Shown here one piece after another: positions 1 through 64,000 of a stretch of 64,000 bases of DNA; position 1 is the stretch's first letter; each line of letters opens with the position of its first letter. The stretch comes from Candidatus Omnitrophota bacterium. GTDB taxonomy: Bacteria > Omnitrophota > Gorgyraeia > Gygaellales > Profunditerraquicolaceae. Position numbers and translations under genes: made by a program. The notes under the pieces are model-generated. The model had not been told where the DNA came from. It did no database searches and worked only from the letters and a program-made list of their open reading frames with translations. The stretch spans positions 1 to 64,000 of the forward strand of contig JBEKSD010000005.1 in assembly GCA_049517335.1 (NCBI GenBank). The letters are read 5' to 3'.

Positions 1-538
1 TCTTAATGGCCATGGCCACGTCATGGGCAAGGGCAACAAAGAATTCCAGTTCATCTTTACCGAACTTCTTTTTGTTTATCTTCTCCCCCAGTAAAAGTAG
101 GCCTAAGAGGTCATCCCGAAAGTAGCTGGGGATACAGGCTGTCGAACCGAATATCTCCATCTGGTAGAGTACGCCTTTTAAGATCTGTTTTGTTTTTTGA
201 TTCAGGTTCTTTCTTTTTAATAAACTTTTGGCGTAATCATAAACAATTAGGCCTTCGCTGTGGATATTTTTATCGAGCCTGTTGCGGAAGAATTTTATTA
301 AAGGGTTATCCGCATCCATACGGGCAAACCCTTTGGGGATTTTTAAGCCTGTCTGGCCTCCGGAAACGGTAAGGATATAAGTATCTCTCTGGGAGTCATG
401 AAGAAGTATTCCTGAGTGGCTAACCTTCACCTTTTGCACGATCATGCGCACGATCATGCGGATAAGGACGTCCGGCTTATGGACTAAGATCATCGTCTTA
501 GAGGCGCCCTCAAGCTCTTTTTTATAGTTTATTGCCAC
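1..538 (-). CDS. GAF-domain signalling protein, probably HD-GYP type (runs off the window)
   Basis: Not in the ORF track because it is partial. GTG at 538 abuts the stop of the receiver gene; it reads MAINYKKELEGASKTMILVHKPDVL...KDELEFFVALAHDVAMAIK, a GAF-like end. The output domain is inferred. Confidence 0.6.
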   Translation of the reverse strand, partial: MAINYKKELEGASKTMILVHKPDVLIRMIVRMIVQKVKVSHSGILLHDSQRDTYILTVSGGQTGLKIPKGFARMDADNPLIKFFRNRLDKNIHSEGLIVYDYAKSLLKRKNLNQKTKQILKGVLYQMEIFGSTACIPSYFRDDLLGLLLLGEKINKKKFGKDELEFFVALAHDVAMAIK

Positions 539-922
539 TTACTTTTCTTTCTCTTGACTTATCTTTAACAGGCTCATAACGACCCTCTCCAGCTCTTCCA
601 GTTGAAGAGGTTTATGTATGTAGTCTAGTGCGCCCAGTTCGGTGCACTGGTCAAAGGCAGACCCCTCTTCGGGCTTGGTCCCGGTAACCATAATAACCTT
701 AACGCCGATATTTTTATTCCTGATTTGCCTTAAAACTTCAATTCCGCTAAGGCCTGCCATATTTATATCCAATAGGATGAGTTCTAATTTTTCTTTATCC
801 AGGATTTTGAGCGCCTCTTCTCCATTTTCAGCAGTAACAACGTCAATTTTGCGCTTGCGGAAGAAATTAGCGGCGAAATCCCTTACATCCTCCTCATCAT
901 CTACAATCAGTAATCTGTTCAT
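539..922 (-). CDS. Single-domain response regulator (receiver)
   Basis: LLIVDDE, LLDINM, MVTG and HKP receiver motifs. The ATG at 922 follows a GAGG-type RBS; the track extends the ORF to 982. Confidence 0.9.
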   Translation of the reverse strand: MNRLLIVDDEEDVRDFAANFFRKRKIDVVTAENGEEALKILDKEKLELILLDINMAGLSGIEVLRQIRNKNIGVKVIMVTGTKPEEGSAFDQCTELGALDYIHKPLQLEELERVVMSLLKISQEKEK

Positions 923-1062
923 ATTCTCACCTCTAAATATTAAAATTAATGATAGAAATATTACCCTTGGAGACACACCCATAAATTTTAATTATATATT
1001 AACGGGAAGGATTAGTAAAGGAATTTAAGGAATCTTAAGGAAAGAACAAAACCTAAAACAGA

Positions 1063-1088
1063 GGTTCAGAGCCCTTGGGCTCTGAACC
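1063..1088 (-). terminator. 12-bp perfect hairpin, probable intrinsic terminator at the island's left edge
   Basis: GGTTCAGAGCCC-TT-GGGCTCTGAACC, followed on the minus strand by T-rich TCTGTTTTAGGTTTTGTTCTTT. Confidence 0.55.
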
Positions 1089-1335
1089 GTCTAGAATCAA
1101 TTCGAACTGCTTCCAAGATCCAGGTTAAAATTATAATTCCACCACTTCAGCGAATCCCATTATAGCAAAGATTGTCAAAAAAGTAGGGGAATTATTTTTA
1201 CTAGGGATGTCATTTAGGGTGATAACGAAAAACTTAAAAGCTAGTAAGGAAATTATACTAAAACGCTTACCGCGATAATAAGTGATCCCTTGATAAAATT
1301 GTCGTTTTTGTCGCTTTTTGAGACTCAATTTTTAC

Positions 1336-1362
1336 ATAACTTATTTCATAGCAATAAGTTAT
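1336..1362. repeat. Perfect 10-bp inverted repeat with 7-bp spacer (dyad of the same type as in the island sites)
   Basis: ATAACTTATT-TCATAGC-AATAAGTTAT. Confidence 0.7.
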
Positions 1363-1374
1363 AGTAATTAAGAA

Positions 1375-2169
1375 CTAAGTGTACGACAGCATATCAGATG
1401 CTAAATATTTATATGGATGTTCCTCTCTATCCTTTTTATTATATGCTATATAGTCATTAATCATTTTTTCTGCTGTAGCCCTGTGTTTCTTGCTCCTTCT
1501 AATATTATGGGAAATCATAAAATTAGACATGATTGCTTGTTGGTTTGAGTTTAATTCCTTTATTTTCTTTACCAAGGGATCGTCTGCCATTTTATCTTCT
1601 TTTGCCACCTGCGCCTTATTTGTTGATCTCCAAAGATCTGAAGTCCCTGTTGCTTTATTTAGATAACCTAATCTTTCTAAAAGCATCATACTAGATAACT
1701 GGAGCTGGTGGCACATAAATAATATCTTTGCCTGCTCATAACTTGACAAATCTTCCGCATATGATAATTTTAATAATCTTTGCTGCCTGACTGCATAATC
1801 ATCTATAACTTCCCTTACGATTCTCCTTTGAAAATCTGGACCGAATTCAAGAGAATTTTCTAATCTCATTTGCTGGATATAACGCTGAACTGTACGTACA
1901 TCGACTTTTAAATGATCTGCTATCTCTTCACTAGAGTATCCTCTAGATTTAAAAAATAGCGCGCACTTCATTAAATCTTTCTTATCCACAGTAGCCGGAT
2001 CAACTATCTTTATCTCCAATTGCTTAGCCAGTTCAGCTAAAGATAAATTAGCATACGCGGTCTTTGGTGAAACTACTAAATCTTGCTTTTCTTTTACCTC
2101 TTTATTAGCTACGACTTCTGCCTTAAGTAGATCACCCTCTTTACTTATCTGCCCATTTTTAGTCTCCAT
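1375..2169 (-). CDS. Helix-turn-helix DNA-binding protein of mobile-element type
   Basis: GYSSEEIADHLKVDVRTVQRY is an HTH motif; AAGGAGG RBS upstream. Confidence 0.75.
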   Translation of the reverse strand: METKNGQISKEGDLLKAEVVANKEVKEKQDLVVSPKTAYANLSLAELAKQLEIKIVDPATVDKKDLMKCALFFKSRGYSSEEIADHLKVDVRTVQRYIQQMRLENSLEFGPDFQRRIVREVIDDYAVRQQRLLKLSYAEDLSSYEQAKILFMCHQLQLSSMMLLERLGYLNKATGTSDLWRSTNKAQVAKEDKMADDPLVKKIKELNSNQQAIMSNFMISHNIRRSKKHRATAEKMINDYIAYNKKDREEHPYKYLASDMLSYT

Positions 2170-2199
2170 CTCAAAGCCCTCCTTTTCAACTACGGTTAG

Positions 2200-2284
2200 T
2201 AAAATAAAACCGGCTACGACAAGAAAAAAGGCAGAGCATTCCTATCTCTGCCAATTCCGTTTTCTGTCGTAGCCGTTTATTTTA
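2200..2284 (-). promoter_or_regulatory. Structured 5' leader / putative transcription attenuator
   Basis: Long outer stem (TAAAATAAACGGCTACGACAGAAAA pairs with TTTTCTTGTCGTAGCCGGTTTTATTTTA) enclosing GGCAGAG-loop-CTCTGCC followed by a T-tract. Confidence 0.6.
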
Positions 2285-2314
2285 CCGGGCTAACTTTTTA
2301 TTCCTTCGAAATAA

Positions 2315-2342
2315 AATGTAACACAAAAATATCCGTTGTCAA
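2315..2342 (-). promoter_or_regulatory. Sigma70-type promoter for the HTH gene
   Basis: TTGACA-N16-TACATT with an extended TG. Confidence 0.5.
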
Positions 2343-2580
2343 GAGTAATGAAATAAAAACCTGAAAAATATATAAAAAAGTATAAAATTGTATAAAAAAT
2401 TTTACATTGGACAATTCCAGTTTATTTGATTTTGCCTTGAAAAGAAACAAAAAATCAATAACTTATTTCGCCATACTGGGGTGCACCCCAAGATGGAGTT
2501 TGATTGCCTACAAATTACTTTATAATACCCTTAATCCACCCTAAAGAATCAAGCCATAATTTCTTCCTTGGAGCAGAGAG

Positions 2581-2784
2581 TCATTTTTTCTTATTTCTAA
2601 AAAGATAAATCATTGTAATATCAACAATTAAAATAATACTATAGGTTATGAAGATGGGTGTTAAAAGATTAATTTGAAAACGAAGGATTTCTATAAATGT
2701 TTCTAAATTAAAACTTATTACAATTAAGCCTCCAGTAATATAAGCAAGTAAGCCTAAGATAATTATTAATTGTTTTTTATTCAT
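2581..2784 (-). CDS. Small two-helix membrane protein, hypothetical
   Basis: 67 aa, two hydrophobic segments, basic termini. Confidence 0.6.
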   Translation of the reverse strand: MNKKQLIIILGLLAYITGGLIVISFNLETFIEILRFQINLLTPIFITYSIILIVDITMIYLFRNKKK

Positions 2785-2796
2785 TTTCTTCCCTAT

Positions 2797-2890
2797 TTAG
2801 ATCTATCTATTCTAAACCAAGTAGCAATTACTTATTATGCAACAAAAGGTTAAGTCAGGTTTCGCTTAAGTTGAGCCTAAAATGTGCCCG
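2797..2890. repeat. Composite att-like site A
   Basis: Core TTAGA-N9-TCTAA (2797-2815), dyad TTACTTATT-N7-AAAAGGTTA (2828-2852), arms TGAGCCTAAAA/TGTGCCCG (2872-2890). Confidence 0.7.
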
Positions 2891-2891
2891 T

Positions 2892-3590
2892 TCATCTCTT
2901 TTCCAATAAGAATATTCCACCAAGTTTTGGAATAACATAATTATAAAAATGATATGGTAAAATTGTGTCTTCATTAATAAACACTGGCTTAATTCTTACT
3001 AAGATCCTGTTTATTGCAATAATAATCAAATACGCGGGGATTGTATAAAATAAAATTAAACTATGAAACAAATATTTAAAAACTACCCCAACAAATAATA
3101 ATAAAATAACGATATCAACTGTTAGTTTCCAATTAACAAATTTCTTATATCTGGCGGTTACGATAAGTAAAGCTTTCTTAAAGATAGTTCTCCACCCATA
3201 AGGCATGCCAACAAATTTCTTAGAAGAGGCGGTTACATTTCCCTGGTTTAAATTTAATTTCGTCATATGACACGGGAGTAGCCTTGAATTTATCCCAAAC
3301 AGAACTTCAACTTTTTCTTGCCTAACACCTGATAGGGTTGAATGTAAGATCTCTCCATTGCCAACATATAGTGATACGTGTGTTATGTTTATTGAAGTAA
3401 AATACATTATAACCCAAGCCAATAGGTTATTGTAGGTACAGAGAAATATCAAATCTCCGGGCTTTAACAAAGTTAAGGCCTCTTCTGAAATACACTCATG
3501 GAATCCACAGCCCATCGGGCTTTTCTTATTATCACCATATTTGCCTACACGCAGTATATAACTTATAGCGTCTATTGTGGCAAATAACAT
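2892..3590 (-). CDS. Permuted papain-like NlpC/P60 (YiiX/YebB-like) domain protein with a C-terminal TM hairpin
   Basis: LKPGDLIF, ITHVSLYVGNGEILHS and VGMPY motifs, then two hydrophobic helices. Confidence 0.7.
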   Translation of the reverse strand: MLFATIDAISYILRVGKYGDNKKSPMGCGFHECISEEALTLLKPGDLIFLCTYNNLLAWVIMYFTSINITHVSLYVGNGEILHSTLSGVRQEKVEVLFGINSRLLPCHMTKLNLNQGNVTASSKKFVGMPYGWRTIFKKALLIVTARYKKFVNWKLTVDIVILLLFVGVVFKYLFHSLILFYTIPAYLIIIAINRILVRIKPVFINEDTILPYHFYNYVIPKLGGIFLLEKR

Positions 3591-3647
3591 ATATTATAAA
3601 GGTCCATAATAAAACTATTCAACAAGAACACCTCCTTCTACTACCGC

Positions 3648-3740
3648 TTAGAACTACCTGTTCTAAATCATCCTTCTTTACTTTATAAAATACAGTAAGT
3701 TGCAGACATTACATAGAGATTTGTGCCCAAAAAGTGCCCA
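3648..3740. repeat. Composite att-like site B
   Basis: Core TTAGAAC-TACCT-GTTCTAA (3648-3666), dyad TTACTTTAT-N7-AGTAAGTTG (3678-3702), arms TGTGCCCAAAA/AGTGCCCA (3722-3740). Confidence 0.75.
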
Positions 3741-3755
3741 AAACGTTATAACTTA

Positions 3756-5054
3756 TTAAGCACTGTGTTCCCGATGCTCTAACCCCGGAGAAACTTTAAA
3801 TGATTTTTCTAAGAATTTATCAATAAATTTGTTCATTATAATAAGCTCACAATCTACCGACAAAACAGGATCATAGAAATATGATTCCTCCTCTTTTTTC
3901 TTCTTTATGTATATTGCCCTAGGAATAAGCTTTCTCATCTTTTTAATTCGCAATAGATCTATCTCTAACCTTTCAAAAGTATCAAGATGAGGCATAGAAT
4001 AATAGTAGGGCTTTTGTTTTCGTAATTCTTTTTTTAACTCTTCATCACTTTTTTTTGATTCATCAGTGTGCATCAATACTGTTGTAGGTATCATGATGGT
4101 ACGGTGTGCGGCTAGATGACGAATATCGGCCATTCTTTGTATCCAAGCATTGTTATCCTTTTTTAAAGACAATAATTCTTGTTCTTTGACTTTTTCCCAA
4201 AAAGCCTTCTTTGCGATCCCACATTCTTTTCCATTCACTCCTAATTTTTGGGATGCATTCAGAATAGTTGTCAACTGATCTAATAAACCCCATCCATACA
4301 AATAATAATTCGTAACATAATATCCAATAATAGTCCCAAATCTTCCCTCCTGACCAGCTCTGGTAAAAAGGTCGTTTTGAATTTGGTAAAACCTTATCAA
4401 GTCTCGCGTTAAAAGAATAAACGAATAACGGTTAAGGCTTAAACTTCTTAAGTTTTCTCTTAAATCACTATCTTCAATCTTGGCACTTTGCGAATTGAAA
4501 TAATCGGACAATTTCTTGCCGTTTGGATGATCAAATTGATAGTAAACTTCCGGCGTAAGAACTCTTATGTATGAAGTTGCACTCCAGTATATGGAAAAAC
4601 CTCTACCGCATACTTCAACAAAATCGTGGAATTCCTCTAAGGGAATTACACTAATAGTATCATAATGGTATACCAAATACCTGAGATCGATAAGCGCCTG
4701 ATTAGATGTAATAATGCAATCCGCTTTTAACTCAAGGCTTGAACTAAGTAGCATAGATGCTTGCTGATCGAGCCGTTCCAATTTCTCAAAATTTTCAGGT
4801 TTATCTTTCTTTATCCATTTTGACGGTACAAAGTTGCCCTGCTTTACAATATATGCTTCAACAATGCCCTCAAAAGAAGCAGAGATCCGACCTTCACTTG
4901 GTGTAAATAATTTTATGGTAACAGAATTGTCTAGGTCCCTAAGTTCGCGAATTGTGTCTATAACGGAAATTAAATAAGGGTTCGTCCAGAATTGATTCAG
5001 TAATTCAGGATCGATTATAACCTTGAAGTCTCTAGATGGTAAAAAGGGTACCAT
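3756..5054 (-). CDS. PIN-like plus HEPN domain protein (candidate defence RNase)
   Basis: N-terminal VIID...ADCIITSN PIN-like pattern; C-terminal helical region with an RHLAAH (RxxxxH) motif. Confidence 0.6.
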   Translation of the reverse strand: MVPFLPSRDFKVIIDPELLNQFWTNPYLISVIDTIRELRDLDNSVTIKLFTPSEGRISASFEGIVEAYIVKQGNFVPSKWIKKDKPENFEKLERLDQQASMLLSSSLELKADCIITSNQALIDLRYLVYHYDTISVIPLEEFHDFVEVCGRGFSIYWSATSYIRVLTPEVYYQFDHPNGKKLSDYFNSQSAKIEDSDLRENLRSLSLNRYSFILLTRDLIRFYQIQNDLFTRAGQEGRFGTIIGYYVTNYYLYGWGLLDQLTTILNASQKLGVNGKECGIAKKAFWEKVKEQELLSLKKDNNAWIQRMADIRHLAAHRTIMIPTTVLMHTDESKKSDEELKKELRKQKPYYYSMPHLDTFERLEIDLLRIKKMRKLIPRAIYIKKKKEEESYFYDPVLSVDCELIIMNKFIDKFLEKSFKVSPGLEHREHSA

Positions 5055-5173
5055 ATCTTTGAAATAAAAAAGGCAATTCTAAATGTCTTCCTTTTTCCCA
5101 AATAAAAGTTCCTCGTTTAGATTAGTCTGGACGTTCCAATAATTTCAGCTTATCAATCATTCCTAAATCAAGC

Positions 5174-5572
5174 TCAAGAAACATGCTTACATACTGGACA
5201 TTGATATTCGCCTACTCCAATGTTAAAAGGTAACTTTGTTAGAGTTATAAGTTTCTTATTAGAATCAAAGCAGCCTGTGCAAAATGGTCCCTCAGAATAG
5301 CCACTTAGAGGTTTAGAGATAAACCAATAGTTGCCTTTTTTGATTGTAAGCTGAGATCGAACATCATCCGAAGATTCGAGTCCCTTGATCTTCTTCTTCA
5401 AATCAAGATTTTCTTCCTGCAATGTTGCTACCTGCATTTTTAAATCTGCAAGAGCAAGATTCAGATCAGCTATAAGATTCTTTGTCTTTGCGTCCTTAAC
5501 CAATTCAGCAACATCACGAAGCGTTCTCCCAATCTGCACAAGATTATTTATGACATCTACTGCGCTAGACAT
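5174..5572 (-). CDS. Coiled-coil plus zinc-ribbon hypothetical protein
   Basis: Heptad region followed by GPFCTGC...QCPVC. Confidence 0.7.
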   Translation of the reverse strand: MSSAVDVINNLVQIGRTLRDVAELVKDAKTKNLIADLNLALADLKMQVATLQEENLDLKKKIKGLESSDDVRSQLTIKKGNYWFISKPLSGYSEGPFCTGCFDSNKKLITLTKLPFNIGVGEYQCPVCKHVS

Positions 5573-5614
5573 GTATATTCTCCTTTACCTTAGTATATCT
5601 GCAAAAAGAAAAAC

Positions 5615-6082
5615 TCATTTGCCGATCAATAGCCCCCAAACACCCAATGCAATACCAATAATGAAACAACTCAGGGAACCATATCCTAACCATAAATTAA
5701 GATAGGGGTCTTTCGAGCGATGTTCATCATCCTCATTAAGCTTCTCCCAAGAAATTATGTTAAGAAAATACTCATTAACACTTTTCCTCCAAGCTTCAAA
5801 TAAACCTGTCATTTGATGATAAACATGTGCAACCAATAAACCAACAAAAATAATCCCAAGTAACATAATACCCAAGCCCCAAACAACAAATGAACACACC
5901 TGATGCCTAGCTCCAATAAACCCTAGCATAGCGATAGCACCACCTGAATTGGTCACAAATAGTAAATTTATCGCTTTATCTGCCCACTCCTTCTGTAAAT
6001 GATAAAGCTGAGACCAACGCTGATTGGTATAATCAATATGCTGTCGCTGTATTTCTGGAGATAATTCTGAGTGTTTTTGCAT
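5615..6082 (-). CDS. Three-helix membrane protein, hypothetical
   Basis: LFVTNSGGAIAML and two further hydrophobic segments; GAGGAGG RBS. Confidence 0.7.
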   Translation of the reverse strand: MQKHSELSPEIQRQHIDYTNQRWSQLYHLQKEWADKAINLLFVTNSGGAIAMLGFIGARHQVCSFVVWGLGIMLLGIIFVGLLVAHVYHQMTGLFEAWRKSVNEYFLNIISWEKLNEDDEHRSKDPYLNLWLGYGSLSCFIIGIALGVWGLLIGK

Positions 6083-6135
6083 AGTTATAAAACCTCCTCA
6101 TGTAGGACTCGTAATTTTTACACACCATTACTAGT

Positions 6136-6230
6136 TAAGAGTACCTCGTTCTACATCAAATATTCTTTAATCATTGCAATCCTAACAGTTAAGATTTCTT
6201 ATACTCAGCTCTGTGCCTAAGATGTGCCCA
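6136..6230. repeat. Composite att-like site C
   Basis: Core TAAGA-N9-TCTAC (6136-6154), dyad TTAATCATT-N7-TAACAGTTA (6167-6191), arms TGTGCCTAAGA/TGTGCCCA (6212-6230). Confidence 0.7.
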
Positions 6231-6416
6231 TTAGTTCTTATGATTCTTATATTATTACTCATATTTTAGCACTTCTAATATTAAACTTAATACCTACTTA
6301 TCTAATAACAAATTCTAGGTACGGACATTCAAGGATCACAACTGAACCATAAACTTTGAACACGCATCAATAGATACCTGGTCTTTATTTCAGATAAGTT
6401 ATCTTATTTTGAGGAA

Positions 6417-6677
6417 TTATTTAATCTTTTTCTTCTCTTCAATTATTTCGCCTTCAACATCAATAACATTTGAATTAGTCTTTTTAAAAGAAGAGATTTT
6501 CCTGACTAAAATCAGCGAATTTATCAGGATCAGTAGAAGGATTATGCCTTCAATGGCAAGCCAGGTAAGCGGCTTAAAGAACATCCAGCCGAAAATGAGG
6601 TTGAATAAAAATAGTAGCGGTAAAAAACAGCCTGTTTGGCTCATAAAGAATATGGATTTCATTAAAATTTTTCCCAA
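6417..6677 (-). CDS. Small membrane protein, hypothetical
   Basis: Two TM segments and a VIDVEGE tail; coupled to the nitroreductase stop. Confidence 0.6.
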   Translation of the reverse strand: MGKILMKSIFFMSQTGCFLPLLFLFNLIFGWMFFKPLTWLAIEGIILLLILINSLILVRKISSFKKTNSNVIDVEGEIIEEKKKIK

Positions 6678-7162
6678 TGGAGCGATTCTTTCAGGCTGCG
6701 CTTTTCTGCCACATTTAACGCATTCTTATCCGTAGGATAACCTAGGGCTATCAGGCTGATAAGTTTATAGCCAATCGGAACACCTAATAGATAACTTACC
6801 TCCGGGCAATACGGTTTTTTGTCCCCGGCTACCCAACAGGAACCAATACCTAAAGAAGCAGCGCAAATAAGGATATTCTCTGTTGCAGCACACCCGTCTT
6901 CAAGGTAATATTTAGTATCGTTTGAGTAAACCGCAATACAACTTGCCGTATCAGCTATAAACCTGCCGTTTTCAGCAAGGGATGCGATTTTCTTTAAAGT
7001 TTCACGCTCTGTGATGACAAGAAACTCCCACGGCTGGACATTTCTTGCCGTAGCCGCATACCTGCCGGCATCAACCAAAGTTTCTAAAATATCCCTTGGT
7101 ATTGGCTTATTTTGAAATTGCCTGACGCTTCTACGTATTTTAATTGCTTCTAATGCATCCAT
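6662..7162 (-). CDS. Nitroreductase family protein
   Basis: RRSVRQF, NVQPWEF and LGIGSCWV motifs. Confidence 0.92.
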   Translation of the reverse strand: MDALEAIKIRRSVRQFQNKPIPRDILETLVDAGRYAATARNVQPWEFLVITERETLKKIASLAENGRFIADTASCIAVYSNDTKYYLEDGCAATENILICAASLGIGSCWVAGDKKPYCPEVSYLLGVPIGYKLISLIALGYPTDKNALNVAEKRSLKESLHWEKF

Positions 7163-7163
7163 T

Positions 7164-7550
7164 TTAAGTTTTAGGACAAATTAACCGCTTGATTTCTGCG
7201 GGAATGACTTTTGGCTTAAAATCAGTGCCTACGCAAACCAGGATTGTTTTTGCCTTTGAAACTAACTGGCCGTTTTGGTCCTTAATCTCGGCGTCAAATT
7301 CAAGGCGGACAGTGGAATTTGCGCTAATCCAAGTACTTATTTCCAACTCATCGCCGTAGCGGGCGGGAAGTTTATAATCAATCTCCTGCCGCGCTACCAC
7401 AAAAAATGTTCCTCTATCAGCCAATTTCTTAATAGACAGACCTTTTTCCGCAAATAACTCAGTCCTTGCCTCTTCTAAAAATTTCAGGTAATTAGAATAA
7501 TAAACCACCCCGCCGCAGTCGGTATCGTGATAATATATCTTCTTTCTCAT
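7164..7550 (-). CDS. ybgC: YbgC/FadM-family acyl-CoA thioesterase
   Basis: DTDCGGVVYYSNYLKFLEEAR hot-dog motif. Confidence 0.88.
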   Translation of the reverse strand: MRKKIYYHDTDCGGVVYYSNYLKFLEEARTELFAEKGLSIKKLADRGTFFVVARQEIDYKLPARYGDELEISTWISANSTVRLEFDAEIKDQNGQLVSKAKTILVCVGTDFKPKVIPAEIKRLICPKT

Positions 7551-7954
7551 TTCTTTAATTCAACCAACGCCTTATCATTATCGCTTGTTGATAAAACCAG
7601 TTGCGCCGGGCAACCTGCGATACAGGCGGTGCCATAAACCTGCTTGATATCAATTTTAGCTGCCGCGAGAATTGAGGTTACGGTTTTTAACGCTCCAGGC
7701 TTATTCTCCAACTCTACGATAACCACCTGATTTTCCTTTACTTCCTTATACCCGGCTTTATTAAGCGCATCCATAGTCCTTAAAGCATCATCAGTTATAA
7801 CCATGAGTTTTGCTTCGTTGTTCACTACGTGCCCTGCTACCCCTTCAATATTTATGCCTTTCTCAGTCAAGAGCTTGCTCACATTTGCCAAGACACCGAC
7901 TTTATTCCCCGTGCCTATTTGGATTTCCTTACCCAATTTCACCGCTTTAATCAT
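7547..7954 (-). CDS. Tandem ACT domain protein
   Basis: NKVGVLA and ENKPGAL ACT repeats. Confidence 0.85.
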   Translation of the reverse strand: MIKAVKLGKEIQIGTGNKVGVLANVSKLLTEKGINIEGVAGHVVNNEAKLMVITDDALRTMDALNKAGYKEVKENQVVIVELENKPGALKTVTSILAAAKIDIKQVYGTACIAGCPAQLVLSTSDNDKALVELKK

Positions 7955-8051
7955 CCCCCTCCTCCTTCCTTATTCTATCTACTTTTCATAAGCTAATAAT
8001 TTATATTAAATTAGCATATTTAAGAGGAGAAATCAATAAAATGATTTGTTA

Positions 8052-9359
8052 TTATTCCTTTACGAAGCTTGCCAAACCGGTTGCGGATTGGATACCTGCG
8101 GCAACTTCTGGGATAATGCCTTTTTTGGCATAAATAGGATGGATTTTCTTTCTTATCTCAGGGAGCTTTAAGGCAAATATAAACGCAGCGATAACACAAG
8201 CTGAACCTCCGAATAATAAAGTATTCGTCGCCCCTATTCTGCCGGCTAAAGTTCCTGCCAGTAGGCTGCCGAAGGGGCTCATCCCCATAAAAGACATGGT
8301 GTAGAAACTCATTACCCTTCCGCGCTTGTCTTCATCTACAATAGTCTGCAATACCGTATTGCTGGAAGCCATCTGAACCATCATCCCGAAACCGCACAAT
8401 AACAATAACAGCATTGAAAACCATAAGGCCCGCGATAAAGAAAAAGCAATGATACCTAAGCCAAAAAGGCCTGAAGCGTAAGCGATTAATTTAGCTAAGC
8501 CTACAACACTTTTCCTGGCCGCCAGATAAATTGCTCCGATTAAAGCTCCGATGCCGGACATCGCCACAAGGAAACCTAGCGTATACGACCCGCCGTGAAA
8601 AATATCTTTAGCAAAAACCGGCATTAAAATCTGGTAAGGTACTCCCATCAGGCTGACTAACGCCAAAAGCGCCAAAATCCAAATAATGGGATAAAAATTA
8701 AAAGCATAACTTACTCCTTCTTTTAATTCAAGGAAGATATGCCGTTTAAGCGGTTTTATCTTTTTCCTGGCTACCTTCATTAACAAAAGAGACCAAATAA
8801 CCGGAATATAACTGGCCGCGTTTAAGAAAAAACATAGCCCTTCCCCGACGGAAGCGATCAATATACCTGCGATTGCCGGGCCGATTAAGCGCGCCGCATT
8901 CACCATGGAAGAATTAAGCGCAATGGCATTGGCTAAATCTTCCCTGTCTTCCACCATCTCTACGGTAAATGCCTGGCGTATCGGTATGTCAAAAGAATTG
9001 ACTACTCCCAACAGACCGCTTAAAAGGATGATTTGCCAAACTTTAATATTTCCGGTTAAAATAAGAATGGCGAGTATAAAGGCTTGAATTAATGAAAGGG
9101 TCTGGGTAACAACCAACATATTCCTGCGGTTATGCCTGTCCGCAAAAACACCGGCAAAGGGAGAAAACAGAAAGGTCGGGATTTGTCCGATAAACCCCAC
9201 AATCCCTAATAGAAAAGGGGAATTTGTCAGGCGGTAAACCAACCAGCTCAAAGCTATCTGCTGCATCCAAGTCCCTATCAGCGATATACTCTGACCTGCG
9301 AAAAAGAGGCGGTAATTCCTGTGTTTTAGCGCCCGAAATACATGTTTTAGGTTATTCAT
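8052..9359 (-). CDS. MFS transporter (MFS_3 type)
   Basis: About 12 TM helices; GVFADRHNRR motif A. Confidence 0.9.
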   Translation of the reverse strand: MNNLKHVFRALKHRNYRLFFAGQSISLIGTWMQQIALSWLVYRLTNSPFLLGIVGFIGQIPTFLFSPFAGVFADRHNRRNMLVVTQTLSLIQAFILAILILTGNIKVWQIILLSGLLGVVNSFDIPIRQAFTVEMVEDREDLANAIALNSSMVNAARLIGPAIAGILIASVGEGLCFFLNAASYIPVIWSLLLMKVARKKIKPLKRHIFLELKEGVSYAFNFYPIIWILALLALVSLMGVPYQILMPVFAKDIFHGGSYTLGFLVAMSGIGALIGAIYLAARKSVVGLAKLIAYASGLFGLGIIAFSLSRALWFSMLLLLLCGFGMMVQMASSNTVLQTIVDEDKRGRVMSFYTMSFMGMSPFGSLLAGTLAGRIGATNTLLFGGSACVIAAFIFALKLPEIRKKIHPIYAKKGIIPEVAAGIQSATGLASFVKE

Positions 9360-11325
9360 ACCTTAAGGCTTCAATGGGGTCAAGGCTAGAAGCCTTCTTT
9401 GCAGGCCAGAGACCAAAGACTACACCTACGATTAACGAGAATGTTGTGGCAAGAGTTATCGGGGATAAAGAAATTATTACTGTCCACCCTGTAAATAAAG
9501 TAATTAATAAGGAAATACCTATTCCGAAAAGAATACCAATCACGCCTCCGATAAAAGACATCAGAACTGCTTCAATAAGGAACTGTGTCATAATGTCTTT
9601 ATTGCTTGCCCCTATTGCTTTTCTTAAACCGATCTCACGCGTGCGTTCGGTTACCGAAACAAGCATTATATTCATGATGCCGATTCCTCCCACTAAAAGA
9701 GAAATCGCAGCGATACAGCCTAATAAAAGCCCCATTGTCTTGGTGCTAGACTCCATAGCCGCTTTGATATCAGCCATATTTCGTATTTGAAATGCATCGT
9801 CAGCATCTTTAGGGGCTACATGATGTTCTTTTATAAGAACTTTGGTTATAGCGTCTTGTGCCGGATCTATTAAATCAGGAGCAGGTGCCTCAACGTAAAT
9901 TTGATCAATATATTGTTTACCCATAAGCCTGTACATTGCGGTAGTTATAGGCACAATAACTGTATCATCCTGATCACGGAATCCTGTTGCGCCTTTTTGG
10001 GGCAAAATGCCGATTACTTTACAATTAATCAGATTTATTTTTATGGTTTCGCCTAGTGGGTTAGCATCTCCAAAAAGCTCCCTTACCACGGTAGTACCTA
10101 ATAAGGCTACCTTATTTCTCATTTTTACTTCGTCCTCAGTAAAGAATCTCCCAACCGTAGGGACAGCGGATCGTAATGGTGCATAATCTACCCCAACGCC
10201 TTCAACCTGCGTATTCCAGTTCTTGTTTTCATATACAATTTGCGCACGTCCTGTTACTGAAGGACTAATATATTTTACCAAATCTGTAAGTTTAGAGATG
10301 GCCGTTAAATCCTGAAAAGTAAAACGGGTGGTTGAACCGGTTTGTAAAGCTATGCCTTGTACTTTTGGAGATCCGGGCCTGACCAGCAATAGATTAGAGC
10401 CTAACGAAGCCAGTTGTTGTTCAATTGACTTCTGCGCCCCGCTACCCAGAGCAACCATAGCAATAACCGCAGCTACGCCTATAAGTATGCCGAGGATTGA
10501 TAAAAAGGCACGCATTTTATGCGCTAGCATTGCAAAAATTGCCTGTCTTATATAATCCAGAAACTCTATCCCCCCTTTAATTGTCGTGCCAGATTTTGAT
10601 AAAATATTTTTTACTAAATTCTCAGGAGGAGCAATTTCGGATATTTTGGCTTCCGTAGAAACAGCCTTATCGGAAATAATTCTACCGTCACGCATTTGAA
10701 TAATACGCTTGGCGTGCGCAGCAACTTCATTTTCGTGAGTGACTACGACAACGGTCTTGCCTTTTCGGTTTAATTCCTTCAATATAGCGAGTATCTCTTC
10801 CTTACTCTTTGAATCAAGATTACCCGTGGGTTCATCGGCTAAAATTATCAGCGGCTCATTGACTAAAGACCGAGCTATGGCAACTCTCTGCTGCTGGCCT
10901 CCGGACATCTCATTCGGCTGATGCAGCATCCTATCTTTTAAGCCGACCTCTTCAATTTTCTCCTTTGCTTTTTCCTTCAGGTGGCGCTTTCCCGCATAAA
11001 TCAAAGGAAGCTCGGCATTTTCTAAGGCAGTCATCCTGGGCAATAAATGGAACTGCTGGAAGATAAAACCCACCAGCTGGTTTCTAACCAGAGCTAACTC
11101 CTGATCAGAAAGCTTGGTTATTTCTGCGCCCCCTAAAAAATATTCTCCTGAGTCCGGCCTGTCTAAGAGACCCAGTACATGCATTAACGTAGATTTTCCC
11201 GAACCGGAAGCACCCATGATTGCGACAAACTCGCCTGAAGAGATCTTTAGGGATACATCACGCAAGGCCTCTACCTTAACTTGTCCCATCTGATAAGTCT
11301 TATATAAATTTTTTACTTCAATCAT
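9352..11325 (-). CDS. macB: MacB-type ABC transporter, ATPase-permease fusion
   Basis: [16 protein letters not shown], and [18 protein letters not shown] (FtsX-type permease). Confidence 0.92.
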
Positions 11326-11345
11326 TGTTTCCCTTAAATTGAACC

Positions 11346-12308
11346 TTATTTTTTCTTTTGACTAAAAGGCATAAACGGATTCTTACCAACGTTGTCGGTT
11401 GGCAGAACATATTTTTTTGACTTAACAATTATCTTATCATTTTTATCGACACCGGAAAGAATTTCATAATTCTTATCGTCGGTAATACCCAGTTCGATTA
11501 TACGCTTAACCGGTTCTTTACTGCCTTCTTGTTTTACTAATACATAATCCTGGCCCTTATCTTTATGTACCGCTTCAACAGGTAAAAGAAGCGCATTCTC
11601 TCTACCTTCGGACTTGAAATCTACGGTTGCGTTCATTCCTGAACGGAAAAAGGGCGGCACATTTTCCGGCAATAAATCAACATTATAGATGGTGACATTA
11701 TTTACAGTCTGTGATTCATAATAAATATGCTCTACGCTGGCTTTTATTTTTGTACCCGGATAGGCATCTAAGGTAATCACAGCTCCCTGTCCAAGCTTAA
11801 TTTTACCGATATCAGTCTCATCAACCTGTGCTCTGACTATCAGATGGTCTGAAAGTACGATTACAGCATCGGTAGTTGTAACGGTCTGGCCCGGTTGAGT
11901 TGTAGCTACTATAACCTCCCCATCTATAGGCGAAAGCAAAGCTATGGGTTTATATACTTCCTTCCAATAGTTTAATACTTTCTCACCCTGGCCTTCAGCG
12001 GCGTCAAGAAGAGCGGCACGTTCAGTAGAACTCATCCAGGCTAAAGGCTGCCCCACTTTTACCTTTTCTCCTTCCTGGACTAAAATACTTTCAATACGCC
12101 CACCAACCGATGGCTTAACTTCCAACCGGTTTTTTGGCAGGACCGTACCGGTAGTAGAAATGAAAGTCTCTATTGTACCCGTGGTAGGGGTAATTTCTTT
12201 CGTTATCTCCTTGTTAGAACCTTTACTTTTTATTTTCATGATAACGAACGCGGAAGTAATTAATATCGCGAGAATTACAAAAATATATTTTAGTTTTTTA
12301 TTGCGCAT
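11346..12308 (-). CDS. macA: MacA-type periplasmic adaptor (membrane fusion protein)
   Basis: N-terminal TM, SPIDGEV, VDETDIG; lies between the TolC and MacB genes. Confidence 0.85.
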   Translation of the reverse strand: MRNKKLKYIFVILAILITSAFVIMKIKSKGSNKEITKEITPTTGTIETFISTTGTVLPKNRLEVKPSVGGRIESILVQEGEKVKVGQPLAWMSSTERAALLDAAEGQGEKVLNYWKEVYKPIALLSPIDGEVIVATTQPGQTVTTTDAVIVLSDHLIVRAQVDETDIGKIKLGQGAVITLDAYPGTKIKASVEHIYYESQTVNNVTIYNVDLLPENVPPFFRSGMNATVDFKSEGRENALLLPVEAVHKDKGQDYVLVKQEGSKEPVKRIIELGITDDKNYEILSGVDKNDKIIVKSKKYVLPTDNVGKNPFMPFSQKKK

Positions 12309-13578
12309 ATTCTAATGTCTCTCCTTTCGCCTGGATCCAATTTGCCTCGGCCAGTAATGCATTGGCTTCGGCATTTAAAAAATCTGTCTTGGCCCTTACG
12401 AGATTGTCTTCGATAATTGTCCAGTTATCATAAGTGATAAAACCAGTTGAATATTCTGCCTCGGCTATTTTTGCCCGTTCTTCGGTTGCAACCAATTGCT
12501 TATTTTGAACATCCACGGTTTCAAGGGCATCCTGTAATGATGTCCAGGTTTGTGACAAGCTCACAATTATCCCGTCCTTGGTGCTGCGCTCGTTAGCCTC
12601 CAGCTGATTATACAATGCCTTTGCCTGGGCTACCTGGGCCAACCTTAAACCGCCCTCAAATATGGGTAAAGATAAAGTCAGTCCCAGATTCCATTGATCA
12701 CCCTGAGGAGACCAGTGGTTTCCGGCTTTGTCGGCGCCTGCCTGTCCGGAGAGAGTAGGAAAAAAATTGGCATAGGTAGATTTTAGACTAAATTCCGCAG
12801 CGTTCTTTTGCGCTATAAGCTGTAGTAAGGAAGGATGGTTTTTGGCTAAAGTTTCAAAATCCGGTCTAACCTTTGCCGAATCTTGAACTTTAAAATCTGC
12901 TTTTACTGACATAGGTATGAATTCTTTGCGCCCCATCTCTTTGGTCAGCTGCCTCTGCGCTAATTCAATATCCCTTTTTGCCTGCGCCACTTGAAAATTT
13001 GCCTGAGCTAAATTTGCTTCCGCAGTTAACAAAGCACCTTTATGTTCTAGGCCTGATTCATAACTCAGCGTTATCAATTCAAGATTATCTTTCCTTATCT
13101 TTACGATATCCTCGGTAACACGCACTAGTTCCTGAGCACTAAGCAAATTAACAAAAGCAGTCCTAAGCCTTAGCCTCACCTGAGTAGAGGTAAACTTATA
13201 AGCCTGCTGGGATGCCTTTATATTCTGCTCGGCGGCCTTTACATTATTAATTGTTTTGCCTGCGTCAAACAGTAACTGAGTTCCGTTGACACCATATGTG
13301 TAATTATCCTGCGTAGAACTGCCCGTATTGGTATTTACGGTTTTTGCGGTTGAGGCGTCCAAATTAGCGTTTATCTGGGGAAAAAGATTGCTTGCGGTAA
13401 TATTCTTACCTGCCTCGGACTGTTTTATGCTTTCCGTGGCGGCGATTAGATCAGGATGATTTTTCGCTGCTTCTTTAATACAATCCTGCCAGGTAAAAGT
13501 ATCCTCAGCCATAGAAATATTACAGATGGCAAAAATGAAGAATGAAGTCAACGTCAATATGCTGAAGTTTTTGCTCAT
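12298..13578 (-). CDS. TolC-family outer membrane efflux protein
   Basis: Signal peptide from MSKNFSIL at 13578; two OEP repeats (LFPQI, FFPTL, LPIFEGG). The track's extension to 13704 overlaps the AbrB gene. Confidence 0.88.
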   Translation of the reverse strand: MSKNFSILTLTSFFIFAICNISMAEDTFTWQDCIKEAAKNHPDLIAATESIKQSEAGKNITASNLFPQINANLDASTAKTVNTNTGSSTQDNYTYGVNGTQLLFDAGKTINNVKAAEQNIKASQQAYKFTSTQVRLRLRTAFVNLLSAQELVRVTEDIVKIRKDNLELITLSYESGLEHKGALLTAEANLAQANFQVAQAKRDIELAQRQLTKEMGRKEFIPMSVKADFKVQDSAKVRPDFETLAKNHPSLLQLIAQKNAAEFSLKSTYANFFPTLSGQAGADKAGNHWSPQGDQWNLGLTLSLPIFEGGLRLAQVAQAKALYNQLEANERSTKDGIIVSLSQTWTSLQDALETVDVQNKQLVATEERAKIAEAEYSTGFITYDNWTIIEDNLVRAKTDFLNAEANALLAEANWIQAKGETLEYAQ

Positions 13579-13582
13579 ATTA

Positions 13583-13828
13583 TCACTTAATATTCTTTGG
13601 AATTTTATTGCCCAACTTAGAAATAATCTTTTCCGCCCGCACCAGAAATTCGCTGAAGTCCCGTGAAGGCATAAGATTAATGACTTTCCCGTCGGGCTTG
13701 GCAAAAACCATCAACTGATCCCCGGATTTTATCTTAAGGGCTTTCCTTAATTCAGCAGGGATAACCAGCTGACCCCTCTCTCCTACGGTCACCGCGCCGT
13801 ATGTCTTTCCAGTAAAGATCATACGCAT
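13583..13828 (-). CDS. AbrB/MazE/SpoVT-family DNA-binding protein
   Basis: VTVGERGQLVIPAELRKALKIKSGD. Confidence 0.9.
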   Translation of the reverse strand: MRMIFTGKTYGAVTVGERGQLVIPAELRKALKIKSGDQLMVFAKPDGKVINLMPSRDFSEFLVRAEKIISKLGNKIPKNIK

Positions 13829-13887
13829 AATATTTACCCTCCTTCAATGAAAATCAAATCTTAGAATAAACATACTAATATGAAACG

Positions 13888-13926
13888 TATGAATAATATG
13901 ATATATTCCATTATTCATATTGTCAA
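13888..13926 (-). promoter_or_regulatory. Sigma70 promoter overlapped by an inverted repeat
   Basis: TTGACA(13926-13921)-N17-TATCAT; IR TATGAATAAT/ATTATTCATA at 13888-13919. Confidence 0.55.
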
Positions 13927-13969
13927 TAGAAATTTTATCTACTTGGTGGGTTAGACTAATTTGAAATAA

Positions 13970-14758
13970 TTACTTAAATTGGTCTTCGAAGGTGGGAGAT
14001 TCTTTTTTGTAGAAGACCCCTAATCCAATTCTAGCGTCACTATTATAATCCCACTCCCTGATTTTACTCAGAGCTTGGTTATAGTCAGCCGGATCGTGGT
14101 CTTTCAATTCGTAGACCCGCTTATCGTAATATTCATATAAATTATAATAAGTCACGCATACCTGCAATACATCTATCAATGAAAATCCTTTATGTAATAT
14201 AGCTTCTTTAAATATTGCCTTAAGCTGCTCTATCCCGTGGGAAGTCCCGCGGGCTAAAAAAGTAGCCCCGCTTGAGAGCATAAGTTCAAGCGGGTTTATG
14301 GGTAGCTCCTTTGTTCCCTCCGGAGTAGAACGGCCTTTAAAACCTAAAGGCGAAGTAGGCGTGTATTGCCCGGTGGTAAGCCCATAAACCCGGTTATCAT
14401 GTATTATCATGGTAATATCTATGTTTCTTTTGGCGGCAAAAACCAGATGTTCCAGCCCTTCGCCGTAGGCGTCCCCGTCTCCAGCAAAGCCGATTACTTT
14501 TAAACCCGGGCGCGCAATCTTTATGCCCTCTGCCGCAGGTACAGCCCTCCCATGCAGAGAATAGAAACTATTTACATTAATGTAATCTACGATCTTTGCG
14601 TGGCAGCCTATACCAGAAACCAACACAAAGTTTTCTAAAGGTATGCCTTCCTCATTTAAACTCTGCAGTACCACTTTTATCGCATTCATGATGGCAAAAT
14701 TCCCGCACCCCGGACACCAAGTATTCTGAGCATAAGTATTTAAGTTAACCGGGCTCAT
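13970..14758 (-). CDS. korB: 2-oxoacid:ferredoxin oxidoreductase, beta subunit
   Basis: WCPGCG, SGIGC, GDGD TPP motif, YGLTTGQ. Confidence 0.92.
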   Translation of the reverse strand: MSPVNLNTYAQNTWCPGCGNFAIMNAIKVVLQSLNEEGIPLENFVLVSGIGCHAKIVDYINVNSFYSLHGRAVPAAEGIKIARPGLKVIGFAGDGDAYGEGLEHLVFAAKRNIDITMIIHDNRVYGLTTGQYTPTSPLGFKGRSTPEGTKELPINPLELMLSSGATFLARGTSHGIEQLKAIFKEAILHKGFSLIDVLQVCVTYYNLYEYYDKRVYELKDHDPADYNQALSKIREWDYNSDARIGLGVFYKKESPTFEDQFK

Positions 14759-16407
14759 TGTATAGTTTTCCTCACTTCTTCTTCCAGCACCTCAACCGAG
14801 AACGGCCTGCCGTCATATTTTAATATCATTTTATCCACTTTAAATCCGTAAGCGCTGATTAAGCCGACAAGCTGGCTGGTTGCGTTATTTTCTACGGAAA
14901 TTAATTTTGTCACACCGGTCAGTGAATCTTGCAGGCGCTTTATGGGAAGAGGCCAAATTACCTGTACATGAATAACCTTAAGTCCGAATTTCATTGCTGT
15001 TTCAATACAGGCGCCTTTATTTGACCCCCAACAAAGTAAGGCTGTGGAAGAATTTACGTCTCCATATATATTTACGGCCTTATATGCTTGTAACTCTTTG
15101 CTCAAAAACTTCTCTTTACGCAGCCGTTTTTCCTGCATAACTTTTGTTATCGCAGGGTCCTCGGTAGTTATGCCAAATTCATCGTGTTCATAACTATTTA
15201 CCTTTATGACCGCATCTTTTTCCGGAACAAAAGTTAATGGCGATACGCCTGTTTGAGTATTCGTATATCTTTTGTAGGGTTGAGATTTATCCCACAAAGG
15301 TAAGACTTCTTCTTTTATTTCGCCTGCCGCGTCCTTATTAAAACTATACGCCCCTTCAGCCAGAGTTTTATCCGACAGGATTATTGCCGGTATCTGGTAT
15401 TTCCAGGCCAGATTCAGCGAAACTGCCGACCAGTAATATGCCTCTTCGGCATCGCCCGGCGCGACAATGAAACGCGGAAATTCACCCTGCCCGGCGTGCA
15501 GCACAAAATGCAGCTCTGTCTGGGACGTATAAGTCGGCAAACCAGTGCTGGGTCCGGGCCTCTGCCCTACAACGGCGACAATGGGCAGTTCAGCCATACC
15601 AGAAAAACTTAAACCTTCAGTCATCAGGCAGAACCCGCCTCCAGATGTACCTAAAGCGATCCTTTCTCCTACGTAGGCAAATCCTAAAGACATAAGCATA
15701 ACGCTGATTTCGCTTTCAGGATGGATAACCTTAAGGCTATATTCTTGCGCCTTTTCAGCCATAAAATGTAATATACCTGAAGAAGGAGTCATCGGATAGG
15801 CAATATATGCTTTAAGCCCGGCTTTAATCAGGCCCATGCCTATAGCTTCATTGCCCGTGACAAGAGGCATGAAATTATTGGATAAGCGCTCAATCTTTGT
15901 AATCTCTTGCGCTGCGTTATAGCCACGCCTTGCTACTTTTAAGTTTAGCTCAAGTTCTTTTGAAATATTCTTGCTGAATGTTTCGGTTAAAATATCCCAC
16001 TCAATGCCGGCGGCCCTGCAAAAACTGCCGATTATACAAGAATTACGCATTATTTCAGGGGCCCTCTCTTCCTGTATTATCTTCCCCAAAGGTATGCCTG
16101 TGCCGACTGATTTTACTGAGTCGGAATCATAAATAATCCTGGATTTATCCTTTATTCTTGCCTGATGAAAATTTACGCTATCCTGATTTAATGCCAGAAT
16201 AAAATCCACATTGTCGCGGTGCGCGGTAACTTCCTGATTAGAGGCGCGAACTATGGAAAACGTATGCCCGCCCCTAATAAGAGAAGGATATTCACGATAA
16301 ACATATATGCGATATCCTGATTTATTAAGGATCCCAGCAATAATTGAGCCGGCTTTATCTATGCCAAAACCGGCCTTTCCACCAATCAGTATGGAATATT
16401 CTTTCAT
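14755..16407 (-). CDS. korA: 2-oxoacid:ferredoxin oxidoreductase, alpha(-gamma) subunit
   Basis: YPMTPSS, TSGGGF, QRPGPSTGLPT. Confidence 0.92.
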   Translation of the reverse strand: MKEYSILIGGKAGFGIDKAGSIIAGILNKSGYRIYVYREYPSLIRGGHTFSIVRASNQEVTAHRDNVDFILALNQDSVNFHQARIKDKSRIIYDSDSVKSVGTGIPLGKIIQEERAPEIMRNSCIIGSFCRAAGIEWDILTETFSKNISKELELNLKVARRGYNAAQEITKIERLSNNFMPLVTGNEAIGMGLIKAGLKAYIAYPMTPSSGILHFMAEKAQEYSLKVIHPESEISVMLMSLGFAYVGERIALGTSGGGFCLMTEGLSFSGMAELPIVAVVGQRPGPSTGLPTYTSQTELHFVLHAGQGEFPRFIVAPGDAEEAYYWSAVSLNLAWKYQIPAIILSDKTLAEGAYSFNKDAAGEIKEEVLPLWDKSQPYKRYTNTQTGVSPLTFVPEKDAVIKVNSYEHDEFGITTEDPAITKVMQEKRLRKEKFLSKELQAYKAVNIYGDVNSSTALLCWGSNKGACIETAMKFGLKVIHVQVIWPLPIKRLQDSLTGVTKLISVENNATSQLVGLISAYGFKVDKMILKYDGRPFSVEVLEEEVRKTIQ

Positions 16408-16422
16408 ATTACTTAAGTGATA

Positions 16423-16611
16423 TCACTCTTGAATAGTAATTGCAACTACCGGACAATCTTCGGCAGCCTGCCTGCAAGTTTTTTCTACTGCCTTGGGAAC
16501 AGGGTTTACGTAGGCAATTGCTTTCTCTCCATCCATCCTAAAAATTTCAGGGCAGACCTGCGTGCACAATGCGCAGCCGATACAAGTTTCTGTATTTACT
16601 TGTGCTTTCAT
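16423..16611 (-). CDS. Ferredoxin (single 4Fe-4S/3Fe-4S cluster)
   Basis: CIGCALC...CP. Confidence 0.9.
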   Translation of the reverse strand: MKAQVNTETCIGCALCTQVCPEIFRMDGEKAIAYVNPVPKAVEKTCRQAAEDCPVVAITIQE

Positions 16612-17472
16612 TTAATCCCCCTCATTAAGGCTATCAATAATTTTCGCCATAATAAAATCGTTTTCCGTAAGACCGCCTGCTGCGTGCGTAGTGAGCGTTA
16701 TTTTAAGCTTATTATAAATAAGGCTAAAGCCGGGATGATGCTGCTGTTCTTCTGCGATAACGGAAAGTAGGTCAAGAAAATACTTTGCATCAAGAAAATC
16801 CCTGAATTTGAATTCCCTGACGATTTTCTTATCCTCAACTAACTGCCAATCCGGATGATGAACAAGCAGGCTTTCAACTTTTCCCTTAGCTAAAGCCATA
16901 ACCTTGCCCTCGCAGGGAACACAGTAGGAAGACAGTTCTTCCTTAATGACAGCGGAAGCGGGGGTTTTGATTACATCTTCCAATGTATTTAAAGCATTCT
17001 GATAATCGGGAGAAGCGGTTAATTCATTGACTATCTGGATATACCTTATAACGTTAAGCTTATCCAGAATAACTACGGTACGGGCAAGCAGGTTTAATTC
17101 TTTTATTAAGAAACCATAATTAATCCCGAAGGAAGAAGTTTTATAATCAGATAGTAGCGATACACCTTTGATCTCAAAAGCTTCACAGAATCTTTTTTGC
17201 GCGAAAGGCAGATCCTTGCTTATCCCCAAAATCACTACTTCATCATGAAGGCTACCCGCCCTCTTATTGAATTCTTTAACCTGTAGGTCGCAAACAGGGG
17301 TATCAATAGACGGAAATGATGTTAACACTTTTATCTTGCCGTTAAAATCAGAGAGCCTGACTTCCTTCAATTCCTGCGAAGTAACCCTGAAATCAGGGGC
17401 AATATTTTCCGCCTTTAAGGATCTGCCGGACAGAGTTATTGGAGCGCCTTTAAAATATATACCTTTTGGCAT
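16612..17472 (-). CDS. tpx: Thiol peroxidase fused to pterin-4a-carbinolamine dehydratase
   Basis: PSIDTPVC and SKDLPFAQKRFC (Tpx), followed by CVPCEG...HHP...TTHAAGGLTENDF (PCD). Confidence 0.9.
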   Translation of the reverse strand: MPKGIYFKGAPITLSGRSLKAENIAPDFRVTSQELKEVRLSDFNGKIKVLTSFPSIDTPVCDLQVKEFNKRAGSLHDEVVILGISKDLPFAQKRFCEAFEIKGVSLLSDYKTSSFGINYGFLIKELNLLARTVVILDKLNVIRYIQIVNELTASPDYQNALNTLEDVIKTPASAVIKEELSSYCVPCEGKVMALAKGKVESLLVHHPDWQLVEDKKIVREFKFRDFLDAKYFLDLLSVIAEEQQHHPGFSLIYNKLKITLTTHAAGGLTENDFIMAKIIDSLNEGD

Positions 17473-17477
17473 ATAAT

Positions 17478-17873
17478 TTATTCTACGGTTAATTCCTGCG
17501 AATTTTCCCAGAGGCCGTGAATATTACAATATGAAGAAACAAGAATCGTTCCCGATTTTTCCGTCCTGAAACTACATGCCACATAAGGATGTGTATAAAT
17601 TGTACTGAGATTTGGCCCCTGCACCGATTCGCCATGGGCGCTAAATTCAAATCTCCCTAAATTATAGGGGAACTTTTCTCCCTTAGCTAGAAAAAACAGT
17701 TCAATCCAACGGATATGATGCTCGGTTGTATTAGGATGCGGTATTTCTTTGCCCACGCTCACGACAACTTTAACCTCATCTTCTTTTTTTACCTTGATAG
17801 GTGCCTCGATTACCGGAACGTGTTTCTCCGCTTTCCAGTCCGCTTCTTGGAATAAGTCTTTAAGTTGTGCCAT
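17478..17873 (-). CDS. sor: Superoxide reductase (class II, neelaredoxin type)
   Basis: EKHVP, HPNTTEHHI and CNIHGLW iron-ligand motifs. Confidence 0.92.
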   Translation of the reverse strand: MAQLKDLFQEADWKAEKHVPVIEAPIKVKKEDEVKVVVSVGKEIPHPNTTEHHIRWIELFFLAKGEKFPYNLGRFEFSAHGESVQGPNLSTIYTHPYVACSFRTEKSGTILVSSYCNIHGLWENSQELTVE

Positions 17874-17956
17874 TGCTTTCCCTCCTTATTTTAAGCCTAC
17901 TTCCCAATAATAAAAATAACTCAGAATTCTGTAGCTTTAAATTCATATAAAATATA

Positions 17957-17997
17957 TTACCTAGATTTACTTATTCTTACTTAATATTACTTATAGT
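17957..17997. repeat. 10-bp tandem repeats TTACYTANNN upstream of sor, interrupted by the IS
   Basis: TTACCTAGAT TTACTTATTC TTACTTAATA TTACTTATAG; a fifth unit, TTACTTAATG, continues at 19553. Confidence 0.6.
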
Positions 17998-18023
17998 GGT
18001 TTTCTTCAAAACAAGTTGATATA

Positions 18024-18920
18024 TCACATAAGATGGTAATGTAACTCCCTCAAAAGCCCTTCCCAAGTCTTAAAGGGCAACTTAATCCCCGCCTCCTGTG
18101 CTGGCGTGGTATTCTTTAGGGTCATATGCGGTCTGAAGAAGTTATAATTTATAATAAACCCATCCAAAATTAACTTGGCGGTCTCCACCGATTTAAAACC
18201 ACGAAGCACCTTCGTCCTTTCCTTCAATGTGCTATGGAAACGCTCTATAAGATTTGTATTTATTGCCTCTGTGAACCCCTCTGATTTTATGTGTTCTGCG
18301 TGAGAGCCGAACACCTTTTTGAATGCCTTATTATATGCCCTCCACTTGTCCGATAGGATGAAATCTGGATATTTACCTGCCCTATCCCAAGCCTTTTTCA
18401 GTATGATAGAGGCATCCTCAATACTCCTTAAGGATGAAAGGTGGGAAGCCAAAAGGAAGCGTGTCTTTTCGTCTATAATATCCCAAAACCATACATTTTT
18501 TCCATTTATGTCTATGCCCGTCTCATCCACCACCCAAGTATTGCCCACCTTGAGCTTGTATCCCTTTAGAATATCTATTGCCTTCTGGGAGTATTCCATA
18601 ATCCAGTAATATATTGTATTTGGGGCAATATCATCGGAATATATTGTTTGCAATTGCTCGCTGATTTTGGTCAAGGACAATCCGTCAAAAAACAAGCCCA
18701 ATGCCACGCCTATCTCGGCAGTCGGGGTTTGCTTGTTTTCAAGGGTGTCCTTCCCGCCGAATTTACGCTTGCAGGTATAGCAGAAATACTGCTGTATGCC
18801 ATTCTGGATACCATAGCGGACAACATCGTCGGAACCGCAGTATTTGCATTTCATATCGGTTGTACGGCAGAGGTGCTTAAAATGGGTGCGTTTGTCAGGA
18901 TTTAAGGTTAAGTGGGGCAT
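18024..18920 (-). CDS. IS6-family DDE transposase with an N-terminal zinc ribbon
   Basis: CKYC...CYTC, WVVDET, LSDKW and NLIERFH DDE motifs. Confidence 0.9.
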   Translation of the reverse strand: MPHLTLNPDKRTHFKHLCRTTDMKCKYCGSDDVVRYGIQNGIQQYFCYTCKRKFGGKDTLENKQTPTAEIGVALGLFFDGLSLTKISEQLQTIYSDDIAPNTIYYWIMEYSQKAIDILKGYKLKVGNTWVVDETGIDINGKNVWFWDIIDEKTRFLLASHLSSLRSIEDASIILKKAWDRAGKYPDFILSDKWRAYNKAFKKVFGSHAEHIKSEGFTEAINTNLIERFHSTLKERTKVLRGFKSVETAKLILDGFIINYNFFRPHMTLKNTTPAQEAGIKLPFKTWEGLLRELHYHLM

Positions 18921-18933
18921 TTTATTTATTCCT

Positions 18934-19218
18934 TTACTTAAGATGTATATTTACTAATTTATCAATAGGAAGTCCCAACGCCAGAAAACAAGCTAATGAT
19001 AAAATAGAAAAAAATGTTACTACGATTGGATTACAAGTATTATCAAATAAGCACTCATTATATAATAAATATGCGATACGAATACCTATACATAAATATA
19101 TCGGTTTAAAAATAAATTCAGCTATAAAATACCTTTTTTTAGAAATATCATGTTCAGCATCTTTCTTTTTACTTATTTCTCTCACTACCTCATTTTTATC
19201 TTGATTTAATCTTTCCAT
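18934..19218 (-). CDS. IS passenger: two-TM hypothetical protein
   Basis: Lies inside the IRs, AT-rich, two hydrophobic segments. Confidence 0.55.
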   Translation of the reverse strand: MERLNQDKNEVVREISKKKDAEHDISKKRYFIAEFIFKPIYLCIGIRIAYLLYNECLFDNTCNPIVVTFFSILSLACFLALGLPIDKLVNIHLK

Positions 19219-19508
19219 ATTAACTTAGCTTTACAATTAGGACATGGGTTCTCATCTTCTTTAACTATATTATGACAGTTAGGGCATCTGTAGACTTTTT
19301 TAGATAACATCTTTAAAACTTCCACAAGAAGCCAAGCTCCACCTATAAATGCCCCAGCTTTTAATAAAGAATCTACCCAATTTTCTTTTTTATCGCTCAT
19401 TGGATTATCTTCGTTTTCATTTTGATTGCTATTTCTATATTCAAGTCCTATAATATAGATTAAGAAAAAAAACAACAGAAGCAGGGAAGCAAATATATTA
19501 TATATCAT
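19206..19508 (-). CDS. IS passenger: membrane-anchored zinc-ribbon protein
   Basis: TM segment(s) followed by CPNC...CPNC. Confidence 0.6.
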   Translation of the reverse strand: MIYNIFASLLLLFFFLIYIIGLEYRNSNQNENEDNPMSDKKENWVDSLLKAGAFIGGAWLLVEVLKMLSKKVYRCPNCHNIVKEDENPCPNCKAKLIWKD

Positions 19509-19556
19509 ATTTGCCCCCTTTGGTCAACTTGTTTTGAAGAGAACCCTTATAGTTAC

Positions 19557-20216
19557 TTAATGTTTCAGTACTTCTATCACTTCTTCATCGCTAACTTGAG
19601 GAAATTTTAAATAAAACTGCCCGACTGACGCAAAATAATCCGGCACTCTCAAACATATTATTTCATCCGCATAAGAGCTTAATTTTGATATGCTCTCTTG
19701 CGCAGCAATAGGGAAAGCCGCAATAATACTTCTGGCTTTTTCCTGACAAACAGCCATTAGCCCCGACTGCACCGTAGCGCCCGTAGCAACTCCGTCATCT
19801 ATAATAACGGCTATTCTATCTTTTAAACTAACCTTGGGAAAAACCTTACGGTATATTTTATTGCGCCTTGAAATTTCAGCTAACTGGCGTTCCTTCTCTT
19901 CCTGAATATATGCCTTATCCACTCCAATCTCAGATACCAATAAATCATTAAGGATAATCTCCCCACTTTCGGAAACTGCGCCAATTGCGAGTTCAGGGTT
20001 ACAGGGCGAGCCTAATTTACGGGAGAGTATAATATCAAATTTACTTTTTAATATACCGGCGACTTCCGCTGCCACGATTATCCCGCCCCTTGGAATACCA
20101 AGCACGACTATCTCTTCGCTGTTTAAATATTTTAACTGTTCAGCCAACAGCCTACCGGCTTCAACCCGGCTGGCAAAAGGCTTATTACTATGAGAAACAA
20201 TACGGATATCCGCCAT
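19557..20216 (-). CDS. Phosphoribosyltransferase family protein
   Basis: GIPRGG and IIDDGVATGAT PRPP-binding motif. Confidence 0.9.
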   Translation of the reverse strand: MADIRIVSHSNKPFASRVEAGRLLAEQLKYLNSEEIVVLGIPRGGIIVAAEVAGILKSKFDIILSRKLGSPCNPELAIGAVSESGEIILNDLLVSEIGVDKAYIQEEKERQLAEISRRNKIYRKVFPKVSLKDRIAVIIDDGVATGATVQSGLMAVCQEKARSIIAAFPIAAQESISKLSSYADEIICLRVPDYFASVGQFYLKFPQVSDEEVIEVLKH

Positions 20217-20244
20217 CTGGGGAAATTATAGAGATCCTAAATAG

Positions 20245-20691
20245 CTATTTTGAGATTCTTTTATCAATAGAGAATGAGCCACCGCCTTTAATCATCAAAG
20301 CTATGCATATGGCAATAACAAGAAGGTGGTATTCAATACCTTCCCCCTTCTGTACTCCATACCAATTCATAAAAAAACCGTTTTGCCAATGAATCATCCA
20401 TATCACTACAAACATTACGACGGCAATGAAAAGAGAGGCAATACGGGTAAAGAACCCTATAATCAATGCAATAGAACCGAGGAACTCCGCGGCAATTGCC
20501 GATAAAGCGAATATATAAGGTATATGCATTTGCTGCGTAAAGGTATTCATTGTATTAAAAAATCCGCCTCCTCCGAACCAACCCAATGCTTTTTGAGCCC
20601 CGTGCGCAAAAAAAACAATTCCCAGCATTAATCTAAGCACGAGTGCGGCATAATCATTCTTTGTATCAGTTACTATTTTACACATAGGCAC
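20245..20691 (-). CDS. DoxX family membrane protein
   Basis: HGAQK, AEFLG, GFFTR, GIEY, GGGSFSID. Confidence 0.9.
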   Translation of the reverse strand: MPMCKIVTDTKNDYAALVLRLMLGIVFFAHGAQKALGWFGGGGFFNTMNTFTQQMHIPYIFALSAIAAEFLGSIALIIGFFTRIASLFIAVVMFVVIWMIHWQNGFFMNWYGVQKGEGIEYHLLVIAICIALMIKGGGSFSIDKRISK

Positions 20692-20723
20692 CTCCCCGTC
20701 GGTTACCAGAACTTTTTTTGCAC

Positions 20724-20909
20724 TTATAAGTTTTTATAATATTCCACGCATTTTGGGCATGCCCCATCCTTCTCCTGCCAGTCCGGATGTTCTTTCTTAA
20801 GAGTCTCAATAATATACTCGTGGGCACTAGTGCACAAATTCACCAAGCTCTCATCTTGCTCTTCTTTACATACCGGGCAGAATACTTTCTTTTGCTTATT
20901 TTCTCCCAT
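20724..20909 (-). CDS. Small CxxC...CxxC metal-binding protein
   Basis: CPVC...HPDW...CPKC; AGGAGG RBS. Confidence 0.7.
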   Translation of the reverse strand: MGENKQKKVFCPVCKEEQDESLVNLCTSAHEYIIETLKKEHPDWQEKDGACPKCVEYYKNL

Positions 20910-20962
20910 TGCCCACCTCCTGATTTCTTAAAGCCGGAAAATTTTTCAAATTTGTCCTTTAC

Positions 20963-21370
20963 TTAAGACTTATGGACAAATTCCCACGAATCCAATTTTT
21001 CTTTTTCCCCAAAATAAAGGTATATCAAAACGGTATTTAATTCATTGCTCGGTAAACGGTAAACGCACAATTGCTTAAGCTGCCCTTTAAGCAAATCGCT
21101 TTTGCAGAAAACAGGGTTTCCGTATTTGATTAAGATGTGTTTTTTTGACGTATTTTTTTTTAGACGGTTATTTTCAATATCGCCTCTCAGTTTGCAAAAA
21201 TTTTCTTCCTGTTTTTTCACATCTTCCTTAGCTTCGGCTTGACTACTGCCAAATCTTTTCAATACCATTAACTGGTCATAATGAGGGAATAACGAACAAC
21301 CCGCTGTAAAAAGTATCAATAAATAGGTGAGCAGATACTTAATAATCAATGCCCCTCCTACCCGGTCCAA
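20963..21370 (-). CDS. Putative lipoprotein
   Basis: Hydrophobic leader ending in a TAGC lipobox. Confidence 0.65.
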   Translation of the reverse strand: MDRVGGALIIKYLLTYLLILFTAGCSLFPHYDQLMVLKRFGSSQAEAKEDVKKQEENFCKLRGDIENNRLKKNTSKKHILIKYGNPVFCKSDLLKGQLKQLCVYRLPSNELNTVLIYLYFGEKEKLDSWEFVHKS

Positions 21371-21378
21371 TTAAAAAT

Positions 21379-22011
21379 TTACCGGAATAATCCAAACAGA
21401 AGACTGATCATACTATAAATAAAATCCTGCATAAAAGCTATAACCGGATTAAGCATGCCGCTGAATAACAAGATGATTAAGATGAAGAACCCATACGGCT
21501 CCAAGCGGGCGAGCTTAAGCTGAAGGCCTTCGGGAAGAAAACTCATAAGGATTTTTGAGCCGTCCAGCGGCGGAATAGGGATTAAATTAAATGCCCCCAA
21601 TATAATGTTTATCTTTACCAAAATGGCTAACATAGAGGCAAGCGGAGAATTAATATTCACAAAACCCGACTGTAATAAAATCAACGCGATTATTGCGATG
21701 AGTATATTCGTTAAGCATCCTGCCAGAGCAACGCAAAATAACCCCAAACGGTTATTCTTCAGCAGATAATAATCCACCGGCACCGGCTTAGCCCAACCAA
21801 AACCTACCAGAAAAAGCATAAGTGTGCCTATGGGGTCAAGGTGGGATACCGGATTAAGCGTCAACCTCCCGTAATGTATAGCCGTGTTATCGCCAAAAAG
21901 ATGCGCTGTAAACCCATGGGCAACTTCATGGAAGATTACGGAATAAAGAAGTAGGCCAGCCAGCATAATAAACAAGACTGGATTACTAAATAAAAGCGAA
22001 ATTAATCCCAT
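21379..22011 (-). CDS. Site-2 protease (M50) family protein
   Basis: HEVAH and [10 protein letters not shown]. Confidence 0.92.
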
Positions 22012-22078
22012 ACCTTACCTCTTACCTCCCCTCACCCGATTTTCTAACGGACAGCTTTAGAATAACGGTTGCCCCCTC

Positions 22079-22840
22079 TTATTGCAATCTTAAGTAGAAA
22101 ATCAGAATGGCAACTGCTAAGAGTATCCTGTAATATACGAATACCTTTAAGCTGGAGTTCCTGACAAATTTTAGCAGGAAATAAATTCCGGCAAAGCCGC
22201 TTAACGCAGAAAATAATATTCCGGACCAGAATGCCGGGGTTAAGTCGGAAATATGTAATTTTGAGAGCTTTAATGCTCCTGCGGCAACCACAATCGGCGT
22301 AGCAAGCAGGAATGAAAATCTTGCGGCTGCCTGACGGGTCAGGCCTTTAAAAAGCCCAGTAGTTATAGTTATGCCAGAACGGGATACGCCCGGGATTAAC
22401 GCTACCGTTTGCGCAAGGCCGATTGTAAAAACTGTCCTGAAATCCATCTCTTCAATAGGTCTCTCTTTCTTACCAAAATTATCCGCCAGCCAGAGGATGA
22501 CCCCGAATACCGCCAACATCATGGCTACCAATAAAGGCGACCTGAAAACTGTTTCTGCCTTTTTCTCTAAAAGTAACCCTACCAGCGCAGCAGGCAGCGT
22601 TGCGATGATAATATACCAAAAAAGATTTTTTTTGTGAGTTATAATAGACATCCAGTCTTTGAAGAAATAAATCATAAATGCCAAAGCAGTGCCTACATGG
22701 AGCGCTACATCAAAAGAAAGACCCTGATAATGCCACTTAAAAAACCAGGGGAATAAAAACAGGTGTGCTGAACTGGAGATAGGTAAAACCTCGGTCAGTC
22801 CCTGAATAATCCCTAAGATGACAGCATGTGAAACAGGCAT
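22079..22840 (-). CDS. uppP: Undecaprenyl-diphosphatase
   Basis: QGLTEVLPISSSAH and PGVSRSG. Confidence 0.93.
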   Translation of the reverse strand: MPVSHAVILGIIQGLTEVLPISSSAHLFLFPWFFKWHYQGLSFDVALHVGTALAFMIYFFKDWMSIITHKKNLFWYIIIATLPAALVGLLLEKKAETVFRSPLLVAMMLAVFGVILWLADNFGKKERPIEEMDFRTVFTIGLAQTVALIPGVSRSGITITTGLFKGLTRQAAARFSFLLATPIVVAAGALKLSKLHISDLTPAFWSGILFSALSGFAGIYFLLKFVRNSSLKVFVYYRILLAVAILIFYLRLQ

Positions 22841-23439
22841 TAGCGGTGATTTTCCAATGACGCCAGTGAAGCGGCGATTTCATTGCTTAATGATGCGCAC
22901 TCCGCGCTCAACGTTTTAATCAGACCCGGATAACTATGAGGTTCAACCGGTTGCCGGAAATCCGACCTTTTGGTAAGAAGCATCTTATTATTCCTTACGT
23001 CAATAACCGACCATTGCACCGTAAAAGAAACATCGCCGTTAAGGTCGCTTTCCAGTTTAATTACCTCTGCAATAATCTGGTATTTAACCGGAATAACATA
23101 ATTATAAGGAAACCTCCCAAGGGTTGCTCCCGGAAGCATTAAACTTAAGTTTTCAAGGATTAGGCGCCCCAACGCCTGATCAAGCGGCTCTCCCCAGCGG
23201 TCAAATTGCGCAAACTCAAGCATTTTATTCCTGTCTTGAGTGACAATTTGCGGTCGGTTTTGATACTCCGGAATTTTAACTGGGCCCACTGCGATAATAA
23301 CGTCCGGACTAAGATTAGACTCATTCGATACTTCACTTCTATCCAAAGCCTTCAGCATATAAAAACGCGGAGCCGGGCTGCTGGGCACGGACACGCACCC
23401 GCCTAATAGGAAAACAAAAATCATAACCGCAATTCTCAT
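22840..23439 (-). CDS. PqiC-family ABC auxiliary lipoprotein
   Basis: LGGC lipobox, PEYQNRPQIV, RWGEPL. Confidence 0.85.
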   Translation of the reverse strand: MRIAVMIFVFLLGGCVSVPSSPAPRFYMLKALDRSEVSNESNLSPDVIIAVGPVKIPEYQNRPQIVTQDRNKMLEFAQFDRWGEPLDQALGRLILENLSLMLPGATLGRFPYNYVIPVKYQIIAEVIKLESDLNGDVSFTVQWSVIDVRNNKMLLTKRSDFRQPVEPHSYPGLIKTLSAECASLSNEIAASLASLENHR

Positions 23440-23444
23440 TTTTT

Positions 23445-24155
23445 TTACTCTCCTTTGCGAATTACCTTGCCTTTTAAAAGCGCTTCAGGATGCTGCTCAA
23501 GGTATTCAATAAACAAACGCATGGACCGTGCTGCGTCCGTAACTTCTTCGAGCGTTTTATCCAATTCAGAGATTCCTTGTGAGTTTACCAGCCGGTTAAG
23601 CCCTTCTACCGTTTGCTTCAAATTATACATGATTTCCTTAACGGGAATCTCATCCATAATCGCAAAAATGTCCGGAGAAACAGTAAGCGCGGGCAACTCA
23701 GGGTATTGACTTTTAATACCATAGGTATTCGCGGGCTTATCCGAATAAAAATCAAAAGCGACCATAAGTTGTCCGGTGATAAAATTCTGTATCTCAAGGC
23801 GGCCGCGCAAACCCTCCTCAACCAGTTTTTTATAGTCAGGATAACCAATGGTACCGGAGACGCCCTTTACACGAGCTAACTCCACGTCAATGACTACGGA
23901 GATAAGCACCTTATTGCTTTTCGGGTCATAAACCGGGGTGATATTGCTGATGTTGCCTATTTTTACGCCTTTAAAAACAACGGGCGCGCCTTCGGAAAGC
24001 CCCTTGACTGAGCCGTCAAAATACAAAACATATTTATGCGATAACTTAAACAATGCCCCTGAGCCAAAGATTGCTATAGCTGACAGTAATAACGCTATCG
24101 CCCCTACCACGAACGCACCTATCAGTGTTTTATTCGCTTTTCTCATCATTATCAA
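23445..24155 (-). CDS. MCE/MlaD-family protein
   Basis: FDGSVKGLSEGAPVVFKGVKIG; C-terminal HPEALLKG. Confidence 0.88.
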   Translation of the reverse strand: MIMMRKANKTLIGAFVVGAIALLLSAIAIFGSGALFKLSHKYVLYFDGSVKGLSEGAPVVFKGVKIGNISNITPVYDPKSNKVLISVVIDVELARVKGVSGTIGYPDYKKLVEEGLRGRLEIQNFITGQLMVAFDFYSDKPANTYGIKSQYPELPALTVSPDIFAIMDEIPVKEIMYNLKQTVEGLNRLVNSQGISELDKTLEEVTDAARSMRLFIEYLEQHPEALLKGKVIRKGE

Positions 24156-24940
24156 GCTCCCTGCCTGCCGGCAGGCAGGCTTATTTTTTCTCCCCTTGTC
24201 AAGAATTGAATAACCTTAGGATCGTGAGAATTAGTTAACAAATCTTTGGGGTTCCCTGAAGCAATTATGGTTTTACTTTCCGTATCAAGGAATATGCCGT
24301 TATCCCCCACGGCAAAAATACTGGCAAGTTCATGCGTTACCACTACGATTGTTGCCCCTAATACATCCCTTAACTGGATAATCAGGTCATCAAGCATCCT
24401 TGCGTTTACCGGATCAAGCCCAGATGAAGGCTCATCAAAAAAGACAATATCCGGGTCAAGCGCGATTGCCCGGGCAAGGCCGGCCCTTTTACGCATCCCT
24501 CCGCTTATTTGCGAAGGATAAAAATCTTCATATCCGGATAAACCCGCAAGCGAAAGTTTTAACCTAGCCACTTCCCGCACCTGCCCAGCGGATAAATTTG
24601 AATAAATTTGTAAGGGTAGCGCCACATTCTCTTCCAATGTCAGAGAACTCCATAAGGCGCCTCCCTGATAAAGGACTCCGAAGGAGCGCATAATAACCTG
24701 TTGTTCTGCCTCAGGCGCAGCCCAAAAGTTTTTCCCGTCATATAAAACTTCTCCCTTTAACGGTTCATTAAGCCCGATTAACGCCTTAAGTAAAGTACTT
24801 TTACCGCACCCGCTTGCTCCCATCACCACAAAAATATCATTCTTACGCACGCTAAAGTTTAAATCCCGCATCACGATATAATCGTCGTATCCCAAATCAA
24901 GGTTGCGCGCTTCAATAACCGCCTGCTGAAGGTTCGGCAT
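24152..24940 (-). CDS. MlaF-like ABC ATPase
   Basis: GASGCGKS, ISGGMRKR, FFDEP. Confidence 0.9.
   Translation of the reverse strand: MPNLQQAVIEARNLDLGYDDYIVMRDLNFSVRKNDIFVVMGASGCGKSTLLKALIGLNEPLKGEVLYDGKNFWAAPEAEQQVIMRSFGVLYQGGALWSSLTLEENVALPLQIYSNLSAGQVREVARLKLSLAGLSGYEDFYPSQISGGMRKRAGLARAIALDPDIVFFDEPSSGLDPVNARMLDDLIIQLRDVLGATIVVVTHELASIFAVGDNGIFLDTESKTIIASGNPKDLLTNSHDPKVIQFLTRGEKISLPAGRQGA
24160..24179. repeat. 20-bp perfect GC-rich palindrome (REP-like)
   Basis: CCTGCCTGCCGGCAGGCAGG. Confidence 0.75.
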
Positions 24941-24943
24941 AAG

Positions 24944-26071
24944 TTAAACTCCCAGAATCTGGCAAATAAAAGTAATGATTGCGGTGGCGATAACAATACC
25001 GGTAATTGAGGTAACTACGGCCGAAGTAGTCGCCTCTCCTACTCCGGCAGCACTCCTTTCGCACTTCATACCGCGAAGGCAGCCAGCAACCGCGATAATT
25101 AAACCGAAAATAAGGCTGTGTATCAGGCCTATCCAAAGGTATTTAATCCTCACCGCAGTCTGAGTATGGTGTAGGTATTCTATGGGGTTAAGGTTAAGTA
25201 TCCCGGTGCTGATAATGAAACCACCCAGTATTCCCATAAGGTCTGCGTACAAAGTCAAAAGCGGCATCATCATAAATAAAGCTAAGATGCGCGGCATAAC
25301 CAGAAATTCAACCGGCGAAACCCCGAGGGTTTTAAGTGCGTCTATTTCCTCATTCACCTGCATAATGCCCAGCTCTGCCGCAAAAGACGCGCCTATCCTG
25401 CCGGACATAAAAATTCCTGTCATTACCGCCGCCAATACGCGCACCATAGCTATGCCGACAATATCGGCAATATAAATCTGGGTGCCGAACATCTTAAGCT
25501 GTATCGCCCCAACAAAAGCAAGGATCATCCCCAGCAACATGCTTAACAAAGAAACAAGAAAAAATGCATCAAGCCCGCACCTTTGCACGGTAAATACAAA
25601 ATCATTTTTCCGCAAGAATGCTTTACCCGCGAGCAACCGGACAAAAGAAACAGTAATATCACCTAAAAAATTAAATAGTGAACGCGCGCTTTCAACGGCC
25701 TGCAGGACTTTTTCTCCCGTCTTCTCAAGGAACGGTTCAGGCGTATGCCGAGGCGGCATATCCTTTTCATTCACCGCCAAAGCAAGCCTAAGTAGTTTTT
25801 GCGCTCCCTGCGGCAGGCCTTCACGGACAACATCAATACCCCTGCGCCTACACTCCCTGACCAACTGGAGCAAAAAGGAAACAAAACCGCTGTCCCACTT
25901 GATTGTTTCTGAAGCTTCAAAAGTAACCTGCGTGATATCCGGATGACTGCCAAGTTCAAGCGTAACCTCGTTTATTGCGGGTAAGCCTGCGGAAACCTGC
26001 CAGTCTCCGTTTAGCCTGATACGGAGTATTTTCGGCGAGGAATAATCAAAGGCAATTTTTTCTGATTGCAT
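24944..26071 (-). CDS. MlaE-family permease with an N-terminal STAS-like domain
   Basis: GRIGASFAAELG, EEIDAL, PRILA. Confidence 0.88.
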   Translation of the reverse strand: MQSEKIAFDYSSPKILRIRLNGDWQVSAGLPAINEVTLELGSHPDITQVTFEASETIKWDSGFVSFLLQLVRECRRRGIDVVREGLPQGAQKLLRLALAVNEKDMPPRHTPEPFLEKTGEKVLQAVESARSLFNFLGDITVSFVRLLAGKAFLRKNDFVFTVQRCGLDAFFLVSLLSMLLGMILAFVGAIQLKMFGTQIYIADIVGIAMVRVLAAVMTGIFMSGRIGASFAAELGIMQVNEEIDALKTLGVSPVEFLVMPRILALFMMMPLLTLYADLMGILGGFIISTGILNLNPIEYLHHTQTAVRIKYLWIGLIHSLIFGLIIAVAGCLRGMKCERSAAGVGEATTSAVVTSITGIVIATAIITFICQILGV

Positions 26072-26120
26072 TTTTGTTACATATTATACTCTATAATACA
26101 TTACCTTCAACACCTTTAAT

Positions 26121-26525
26121 TTATTTCATTCTAGCAACCTGATTGCCGATACAGAGAATTTCCTTAATGCTACCGTTATCCCCGATAATAGCTTTGTTCG
26201 TCCATAAGACGCGTACCCGCTCTCCGTTGCTACGCATATTCTCGTTTTCGTTCACCGAATGCTCTTCGGGATTTTCCGTGATATCTCTAATCATGGCGAC
26301 TAGGTCTTCCCCGGATAAATCCTTTTTGGAAACAATCGTGCCAATAACGCTTTCACCCAATATGTCCTTTTCGTAATACCCGAAAAACCTCTGGCCGAAC
26401 CGGTTAAGAAAAGTGATGTTGCCGTTTATGTCCATAAGTAAAATAATGCTATTGGCGTTCTCCACTATGTTTCTGTACCGCTCTTCACTACCCCCTAATG
26501 TATCCATAGCGCCTCTCCCTTTCAC
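26121..26525 (-). CDS. Standalone PAS-domain protein
   Basis: One PAS/PAC domain only (ENANSII...FFGY...NENEN...LCIGN). Confidence 0.8.
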   Translation of the reverse strand: MKGRGAMDTLGGSEERYRNIVENANSIILLMDINGNITFLNRFGQRFFGYYEKDILGESVIGTIVSKKDLSGEDLVAMIRDITENPEEHSVNENENMRSNGERVRVLWTNKAIIGDNGSIKEILCIGNQVARMK

Positions 26526-26626
26526 CCTCTATCTATTAATATAATAACTTTCTTCTATGGGTTATTGTATCCCAAAGAGAAGCTAAATTCAAGCTTCTCA
26601 TCTTATGCGTTTAACGAAAATAATTA

Positions 26627-26655
26627 TTGACGCAAACCCTGCGGCATCGTAAACT
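26627..26655 (+). promoter_or_regulatory. Sigma70-type promoter for the pilin gene
   Basis: TTGACG-N17-TAAACT. Confidence 0.5.
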
Positions 26656-26718
26656 AACCTTAAATTCCGGCGTATCGGTAGTTAGTTATAGCATCATAAT
26701 CTTACCATAAAGAAAAAA

Positions 26719-27129
26719 ATGAAAAAGGGTTTTACAATTTTGGAATTACTTATAGTGATTATCATCATTAGTATTCTGGCGACTATCGCTTTTAGCCAGT
26801 ATAAAAATGCGGTAGAGATTGGGCGTAGCGGTGAAGCAAAGTCGGTTTTAGGCACCCTAAGGAGTGCAGAAATCGGTTATCACTTTGAACACCCGTCGTC
26901 ATACGGCAGTATAACAGAAATAGGCGTATCCGCACCTACTCTTTGTGTTGGCCAGTCCACACATTATTTTTCCTATTCATGCGATAGCGCCGCCGGAACT
27001 TGCTGTGCTACAAGATGTACAAGCGGAGGGAAGCCGCCACCTGAGGATGCCAACGAAAAATATACTATTTGCCTGCCTATAGACAAAACCTTTATTGAAA
27101 CGTATCAAACAGGATATGGAAGTAGGTGA
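26719..27129 (+). CDS. Type IV pilin (PilE/PilA-like), Cys-rich
   Basis: KKG/FTILE class III signal peptide. Confidence 0.88.
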   Translation: MKKGFTILELLIVIIIISILATIAFSQYKNAVEIGRSGEAKSVLGTLRSAEIGYHFEHPSSYGSITEIGVSAPTLCVGQSTHYFSYSCDSAAGTCCATRCTSGGKPPPEDANEKYTICLPIDKTFIETYQTGYGSR

Positions 27130-27147
27130 GGCACAGGCGAATCATAG

Positions 27148-27554
27148 ATGGTAACCCGCTTACTTAAGATGAAAAAGGATAATTTTAATACGCTAAGTTT
27201 TGTTCTTCCGGTTTTATTTTTTATTTTCTGCTTAGCTACAACTCATATAAAGGAAATCCTCATCCTTAATGCCGACAAAGGGACATCCTTAATGGCAGCT
27301 TTTTTGCACACAAAAGGCTTTGCCCTCTATAAGGAAATCCGCGGTTGGGCCAGCCGCCCCTTTTAGTACTGATGTTGTCTACGCTAATGAAATTCTTCGG
27401 GGCATCCGTATTCAATGCGCGCCTCGTCACCCTGTTCTTATATCTTCCCTGCTTATCTAGGTGCTGTTTAAAATTATCAGCCGGACGCAGATTTGTTCCG
27501 CTTCCCCCCGGCTTAGAGAACAGCTCGTTCCTTACCTTAAAGATTATACGTTAA
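27148..27554 (+). pseudogene. Fragmented ArnT/PMT-like membrane glycosyltransferase remnant
   Basis: Two overlapping short ORFs. NADKG...ALYK and PPLL...FFGASVFNARL resemble a GT-C N-terminus split by a frameshift. Confidence 0.45.
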
Positions 27555-27615
27555 AATCCCCGTATCTTTATGTTTCCAAGGAGATTCTGCTCAGAAAGGA
27601 AAAATAGGCTTCATC

Positions 27616-28743
27616 CTACCCCAAGCTCCTGCGGAAGCGCAGGGCGCTAAAAGTAATAACCATGATACCCATGATTACAAGCGGCAGGAGTTGAAGCCAG
27701 AGGATATCAATGCCTATACCTTTTAAGAATATACTCCTAATCACCACCATAAAATAACGCAAGGGGTTAAAAAAAGTAAACCACTGGATCACTTTAGGCA
27801 TATTAGCAATAGGATAAGCGAATCCGGACAAAAGGATCGTCGGCATATAGAAAAGGAATACCGACATCATCGCCTCCTGCTGGGTTGAAGAGATTGTGGA
27901 AATAAACAGACCTATCCCTAAAGTGGTAAATAAATATATACAGGTGGAAAATAACAATAGAAACAAATTCCCCCTTAATGGTATATGAAACCAGAACACC
28001 CCCAGTATAGTAATCAGGGTAATTTGGATCAGTGCAATGACGGCAAAAGGAAGGAGTTTACCTACAATCAATTCAAGCGGCCTAAGCGGACTGACAATCA
28101 ACTGCTCCATGGTGCCGATCTCTTTTTCCTTTACTATCGCCATGGCCGTCAACAAAAGAGACATCATAGTTACGATGGTGGCGATTACCCCGGGAAGGTA
28201 ATAATTCCTCGAGATAAGGTTCCCGTTGAACCACGCGCGGTCCCTTAGATCGATGCTGGACACAGGTTTTGTCCAACCGGCAGCTTCAGCTTCTTTTCTC
28301 ATCAGATCGGAATGATACTCGTTTACGATCGAATTGGCGTAACCCATAACGACCATCGCCGTATTTGAGTCTGTGCCGTCAAATGCCAGCTGCACCTGCG
28401 CATCCTTACCGGCATTAAGGTTACGGCCGAAACCGCGGTCAATGTGGATTACCACGCTGGCCAACCCTTCATCAAGAATCCTGTTTTGCTCTTTCTCGCT
28501 GTTAATGTAGTGCTCGGGAATGAAATATTTAGAATAGGTAAACCTACGCAGAAGTTCGCGGCTCTCCACGGTGTTATCGCGGTCAAAAATAGCGGTAGGG
28601 ACATAAGTTATGTCCCTATTAGCAGCGTAACCAAAAAGGATTATCTGCATAAGCGGGGTAATAAAAATAACCGTTTTCATCCGCGGGTCGCGGAAGATCT
28701 GTTTGAATTCCTTGATAAGGATTGCTCTTGCCCGCTCAAACAT
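27616..28743 (-). CDS. ABC-2 type permease (YbhR-like)
   Basis: KEKEIGTMEQL, LSGFAYPI. Confidence 0.9.
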   Translation of the reverse strand: MFERARAILIKEFKQIFRDPRMKTVIFITPLMQIILFGYAANRDITYVPTAIFDRDNTVESRELLRRFTYSKYFIPEHYINSEKEQNRILDEGLASVVIHIDRGFGRNLNAGKDAQVQLAFDGTDSNTAMVVMGYANSIVNEYHSDLMRKEAEAAGWTKPVSSIDLRDRAWFNGNLISRNYYLPGVIATIVTMMSLLLTAMAIVKEKEIGTMEQLIVSPLRPLELIVGKLLPFAVIALIQITLITILGVFWFHIPLRGNLFLLLFSTCIYLFTTLGIGLFISTISSTQQEAMMSVFLFYMPTILLSGFAYPIANMPKVIQWFTFFNPLRYFMVVIRSIFLKGIGIDILWLQLLPLVIMGIMVITFSALRFRRSLG

Positions 28744-28746
28744 TAG

Positions 28747-29889
28747 TTATGCCACCTTTTTCCTGAATCTTTTCACCGCGATGCTCAACATTATAAAGGC
28801 AAATAAAAACAAAAAAAGTGCCTCATCCCACATGCTATGTATGCCGCCTCCTTTTAAGAATATTTCCCTTAATACTACGATATAATAACGTGCCGGAATT
28901 AAATAAGTGACTGCCTGCAGGGCTTTCGGCATATTAAAAATAGGATAGATAAATCCGGATAAAAGTACGGTCGGCAACATTGTGGTAAGGCTCGCCATTT
29001 GGCTGGCCATTAATTGCGTCCGGGCAACTATAGAAATCAATATGCCTTGCGATAAAGCGCCGGTTAAAAAGAGAGCGCTTAGCGTAACGAGCAAAAGATA
29101 ACTGCCTCTAAAAGGGACACCGAACAAAAACCTAGCCATAATTATCCCTATTGTAAGGTCAAAGAATCCGATGGCAAAATAAGGTATGAATTTTCCTATA
29201 ACGAGTTCTGGGGCTTTTACGGGAGTGGAAATCAGCTGCTCCATCGTGCCCCTCTCCCATTCCCGGGCAATGCAGATCGAAGTGAGCAATGCCGCAATAA
29301 TCATGATAATCATCGCGATAACCCCGGGGACAATAAACCACGTGCTGGTCAGGCCCATGTTGAACCAAATCCTTGAACGTGCATCAAGCGATTTAGCCGG
29401 ATTAAGGCCGCTCTCGCTAAGTGAATTGCTCAAAAGACGGACATTATAATTGGAAATGACCGTCTCCACATAACCTCGGGCTATCGTCGCGGTATTGGCA
29501 TCGCTTCCGTCTATTATCAACTGCAAGGGTGCGCTTTTTCCGGATTCGATATAATGTGAGAAATCCTTAGGTATGATTAAAACCATCAAAACTTTTCCGC
29601 TATTAATCTGGCGTTCGATATCCCAGTAGTTATCCGTATAACCCGTTATTTTAAAATATTTGGAATTTTCAAAATTCAGCATGAAATTACGGGTAAGCTC
29701 GGAAGACGCATCCTGATTCCAAACCAGAGTGCGCACGTGGTCAATATCAAGGGAAAGTCCGTAGCCGAAAATCAGCAATAGAAACATCGGGATAGCTAAT
29801 GCCAGCCCCAGGCTGCGCGGGTCGCGCTTAATCTGGACAAATTCCTTCCAGGCTACGGCCTTAATTCTCTTTAAGCTCTGTGCGGTCAT
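28747..29889 (-). CDS. ABC-2 type permease (YbhS-like)
   Basis: REWERGTMEQL, LSGFIYPI. Confidence 0.9.
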   Translation of the reverse strand: MTAQSLKRIKAVAWKEFVQIKRDPRSLGLALAIPMFLLLIFGYGLSLDIDHVRTLVWNQDASSELTRNFMLNFENSKYFKITGYTDNYWDIERQINSGKVLMVLIIPKDFSHYIESGKSAPLQLIIDGSDANTATIARGYVETVISNYNVRLLSNSLSESGLNPAKSLDARSRIWFNMGLTSTWFIVPGVIAMIIMIIAALLTSICIAREWERGTMEQLISTPVKAPELVIGKFIPYFAIGFFDLTIGIIMARFLFGVPFRGSYLLLVTLSALFLTGALSQGILISIVARTQLMASQMASLTTMLPTVLLSGFIYPIFNMPKALQAVTYLIPARYYIVVLREIFLKGGGIHSMWDEALFLFLFAFIMLSIAVKRFRKKVA

Positions 29890-30826
29890 ATTCTTCTATT
29901 GAAGAAACAAATACATCTTCCAAAGAAGGAAGGATCTTACTCACGCTGAACTCACCCACCTTCTCTTTTTGCAGAAATTCTTTTATCCCTAACATGGCTT
30001 CTGCGCTATTATAGACGACGGTGTGTATATTTGCCCCGAAAAGCGCTGCTTCTTTAACGCCTTTAATTTTGGCTATTTTTTCCAGCCACTCCTGAGAATT
30101 AGCTAAAGCGATCTCAAGCACTTCGTTCTTCATACACTTATTCTTCATCTCTTCGGGTGTACCCATGGCAATAATCGTGCCGTGATAGATCAAGACCATA
30201 CGGTTACAGTTCTCCGCCTCATCCATATAATGCGTGGTGACAAAAACGGTTACTCCCGAAGCTGCCAGTTGTTTGATAGTATCCCAAAAATTAGCGCGGG
30301 TTATTGGATCAACGCCTGAAGTCGGCTCATCAAGAAATATGATCTTGGGCCTATGTAGCAACGCGCAACCCAAAGCAAGACGCTGCTTCCATCCGCCGGC
30401 AAGTGTAGAGGTAAGATTCGATTCCATTCCTTCTAATCCCGCGGTACGGATAGTTGCTTTGAAACGTTCTTTCTTTTCTTTTCCCGGAATTTTATATATA
30501 CCGCTATAAAAATTAATATTTTCTTCTATGGTCAGATCATTATAAAGGGAAAATTTCTGCGACATATAGCCGATATTTTCTTTGATCTTATGCTGCTCCC
30601 TTACAATGTCAAACCCTCCCACCAACCCGCTGCCTGAGGTAGGAGTAATTATCCCACAGAGCATCCTGATAGTAGTGGATTTTCCCGCTCCGTTAGGGCC
30701 CAGAAATCCGAAAATCTCACCCCTTTGGACATCGAAATTAATCCGATTGACCGCGGTAAAATCGCCGAATTTTTTTTCAAGGCCCCGGACGCTTACAGCA
30801 GTATTATTTGGGCTGCTCTCTTTCAT
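29861..30826 (-). CDS. ABC transporter ATPase
   Basis: GPNGAGKS, LAGGWKQR, LDEPT. Confidence 0.92.
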   Translation of the reverse strand: MKESSPNNTAVSVRGLEKKFGDFTAVNRINFDVQRGEIFGFLGPNGAGKSTTIRMLCGIITPTSGSGLVGGFDIVREQHKIKENIGYMSQKFSLYNDLTIEENINFYSGIYKIPGKEKKERFKATIRTAGLEGMESNLTSTLAGGWKQRLALGCALLHRPKIIFLDEPTSGVDPITRANFWDTIKQLAASGVTVFVTTHYMDEAENCNRMVLIYHGTIIAMGTPEEMKNKCMKNEVLEIALANSQEWLEKIAKIKGVKEAALFGANIHTVVYNSAEAMLGIKEFLQKEKVGEFSVSKILPSLEDVFVSSIEEYDRTELKEN

Positions 30827-31544
30827 ATTCCTTAATTATCGTAATGAATGCCTGCTCAAGGGTCTTGGCATTATATTCTTTTTTTATATTTTCGGGCGAT
30901 TCGCAACGTAAGAGCTTGCCCTTATGCAGTAAACCCACCCTGCGGCAACGCTCAGCTTCGTCAAGGTAACAAGTAGAACAAAAGATGGTAACTTTTTCTT
31001 TAAGTAGATCATAAAGTATATTCCAGAAATCCCTACGGGAAACCGGGTCAACACCGTTAGTGGGCTCATCAAGGAATAAAACTTTGGGGGTGTGAATCAG
31101 GGCGCAGGCTAAGCCTAACTTTTGTTTCATACCTCCGGAGAGTTTGCCGGCAAAACGCTGTTTAAAAGGCAGGAGGCCGGAAAACGTGAGCAGACGTTCG
31201 ATTGCTTCACTGCGTTTATCTTTAGTAATGCCGTAAACATCGGCGTAAAAGTTAATATTTTCCAGCACGCTTAATTCTTCATAAAGCCCGAAACGCTGCG
31301 ACATATAAGCGATATACTCTTTTAAACTTTCGGCTTCCTTTACTGTATGCTTGTTGTAAACCCAAGCCTCGCCTTCCGTAGGGTCTAATATTCCGGTTAA
31401 GAGCCGCATAGTCGTGGATTTTCCCGCTCCGTCCGGGCCGACCAAACCAAAAATCTCCCCCTCTTCAACCTCAAGGTTTAAGCGCTCAAGCGCTGTCAAT
31501 GTTCCGAACTTACGGGTAAGATTCTCAGTTTTTATAGTAACCAT
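30804..31544 (-). CDS. ABC transporter ATPase
   Basis: GPDGAGKS, LSGGMKQK, LDEPT. Confidence 0.92.
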   Translation of the reverse strand: MVTIKTENLTRKFGTLTALERLNLEVEEGEIFGLVGPDGAGKSTTMRLLTGILDPTEGEAWVYNKHTVKEAESLKEYIAYMSQRFGLYEELSVLENINFYADVYGITKDKRSEAIERLLTFSGLLPFKQRFAGKLSGGMKQKLGLACALIHTPKVLFLDEPTNGVDPVSRRDFWNILYDLLKEKVTIFCSTCYLDEAERCRRVGLLHKGKLLRCESPENIKKEYNAKTLEQAFITIIKEYEREQPK

Positions 31545-31553
31545 TAAATAGGG

Positions 31554-32390
31554 TTATTGAATCATTATGTAAGCATCCGCGGGCATTCCGGGCTTTAGTT
31601 CCAAACTTGAGTTATCAACCCTGACCTTTATCCTGTAAACATACTTTACTCTCTCTTCAGTAGTCTGGATGTATTTAGGAGTGAACTCTGTCTGGGAAGA
31701 TATGAATGAGACCCAGCCGTCATATCTTTTTCCTTTATAACTATCTGTCTGGACATGCGCCTTCTGTCCCAGCTTGACCCTGCCTAAATCAGTCTCATTG
31801 ATATAAGCGGTAACCCAAAGGTCATTGAGGTCTACGGCAGTAAAAACAGGAGAGCCCGGTTGTACGACTTCTCCGGTAAGCGCGCTCTTTACAAGCACAT
31901 AACCGTTAAGTGGACTGGCTAAATCAGCCCACCCTAATTTTGTATTGGCTAGTTCCAAAGAAGCACTCAGCTGTTTAATGTTTGCCGAATCGGTATCCAT
32001 AAGTGTTTTTGCCGCATCGCGCTGCTGGGCTGAGATTGCGCCGGCCTTAAAGAGGTTCTCCGCTCTTATATAATTATCGTAATCCAGCTTATATTGATAT
32101 TCTGCCAGTTTCAGCGCTGCTTCCGCCTCAGCCTGTATTTTACTCAATTCATCTTTCTTGAGGCGGGCGACAATCTCATCTTTCTTTATGACCTTACCTT
32201 CATCAGTCAGAAGCTCTTCAATCTGGCCGGCTATCCTAAAAGATATACGCACATCATCTCCTTCAATGCTGCCTGAGACTTTGATTATGTCTTTGTTAAT
32301 GCCCTTTTCTTTTAAGATGAAAACAACCGCCGCATAAGCGACAACAGCCAAAAACCCCATTATGATTATAACTTTTATTTTTTTTCTCAT
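31554..32390 (-). CDS. HlyD/YbhG-family membrane fusion protein
   Basis: SPLNG, EFTPKYIQT, LKPGMPAD. Confidence 0.88.
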   Translation of the reverse strand: MRKKIKVIIIMGFLAVVAYAAVVFILKEKGINKDIIKVSGSIEGDDVRISFRIAGQIEELLTDEGKVIKKDEIVARLKKDELSKIQAEAEAALKLAEYQYKLDYDNYIRAENLFKAGAISAQQRDAAKTLMDTDSANIKQLSASLELANTKLGWADLASPLNGYVLVKSALTGEVVQPGSPVFTAVDLNDLWVTAYINETDLGRVKLGQKAHVQTDSYKGKRYDGWVSFISSQTEFTPKYIQTTEERVKYVYRIKVRVDNSSLELKPGMPADAYIMIQ

Positions 32391-33976
32391 TTTGCCTCCT
32401 CTATGAAACCGCTTCCCATAATCCTGTCCAGCCTTGCCTTGGCCATGATATAATCGTATGTGCCTTCGGCAAGGTTCTTTTCCACGTTAGCCAAAGAAAC
32501 CTGCGCGTCCAGGACATCCAGATTTATCCCTACGCCGCTATCGTAACGCACATAAGAAATCCTCAAGGCTTCTTTTGCGTCTTCAAGGTTGTCTTTCTGT
32601 GATTCTATAACAGAAGATGCCTGCTTTAGATCAAGGCACGCCTGCCTTACGTCAACTGCAACCTGATCAGCCAGATTCTCTTTTCCTATGACTTCCTGCA
32701 TATATTTTGCGCGGGCGGAATTCACTTTTGCCCTTGTTGAAAAACCGTCAAATAAGGGTAGGCTCACGGCAAAACCTATATTCCAATTATTATGCCTCTT
32801 GTTAAACATATCCCCTAAATCATTAGACTGATAATAGTATTCCGCGCTCGTCTCTACCTTCGGCAGCCAGCCTGCGCGGGCGTATTTAATTGCCCATTTA
32901 CTTATATTTATGCCTAAAGATTTTAAAATCATCTCCGGCTCATTCAGATAGGCTTCTTTAAGAAAGTCTTTTTCCTGTATTTCCAGCGGGTCATAAATTA
33001 ATCTATCATTGATAATTATCTTATCGCTGACTTTTAAGCCGAGTAATTTATTGAACTCCGCGATAATCAAATCTATGGAGTTCTGCGCGTTTATCAGCTG
33101 CGGTAGGAGTAAAGAAACCTGCACCTTGGATTGCAGGACGTCAAACTTTGAAGAAGTTCCCTGCTCAAAATTATGCTTTACTTTTTCGTAATGGCTTTCT
33201 GCCTGTCCCACGAGCTCTTCCGCGATGCGTTTTGTTTCGTAAGCAAGGAGTAAACCGTAATAAAGCCTTTTTGCTTCAAGCTCTACGTTAAGTTTTATCG
33301 CCCGCAGGGTTTCCTTCTGTTCCTTCAGAGCAAGCTGCGCTTGCCTTAAAGCGGCAGTATTCGCTCCGCCGCTGTAAATAGTTTCATTGACGGTTACGCT
33401 CATCAGGTTGTTATTCGTATAACCGGTAAATACCCCAATGTCTTTTTTCCCGGTAGTGGCAATTGGGAGGCTTAGCGCTGCGCCGCTGTGCGTAAAGCCG
33501 GCATTATAATCAACCTTGGGCAGAAATTCACTTCTTGCATTCAATATGTCCGCTTCCGACACTCTAAGCGCATACTCCTGTATCCGGATATCCTTATTAT
33601 TCCTGAATGCGATGCTGATCGCATCCTTTAGCGAAGAAAGTTGCAGGGTCTGCGGTTTTTCATCACAAAAACCGCTCTTAGGTACTGATAAAGATAAGCC
33701 AAAAAGGGCCATAATAATTATAAACTTGGAGGCCTTCCGGACTATACTTTTAAATTCCTTATAAAAATGGTATTTTTTATTGGCGCTGAAGAAACGGGCA
33801 TTTGCTTTATAATAGCTTGAGAGTACTCCTTCTTTCTGAAGGTTATAGAGCGTCCTCTGAAAGACGCCCGGCTTGGTTTTAAGGATCCTCCCCAGCTCCT
33901 GAATGTAAAACTGCTGGCTGGGGTGAGCGTAAAAAACTTTTAGGAGTTTTATGGTGCTTCTTGAAAATTGCATCAT
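32387..33976 (-). CDS. TolC-family protein with an N-terminal winged-helix domain
   Basis: Residues ~1-80 are wHTH-like (FYIQELGRIL...FQRTLYNLQKEGVL), then a signal-like hydrophobic stretch, then OEP repeats. Confidence 0.85.
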   Translation of the reverse strand: MMQFSRSTIKLLKVFYAHPSQQFYIQELGRILKTKPGVFQRTLYNLQKEGVLSSYYKANARFFSANKKYHFYKEFKSIVRKASKFIIIMALFGLSLSVPKSGFCDEKPQTLQLSSLKDAISIAFRNNKDIRIQEYALRVSEADILNARSEFLPKVDYNAGFTHSGAALSLPIATTGKKDIGVFTGYTNNNLMSVTVNETIYSGGANTAALRQAQLALKEQKETLRAIKLNVELEAKRLYYGLLLAYETKRIAEELVGQAESHYEKVKHNFEQGTSSKFDVLQSKVQVSLLLPQLINAQNSIDLIIAEFNKLLGLKVSDKIIINDRLIYDPLEIQEKDFLKEAYLNEPEMILKSLGINISKWAIKYARAGWLPKVETSAEYYYQSNDLGDMFNKRHNNWNIGFAVSLPLFDGFSTRAKVNSARAKYMQEVIGKENLADQVAVDVRQACLDLKQASSVIESQKDNLEDAKEALRISYVRYDSGVGINLDVLDAQVSLANVEKNLAEGTYDYIMAKARLDRIMGSGFIEEAK

Positions 33977-34000
33977 TTTTAGCAGTAATTATATGCTTAT

Positions 34001-34036
34001 TGAATATAATTATATACATTAGCATATATTTGTCAA
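34001..34036 (-). promoter_or_regulatory. Sigma70 promoter whose -10 box lies inside an 18-bp palindrome
   Basis: TTGACA(34036-34031)-N16-TATAAT(34014-34009); palindrome TGAATATAATTATATACA at 34001-34018; perfect copy TGCATATAATTATATGCA at 34092-34109. Confidence 0.55.
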
Positions 34037-34624
34037 GTTATTTGTTGAAGCCATGCATTATTCTACGTCAACTCATATATTATATTTATTTTGCATATAA
34101 TTATATGCATTATGAATATACATTAATTATATTACTCTGGCGGGAGAAAGCTGGCTTATTCCTTATTTATTAATTTCAATGCGTGAACTAGACAGGCATT
34201 CCGGGAAGCGCTCCTGCAAAAACCCAACGAGCTTTTCCCTTACTTCACAACATAGGTCCTACAATACGGATGAATCGGAGACGTTTCCGTGCTACTATTT
34301 CCATAAGCCCTCTTTTTTTGTTTGTAAAATGGTGCTTTTCCTAACACCATTTTACGGAGGGCTTCCTTAAATTTCAACTAAGTTTAGCATACCGTCGCGC
34401 GAAGAAGTGCGATTTCGTCTCTCTCTTCGCCAGAGAGTTGTTTGTATTGTTTTCATAACACCTAGGATACATCATCATCCTAAGTGTTGCACTTCATTAT
34501 TGAACTGGGGCCTTGAAATTTATCTCTCTTTAGGCTTTATTCTAAGCTTATTCGACCTTATTAAAATATTAGGAAACTGGCAAAAGGCGAGATATAATTA
34601 TATTTAATATTTGCACGGGCAGGA

Positions 34625-35662
34625 TGAACTTAAAAAATAAAAAGGGGGCATTTTTAATATAGGTACCTCATACATCGTTAAGTTTTCTTTTTATGGCTTT
34701 AGAATCAGAGTAAAATGCCAGGATATAGAGACCCTGCAAAAGATACACAGAGACCTTAAGTGACGATGTAGCAGCCAAGGTATTGTTCGAAGTTTTCAAC
34801 GGAGTATCCGATTATAGCAAATTTTCTTCTCTTAAGGCATATTTATATACCAGCCACAATATTTGCTATAGAGAGAAAGACATTTTTTATCGATTATTTT
34901 GGCAAGGGTTTAGCAGTTATCGACCAGCGTAAAAATATTTATAGGATATTTTGCCCGGAGCCGCATTTAAGACACGAAATTGTCTTTTTATATATTTTAG
35001 CGTTAGCCGGCCAAAACCTCGGTTTAAAAAATCTGCATAGAGTTCACGGTTTGGGGCTTGAGGTTAACAATGAAGCAATTTTAGTTCTTTCGCCAAGCGG
35101 AGGAGGAAAAACCACGCTTCTTTTGGACCTGATTAAAAATAAATCTGTTAAGCTAATATCGGAAGATTCACCCTTAATTGACGCCAGGGGTCAGGCGCTT
35201 CCTTTTAGAATTGGAGTATCGTATCAGGCCAAACCTAAAGATATTGCGCAAAAAAATTTACATTTAATTCAAAGAATAGGAACTGGGTTGAAGTATGTGA
35301 TAAATATAGATTTTTTCAAAGATAAAATTTCCCAAAAGCCGCTTCCCGTACGTCATATACTCTGTGGCGTAAGGTGTCTTAGGGCTAATTCAGATATTCA
35401 GCCAGTATCCAAGTATAATGCATTCAAGAAACTTATAGAAAATTCTGTGGTTGGAGTAAGATTATACCAGGGTGCCGAATTTTTGATTCAAATGGGTATT
35501 GGGGGACTTTTTTTTAAAAGCCCGGTTTTATTTTCTAGGCTTAGGAACGTCACTAAGGTTTTACTTGGGGCTAAGACTTATTCGTTTACTATGGGTTGTG
35601 ACCGTAAGAAAAATGCGGAAACATTTTTGAATTTTTGTCAAAACATTGTTAATAGCGGATAA
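34625..35662 (+). pseudogene. Disrupted HPr-kinase-like P-loop protein
   Basis: ORF 35051-35662 starts mid-domain (upstream RVHGLG, then SPSGGGKTT). The upstream coding-like segment is broken by stops and frameshifts; the 5' boundary is approximate. Confidence 0.5.
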
Positions 35663-35667
35663 AGGGT

Positions 35668-37464
35668 ATGCTTAGATTCTTGATTAAAATATTCGTATTT
35701 TTATTAAAATGCATTATCTATCTTTTGAATACTATTTCTAATTGGAGATCTAAGGTAATTATCAGACAGAGGACTGGAGCGCTTCTTATAAACCCTATCG
35801 TCAAAGTGGTTGTTTATACCGCAATATTTGGAGATAAGGATAGGCTAAGAGAGGTTCGTAAATTCCCAGGTATTGATTATATCTGTTTTACCGACGATGA
35901 AACTCTAACTTCAAAAACCTGGAAGATTGAAAAAATAAAAGGGACACATAGAGATCCTAGGATGAATGCGAAAATCTACAAAATCTTGCCCCACCATTTT
36001 TTTCAAAACTATGAATATAGCCTATGGGTGGATGGGACGCATACACCCATTGTAGATATAAGATTTTTAATCCATAAGTTTTTGAACAAAGAGGATATCG
36101 CCGTCTTTAGCCATCCGAGAAGAAGGTGTGTTTATGAAGAAATGGAGGTATGTATAAGGTATAACAAAGATGATGCCGAGGTAATTAGAAAACAAGAGGA
36201 GAAACTTCGAAGCGAAAACTATCCGGAAAATAACGGTTTGGCTACCTGTACCGTAATATTGAGAAAACATAATGTTCCTAAAGTCAGGGAAGCTATGGAA
36301 GACTGGTGGAGAGAGATTAATAGATACAGCATAAGAGACCAGCTGTCTTTCAATTATATTGCTTATCGCAACAATTTAAATTATGCAGTGATACTACCCG
36401 GAGATGTTTATAATAATCACTTTTTTGAATACATAGAACACTTGAGGCCAGATCGCCTTACTTTAAGCATTGGCTGGATTCTTAATGGCACCATTGAAAC
36501 AGCCAGTTCCAGAATTATGGGGTATAATATTCATGAATATCTCGTAGCAAAAAATATATCCTCAAGGATTCTCTATAGACCCGAAAGCCGTATTATTTCT
36601 AACCTCAATCTACCAAAAGAACAAATAGATGACATTTTGAATACTAACATTAATATATTAATATTAGTAAAAATTGATTCAGGAGAGAATTTAGATTACA
36701 TCATCAGAAGGTGCAAGAAGAGAAACATAAAAGTCGTCTATTCTGTTTGTGATTTGCCATCAAAAAAGATGAGTAAGAAAGCAGATGCAATCATCGCTAC
36801 GAGTAACTATTACTCTAAGATTATACCCAGAAAATACCATAATAAACTATATATTGCTTTTGACGGATATGAACAACCCCAGGAACTGTATAAAATCCAT
36901 AACAATGAACGCAAGATTAAACTCTGCTTTGTTTCTAATCAGGTATGGGACGAGTTTCCCTACATTACGGAACTCCCCAAAGATGTCTGCTTAAAAATTA
37001 TAGGACCAAATAAAGAGATCTTAACCTCTTCTTTTAAAAATTCGCTGGTGTTTAAAAAAAGTAAATTTGATTTTGAATATGTTACATGGGATCTTAAAAC
37101 AGTGTATGAAGAAATTTTGGCTTGCGATGTCGGTATCATACCTTGGCCTAAGATGGGTATAGCCCAAAGAATAAAGAGTTTTAACAGGTTGGTTATGTTC
37201 ATGGCTTTAGGAATGCCTGTAATTACAAGCCCGATACCATCTTATCTAGGAATAATAAGACATAAAGAAAACGGGTTTATTGCAAAAACACCTGATGAAT
37301 GGATGGATTATATTATTTTCTTAAGAGACAATCCGGAAAAACGGGAAGAAATTGGAAGAAAAGCAAGGGAAGATGTTGTAAATAAATATTCTAAAGAAAA
37401 GCAAGGCGTTCTTTATTTAGAGATATTTAAAAAAATATTAACGAAAACAAACGATTATGTTTAG
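35668..37464 (+). CDS. Two-domain glycosyltransferase (DUF616/TOD1-MUCI70-like plus GT4)
   Basis: VYTAIFG, KILPH, WVDG, RDQLSF; C-terminal KSFNRL...MALGMPVI. Confidence 0.85.
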   Translation: MLRFLIKIFVFLLKCIIYLLNTISNWRSKVIIRQRTGALLINPIVKVVVYTAIFGDKDRLREVRKFPGIDYICFTDDETLTSKTWKIEKIKGTHRDPRMNAKIYKILPHHFFQNYEYSLWVDGTHTPIVDIRFLIHKFLNKEDIAVFSHPRRRCVYEEMEVCIRYNKDDAEVIRKQEEKLRSENYPENNGLATCTVILRKHNVPKVREAMEDWWREINRYSIRDQLSFNYIAYRNNLNYAVILPGDVYNNHFFEYIEHLRPDRLTLSIGWILNGTIETASSRIMGYNIHEYLVAKNISSRILYRPESRIISNLNLPKEQIDDILNTNINILILVKIDSGENLDYIIRRCKKRNIKVVYSVCDLPSKKMSKKADAIIATSNYYSKIIPRKYHNKLYIAFDGYEQPQELYKIHNNERKIKLCFVSNQVWDEFPYITELPKDVCLKIIGPNKEILTSSFKNSLVFKKSKFDFEYVTWDLKTVYEEILACDVGIIPWPKMGIAQRIKSFNRLVMFMALGMPVITSPIPSYLGIIRHKENGFIAKTPDEWMDYIIFLRDNPEKREEIGRKAREDVVNKYSKEKQGVLYLEIFKKILTKTNDYV

Positions 37465-37497
37465 TTTTCTTAAAAAGATTGCGCTGGTTCAAATTAT

Positions 37498-39498
37498 TTG
37501 ATATTATTGTTAGAACAAATGAACATTCTAAAAAAACTTGCAAAATATTCAATAGACTTTTTTAAAAAATCTAAAAATCCCCTGCCTTCTCTTCGTAATG
37601 ACTCAATATGTGCTGTTTCGGGAAGGGTAGATATCATCGTATATGTAAATACTGGACTATCCCTATTTAAAGAATGTTTAGAGTCTGTCGTAAAAAATTC
37701 AACTGATTATCATTTAATCATAGTAAATGATAGTTTAGATAAAGAAGTTAAAGACTATCTGGTGGCTTTTTCTTCTCAGCATAATTGCACATGGATAGAA
37801 AATTTAGATACTTTGGGCTATGCAAAGTCTATTAACAAAGCAATAAGCGCATGTGCTTGCGCATACATTGTTTTATTGGATGCGGATGTTATACTTACAA
37901 AAACCTGGTTAGAAAATATGCTTGAATGTATAAACACGGATGATACAATAGGTATCGTTACCCCTCTTTTAGATACAGAACTTTACCAAGGACTTAATAG
38001 TATATTTCAACCTGATGACAAAAAAGTCAATGCACTTTTAGAGAGCTTCAATTTAGAAATGATGGCAACAATTGTGGAAAATGCCTCCTGCAATGATTTT
38101 CCCAAAATATCGTTTATGAATCAGCCTTGTTTTATGATAAAAAAAGATGTGATTGGTTCGATTGGCTTATTGAAAGAAAAAGGATCTTCCGAGAAGCAAG
38201 AAGTGATGAAAGACTATTGGTTAAGAGCTCAAGAGGCGGGTTTTAATACAAGAATTGCTGATAACTGTTATGTTTCTCATAAAAGATTCGATTGGTTTAA
38301 TGGCAAGCTTAACGAATTGTCAACAGGTAATATACACGATTCAAACCTGCATAAAATTTTTAATAGCGTCAAACAGCTTCTGCTTTCAACTACTTTGATT
38401 AAAGAACTATTTAATAAATCAATATTGTTTCTGATGCCTTCTATGGGGGGGAGCGGCGGAGTGCACTCGGTTATCCAGGAAGTAAGCGGCCTTAGAGAAT
38501 GCGGGCTAAACGTAAAAGTTGCGATTTTTAAATCCAATATAGACAGTTTCTTATTTCATTATCCTGAAGCAAAGGACTTTTGCTGTGTTTATGCAAATGA
38601 AAATGATGAGGAATTGATAAAACAATCTGGCAAATTCGATATCGTTATTTCTACAAATCACACTTCGGTAAAATGCTTGGAAAAAATTGTGGATAATCAT
38701 CCTGAGGTTATACCTCTGCGCTATATCCAAGATTACGAACCTTGGTTTTTCAAAAAGAACGATTTAAGGCACAGTGCAGCAGAGCAATCTCATACTTTAG
38801 TTCCTAATATGGTATGTTTTGCAAAAACTGATTGGCTTTGTAAAATAATTAAACAGTTTCACGGGGTGGATGTAGTTAAAATTAACCCAAGCTTAGATAA
38901 AAGCATCTATAATTATTGGGGTGTTAGAAATAAAAAGATTACAGAACCTGTAAGAATAACTGCCATGATTCGAGTTCGACACAGCAGTCCTAGGCGCTCC
39001 CCAAAGGAGACACTAACTATATTAAAAATAATTAAAAAGAAATATAAAAACAGGGTAGATATAAGAGTTTTTGGATCTAGCGATGAAGAGTTGGATACTA
39101 TGGATGAGTCAAGGGGGTTTCGTTTTATCAACTTTGGAGAACTAAAAAGACTACAGGTAGCTGAACTTTTGAAGAGTTCTGATATTTTTGTTGATGCTTC
39201 GCAATATCAGGCCTTTGGCCGCACAGGTCTGGAAGCAATGGCAGTAGGTTGTGCAACTATCTTACCTAAAAATTGTGGCACCAGCGAATATGCAAAAGAT
39301 AATGAGAACTCTCTGCTGGTAGATACTAAGGAAAAAAGTAAGGTTATTTTAGCCATAGAAAGGCTGATTTCTGACAAAGAACTTTTAGCACATATCAAAG
39401 AAGAAGGAATTAAGACAGCCAGATTATATTCTGTCAGAAAAGCCGTCTGGTCTGAAATCTTGTTATTTAGTCATATTTTAACTAGAGAGAATAAATGA
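37498..39498 (+). CDS. GT2 plus GT4 (WsaF-like) glycosyltransferase
   Basis: LLDADV DxD motif; SGGVHSV, YIQDYEPWF, QAFGRTGLEAMA. Confidence 0.85.
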   Translation: MILLLEQMNILKKLAKYSIDFFKKSKNPLPSLRNDSICAVSGRVDIIVYVNTGLSLFKECLESVVKNSTDYHLIIVNDSLDKEVKDYLVAFSSQHNCTWIENLDTLGYAKSINKAISACACAYIVLLDADVILTKTWLENMLECINTDDTIGIVTPLLDTELYQGLNSIFQPDDKKVNALLESFNLEMMATIVENASCNDFPKISFMNQPCFMIKKDVIGSIGLLKEKGSSEKQEVMKDYWLRAQEAGFNTRIADNCYVSHKRFDWFNGKLNELSTGNIHDSNLHKIFNSVKQLLLSTTLIKELFNKSILFLMPSMGGSGGVHSVIQEVSGLRECGLNVKVAIFKSNIDSFLFHYPEAKDFCCVYANENDEELIKQSGKFDIVISTNHTSVKCLEKIVDNHPEVIPLRYIQDYEPWFFKKNDLRHSAAEQSHTLVPNMVCFAKTDWLCKIIKQFHGVDVVKINPSLDKSIYNYWGVRNKKITEPVRITAMIRVRHSSPRRSPKETLTILKIIKKKYKNRVDIRVFGSSDEELDTMDESRGFRFINFGELKRLQVAELLKSSDIFVDASQYQAFGRTGLEAMAVGCATILPKNCGTSEYAKDNENSLLVDTKEKSKVILAIERLISDKELLAHIKEEGIKTARLYSVRKAVWSEILLFSHILTRENK

Positions 39499-40511
39499 AG
39501 AAAGTAACCATGATAGAATTGAGCAGATCTATTGGAAATAAGAATTTTACTCTTGGTGTGTTATATCTTTTTTATCCAAACGGGCAGCAATACCAAAAAG
39601 ATAAGCCCATCCGAGCCTTAAAAAAAATTCTTTCACGGTTTGAATGTACAAAGTACATAATCTATATAAATAATGCGGCAGGGTCAGATTTTTTGCAGAA
39701 AATTTCAGAAAATGAATTCGAGATCAGTGGCGATAATAGTCATATGGAATTTTCGGGCTGGCAGAAAGGGATTGATTTTTCCAAGAAAAACAATTTACCC
39801 TGCGATGCTTATCTTTTTGTCAATGATATGTTTCTTCATGATTCATTTTTTCACCGGCGGTTAGTCAATCAGGCCGTGCTTGAGTGCGCCCTTGACCACC
39901 AGGCAATGGTGGGCAGTCAGAGGCGTCTTCCTGTATCCGGAAAAATTATGGGCAATGATATTATTCCTTACGTGCGGACACACCTATTTATTATTTCAAA
40001 GAAAATTGTTGATGCTTTGGGTTCTCTAATTAGTATTGACAGACAATCGATGGAAAGATTTTTTATTCCGTATTATGATCCAGCGATTTATTTATTTCGT
40101 GAAAATGCCCCAATCTCCCAAAATGTAAAAGATTTTATCTTTTTTTATCTCACCTCTACATGGTACCGGAAAAAACCTTATAAGCCTCAAAATTTCGAAA
40201 TTTTAAGAAATAAAGCATTATCGCTTTTAAATGCTTTTTTACTCTCTATCAGGGTAAGACAACTAGATTATCCTTTGATATCATATAGTAAAACTAAGTT
40301 TTTCTTATCCCAAGCATTTTCGGCAGATCAAATCAATCAAGTTTGGTTTAAAGAGTCAGAAAACAACTCAAGGGCTCCGGCAGAATTGGTCAATAAATTC
40401 TGGCTTAAGAAGACGCCCCCTTATCGTCATTTACCGAAGAAAAAACCTTCTTTTACTTGGGAAAATTTTAAAAATTTGCTGGAAAGATACCCTAGCTTTG
40501 ACCATCTTTGA
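39495..40511 (+). CDS. Hypothetical protein of the glycan locus
   Basis: Long ORF coupled to the upstream GT; GDNSHMEFSGW and FVND suggest a GT-A-like fold. Confidence 0.6.
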   Translation: MKKVTMIELSRSIGNKNFTLGVLYLFYPNGQQYQKDKPIRALKKILSRFECTKYIIYINNAAGSDFLQKISENEFEISGDNSHMEFSGWQKGIDFSKKNNLPCDAYLFVNDMFLHDSFFHRRLVNQAVLECALDHQAMVGSQRRLPVSGKIMGNDIIPYVRTHLFIISKKIVDALGSLISIDRQSMERFFIPYYDPAIYLFRENAPISQNVKDFIFFYLTSTWYRKKPYKPQNFEILRNKALSLLNAFLLSIRVRQLDYPLISYSKTKFFLSQAFSADQINQVWFKESENNSRAPAELVNKFWLKKTPPYRHLPKKKPSFTWENFKNLLERYPSFDHL

Positions 40512-40613
40512 TAAATTTAAAGATCTGGGAAAATAGAGATAGCCCACAAACTATTTGATTTATATAACGAAACCGGAGAATTAAAATGAGATATTTTTTA
40601 TGATAGGACTTAA

Positions 40614-41915
40614 ATGATTTTTTTTCGAAAAATATTTTGGGTCATTATTAAAAAAAAACTGTTTAGTTACTGGCGCAGAAATAGAAATATTTACCGTTGT
40701 TATATTCGCCATAGTGCAGCCTTGGAGCCTCAAAATCCTTTTTTATCTGATTGGGATGTAGTTTTTTTTATAACTGCCTCTAATATTGACGAGTTGCGAA
40801 AGGTCCGTAAGCAGATTGACCGAGATTTTAAAAGAAGTTTTATTTTTCGATATCTCATTCAACATTCTCTTACTCTTCCAGCTACAAAAAATGCCTACGA
40901 CTTATGTAAAAAATATTATCCGTTCCGCTCAATTTATCCTATAGAAACGTGGCTTTCCGTTGATAAAGAAATACCCGTTACGTCCATACCTACAAAAAAT
41001 CTTTCTTTGCCATTAGACCATACTCCAGAAAATTTTTTTGCATGTTATATGGTCCCTGCCTTAATGGGAAAAATAAAGCATAATATATTTGAACGCGCTT
41101 TTATTACAAGAAAACTCAAAAAGGATTATTTATGGACGGAAATAAGTTACCCTAGAATAAATTTTTTGTCTTTTTATGAAGTATTATTAGCGGAGATTGA
41201 TATCTGGGATCAATTTTATAAAAAAATAGAATTTATAAAAAATGATGAGAAAATAACTTTTCGTTCAGGAAACTTTTTTAGTTATTTAAATTTTATTGAG
41301 CGTTGGAGAACTACCCCAAATTATTGTAAAGATTCTGAAAAGGTCTCTAGTTTATGGATTTATCCGGCTTCACATAATGATAATATCCCAAATGTATCTC
41401 TTAATTTAAAACCCTCTATTTCTACTAAAACTTGCCAGAAAATTATAAGTATGGTTCTTAAAACTTTTAGCGGACTTGATTACACTTTACTTTTGGGGAC
41501 TGAAGAGTCGATGATAGGTCGTATTAATGGGCTAAGCGGAGTTTGCCTGCTGGAACCTTGGCTTTTTAAATATCAAGGCTGTTGTCTCTTTGGTGATCCA
41601 CTAATAAAAGGAAAAATTATAAAACCGAGCCTACAAATGCTTAAACAAAAATACCAGGAATTTCTCTTTTATCTTTTTAACAGATTTCTACGCCAAAATC
41701 CATCACCTTACGCCATTTATAGGCTCTGTTTTACGCTTGATTATCTGTTTAAGCATAGCGAGATAATCTTAGATAATAACGAATTAGCCAAAATATATGG
41801 TACGGAATTTATACCCGAAAGTAAGTTTAATTCTAGAGCTGATACGCCAAAACTTTTATTGTCCCTAAAGAACAAACATGGTTTTGATTTATTTAGAAGT
41901 TGTGTAAATAGTTAA
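40614..41915 (+). CDS. Hypothetical protein with a possible Pol-beta-type nucleotidyltransferase motif
   Basis: YIRHS...FLSDWDVVF resembles the GS...SDxD motif. Confidence 0.5.
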   Translation: MIFFRKIFWVIIKKKLFSYWRRNRNIYRCYIRHSAALEPQNPFLSDWDVVFFITASNIDELRKVRKQIDRDFKRSFIFRYLIQHSLTLPATKNAYDLCKKYYPFRSIYPIETWLSVDKEIPVTSIPTKNLSLPLDHTPENFFACYMVPALMGKIKHNIFERAFITRKLKKDYLWTEISYPRINFLSFYEVLLAEIDIWDQFYKKIEFIKNDEKITFRSGNFFSYLNFIERWRTTPNYCKDSEKVSSLWIYPASHNDNIPNVSLNLKPSISTKTCQKIISMVLKTFSGLDYTLLLGTEESMIGRINGLSGVCLLEPWLFKYQGCCLFGDPLIKGKIIKPSLQMLKQKYQEFLFYLFNRFLRQNPSPYAIYRLCFTLDYLFKHSEIILDNNELAKIYGTEFIPESKFNSRADTPKLLLSLKNKHGFDLFRSCVNS

Positions 41916-41932
41916 CAACTCTTAGAAATCAT

Positions 41933-42838
41933 ATGGAAAAAGATTTTATGTTAATTTTAGATGTTTCTCATTGTAACTTAAAATGTTTAATGTGCCCCAG
42001 AGGTGGAATTAGCGGATTAGAAAATTCGGCAAAGGGTTTAATGGACTTTAAATTATTTAAACGAATTGTTAACAAATTTGTAGAAGAAAATATCAAAATT
42101 AATTTTCTTGAATTTGGTAATTGGGGAGAACCACTATTAAATCCAGACCTACCTAAAATGATAAATTATGCAAGATCAAAACCCAGATTTATGCGACAAG
42201 GTGCTATTTTGAATGTAAATACTAATCTGACCTCCTTACCAGACGCTACTGTTTTTCTAAAATGCGGAGTAAATTTGGTTCAAATTTCAATCTCCGGGAT
42301 GACTCAAGAAATATATTCAAGAAATCACAAAGGGGGTAATGTCGAATTAGTTTTAAACAACATTAAAAAATTAATAAATGTCAAAAACAATGAAAAACTT
42401 AAGAACGTTGTGTTAAAGTTAACGTTCCATAATTATATATATAACAAAAAGGAAGCAGAATTAGCTAAAAAATTCTGTGATAAGCATGGACTGACATTTA
42501 TTTATCGTCGGATGTACGTACCTTCTGTAGAGGATAATATTAAATTTCAAGAAGAAAAAAGAAAATTATCAAAATTCTATAGTCGATTTATTGACGTCGA
42601 AAAAGAAATGAATTCTATGAAGACTATGGATTTAAAAGATATTAAGAATTGTCGTTTATCTAAGAATCGTGTCACTGTCAACTTCGATGGTCAGCTGTAT
42701 CGCTGTTGTGGTGTTTTTGAAAAAATAAATTTTATGGGCTCTATTTTTGAATTTAAAATTAAGGATATTCCTAATATAAAATCTGAGATTTGTGTAAAGT
42801 GTGCTAAAACTCCTATAAGTTTTAGATTTGCGGTTTAG
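41933..42838 (+). CDS. Radical SAM protein with a SPASM/twitch domain
   Basis: CNLKCLMC, WGEPLL, C-terminal DGQLYRCC...CVKC. Confidence 0.9.
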   Translation: MEKDFMLILDVSHCNLKCLMCPRGGISGLENSAKGLMDFKLFKRIVNKFVEENIKINFLEFGNWGEPLLNPDLPKMINYARSKPRFMRQGAILNVNTNLTSLPDATVFLKCGVNLVQISISGMTQEIYSRNHKGGNVELVLNNIKKLINVKNNEKLKNVVLKLTFHNYIYNKKEAELAKKFCDKHGLTFIYRRMYVPSVEDNIKFQEEKRKLSKFYSRFIDVEKEMNSMKTMDLKDIKNCRLSKNRVTVNFDGQLYRCCGVFEKINFMGSIFEFKIKDIPNIKSEICVKCAKTPISFRFAV

Positions 42839-43000
42839 GCGAGGAAATATGGATAAAATGTCAACGTAAAAATATACAGATTTTTTAGGAGGTGCAAAGG
42901 GAGATTTATAAGAAACTATTATAAGAAACTTGATACTATCAAAACAGCGCAATATATATTAAATAATCAAACTGTGGTAAAAATAAGCAAAACTGTATAA

Positions 43001-43747
43001 ATGGGTAAAATCAAAAGTATCCTGGACTTAAGCCTATCCCTAGCGAAAACCCGCTTTAAGTTAAGAAACGAAGGAACTTACTTAGGGGTATTCTGGTATT
43101 TATTAGAACCATTGTGCATGCTTTTAATCCTTTTATACATATTTTCTTCAAGAAAGCCTAACATCAAGGACTACCCGCTTTACTTGCTCCTTGGGCTGAT
43201 TATGTTTAATCTATTTTCTAATTCAACTATCCAAAGCGCAAAAGCAATTACTGAAAATGCCGGATTTATTAAATCACTAAAAATATCCCATGAAGCTTTA
43301 GTTTTATCGGTTGTCTTCCAAGTTATCTTTACCCATTTTTTTGAAATAGCGGCCCTGTCAATATTTATGATATATTTCAATATCAATCTAACGGGTTTGA
43401 TATTTTATCCGATATTGCTGTTTTTCTACAGCATCTTTATTTGCGGCATATCATTTACATTAGCCGCTGTCGGCGTCCGTATCAACGACATAGCAAACGT
43501 ATGGTCGGTGATTGTTCGCTTAATGTGGTTTGCTACGCCTCTCTTTTATTCTATAAGCGAAAAATCGCTTCAATCTTTATTAAATCCAATAGCATATTTT
43601 ATATCAGCAGGCAGGAGCCTGATTATCAATAACCAACCACCTGCGCTATGGATAGTAATAGGTATAACGTTTATGTCTATAATATCGTTGGCAGTAGGCC
43701 TGTTTATATTCAATCTATCTAAAAATAAATTCGCAGAATATGTTTAA
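43001..43747 (+). CDS. wzm: Polysaccharide ABC exporter permease
   Basis: LGVFWYLLEP, FATPLFY, LNP. Confidence 0.88.
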   Translation: MGKIKSILDLSLSLAKTRFKLRNEGTYLGVFWYLLEPLCMLLILLYIFSSRKPNIKDYPLYLLLGLIMFNLFSNSTIQSAKAITENAGFIKSLKISHEALVLSVVFQVIFTHFFEIAALSIFMIYFNINLTGLIFYPILLFFYSIFICGISFTLAAVGVRINDIANVWSVIVRLMWFATPLFYSISEKSLQSLLNPIAYFISAGRSLIINNQPPALWIVIGITFMSIISLAVGLFIFNLSKNKFAEYV

Positions 43748-44482
43748 ATGGAAAGAATAACAATTAATAGAATATCAAAACAATTCGTTATTACTAACAA
43801 AGATAATACTATTTTAGAGACTATATTAGGTCTCTTTAATAAGCAAACCAATAAAATTTTCTGGGCATTGAAAAATATATCCTTCAGTGCCAAAGAAAAG
43901 GAGAATATCGGTATTATCGGGAGAAATGGAAGCGGCAAAAGCACATTACTACAAGCTATAGCGGGTATTTACACGATAGATTCAGGCACTATAATAACCA
44001 GGGGTAAAATTGTTTACCTCAATGGCTTAGCTCCGGGGTTAAAAAGGAAACTAACTATGAGAGAAAATATCTATCTAATAGGTTCGCTTTTGGGGCTTGG
44101 CCAGAATGATATAAAGACTAAATTCAACTCAATAATTGAATTCTCCGGGATGAAAGAGTTTGTTAACACAAAAATATTTCAACTTTCTTCGGGTATGATT
44201 TCAAGATTTACTTTTTCAGCCACAATCCATTTTGTTGAGCACAATAACCCAGATATTATCCTGCTCGATGAAGTTTTCGGTTCCGGAGCCGATGCAGATT
44301 TCGAAAAAAAAGCTACACGGAGAATGGAAGAACTTATAAAGAGTGGCGCAACAGTATTATTAGCCAGCCATAATCTGAATTTTATTAATGAATATTGCCA
44401 CAGGGCAATATGGCTGGATAAGGGAGAAATTATAAAAGAAGGTAATCCGCAAGAGGTTTGCGATGCCTATAAAAAAAGCTAG
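43748..44482 (+). CDS. wzt: Polysaccharide ABC exporter ATPase
   Basis: GRNGSGKS, LSSGM, LLDE, ASH; no C-terminal carbohydrate-binding domain. Confidence 0.9.
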   Translation: MERITINRISKQFVITNKDNTILETILGLFNKQTNKIFWALKNISFSAKEKENIGIIGRNGSGKSTLLQAIAGIYTIDSGTIITRGKIVYLNGLAPGLKRKLTMRENIYLIGSLLGLGQNDIKTKFNSIIEFSGMKEFVNTKIFQLSSGMISRFTFSATIHFVEHNNPDIILLDEVFGSGADADFEKKATRRMEELIKSGATVLLASHNLNFINEYCHRAIWLDKGEIIKEGNPQEVCDAYKKS

Positions 44483-44689
44483 CTACTCAACCCTTCATAT
44501 CCGCAAAACGGCTATTCTTAAACAGTCTTTATGTTTTTGTATCTTTGAGTTTTAAATAGGTAGGTTATTTTCCTCTCTAAAAACAATACCCAAGAAATAA
44601 TTAGTTACCTCATCTTCAACGAAGGAAAAATAGCATAACAAATATGCCTAAAGACACAGGCGAGTTTATAGGTGGGGCTTGATTAAATA

Positions 44690-45690
44690 TAAACAAGCCT
44701 GGTCCGGGTATCGTAAAATTCATTAAGAATAACTGAAGTGAGGGTTATACTGTCTTCTTCTTCCTCCTCCTTACGAAAGCGGAAGAATTCTACGACTATT
44801 CTATGCAGCTCCGGTTTATCCGAAGACCACTCCCAGAGAGATTCTGATATCTTGGGATGGATAAAAAGAAAGGACTTTAAACTTATGTTCCCAGATCCTG
44901 TTCTTTACTTCGCCGTGCCAGAGATCTAGCAACCCTCCTTCCGTATAATAAACGCTTCCCTTTATATCTCTGTATACCCTATCTGCCCAACCAAAATAAT
45001 CCAAAAGAATGAACTCAGGGCAATCATTACGTACCCAACTAGGAAGATCTATTCCGAAATAGGCAACTACCTAAAACATATCTAAGATCCAAGGGGTCAT
45101 AAAAAAGATGTTCTTCAATTACTAACCTTCTCAAGACCCAGCAGAAGCCGGCCTGGCTAAACATGCTATTTCTGGGGAATTGGTAAGCCGCGCTGTATAA
45201 CTTCTGGCCTTCACTCCACCTAAAAAGTAAGGTTCTTCATATCCTCCGGAGAAATATCATAAACTCCCCTAACAAGACGCGTAGACTGCTCAAACGGCTA
45301 AACCACGATATACTTCTCTAGGGCCGCAGAGGTCCCTTCTATCCAATGGTCGTTCTTAAAAATGATGTCACAGTCAAGCCAGGTAAGCTTATCACATTCA
45401 GGAGGAAGATGTTTTAACCCTATATTTAAACTTTGCCACATCAGGTTATTTTCTTTGCCTCCTTTTAATTAAATCAGGATTTCTGCGTCTTGCTTATCCT
45501 CCAACTCAAAGTAGTCATCGTCAAAAACAAGCTCAACTCCAGCAGGTTTAACCCTTGTCTTCGGGAACTCTCCCTGAAGATACGATAATTATCGTATTTA
45601 TTCCCATACTGACAGGGATTAAAAAAGGTAGTGATACCCTAAAAGGTTCCCGGTAGTTTTACGGGAAAATCGGAATACTATTCTTCAAAT
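44690..45690 (-). pseudogene. Degraded GT-A-like protein
   Basis: The minus strand reads GITTFFNP...NYRIF...(frameshift)VELVF...LI*...LPPECDKLTWLDCDIIF...VV*PF with in-frame stops. Boundaries are approximate. Confidence 0.55.
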
Positions 45691-45884
45691 TATAATTGAT
45701 CATTTATTAATACTGCCTCCTGATTGAATAATCGGTTCAGGCACATATCCGTGGAATTGCTGTCTACAACTATAACTTCGTAATTATTATAATTCTGGTT
45801 TAAAACGGAGTTCAGGCATCCCGGCAATGTATTTTCCCCGTTATACATCGGTATGATAACAGAAACCTTCGGTTCAGGGTCCAC
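45690..45884 (-). pseudogene. Truncated GT2 N-terminal fragment
   Basis: VSVIIPMYN...[11 protein letters not shown], ending after 64 aa. Confidence 0.7.
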
Positions 45885-46968
45885 GGAAATCCCCTATCTG
45901 CTCTTTGATTTTATTGATAAAAACCTTTGTATCAAATTTCTGCGCTTGCTTCAAGCAAGCATCTTTATATCTTTGGGGATTTTCCGCTGTTTCCTTAATT
46001 GCGTTAACTAATTTATCAATATTAATATCATTGATCAGTTTTCCCGTAATACCGTCAATCACTGTTTCTCTATACCCGCCCTCGTTCGGAGCGATTACAG
46101 GTTTTCCCGATGCCATAGCTTCTATTACGGCCATGCCAAAGTCTTCGTCTTTTGCGCTAGTGATGAAGCCTTTGCAATTCGCATATAGATCTATGAGCTT
46201 ATCAGAATTGACCCAGCTTATAATCTCGACATTTTCAGGCTTTATCTTTTTTATATAATCAGCATATGATTGAAAATGCCTGGATCGTTCATAACTTCCC
46301 ACAATAATCAATTTTTCGTTTGGCAGCCTGGAAAAAGCCTTAATTTGCATATCGATTCTTTTATGATAGAAGAGCCTATTTACAGAAAGCCAGTAGTCTC
46401 CTGGTTCTTTATAATGATACCTTGAAATCTCTATGGGTGGATTGATAACCGCAGCCTCTCTTTGCAGGTATTTTTTTACTCTTTTCCGGGTATTCTCCGA
46501 ATTACAAACTATTTTATTAACATGTTTAACGTATTTTTTGTTTAAATGACGATTATAACGTGCCCAAGCATCAAAAATCCATCTCTGGGAAGGATGAACG
46601 ATATTTTCCCTTGTATATTGATATAAATCCCAAATCTCTCTTATGGGAGAATGGACGAACCATAGATTCGGCTTGTTATTGACCGCTCCAGACACTGCCC
46701 AGTCGCCGTCTATAATGAAAAAATCATACCTCTTTTTAAGGTTTAACTGCCTGAATCTCCACAAAGCCGTCTGATGACGGAAAGGGGCGTTAATTGGAAC
46801 TTTTCCTATCGATTCCAAATTTATATCGGAAAAGCCCATTTTTCTTATTTTATCTTCATCTATGTTTGTGGTATAGAAATCTGCATTAAGTTCCCGCGCT
46901 AAAGTCAAACCAACAATCTCAGCTCCTCCGATGTTATCCATGAAATTATGGAATATTGCGACTTTCAT
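45874..46968 (-). CDS. GT4 glycosyltransferase
   Basis: [22 protein letters not shown]. Confidence 0.9.
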
Positions 46969-47003
46969 CCTGTATCATTAACCCTATTATTATGCTCAAA
47001 TTC

Positions 47004-48725
47004 TCAATTCAGTTTATAAACTCTTACATCATTATTGTCGTAAACTTTATGCAGGTGGTCCTCGTAAAGCCTGATATTTATTAAATGACTTTGAGGGGGA
47101 TAAAGCATTAGAATATATGCTTCCTGCATTCTTTTAGTTAAAACTATATAATCAATTTTAAGGTCCCGAATTAAAATATTAATAGCGCCTAAAAAAACAG
47201 GGAGATTATCCTGATAAAACAGATTATAAACCAAAGGGCTTTTGTCATTTGCGCCTTCTACATTAAAGTATCCTTTTAAAATAAGCTGGTTTATAAAAAA
47301 TTGATCCGAGAATATTTTCCCCTTTAAAGTGTTCCTAATCCAGGCTACACCTTCAATTTCCTTGTCGGATGTTTCAAAAAATATTTTTTTATCCTTCACA
47401 ATATAAAAACTGCTGATTAGAATAAAGACAAAAGATAAAATAAAGAATTGCTTAAAGTATTTTTCTGGGATCGTGAGAAAAAACAAGCCTGCGAATGCGA
47501 AGTAATCGAAGATTCTCGTTGGTAGATTAACGTGAAGGAATCCATAACTAACAATTAAGATCGGGATTAAACAAAACAATAAGTCTATGTCGCCTTTGGA
47601 AAAACTTCTTTTTCGTATCATAGAGGATATAAAAGTTAAACCGCATAAAAAGAAAAAAATCATTTGCCAACGGAGTGCAGACAACCCTAAAAAAACAGGA
47701 TCCTTATAGGCAGTTGCTAAGTTTATATCTAAAAAATCTCTTAATGTCTCTAATCTCCTCAAACTATATGCCCACATATTTGAAAAAATATAGATAAAAC
47801 CAATTAATATTATCGCAATTAACAAAAAGGCTTGAACCTTTTCATTTTTTAAAAAATTTTTTAATGTTTTAGTTAGTTTTCTCGTTTCAATTAAATCTTT
47901 CGCAAATAACGCGATGGTAAATCCAAGGGAAGCTAAAAGCATAACTACCGATCCGGTATAGTAAGTAAAAGCCATCACGATTGCCGATAATAACGCTACC
48001 CAAAATATTCCTTTTTCTTCCAATTTAAACAGTAAAAATAGCGGGAATATAGATACATAAGCAAAAGAATGCCCTACAATAGAGCTTGTCATATGGAATA
48101 ACTCAACCGGCCCCAGAGCCATCAAAACAATACCCATGTATGCTGTTTTTTTATTTCTATATTCATTGAAAATTATATAAATAAACCCTAAAAACACGAA
48201 CGTTACCAAGAAAATGCCTAAAAATTTATTATTTACAGATAAATATCGGAGAGAAATTTCCGCCGCCTTTAATCCGATGTAGCTGGTGCGGTCAGCGGCC
48301 AATCCAGTATAAAACCCAAGGTCGGGTACGGCGGATCCAACAAATTTAAAAGCATAAGCAGACACATCAGAAACATTTTTTATTCCCCCCCAAAACCATA
48401 ATCTCCAAAAAGTCCCGATTAATGAAAAAAACGCCACATACCATATATCCTTAAGGTAATATGTCTTATATTGCTTTTCGTTTAGTCTCAAGATTAATAG
48501 GAATAATAGAGTTAAAAAAGACAAGGATAGAACCGTATTCAAAAGAGTCAAAAATCTCAAAGAATAAAAGAAAATTCCGTTTATTGTGGAAATAGAAACT
48601 GCCAGAACGATAGAGTAAACCGCTCTTTTAATGATGTCTATTCTTGGAAAAATAATATAACTTAATAAAATTGCCGGAGTAAAAAAAAGGAAACTTAAAA
48701 TTTGCGGGATTGTTCGTATAATCAT
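47004..48725 (-). CDS. Polytopic membrane protein (GT-C-like architecture)
   Basis: More than 12 TM segments plus a soluble C-terminal domain ending KVYDNNDVRVY. Confidence 0.65.
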   Translation of the reverse strand: MIIRTIPQILSFLFFTPAILLSYIIFPRIDIIKRAVYSIVLAVSISTINGIFFYSLRFLTLLNTVLSLSFLTLLFLLILRLNEKQYKTYYLKDIWYVAFFSLIGTFWRLWFWGGIKNVSDVSAYAFKFVGSAVPDLGFYTGLAADRTSYIGLKAAEISLRYLSVNNKFLGIFLVTFVFLGFIYIIFNEYRNKKTAYMGIVLMALGPVELFHMTSSIVGHSFAYVSIFPLFLLFKLEEKGIFWVALLSAIVMAFTYYTGSVVMLLASLGFTIALFAKDLIETRKLTKTLKNFLKNEKVQAFLLIAIILIGFIYIFSNMWAYSLRRLETLRDFLDINLATAYKDPVFLGLSALRWQMIFFFLCGLTFISSMIRKRSFSKGDIDLLFCLIPILIVSYGFLHVNLPTRIFDYFAFAGLFFLTIPEKYFKQFFILSFVFILISSFYIVKDKKIFFETSDKEIEGVAWIRNTLKGKIFSDQFFINQLILKGYFNVEGANDKSPLVYNLFYQDNLPVFLGAINILIRDLKIDYIVLTKRMQEAYILMLYPPQSHLINIRLYEDHLHKVYDNNDVRVYKLN

Positions 48726-48726
48726 C

Positions 48727-49878
48727 CTATTTTTCTTTAATCCCCAATATACTCAACATAAATGAAGAAAAGACAGTCTGGATTCCTATAATAATTAGCG
48801 TCAACGCCGCTATTGAGCTTTTTGCCTGATTAATACTACCCAAACCGGAGCTTACCCAGTTAACGTATATTTTTAAATAGATAACCACCCCCAATAATGC
48901 TATCAATATGCCAGTGATGCTTGCTTTCTCTATCGTTATATATCTATATAAGTTATCAAATACGGGCTTCTCTTTCAAATGCACTATCGCATAAGTCTTG
49001 GCAAATAATGAAAATAACACCAACTGATATCCGGCTACTATCAACAGTGACGCTAAGAACATCGGATAAAAATATATCCTTATTCCAAATATCTCCGGTG
49101 AGCTAAAATACATCCATAACATTAAACTTATTCCAGACATAAAAAGAGCGGCTCCCGGCAGGAAAAATAAGAATAGCGGGCTGTATAATAACATAAACCT
49201 TAAGTGCCGCCAACCGTCCGCGAATGACTTTAACTTTGAGCTGCCGAACCTCTTATAATAATTTATCGGAAGCTCTTTTATCTTCAGCCCTTTTTTACCA
49301 GCCATAATAATCATCTCGGAAGCAAACTCCATTCCCGTTGTCTTTAACTCAAGTTTCTCTAACGCTTTTTTAGTTATAGCCCTCATACCACAATGCGCAT
49401 CATACACATCTATCTTAAAGAACAACCTTAGGATCCCTGAAAGCAAAGGGCTGCCTATACGCCTATGAAGCCACGACATCGCCCCTTTCGCTATTTTACC
49501 TTTGAACCTGTTTCCGATGACGAAATCATAGCCTTTCTTGAGTTCTCCAATGAATCTCGGGATTTCATTAAAATCGTAACTCCCGTCACAGTCAACGAGA
49601 AATAAAAATTGGCCCCGGGCAGCCTTAAAACCTTTTGAGTACGCAGCGCCATAGCCCCTTTCTTTCCCATAAACAAGTTTGACTTGCTTTCCCTTGGCAA
49701 TTTTAGAACTATTATCCGTGGAACCGTTATCCACGACTATTATTTCCGCGTTAAGCTTATCCTCTTTGATAATATTCCTTATCCGTTCAAGGCAGAAACC
49801 GATAGCCTCCTCTTCATTCAGGCAGGGCAGGACTATGCTTATCTGCGGGCTATTACCGGATGTTTCTTTTTCCATCAT
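48727..49878 (-). CDS. Polyprenol-phosphate glycosyltransferase (DPM synthase-like GT2) with C-terminal TMs
   Basis: PCLNEE, VDNGSTD, DCDGSY, GMEFASE, DGWRHL. Confidence 0.88.
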   Translation of the reverse strand: MMEKETSGNSPQISIVLPCLNEEEAIGFCLERIRNIIKEDKLNAEIIVVDNGSTDNSSKIAKGKQVKLVYGKERGYGAAYSKGFKAARGQFLFLVDCDGSYDFNEIPRFIGELKKGYDFVIGNRFKGKIAKGAMSWLHRRIGSPLLSGILRLFFKIDVYDAHCGMRAITKKALEKLELKTTGMEFASEMIIMAGKKGLKIKELPINYYKRFGSSKLKSFADGWRHLRFMLLYSPLFLFFLPGAALFMSGISLMLWMYFSSPEIFGIRIYFYPMFLASLLIVAGYQLVLFSLFAKTYAIVHLKEKPVFDNLYRYITIEKASITGILIALLGVVIYLKIYVNWVSSGLGSINQAKSSIAALTLIIIGIQTVFSSFMLSILGIKEK

Positions 49879-51281
49879 TTGGCCTCATAAATATAGTCTC
49901 CTTTATCGTATATCAGTTTCCATCCGCAGTTGATTTTAAACTTTGACAGGATATACCGGACGCCGTACTTCCCGATTATTTGCTCCTTTATTTTGCAGTC
50001 GTCCGTGTTAAAGAACTTTTCCGAATCCTGCCGGTTGCCGTAAAAAGCATAAGTTGCTACCGGCTGATGCCGGGAAACAGGATAGAGGGCTTCCGAGATG
50101 CCAGCCGGCGCCATAACCACTGAAGGTTGCGGCAAGGAAGACAAAAATATTAGGGCCCGGTAATCATTGCCATCAATTACCTCATACAAATCAACCTGTT
50201 TAGGGATGCGCCAATAGGACCAAAAAGTAGAAATCACTATTATGATGATAAAAACATAAGCTGTCTTTTTACTGACTTTCCATATTCCTTTCAAGAAATA
50301 ATCTGTACCCAACGCACTTAATAGCGGCAGGCTTATGGCAAAATAATACAGATTCCGCTGATAAGGGATTAAATAGGATATACCAGATATTCTATAAACT
50401 ATTATTGATATCAATATACATATCGGCCAAAGCAAATAAGCCAAATACTTTTTGAAATTATTCCTGTTTGAAAAAATGAATACTATCCCCGGAATTACCG
50501 ATATATATCCTATCAGGCTATAAAGCTCTGAAGGCGAATTATTAATTTCCAATTTTCCCCATCCGCGCTTGAACTGTAACGCCTGAATCATATTATTTAT
50601 TAAATCCGGCCACGGGACCCGCATCATAAATTTATAAAATACCATCCCTCCTAGGGGGATTATTAAGAATAAAGAAAAAAATTTCCACTCTTTTTTAATA
50701 TACCGGAGATTAAACAAAGAGTGGATTATCAGGAAAGGAAAAGCGAATAACACAGAAATTGCGTGGATAGGTAAAAGAAACGCCATTATTAGCAGACTTA
50801 ACAGGATAAACTTTTTATTTTCTTTCTCGAGGCCTTCTGTAAAAAAATATGCGTAAAGGAAAATAAAGGGTATAGAGAATGTAAGGGGCGTGAAGAACCA
50901 TAAACCAGTTATATTGACATTTGATTTTATTGAGGCGAAAAAAACCATCGCCATAGCAGCGGTAAAAAAGTTCTTCCCCGTTTTTCTATAGACTGTGAAG
51001 AAAACGATAAATGCACAAAGTACCGCCCAAATTGCAGGAAGGAATTTATATATCAGGACAAGGTCTGCAATCCTGGATAAAGGCAGGAGAAAGATATGAA
51101 AACCTAAACGTAACCCTATTGATTTCCCGGAATATCCTCCAGCCTCAAGCCTTATCGTTTCCGTAATGTGGTGCCACTCATCTGCGTGGCTGGGGAAGGG
51201 GTAGCGGTAATGCGGACTATAAACTAATAAGAATGTAGCGGTTGCAGCCACCAGAACGAGGAGGATTCTGTTTTTTTTCAT
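49875..51281 (-). CDS. Polytopic membrane protein, GT-C-like
   Basis: First loop SHADEWHH (DE motif), many TMs, C-terminal YGVRYI. Confidence 0.65.
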   Translation of the reverse strand: MKKNRILLVLVAATATFLLVYSPHYRYPFPSHADEWHHITETIRLEAGGYSGKSIGLRLGFHIFLLPLSRIADLVLIYKFLPAIWAVLCAFIVFFTVYRKTGKNFFTAAMAMVFFASIKSNVNITGLWFFTPLTFSIPFIFLYAYFFTEGLEKENKKFILLSLLIMAFLLPIHAISVLFAFPFLIIHSLFNLRYIKKEWKFFSLFLIIPLGGMVFYKFMMRVPWPDLINNMIQALQFKRGWGKLEINNSPSELYSLIGYISVIPGIVFIFSNRNNFKKYLAYLLWPICILISIIVYRISGISYLIPYQRNLYYFAISLPLLSALGTDYFLKGIWKVSKKTAYVFIIIIVISTFWSYWRIPKQVDLYEVIDGNDYRALIFLSSLPQPSVVMAPAGISEALYPVSRHQPVATYAFYGNRQDSEKFFNTDDCKIKEQIIGKYGVRYILSKFKINCGWKLIYDKGDYIYEAK

Positions 51282-51320
51282 AAAGATGCATCTGATTCCG
51301 GAGGGGTCGCTTTGCTATTA

Positions 51321-51758
51321 CTATAATTTAAGTTCCCAGTCTCTTGAGCCGTCGTTTAAGACAACCCTGTCTTTACGGATATCAACTACCGTATTTGGCC
51401 CGACTTTATCGCCTATTTTTACTGTTTTGCCGTTTATTAAAGCCAAGGGAAGCTTTTCGTCCCATATTATCCCTTTTAAATCTAAGTTGCCTTCGCCGGC
51501 CGGCTTAATAGGTACTCCCTTAATAAAGGGATCCCTGCTCCAACTGCTGTAATTACTCCTTTTCGCATATCTTTTTACAGATAAGCCCTCTTCTGTCAGG
51601 CTAACGGGTTTTTCCTGTCCGGCGGTAACAGGTTTAGATTCCAAAGAAGCGAGGCGCCTTGATTTGGTTGGCGTGACTGCGCCGCGTATTAGACTAAAGA
51701 TGCCGAGAATGCTTAATATAATCAAGATTATCAGTTTTGTATTTTGCTTGTTATTCAT
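51321..51758 (-). CDS. PilP/GspB-like pilus assembly protein
   Basis: TM segment, RDPF, LKGIIWD...ALING...IGD. Confidence 0.7.
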   Translation of the reverse strand: MNNKQNTKLIILIILSILGIFSLIRGAVTPTKSRRLASLESKPVTAGQEKPVSLTEEGLSVKRYAKRSNYSSWSRDPFIKGVPIKPAGEGNLDLKGIIWDEKLPLALINGKTVKIGDKVGPNTVVDIRKDRVVLNDGSRDWELKL

Positions 51759-52255
51759 CTTAAAACATACATATCCAGCGTTAACTTGGCCCTGAGCTTT
51801 GACGGCTCGCTCGTGCTGGGAGCCAAATCAAATTCATCCACTTTAATGACGCTTTTTTCCAAATTATCCAACGACCCTAAAAAATCACCCAATTCCGAAT
51901 ATCCGGACTCTAAAACTATATATATCGGAAGCATTACGTATACTGCTTCCCGTCTCGGCTCTTCGAGTCTTGTAGAGACAAAATTGATATGGTATAACCC
52001 ACCCCGTTTGATTAATTCATCCGTAGCAACAAACAAATTTTCTTCATTTACCAACTGCTGCCTACTCGCAACTGTTTGCATATAAGCCACCGTATCGCGC
52101 GCTTTGAACAACTCTGCTTCCAGAGTTTTGGCATCGTTGCTCTTTAACCTTAACTGCCTGACCAGCGGCATATATAAAACAAAACACAAAATAAAACCGG
52201 CTATTGCTATGCCGACAGATATAATAATCAACTTGTTCCTGTTAAAACTTATCAT
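51755..52255 (-). CDS. pilO: PilO-like pilus assembly protein
   Basis: TM, coiled coil, GYSELGDFL; follows PilM/N. Confidence 0.75.
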   Translation of the reverse strand: MISFNRNKLIIISVGIAIAGFILCFVLYMPLVRQLRLKSNDAKTLEAELFKARDTVAYMQTVASRQQLVNEENLFVATDELIKRGGLYHINFVSTRLEEPRREAVYVMLPIYIVLESGYSELGDFLGSLDNLEKSVIKVDEFDLAPSTSEPSKLRAKLTLDMYVLR

Positions 52256-53866
52256 TTAATCTATCCTACAGTTCAGCACAAACTCCTTGGATGCTTTTTT
52301 CTGCAGTCCTCTCGTGCTGACTAATTTTACGTTATTAAATAAACCTTTCTCCAAACTAAGCATAAAGTCCGAAATACGTTCCTGCCCTTGCACTTGAAGC
52401 GCAATACCTTTTATGGTAATGATTTTATTCCTCATACTGAGCCGAGTAAGGTAAATATCGTTAGGAATGATATTGCTCAACTCTTTAAAGGTATCCGACC
52501 AGTATGGCTCGCCCGCCAGCAGGGAAAAAACCCTGGCCTGCTTAAGCTGGGGCTCCAGAGAAGAAAGTTCCAGTTTAGCGACGTTTGCCCTCTTCTGGTA
52601 ATTATTAAGTTTGATTCTCATGCCTATATAAATGAATGCTAAAATAAGGATAACTATAGTAGCCGTAGTCTCAAAAGTTGTGCGCTTAAACATGCGCTTC
52701 GTCTTTTCTTTGACTTCAGGAGGAAGAAGATTAATAGCTCCTCCCCCGCTTAAAGCTGAGCCTATTGCCACAGCCAAAACATGAAAAATTCCGTCTTTTT
52801 CGTGCCTTGCATCCGGCCTTGCTTTAAGGCCCTCAAGGGGATTTCCTAACCTTACCTCCATACCTAACTCTTCGGAAAGGAACTTAGCAAGGCCTCTTAA
52901 TGATGCACCTCCTCCGGATAAAACCAAAAAGTCAATTCTCTCGCCTCCGCTCTCCTCCCTGTAATAATCAAGGCATCGCGCTATCTCACCTACCAACTGT
53001 ACCAACGGAGTCCTTAACATAGATAAAATCTGGGTAGTAGAGACCTTATCATTAATAATTCTTGCTTCAGTTTCAGAAGGTATCCCTATTTCCCGTTTTA
53101 TTTTTTCCGCTTCATCCAAAGTAAGTTCGATCCTGCCCCTGTCGGAAATCAGGACTCCGGTCATCGCCCTTGTGATCTCGTTTCCGGCAACGGGAATTTT
53201 GCGGCTGAATATTAAATTTTTCCCTTTTAGAATGATTAATTCCGTATACAACGCACCGATGTCAACAAAACATAAAGTCTTGCCTTCTTTTGCGTATACT
53301 GCTTCAGCTGACTTTTGCAAGGCAAAAGGAACCGGAATCAACGCAGTAGGACTGACTCCTACCTTTGCCAATAACGACAGGTACTTGTCAATGGTTGCCT
53401 TTGGTGAAACCGCTAAGACAGCCTCGTATTTCTTTACGCCTTTTTCAGTGAAATCCCCCAATATTTCATAATCGGATAATGAGTTAGTTACCGGAAACAT
53501 AAAATAATTTTTTATTCCTAAATTTATGCATTCGCGCAATTCCTGCTTCGGCATATAAGGCACAACTACCCTGTTTATAGCGGTATGAGGACAGTTGATG
53601 CTTACGATAATTTGTGATTTATTTCTGTCTATTCCTTTTAATAAATCATTTAGTATCCCTGTAATTTCTTCCTCGCGGACAGCTTCATTATCAGCCGGCC
53701 TGATTTCTTTTAAATCCAGCCTGACAAGATAAAATCCATTCTCTCTCTTTTCAAATTGAGCGAGCTTCACGGAAGCCGTCCCAATATCAAGACCAATGAT
53801 AAAATCTTTCTTAAAAATATCTTTAAAACTAATAAGATTCATTTTAATCTTTTCCTTTACTAACAA
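52256..53866 (-). CDS. pilM: PilM-PilN fusion protein
   Basis: GLDIGTASVK, VDIG and LSGGGA actin-like motifs; INLLP, a TM helix and a PilN domain. The start may be 53842. Confidence 0.85.
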   Translation of the reverse strand: MLVKEKIKMNLISFKDIFKKDFIIGLDIGTASVKLAQFEKRENGFYLVRLDLKEIRPADNEAVREEEITGILNDLLKGIDRNKSQIIVSINCPHTAINRVVVPYMPKQELRECINLGIKNYFMFPVTNSLSDYEILGDFTEKGVKKYEAVLAVSPKATIDKYLSLLAKVGVSPTALIPVPFALQKSAEAVYAKEGKTLCFVDIGALYTELIILKGKNLIFSRKIPVAGNEITRAMTGVLISDRGRIELTLDEAEKIKREIGIPSETEARIINDKVSTTQILSMLRTPLVQLVGEIARCLDYYREESGGERIDFLVLSGGGASLRGLAKFLSEELGMEVRLGNPLEGLKARPDARHEKDGIFHVLAVAIGSALSGGGAINLLPPEVKEKTKRMFKRTTFETTATIVILILAFIYIGMRIKLNNYQKRANVAKLELSSLEPQLKQARVFSLLAGEPYWSDTFKELSNIIPNDIYLTRLSMRNKIITIKGIALQVQGQERISDFMLSLEKGLFNNVKLVSTRGLQKKASKEFVLNCRID

Positions 53867-53881
53867 AACACAATACGCGGG

Positions 53882-54340
53882 CTAAGGCGTGTAAATTTCA
53901 TTCCAATTATTACTAGCAATAACAGCACCCGGGACTAGGCCATAAGCGCTTTGGTATGGCGCTGTCGCCAAAACCATGGTCTGTTGTATTTTCCTATTAA
54001 TACCGCTCATTGTGCCGGTTGAAGTGAGGATATAGGTAGTGCCACTCTTACTTACAGTGACAGAATAGGTCCCGCCTCCTAAACTTCCACTTACTGGCGT
54101 AGGACTAGTTACATAAGTAGGCGTCATTTTTAATTGATAGATAACTTGCTGTATGCCTGCTTCAGCAAGCCAGAGCGCTTTATAAGAATCATTATCATAG
54201 CCTGTGCTTTTTAATTGGGTAGAGTTTAAATATAAGAAAGCAGCGACTATAGCAGTCAGCGTGGTTATGATTATAAAGGTTAGTAGTAAAACCATGCCTT
54301 TCTGGTCTTTTTTAGGATATTTCCTGGTATCTTTAATCAT
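53882..54340 (-). CDS. PilX/GspK-like minor pilin
   Basis: QKG/MVLL, ALWLAEAGI, TSTG; start set at MIKD (54340). Confidence 0.75.
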   Translation of the reverse strand: MIKDTRKYPKKDQKGMVLLLTFIIITTLTAIVAAFLYLNSTQLKSTGYDNDSYKALWLAEAGIQQVIYQLKMTPTYVTSPTPVSGSLGGGTYSVTVSKSGTTYILTSTGTMSGINRKIQQTMVLATAPYQSAYGLVPGAVIASNNWNEIYTP

Positions 54341-54369
54341 CTTTAAGCTCCTTCTTTCTACCCTATAAA

Positions 54370-55140
54370 CTATTGACAAAGGATTGTTAGGTAACCTGTC
54401 TTTGTATATCCTGGGCAAGTATCGACACAATTAGTGTCGTTAAAGTTCCAGGAACACGATGTCGCCCCGACGCATGAAGGCTTTGTTCTACAGTCAGCGC
54501 CAGTTGCGCTGTCGCAATTTCCGCATTTGCTCGCACCGTACTTAACATACTCAACTGCAGTTATAGTTGTTCCCGTTGGGCATGTTGCAGTACAGCTGTT
54601 ATCTTGTAAAACTGAGCAACAAACTCTTGACAACATATTTCTTGGCGTCACCTGCGCTATTGACCTTATAGTCTCATCTTTCCTCTTTATACTTAAATCT
54701 ATGTTAACAATATTTCCGCTAAAAGATAAATTTGAAGTTGAGGGAGGCAGCAGGTCACTAATGATAATGTTTCCTGAGCCGTAGGTAAAAGTTCCGGCAA
54801 TACCTCCGGAAAGCACAGCTTTTCTTAACTGATATAAACTCTGATTAAAGTTAAGCGGATAAGTATCGCCTGAATTGTAAAAGTAATAGATATAATACGT
54901 GCTTTTATCCTGCGTAAACCTGATTTCGTCATTACCCTGGCTTACCACCTGCTGCGCTTTCCTTAAATCCTGAACCATTTCTTCTATACCCCTATTCAAG
55001 CCTATATCAATGCCTGCCCTTGTTTCTTGCCCTGACCAACTTAATAATATAGCACGAAAAATATATGCCATAACAACGGTCAAAATAGCAACCATTGCCG
55101 TTGTAATTATAAGCTCCATTAAAGTTAATCCTTTACACAT
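54370..55140 (-). CDS. PilW/GspJ-like minor pilin with a C-terminal SUEL-type lectin domain
   Basis: KG/LTLME prepilin motif; C-terminal CPTGTTI...YG...C...C...CVGATSC...DTCPGYTK...C. Confidence 0.75.
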   Translation of the reverse strand: MCKGLTLMELIITTAMVAILTVVMAYIFRAILLSWSGQETRAGIDIGLNRGIEEMVQDLRKAQQVVSQGNDEIRFTQDKSTYYIYYFYNSGDTYPLNFNQSLYQLRKAVLSGGIAGTFTYGSGNIIISDLLPPSTSNLSFSGNIVNIDLSIKRKDETIRSIAQVTPRNMLSRVCCSVLQDNSCTATCPTGTTITAVEYVKYGASKCGNCDSATGADCRTKPSCVGATSCSWNFNDTNCVDTCPGYTKTGYLTILCQ

Positions 55141-55153
55141 TGTTTTTGGTCTT

Positions 55154-55531
55154 TTAATAGTTTGTCATAAGGGTCGTCAGGGTAATGCTCGTTGACCCGC
55201 CTTTAACATTCCAGCTAACCGTTATATTTACAGGTAAAGGGTTTTGGCCCTCGGTAACACTACCGCTTACGGTAAAATTGGGAAATCCAAGATTAGAAAT
55301 AAGGCTTTGAATTTTTGCATTAGTACTTATATTGGTAAAATTGGTAAAAGTATTATTTTTTATTAACTCCATATTCCTTTCGGCGATATTTAAAGCCAGA
55401 TTCATATTCTCAGCCTCTCCGCTAGCGGAAAGTCCACTGCTAAACGCCCATATTAATGCAATCATCCCCACCGAAATAATAATTGTTGCCAGAAGCACTT
55501 CCAATAAAGTAAAACCGCGCATCTTTAGCAT
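55154..55531 (-). CDS. PilV/GspI-like minor pilin
   Basis: RG/FTLLE; ITVSW. Confidence 0.82.
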   Translation of the reverse strand: MLKMRGFTLLEVLLATIIISVGMIALIWAFSSGLSASGEAENMNLALNIAERNMELIKNNTFTNFTNISTNAKIQSLISNLGFPNFTVSGSVTEGQNPLPVNITVSWNVKGGSTSITLTTLMTNY

Positions 55532-55552
55532 TCCTCTTATTTCTCTTTTCGC

Positions 55553-56005
55553 TTACGGCCCGGTAGTATCCTGCCCAGCATTAGAAACATAGATACAGCT
55601 TGCGGGGTTTGACTCCTGAACATCATTAGTAGTATCTGCAAAACCAGTAACGGATCCATTCCCTGCGGGACCAACGGACCAAATTGCATAGTATTTATTA
55701 TTTGTCCCTCCGTTTAGATATTGATAACCAGCGCCACCACTAGAGAAAGGGTCTGTAGGTAATGCCTCTAAAATCTGGGGACTCTGATTTTTAAGTACCG
55801 TTGTAGTGAGGGTTGTAGGATAAATATTGGAATTATGCATATAATAACTTTCTACTGCAATCTGTAATGTCCTTAATTCACCCTTAGCCTTGGCAATATT
55901 GCCTTCCTCTACCATACCTCTAAAGCGCGGCAGGGCTATACCGATAAGGATAGCGATAACCATAATTACCATTAAGAGTTCGAGCAGCGTAAAACCTTTT
56001 TTCAT
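55553..56005 (-). CDS. GspG-like major (pseudo)pilin
   Basis: KKG/FTLLE, DPF, IWSVGP. Confidence 0.85.
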   Translation of the reverse strand: MKKGFTLLELLMVIMVIAILIGIALPRFRGMVEEGNIAKAKGELRTLQIAVESYYMHNSNIYPTTLTTTVLKNQSPQILEALPTDPFSSGGAGYQYLNGGTNNKYYAIWSVGPAGNGSVTGFADTTNDVQESNPASCIYVSNAGQDTTGP

Positions 56006-56019
56006 TTTTTCTCCTTTTG

Positions 56020-57234
56020 TTAATGATGTAATGTCTTAATCATATCAAACATAGGTAGCAGCATAGATGCCATAATAAAACCTATCATAACAGCCATTAC
56101 TACCAAAAGCAAGGGTTCTAACACGGTAACCAGCCTCTTTATTGCGTAGCTTAAGGTCATATCGTAGAAATCCGAAATTTTATTAAGCATCCCGGCCAAA
56201 TCTCCAGTCTCCTCCCCCACGGAAATCATCTGGATAACATCCTGCGGGAATTCTCCGCTTATTTTTAAGGACTCCGAGATTTTCTCGCCCTTTTCCACGC
56301 TCTCGCGCACATTCTTTATTATATGGCTTAAGACTTCATTGCCTATCACGTCCTGTGTGATATCCAAAGACTGTAAAATAGGCACCCCGCTCTCTACCAG
56401 TGTTGCCAGGGTCCGGGAAAACCGGGATACGGCAGCTTTACGGTATAAGGCGCCAAAGAGAGGCAATTTTAGTTTAAGGCTGTCCAGATTAAGCCGCCCT
56501 GACTTTGTTTTAACATAATATTTCACACCGACAGCACAAAGGATAATTAATAAAATTAATAAGTACCAGAATCTCTTAATCCCGATCCCGACACTGTAGA
56601 GTATTAAAGTTGGTAGCGGTAGCGTTATACCCGCCTTCAGGAAAATCTCGGTAAACTTGGGGATGATAAACGTAGATATAAAAAGAATGACGCCTATACC
56701 GGCCAACAGAAGTATCAAAGGATAAAACAGGACCCCTTTTATTTTCTGTCTTAAATCCTCCTGATGTTCGATAAACTGCGCAAAGCGGCTTAATATCGCG
56801 CCTAATTTGCCGCTTACTTCTCCTGCCTTGACCATGCTTATAAAAAGAAAGGGGAAAACCTTCGGGTAGCCGGATAAAGCGGTAGAAAAACTGTCACCGG
56901 CTTGAATGCTTTTTGAAACGCCGTTTATGATTTCTTTTAATCTTTTATTTCCGGTCTGGTTGGCGAGAGTCTTTAGGCTGAACAAGATGTCTATGCCGGC
57001 GTTGAGCATATTGGAAAGCTGGACATAAAATACAATCAGGTCCTGCATGCCTATGACTTTAAATTTATCAAATAGCATATCGACCTTAATACTAGTAAAG
57101 GCTTCACTTATCTCCGTAGTCATATAACCCAGCTTGTGCAGTTTATCTACAAGCTCTTCTTTAGTCGCAGCCTCCATCACGCCTTTAATCGGTTGTCCCG
57201 TTGCGTCGCGCGCCTTGTAGGTATATGTCGGCAT
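56020..57234 (-). CDS. pilC: PilC/GspF inner membrane platform protein
   Basis: AGEVSG, YP, GEETG and LEP repeats. Confidence 0.92.
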   Translation of the reverse strand: MPTYTYKARDATGQPIKGVMEAATKEELVDKLHKLGYMTTEISEAFTSIKVDMLFDKFKVIGMQDLIVFYVQLSNMLNAGIDILFSLKTLANQTGNKRLKEIINGVSKSIQAGDSFSTALSGYPKVFPFLFISMVKAGEVSGKLGAILSRFAQFIEHQEDLRQKIKGVLFYPLILLLAGIGVILFISTFIIPKFTEIFLKAGITLPLPTLILYSVGIGIKRFWYLLILLIILCAVGVKYYVKTKSGRLNLDSLKLKLPLFGALYRKAAVSRFSRTLATLVESGVPILQSLDITQDVIGNEVLSHIIKNVRESVEKGEKISESLKISGEFPQDVIQMISVGEETGDLAGMLNKISDFYDMTLSYAIKRLVTVLEPLLLVVMAVMIGFIMASMLLPMFDMIKTLHH

Positions 57235-58931
57235 TATTCCTCCTGGATTACGCGCAGTACTTCTTCAACTGTTGTCAGACCCTCTCTAATTTTTTGAATT
57301 CCGTCATCCCTTAAGGTACTCATTCCTAAAGTCACAGCATGCTTTCTAATCTCTTCCCGCGAGGCCTTGGCAGTGGTCAAGTTGCGGATTGCATCATCCA
57401 TAATCATTAATTCAAAGATACCGATTCTTCCTTTATAGCCAGAGTGCAGGCACTTAGGACAGCCTCTTCCCTTATAAAATTCGGTTTTTTCTTCTTCACT
57501 TAAGCCAATGTCCTTCAACATTTCTTTTGTGGGAGAATATTTTTCTTTACAGTAAAGGCAGATAGTCCTTATTAACCTTTGGGCTAAAACGCCGATGATA
57601 GATGAAGAGACTAAAAAGGGTTCGGCCCCTAAATCAATCAAGCGGGTAATTGTGCCCGGGGCATCATTGGTATGGAGCGTGGAAAAAACCAAGTGTCCGG
57701 TTAAGGCTGCATGAATGGCAATTTCCACGGTTTCAAAGTCCCTGATTTCGCCCACCATTATAATGTTGGGGTCCTGCCGCAATATTGAACGCAGGCCGTT
57801 GGCAAAAGTAAGATCCGCCTTAAGATTTACCTGAATCTGGCGCACGCCCTTCAGCTTATATTCCACCGGGTCTTCAATGGTAATAATGTTTTTCTCAATG
57901 GTATTTATCTTATCCAGAGAAGCATACAAGGTGGTAGTCTTTCCGCTTCCTGTAGGACCGGTAACCAAAATTATCCCGTGTGGGCGATGGATAAGTTTTT
58001 GGTATACATCCTGAACCGGTTTAGAAAAACCCAATTGTTCAAGCCCCAAAAGCACGCTGGATACATCCAGAAGCCGTAAGACCACGTTTTCGCCGTACAC
58101 AGTGGGTACGCAAGAAACACGGACGTCTATTTCTTTACCTTCCATCCTAATGGAAAAACTTCCGTCCTGCGGTTTCCTTTTTTCCGCAATATCCAGCTTT
58201 GCGATGATTTTAATCCTTGAAATTATGGCAAACTGGAGATACTTAGGCGGAGAAGAAACCTCATAGAGCATACCGTCAACCCTGAACCTGATCTTTAAGC
58301 CCTCTTCTTCCGGCTCTATGTGTATGTCGCTTGCCCCCTCCTTAATCGCCTTCATTATAGTCAGATTGACCAGCTTTATCACCGGAGCCTGCTCCCCCAT
58401 TTCTTCTATTTTTTTGAGGTCTATCTCTTTTTCATCTTTGTTTAAACCGAGTTTTTCCTCATTAATGGTTCTGATTAAATCTTCCATCGTACCTTTTGTG
58501 CCGTAATACTGGCTTAAGGATTTTTTTATTTCCGACGCCGTGGCTACTGCCGGCTCAATAATTAGGTTCGTCTTTGCCCTTATTTCATCCAAGGCAAATA
58601 TATTCCACGGGTCAACCATGACGCAGGTGAGCCGGTTACCGATCTTTAAAATAGGAATGAGCTCATACTTTCTGGCTAATTCTTCAGGCACCAACTCAAT
58701 TATTTTAGGATCTATGAGGTAGTTATCCAATTCTATTCTGGGCAGCTCGAGCTTATTGCTTAAGAACTCCGCCAGCTCTTCTTCGCTAATTATGCCCTTA
58801 TCCACTAGAACTTTGCGTAGACGCTGACCGGTTCTTTTCTCCTCTTCCTGCGCCTGTTTAAGCTGCTCAGGCGTAATAATGCCTGTTTCTACGAGGCTCT
58901 CACCCAATGACTTTTTCTCTTGTTTTTGCAC
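57234..58931 (-). CDS. pilB: PilB/GspE assembly ATPase with a MshEN-like N-terminus
   Basis: LGESLVETGII, ASDIH, GPTGSGKTT, LRQDP, and a CxxC...CxxC zinc site. Confidence 0.93.
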   Translation of the reverse strand: MQKQEKKSLGESLVETGIITPEQLKQAQEEEKRTGQRLRKVLVDKGIISEEELAEFLSNKLELPRIELDNYLIDPKIIELVPEELARKYELIPILKIGNRLTCVMVDPWNIFALDEIRAKTNLIIEPAVATASEIKKSLSQYYGTKGTMEDLIRTINEEKLGLNKDEKEIDLKKIEEMGEQAPVIKLVNLTIMKAIKEGASDIHIEPEEEGLKIRFRVDGMLYEVSSPPKYLQFAIISRIKIIAKLDIAEKRKPQDGSFSIRMEGKEIDVRVSCVPTVYGENVVLRLLDVSSVLLGLEQLGFSKPVQDVYQKLIHRPHGIILVTGPTGSGKTTTLYASLDKINTIEKNIITIEDPVEYKLKGVRQIQVNLKADLTFANGLRSILRQDPNIIMVGEIRDFETVEIAIHAALTGHLVFSTLHTNDAPGTITRLIDLGAEPFLVSSSIIGVLAQRLIRTICLYCKEKYSPTKEMLKDIGLSEEEKTEFYKGRGCPKCLHSGYKGRIGIFELMIMDDAIRNLTTAKASREEIRKHAVTLGMSTLRDDGIQKIREGLTTVEEVLRVIQEE

Positions 58932-58937
58932 TGTCCG

Positions 58938-59309
58938 TTACTCCTTCAATAGCTCTTTTATCTTAGCTAAAAGTATTTCATATTGGAAGGGCTTAGTAAT
59001 ATAAGCATCGGCGCCAACCTCAAACCCAAGTTTCTCGTCGCTTTCCTGCGCCCTTGCCGTAGCCATGATTACGGGAATCCTGTTATATCTGGCATCGGCT
59101 TTAAGCAGGCCGCAGACTTTGTAGCCGTCCATCTTAGGCAGCATCAAATCAAGAATGACCAGATCAGGGCTTTCTTTCTTCGCCTTATCCAGAGCTTCCT
59201 TCCCGTCGCCGGTAGATAAAACTTCGTAGCCGGCCTGTTCGAGCCTGATTTGCATTGCCCTGACCATTTCAAGCTCGTCCTCCACCAGCAATATTCTTTT
59301 CTTAACCAT
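58938..59309 (-). CDS. Single-domain response regulator
   Basis: LVEDE, LDLMLP, TKPF. Confidence 0.92.
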   Translation of the reverse strand: MVKKRILLVEDELEMVRAMQIRLEQAGYEVLSTGDGKEALDKAKKESPDLVILDLMLPKMDGYKVCGLLKADARYNRIPVIMATARAQESDEKLGFEVGADAYITKPFQYEILLAKIKELLKE

Positions 59310-59671
59310 TATCCTTCTCTTTCGCTTTTATATTTATCAATGATCTCTTCTATGTCTTTAAATTGGAGAGGCTTGGTTAAATATTCATCCGCGCCTAAAT
59401 CTTTAGCGGCAGAATCCGCCATCTGCGGATATCCGGTAATCATTACCGCTTTTATTTCCGGCGTGTTTTTCTTTATATATTCAATCAATTCTAACCCCGT
59501 TATCTCCGGCATATTATGGTCCAAAAATACCAAATCATATTTGTTCTCTTTGATAAGTTCTAAAGCGCGCGCGCCGTCATAGGCGACATCCGTATCGTGA
59601 TTCTTCCTTTCTAGGAACTTCTTGAGCAAAAGAACTACTTCCTTTTCATCGTCGGCAATAAGTATTTTCAT
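59309..59671 (-). CDS. Single-domain response regulator
   Basis: IADDE, LDHNMP, ITG, TKP. Confidence 0.92.
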   Translation of the reverse strand: MKILIADDEKEVVLLLKKFLERKNHDTDVAYDGARALELIKENKYDLVFLDHNMPEITGLELIEYIKKNTPEIKAVMITGYPQMADSAAKDLGADEYLTKPLQFKDIEEIIDKYKSEREG

Positions 59672-59690
59672 ATCTCTAAGAAGTCATTCC

Positions 59691-61190
59691 TCATCGGCTG
59701 CGTGCTTTATTAACCAACTCCTCATCATTAACAGCTTCATCCGGGAAAGTAGCGGTCCCTAAATTTATCCGGATTTCCTCCAATAAATCTTTTTTCTCGC
59801 TATTATACGCCTTAAGGGCATCTTCAAGACGACCCTTCACCGTAAAGACACCTTCTTTTTTGACATCTGGGAGGAGGATAATAACCTCCTCTTTATTTTT
59901 TACGAGCATGTCGGTAACTCTTCTGAGCGTCTTTTTGGCTACTTCTTCCAAATCGCCGATGATTTGGCGGACTGTTTCCGTCCCCAGTTTTTTCAAGGCA
60001 CCTTGCAAATCATCAAGGGAAATAATAATGATTGAAAATTTAGTCCCTTTGCTTTCCGCTTCTTTAATCCCGTTATGGATATATTCTTTAAAGACAGCCT
60101 CGCTACTTAAGATAGGCAGGGTAAATATAAACTTGCTCCCTTTCCCGAGTTCGCTTTCTACCCGGATTTTCCCACCGTACATCTGGACTAGCCCTTTGGT
60201 TATGGAGAGGCCTAATCCTGTGCCCTTTGACCCGCCTCCCACAGCCCTACCGATCTGTGTAAACCTACTGAAGAGCTTATCTTTGTTCTCCGGGGCAATA
60301 CCGATACCGCTGTCGCTTACGCTGCACTCCACCTCTCTTTCTCCCACTTTTATTTCCACGGTAATCCTGCCGTTCTCCGGCGTGAACTTAATGGCATTAT
60401 GGATTAGATTGGTAAATATCTGAGTTATCCTGTCTGGGTCGGCATAAATATTCAATACGCGTTGAGAGGGGAATAATGTCTCCAAAACGATATTTTTTGC
60501 ATCCGCACTGGCTTTGAGCATAGTAACCGTTTCCTTTGCCAAACCCACAATATCCACCGGATTCTTTCTTATCAGTATTTTTTTTGCTTCAATCTTGGAA
60601 ATATCAAGCAGGTCGGTCACTATGCGGCCTAAGCGTTCAATATTAGCCTTGATAATATCAAGATATTCTCTCTGTTTTTCATTGATTTTACCCGGAACCC
60701 CATCCAGCATTATTGAGGTAAACTCCTTCATCGTAGCCAAAGGCGTACGCAGCTCATGAGAAACGGTGCCGATAAATTCGTCTTTTAGTTCATCCAGCGT
60801 CCTGCGTTCATTAACCTCACATTTTAGCCTTTCTGCTTCTTTAAGCAGAGTGATATCCTGGATTAATATAAGGTGACTGCGTTTCTTATTCCATTCTATC
60901 TCCACGCTGCGCATCTGCAGCGTGCCGGTCTTACCGTCTTTCTGGATTATATTGATTTCCGTCATTTCACCGTTCATTACCGGTACTCCGAACGGGTAGC
61001 TCAGGAGCTTATTCTTTTGAAGACCAAAGAAAGATTCTGCTGCCGGGTTGGCAAAACAAACAATCCCTTCATTATCCACGACAATCATACCGTCCGGGTT
61101 TTTTTCAAAGATAGTGCGCAGATGGCGCTGGCTGGCCCGGAGGATCTTGTCTTCTTCTTTGAGCTTTTCAAAATGCCCAATCTTAACCAT
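59691..61190 (-). CDS. PAS sensor histidine kinase with a degenerate GGDEF-like C-terminal domain
   Basis: SHELRTP, NAIKF, DSGIG, GTGLGL; C-terminal GGDEF-like fold with NKEE in place of GGDEF. Confidence 0.88.
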   Translation of the reverse strand: MVKIGHFEKLKEEDKILRASQRHLRTIFEKNPDGMIVVDNEGIVCFANPAAESFFGLQKNKLLSYPFGVPVMNGEMTEINIIQKDGKTGTLQMRSVEIEWNKKRSHLILIQDITLLKEAERLKCEVNERRTLDELKDEFIGTVSHELRTPLATMKEFTSIMLDGVPGKINEKQREYLDIIKANIERLGRIVTDLLDISKIEAKKILIRKNPVDIVGLAKETVTMLKASADAKNIVLETLFPSQRVLNIYADPDRITQIFTNLIHNAIKFTPENGRITVEIKVGEREVECSVSDSGIGIAPENKDKLFSRFTQIGRAVGGGSKGTGLGLSITKGLVQMYGGKIRVESELGKGSKFIFTLPILSSEAVFKEYIHNGIKEAESKGTKFSIIIISLDDLQGALKKLGTETVRQIIGDLEEVAKKTLRRVTDMLVKNKEEVIILLPDVKKEGVFTVKGRLEDALKAYNSEKKDLLEEIRINLGTATFPDEAVNDEELVNKARSR

Positions 61191-61211
61191 AACTTACTTT
61201 TTTCCCCTATC

Positions 61212-61496
61212 TTAAAGCAGGTCCAACCCCAAAAGTACCTTTTCCTTGTTGCTAAAATCCCCAATAACCCTCTTTACCGGCTCCGGAAGTACCCTCGCCA
61301 GAGTAGGCGTAGCTAAGATATTCTCGTCCTCGGCCAATTGTCGATTTTCCAGGACATCAATTATTTTTAACTCAAGCATATCCTTAAATTCATCGGAGAA
61401 AATCTTATTCAGATTTTGTATGGCCCGGATTGAATTCGGGGTGCGGCCGGCTACATAGAGTTTTAATATATATTTATTTTTTCCCGCCATTTTCAT
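61212..61496 (-). CDS. kaiB: KaiB-family protein
   Basis: [33 protein letters not shown]. Confidence 0.93.
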
Positions 61497-61565
61497 CCCA
61501 CTTTCTTTTTAGGCATTTTTTTATCTATAGTTAAGTATTTTATCTTAATTAATGAGACTTTTCAA

Positions 61566-63074
61566 TCATTTTTCTACTGAAGGAAGAGAAATAATGAACT
61601 TACTGCCTTTGCCAAGCACTGACTCAACGCGGATAGAGCCGCCGTAACCTGAAACCAAACGCTTTACAAGCGGCAAACCCAGCCCTGCGCCTGAGATATT
61701 TCCTGTGAAATATTTCTCTATCTGGTAGAATTTTTCAAAAATCTTATCATATTCCTCCGGAGGAATGCCCGGACCGTTATCAGTAACGCATACCTCTATT
61801 CTTCCCGCAACCCTGCTGATACCTATCGTTATCTTAGCTGCTTCTTTGTCATTAAACTTGACCGCGTTATCTACAAGATTAAAAATAATAAGATCCAAAT
61901 ATTTACGGGAGATATTTACGACGATGCCCTTTCCGGAACAGTTAATATTAAATTCAACCTTCTTTTCTCTTGCAGCCCTAATCAGGGAATCAAGTAACTC
62001 CTTCAGGTAAATATCTGCCTGTATGGGTTCCGATCTAAAATCCAGCTCCTTACTGTTTATAGTAGTAAAGGTGAGTAGGTTTGCTACCAAGCTTTTAAGC
62101 TGGAATGTTTTATCCATAATGCCGTCTATGCACTCTTTTTGCTCACCTGTCAGATTCCCCAATGCGCCTTCCTGCAACAGCAATGCCGACTGATTAATTG
62201 TATTAGTAGGGGTGCTTAATTTATGCGAAATCAGGCTCAGAAAATCCTGCTTCAATATTTCTTCTTTACGGGCCTCAGTCACGTTACGGAAAAGCATGAT
62301 AATATTTTCCGTATCGCCGCGGGGGTCTTTAAGGACATTCGCATCCGCTTCAAGATATAAGGCTTTGAACCCTTCCGATTCCCTGCGCACGATATCAAAT
62401 TCCTTATGTGCTACGGAAAAATCAAGCAGCTCTTCCCTGCTGATGGATACGGAATAATTATCAAAAATTATCTCCGCTAAACTCCGCTCCTCCGCTTGTC
62501 TAATACCCAGATATTTTCTTGCGGCAATATTCGCATACTTTATTCTCCAATCTAGATTACAGGAAATTATCCCCTCGCTTAAATTCTCAATAACGCTCTC
62601 AAACCTTTCCTCCGACGCCTCTTTCAACTTGGTGATATCGTTACCCACACAAAGCACTTCTTTCAGGCGCTTCTCTTTATCAAGGATAGGCCTGTTGCTC
62701 CAGGATATCCATACACGTTGCCCGCTGCGCAGCATATTTTCATTCTCATTATTAAGATACTTCCGGGGATTCAGCATGATATCGCCAATCATGGCTTTAA
62801 GGTCTTGACCCAAAGTACCGGTTGAGGGCACTATTGTGCCGATTACGCTTTTACCTAAAATTTCTTCCTCTTTATATCCGAAAAAATTCTGGGCGAATTC
62901 ATTAAAAAAGATGACTCTGCCTTCGGTGTCCATGCGTAGGATAATACTGTTGACATCCTCAACGAGGACACGGTATTTCTCTTCATTCCTCCGCAATTCC
63001 TCGTTGGCCTGCGCAAGTTCCGCTGTGCGTTTAGAGAGTTCTCCCGCTATCTTCCGGCGGCTGCTTTCAGTCAT
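61566..63074 (-). CDS. Double-PAS sensor histidine kinase
   Basis: Two PAS domains; SHKLSTP, NAVKF, DNGPG, GAGLGL. Confidence 0.9.
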   Translation of the reverse strand: MTESSRRKIAGELSKRTAELAQANEELRRNEEKYRVLVEDVNSIILRMDTEGRVIFFNEFAQNFFGYKEEEILGKSVIGTIVPSTGTLGQDLKAMIGDIMLNPRKYLNNENENMLRSGQRVWISWSNRPILDKEKRLKEVLCVGNDITKLKEASEERFESVIENLSEGIISCNLDWRIKYANIAARKYLGIRQAEERSLAEIIFDNYSVSISREELLDFSVAHKEFDIVRRESEGFKALYLEADANVLKDPRGDTENIIMLFRNVTEARKEEILKQDFLSLISHKLSTPTNTINQSALLLQEGALGNLTGEQKECIDGIMDKTFQLKSLVANLLTFTTINSKELDFRSEPIQADIYLKELLDSLIRAAREKKVEFNINCSGKGIVVNISRKYLDLIIFNLVDNAVKFNDKEAAKITIGISRVAGRIEVCVTDNGPGIPPEEYDKIFEKFYQIEKYFTGNISGAGLGLPLVKRLVSGYGGSIRVESVLGKGSKFIISLPSVEK

Positions 63075-63399
63075 AAGTTGTTAAGGATTATATCGGTTGT
63101 AGTAAGTTGGCGGGTAAAAAGCATGGCCCTATTATAACAAATGGCGGGCAAAACAACAACTAATTTTAGAAGAGAAACCTTATCCGGATTATTGCTTCTT
63201 ATAATACCTCAGGCTCTTTTCAAGGCATTTATAATCATCAATTTGGCAATGCAGTTGCTGATTGCTTCCCATAATATGTTTATTAAATAGTTATGGCTTT
63301 ATAGATGTTAGCTATACAACAATACGAGTAACTTGTGAGTAGGCTGATTCTGCCTTTTTTGACTTTTTCTCTACTAAGGGTGAGGCTAAAGGACGGGTA

Positions 63400-63954
63400 T
63401 TAAGTTTTAAAGTAACTTAATATTTCTTCCAATTCATTGGCTTTTTTTAAAACGGCTTCCTTATCTTCGCTTACGTTCCGCAGAGAATCTTTAAGCTCGC
63501 CTATCTTTTTCTTCAACTCTAAATGCTTTGCGATTAAGACAGCGCTCATATCTGTAAGCGAAGTTGACAACTCTTTAAGCTGGTCATTACTTCTCGTTGC
63601 GAAATTTACTTTTAAATCACCGTCTTTAAGCTTGCCTAGCTCTTTATTCAACCTGAAAAGCGGCCCTTCAATCCTGTGCCAGGTTAATACCGTAAGGAAA
63701 ATTACGGAGAGCCCTGCTAAAGCGATAACAATAGAGATCGTCTCCATGACGACCGGAAGGATAAAATTCGGCGTGCTCCTGACCGCCGTGGCGTGGATAT
63801 TCTCTGTAGTAACTATCGTGAAATACTTTAGCAGAAAAAACAGCAAAGTTCCGATAACCAACGAAGAGACAACCACAATGATAGAGAATTTTACTATGAA
63901 TTTAGTCTGAAAACTTTTGTCTATAAAATAATTTCTGCGTTTATAGTCTTCCAT
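63400..63954 (-). CDS. Two-TM HAMP-domain protein
   Basis: KRRNYFID, two TMs, HRIEGPL...GDL...RSNDQL (HAMP); AGGAGG RBS. Confidence 0.75.
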   Translation of the reverse strand: MEDYKRRNYFIDKSFQTKFIVKFSIIVVVSSLVIGTLLFFLLKYFTIVTTENIHATAVRSTPNFILPVVMETISIVIALAGLSVIFLTVLTWHRIEGPLFRLNKELGKLKDGDLKVNFATRSNDQLKELSTSLTDMSAVLIAKHLELKKKIGELKDSLRNVSEDKEAVLKKANELEEILSYFKT

Positions 63955-64000
63955 ATCATACCTCCTTTTAGGGAACCCTTCCTATTCTTTATTATTATAA

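Follow-up and report, generated by a model that had tools for sequence, protein, structure and literature searches.

The window, that is, the whole 64-kb stretch of DNA that was analysed, contains a low-GC island (approximate bounds 1000-6650) with a GC content of 26-37%, compared with ~42% in its flanks. The island harbors no tRNA, integrase or att-arm unit, and no tRNA genes were found anywhere in the 64 kb. All the genes of this region are on the minus strand. The first in the direction of transcription encodes a 155-aa protein without a family match (5615-6082), and the 5' UTR of this gene shows homology to the sequence behind an inverted repeat (IR)-only site in L209. Then come genes for a coiled-coil-like protein of 132 aa (5174-5572), which matches phrog_1244, a family of unknown function, for a 432-aa protein (3756-5054) with weak HEPN_Cthe2314 and PIN_4 matches, and for a 232-aa protein (2892-3590) with a permuted papain/NlpC-P60-like N-terminus and a hydrophobic C-terminus, the true start of which may lie upstream, at a TTG near 3619. 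They are followed by the gene of a 67-aa membrane protein (2581-2784), homologues of which are found after a composite site of the type described below in L209 and after another small gene in G073, and by an 11-codon remnant of a zf-HC2 (anti-sigma-like) gene (2549-2584); in L209 this gene is intact and lies downstream of the 67-aa homologue. Finally, a 264-aa HTH protein, P0001 (1375-2169), is encoded at the downstream end of the island. The cargo had been called defence-like in the original prediction, a description that appears weak: PADLOC returned no match for the five cargo genes, that of the 432-aa protein included, and the HEPN, PIN and NlpC/P60 Pfam matches were all below their cut-offs. 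The sole PADLOC match, a weak one (E 4.7e-4), was to P0001.

Three composite sites, A (2797-2890), B (3648-3740) and C (6136-6230), spaced 850 and 2490 bp apart, punctuate this array on the minus strand; their positions and shared orientation had been given correctly by the original prediction. Read along the gene strand, each consists of an 18-mer made of two GGGCACA-type heptamers with an 11-bp period, a leader, and an IR or palindrome, TTAGAAC-N5-GTTCTAA, after which come the RBS and the start codon of the next gene. In site C, the 18-mer GGGCACATCTTAGGCACA (6229-6212) and a leader of 57 nt (6211-6155) precede a degenerate IR, GTAGAACGAGGTACTCTTA (6154-6136). The corresponding elements are GGGCACTTTTTGGGCACA (3739-3722), 55 nt (3721-3667) and TTAGAACAGGTAGTTCTAA (3666-3648) in site B, and GGGCACATTTTAGGCTCA (2889-2872), 56 nt (2871-2816) and TTAGAATAGATAGATCTAA (2815-2797) in site A. 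The previous stop codon is 2 nt from site A and ~16 nt from site B, and the next start codon follows after 12 nt (A) or 53 nt (C); for site B, the distance is 57 nt to the listed ATG, and the TTG is nearer. Two of the three parts initially proposed, the TTAGA-N9-TCTAA core, degenerate in site C, and the 11-bp-period repeats, are present. As for the third, a 25-bp dyad, positionally conserved blocks do occur in the 33 sites presented below, namely TAAC(T) at +20 to +24, TTGTA at ~+28, AATAAnTAAA at ~+38 and A.TTGGT before the IR, but the dyad itself is not kept. These leader blocks may bear some likeness to ECF-type -35/-10 elements. The ends of the sites are not complementary, and folding yields a local hairpin of 5-7 bp only; Rfam gave no match at E <= 1 for positions 1-12000 of the window and seven related loci.

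The pattern exceeds what chance would give. GGGCAC-N6-GGC has three exact matches within the 64 kb, all on the minus strand, and these are the three sites; in the 1.45-Mb genome, the GGGCACA pair with an 11-bp period is found nine times with at most two mismatches in total, against one occurrence of the reversed control. The full composite pattern is present at seven places in four of the 234 genomes of the order (control, 0). Further copies, as had been anticipated, were thus recovered from genomes of the order and from metagenomes, where 16 of 30 stretches were judged to be genuine sites (L215 and L218 being identical in sequence) and the other 14, mostly GC-rich coding DNA, to be chance or unrelated matches. 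Altogether, 33 distinct composite sites from 23 sources, relatives and metagenomes, were assembled. Across several genera, the 33 share the 18-mer, the TTAGA/TCTAA arms of the palindrome, the 54-57-nt leader length and a location ahead of the RBS, whereas their leaders have diverged to ~50-65% identity; the uniformity is partly built in, since the sites were gathered with a regular expression for the feature itself. An ORF starts on the same strand within 120 nt of the IR in 23 of the 31 sites with at least 120 nt of downstream sequence, and a same-strand ORF stops within 150 nt upstream in 28 of the 33. Orthologous leader units occupy one locus in five species of the genus g24, at least one of which (G195) has Xer-like recombinases only. 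A phage origin was considered and rejected, as the composite pattern has no match in viral_contigs and the only PHROG matches were to phrog_1244 and, weakly, to phrog_1128.

The proposal that the TGTGCCC direct repeats form a genuine att-arm motif of tyrosine-integrase elements is borne out. The 18-mer lies inside both ends of tRNA-integrated tyrosine-integrase elements in many phyla, and not one letter of it differs between att arms over the range from Actinomycetota to the present lineage. Flanking direct repeats were verified in two of these elements: that of M. chelonae (G235) has a 24-bp repeat with 18-mer arms 50 and 93 nt from the core, and that of the relative G091 a 14-bp repeat of the 3' end of tRNA-Phe, with 18-mers 77 nt (attL) and 135 nt (attR) inward of it. 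The 18-mer is also found within integrase coding ends, in two reading frames; outside this lineage it was seen at att arms only. No description of it was found by full-text literature search. The AcaCD box was tried and rejected: PMC4207636, the one microbiological paper in which TGTGCCCAAAA occurs, deals with a motif that is inverted and unrelated.

That arrays of composite sites adjoin a tRNA-adjacent integrase could be established in relatives (G091 and L218/G151). The G091 island, 10.9 kb long, contains four internal composite sites, inverted with respect to the att arms, that precede four gene groups: MauJ-like, AbiU2-like, an 8-gene block, and xis-PDT. The HTH_17 excisionase-like gene of this island is among those behind a composite site, and composite sites always stand ahead of co-oriented genes, the island's own xis included. 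The order in L218 is tRNA-Ser, 18-mer, integrase, array, and G073 has an array beside tRNA-Phe with no integrase. Both L218 and G091 display, after the tRNA, 70-77 nt containing a match to TTGACA-17-TATAAT/TACTAT, then the 18-mer and the start of int, so that the 18-mer sits between the promoter-like match and the integrase gene. Co-oriented arrays follow int in these two loci; the window has no such int/attI platform and encodes no integrase. No cognate integrase of that type was detected in this genome either, the recombinases of which are two Xer-like proteins and a 361-aa integrase adjacent to tRNA-Leu with different repeats, ATGCCAAA; the best match of this genome to the integrase P0002 (E 1.7e-27) is not a close homologue. 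Circular or junction joints were looked for in the contigs of four DNA runs, all of the same strain, and none was seen in these contigs. The array in this genome is probably an orphan fragment that has no integrase, tRNA or att arm, and at most an expression function would still be workable.

Comparisons between related sites indicate that, as expected from the original prediction, the palindrome is where homology switches: in six of six informative pairs, the change falls within this element or at it. In three pairs, the leaders are homologous (88-89% identical) and the downstream cargo is unrelated, and in none of these three is the leader unit linked to the upstream cargo. The leader of site C shares 89% identity with that of the metagenome site L227, the flanks being unrelated on either side, and site B is 81% identical over 129 nt to the third site of G073 (window 3747-3624, corresponding to L161 14649-14777), its 18-mer and leader being 88% identical between unrelated cargo on both sides. 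In the other three pairs, the downstream sequences are homologous, the leaders are unrelated, and the palindrome centre class is the same in each. For instance, site A and L209 share 87% identity over the IR and the 67-aa gene behind it, but their leaders are unrelated. The orthologous leaders at one g24 locus precede cargo that differs from the palindrome onward, and there the centre class goes with the leader and not with the cargo. The main classes in the 33 sites are GAGGT (13), AGATA (11) and AGTAT (5). The switch at the palindrome and the recurrence of its centre classes form the pattern expected of a crossover site, which argues against a control function. Nevertheless, cross-genus mosaic joints at the palindrome are no proof of site-specific exchange.

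In the main alternative view, the array would consist of cassettes analogous to those of integrons. Each site would be a one-armed att, with the 18-mer as the arm, a bent leader and a core-type palindrome in which a P0002-type integrase, supplied from beside the tRNA where the island is intact and in trans in other cases, would cross over to insert, excise and reshuffle cargo. Besides the six homology switches, the shared centre class of the downstream-homologous pairs and the change of cargo behind orthologous g24 leaders, this view accommodates the identity of the 18-mer with the arm motif of verified att sites and the location of arrays directly downstream of the integrase in G091 and L218/G151. 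The fixed arm-palindrome distance of 54-57 nt is also near that between arm and core in real att sites, which is 50-77 nt on the shorter side. Integrons include clusters of attC sites without an integrase, to which integrase-less arrays might be the parallel. However, the palindrome, which had been predicted to be the crossover core, is unlike the actual cores: these are the 3' ends of tRNA-Phe, tRNA-Ser and tRNA-Glu genes and vary among close integrases, whereas the palindrome is constant. A cassette made of cargo plus att also predicts the linkage of leader and upstream cargo that is missing from all three pairs, and the centre class at the g24 locus follows the wrong partner. Moreover, one site precedes xis, a backbone gene, and G151 and L218 have different cargo from the int stop codon onward, at a point without any site. 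The E250 units, which are the true att sites of the family, are built differently from the composite sites and keep a copy of the tRNA end. Lastly, this genome has no close homologue of P0002, and P0002 itself reaches 89 bits with the integron-integrase model (cut-off, 265) and 153.7 bits with that for XerA (cut-off, 220). Such a cassette system is somewhat unlikely. It is also unlikely that the arrays represent a second, integron-like route of array building, in which a tRNA-adjacent, arm-binding tyrosine integrase would capture and shuffle promoter-bearing mini-cassettes at a dedicated palindrome separate from the chromosomal att core of the element. The cross-phylum 18-bp arm motif would then be the delivery site, and orphan arrays would wait for an integrase brought by an incoming island.

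The sites might alternatively be inert relics, i.e., decayed copies of att arms that stayed behind as islands repeatedly integrated and were deleted, and that are alike only by recent descent. The missing integrase, tRNA and att arm of this island, the degenerate palindrome of site C and the neighboring gene cut to 11 codons would all fit such a history, as would the relative G060, with three att-like units within 5 kb. The preservation of 18-mer, palindrome arms, spacing and pre-RBS location in spite of leader divergence speaks against it, and so do real att remnants, the E250 units, with their other build and their tRNA-end copy. This makes inert relics quite improbable.

The original prediction had regarded a simple promoter or operator as its contrary case; given that the sites always precede co-oriented genes, this has become somewhat more likely than an att role. 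A sigma-70 promoter recognizable by its consensus was rejected: leaders show no enrichment of it (mean 8.29, against 8.29 +/- 0.12 for shuffled sequences), and a promoter scan of the three sites predicted none. Sigma-54 promoters have the consensus TGGCAC-N5-TTGCA. The heptamer pair could be read as one such promoter per cargo unit, with GG at -24 and GC at -12, in that GGGCAC-N5-xGGCA places GGCAC and GCA at the consensus spacing. Against this, the pair is a direct repeat with two identical halves, the motif is also present at att arms and int coding ends, and no Sigma54_DBD was found in this genome (92% complete) or in the site-bearing G013, with matches in 10 of the 31 genomes scored; the only Sigma54_activat match here is weak and falls within an 816-aa frame. 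As the sigma factor was found in neither genome, this scarcely credible reading was rejected. As to the palindrome, an operator of a host regulon was rejected because the genome contains no extra copies: site B is the sole match with 0 mismatches, and <=2 mismatches give 35 matches, compared with 33 for a control palindrome. A structure maintained by covariation was likewise dismissed, since pairs 6-14 and 7-13 are broken, without compensation, in 10 and 6 of the 33 sites, respectively. At three sites the start codon abuts the IR, and no SD-like sequence precedes it other than the IR loop itself (GAGGTG, AAGGTG or AAGGA). The one candidate binder encoded in the window is P0001. It does not strictly co-occur with the sites and was discarded as an obligatory partner, having homologues in 27 of the 234 genomes and none in the site-bearing G013 and G195.

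We tentatively favor, with a probability of roughly 0.4, the interpretation that the sites are island-internal control and junction modules, orphaned here, rather than working attachment sites. The three sites would be copies of a modular unit, "arm site + leader + palindrome", belonging to a family of small tRNA-integrating islands of this uncultured lineage. An intact island carries its integrase beside the tRNA, the 18-mer in both att arms, and a composite unit before every transcription unit, co-oriented with the genes and inverted relative to the att arms. The 18-mer would be read by the arm-binding protein of the island, either the N-terminal domain of the integrase or an excisionase-type wHTH protein that binds direct repeats one turn apart, and this protein might make each unit's expression depend on the state of the element. 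The leader could function as a weak, factor-dependent promoter, and the palindrome, at or near the mRNA 5' end and just before the RBS, as an operator or a 5' stem. As the only conserved patches, 18-mer and palindrome may double as joints for cargo swaps between islands. In favor of this interpretation are the layouts of G091, L218 and G073, the tRNA-end cores that do not resemble the palindrome, the place of the 18-mer ahead of int, the SD-like IR loops and the orthologous g24 leaders; against it are the sigma-70 results, the confinement of the 18-mer to att arms outside this lineage, the homology switches and centre classes, and the lack of palindrome copies and of a binder other than P0001 in the window.

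Several known systems share part of this layout. Like lambda-type att sites, the composite sites have tandem direct-repeat arms tens of bp from a short IR, with AT-rich DNA between, and their 18-mer is present in both arms of verified tRNA-integrated elements. They differ in that their palindrome is not the crossover core of the elements, that they are one-armed, element-internal, inverted relative to the att arms and placed just before a gene start, and that an integrase of this kind is missing from the genome. Integron arrays similarly consist of co-oriented, mostly unknown genes separated by repeated sites, here of ~95 bp; in relatives the arrays adjoin a tyrosine recombinase, and cargo switches at the repeated site. 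In integrons, attC sites follow the consensus RYYYAAC ... GTTRRRY. The composite sites, in contrast, have neither the long imperfect palindrome of attC nor a GTTRRRY core, they are unlinked to the upstream gene, and the integrase is not an IntI and lies next to a tRNA within a classical integrated island. If they were recombination sites, they would constitute a cassette-capture system independent of integrons.

Closer to the control function are two systems in which attachment and transcription are connected. In the KplE1 module, as described in PMC2951348, attL overlaps the int promoter next to a tRNA, int reads away from the tRNA, and the integrase and the RDF repress int. The order of tRNA, promoter-like match, 18-mer and int in G091 and L218 is of this type and puts the binding motif in a regulatory position. 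In the KplE1 system the int promoter alone is concerned, whereas the composite motif is repeated ahead of each cargo operon, and a module of this type is missing from the window. Dual-purpose RDFs such as Apl of phage 186 and Cox of P2 offer the second comparison: according to PMC7498355, RDFs recognize direct repeats spaced by one helix turn, and Apl binds promoters as well as att. Direct repeats with this spacing, at att and at putative promoters, are shared by the composite sites, and the HTH_17 excisionase-like gene behind a composite site in G091 encodes a predicted binder of this kind. No such small gene is present in the window, and the occurrence of the 18-mer in both att arms is more typical of integrase arm sites. 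Should the sites prove regulatory, they would define an integrative island whose cargo operons are all tied to the protein that reads its att arms, and provide a sequence tag by which such islands, and orphan fragments of them, could be found in uncultured bacteria. The idea behind KplE1 and Apl/Cox would then be widened from one promoter to a whole island.

The three composite sites of the window, A (2797-2890), B (3648-3740) and C (6136-6230), lie on the minus strand, which carries all credible ORFs in the window's first 12 kb, and in a tract where the GC content is 26-37% (positions 1000-6650) versus approximately 42% in the surroundings. On that strand they share a common order: an 18-mer composed of two GGGCACA-type heptamers with an 11-bp period, an AT-rich leader of 55-57 nt, a 19-bp palindrome (TTAGAAC-N5-GTTCTAA), and then the ribosome-binding site and start of the next gene. 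Site C is followed by genes of 155, 132 and 432 aa, site B by a 232-aa gene, and site A by a 67-aa gene, an 11-codon zf-HC2 stump and the gene of a 264-aa HTH protein. Family searches of this cargo yielded only weak names, namely HEPN/PIN and NlpC-P60/YaeF-like matches below cut-offs plus phrog_1244, and PADLOC gave no match for the five cargo genes and a single weak one for the 264-aa HTH protein. In the metagenome stretch L209, three small genes of which begin with an MNKKQLI... segment, the zf-HC2 (anti-sigma-like) ORF overlaps the stop codon of the 67-aa membrane-protein gene (oriented positions 3852-4010); it is the same ORF that is shortened to 11 codons in the window (2584-2549). An inverted repeat with 10-bp arms, ATAACTTATT-N7-AATAAGTTAT, is found directly 3' of the stop codon of the 264-aa HTH gene (1335-1365), and related ATAACTTAT words recur at approximately 2460, 3750 and 6400.

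The original observation of three sites was borne out, with exact GGGCAC-N6-GGC matches in the window numbering three, all at sites A-C. Across G000, the genome studied (an assembly of 1.45 Mb in 31 contigs, 92% complete, in which the window is C5:1-64000), the double heptamer has nine copies versus one for a reversed control; a good 18-mer at C1:52115-52132 (L006/L148) is a short intergenic fragment. The full composite pattern is present in four of the 234 genomes of the order (three times in G000, twice in G013, and once each in G073 and G195; control 0), and a looser reading adds further sites in G073, G091, G190, G177 and G185. A metagenome scan returned 30 stretches, of which 16 were judged genuine sites and the other 14 chance or unrelated hits, and there were no matches in the viral contig collection (viral_contigs). 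Among the 33 distinct composite sites thus gathered, the leader measures 54-57 nt (56 nt in 17) and has conserved blocks at fixed positions, and the palindrome centres group into a small number of classes (GAGGT 13, AGATA 11, AGTAT 5, four singletons), a uniformity that is partly by construction because the regex used to collect the sites was written for this very feature.

The 18-mer is an att-arm motif. Its exact form GGGCACATTTTGGGCACA was found in at least 120 stretches of the collection of species-representative genomes, where our own estimate of the chance expectation, assuming equal base use, is approximately 17; the sources include Actinomycetota, Desulfobacterota-type MAGs, Planctomycetota, Acidobacteriota, Pseudomonadota and others. 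Among the 120 loci listed, a tRNA lies within 400 nt in 29, an integrase-like ORF, detected with an HMM built from the neighbours, within 1.5 kb in 38, and one or the other in 52. In many actinobacterial loci the 18-mer sits within the last codons of the integrase gene, translated as CAQNVP in some and as VPKMCP in others, and this use of two reading frames indicates that the constraint acts at the DNA level. The motif is paired in direct orientation, 9.8-81 kb apart, in four of five whole genomes examined. The Mycobacteroides chelonae element was verified as 13.7 kb flanked by a 24-bp direct repeat of the tRNA-Glu 3' end, with 18-mers 50 nt inside one end, beside the 3' end of int, and 93 nt inside the other. 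A full-text literature search for the 18-mer returned nothing relevant. Several actinobacterial loci (among L026-L145) have a third heptamer 10 bp further (GGGCACATTTTGGGCACACTTGGGCACA). In Limnobacter (G236, the genome behind locus L071), two identical structures lie in direct orientation 60.7 kb apart (C3:1059336-1059623 and 1120001-1120288), each with two triple-heptamer clusters approximately 260 nt apart beside a tRNA-Met end, which suggests either a single element carrying both arm clusters at each of its ends or two elements in tandem.

Intact islands are found in relatives. In the 10.9-kb island of G091 (contig C3), tRNA-Phe is followed by 77 nt with a TTGACA-17-TACTAT match, an 18-mer, the gene of a 341-aa tyrosine integrase, cargo, a second 18-mer and, after 135 nt, a 14-bp repeat of the tRNA-Phe end. 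Four composite sites within it, inverted relative to both arm 18-mers and co-oriented with all genes, precede a MauJ-like gene, a peptidase/HEPN_AbiU2 gene, an eight-gene block that includes SpoVG-like and small-terminase-like ORFs, and an HTH_17 excisionase-like gene (xis). The metagenome contig L218 repeats this plan at tRNA-Ser, and its integrase, P0002, shares 96% identity with the G151 integrase and 69-72% with the G091 and G063 enzymes. In G073, a site array lies beside tRNA-Phe with an R-M system, and no integrase is nearby. The conserved E250 unit, approximately 250 nt long, combines an 18-mer with a phased series of additional short repeats and a tRNA 3'-end copy, and it proved to be the far att arm of these tRNA-integrated islands. 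Another good 18-mer of G000 (C12:529-546, L005/L147) ends an E250 unit in which the tRNA-Phe 3' end recurs in degenerate form and which is followed by a DUF3800-like gene running off the contig end; this copy resembles the far end of a further island that is either unassembled or decayed. Three E250 units lie in one orientation within 5 kb of G060 (L152 2539-2793, 6295-6550 and 7277-~7530, from contig C13), each with a core resembling a tRNA-Ser end and two with flanking 18-mers approximately 240 nt apart. The genes between them are ordinary-looking (methyltransferase, glycosyltransferase, CNNM/CBS, a 161-aa ORF), and the units resemble either a tandem of integrase-less mini-elements or attP-like scars.

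The sites had been read as lambda-type att-like sites delimiting gene cassettes. That reading is supported in part: its arm component stands, and homology between related sites switches at the palindrome. In three site pairs (B and site 3 of G073, C and L227, L233 and L234), the 18-mer and leader are 88-89% identical and both flanks are unrelated; in three others (A and L209-3544, L216 and L218+4210, C and an L209 site with the palindrome only), the palindrome and the downstream gene are common and the leader is not, so that homology switches in or at the palindrome in all six mosaic pairs. At a locus of genus g24 that is bordered by rpmB and a small conserved gene and is empty in G192, G202 and G023, the leader units are orthologous in G195, G190, G177 and G194, and cargo differs from the palindrome onward. 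Together with the strict spacing between 18-mer and palindrome and the recurring classes of palindrome centre, these mosaics speak for recombination sites. On the other hand, the palindrome does not resemble the crossover cores of the islands, which change between close integrases, from tRNA-Phe to tRNA-Ser, with the palindrome staying constant, and real att units are built differently. In addition, leader units show no linkage to upstream cargo, the centre class goes with the leader in g24, a composite site stands in front of xis in G091, and cargo diverges straight after the int stop codon, where there is no site. We give an integron-like cassette system, the main rival reading, a fairly low but appreciable probability. 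Upstream of the g24 composite site in G195 (L162 ~10090-10210, from contig C1) are two GC-rich dispersed repeats of approximately 45-70 nt, other copies of which occur in G195 and many congeners, and the cargo of G178 is bordered on both sides by a 28-nt AT-rich hairpin-like sequence.

The best explanation, to which we tentatively assign a probability of roughly 0.4, is that arm site, leader and palindrome form an island-internal module, which would link every transcription unit to the protein recognizing the att arms and would double as the joint for cargo exchange. A control role is suggested by the position of the sites, 23 of 31 having an ORF start on the same strand at most 120 nt away and 28 of 33 an ORF stop on the same strand at most 150 nt before them, and by the palindrome loop, which in three sites is the sole SD-like sequence ahead of the abutting start codon; that the sites are inert relics appears improbable. 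A simple promoter is disfavored, since the leaders match the sigma-70 consensus no better than shuffled leaders do, a promoter scan of sites A-C found none, and G000 contains no further good copy of the palindrome, in which the 33 sites show no compensatory changes. The heptamer pair might instead represent a sigma-54 promoter, which is most improbable given that sigma-54 (Sigma54_DBD) was found in neither G000 nor G013. One of the readings that share the remaining probability is that the palindrome acts purely at the RNA level.

The recombinases of G000 comprise only two Xer-like proteins and one 361-aa integrase at tRNA-Leu; no close homologue of P0002 was found in this genome, its tRNA-Phe site is unoccupied, and the island in the window lacks a tRNA, an integrase and an att arm. 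This makes the window array an orphaned fragment of the tRNA-integrating island family. Other DNA runs are from the same strain, and no joints were seen in the contigs of four runs. The 361-aa protein (L018 1408-2493, from contig C3), downstream of a 191-aa serine recombinase, is the only phage-type integrase of the genome. The 3' end of its gene harbors tandem repeats (ATGCCAAAAGTT / ATGCCAAAGAAA / GGCAAAAATGG, coding ...MPKVMPKKGKNG) located 20 nt from the convergent tRNA-Leu. Its architecture is like that of the 18-mer elements, but its repeat, ATGCCAAA, is unlike the 18-mer. In the KplE1-type module, attL overlaps the int promoter and int is repressed by the integrase and the recombination directionality factor (PMC2951348). 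The succession of tRNA, promoter-like match, 18-mer and int in the G091 and L218 islands matches the layout given there (PMC2951348).
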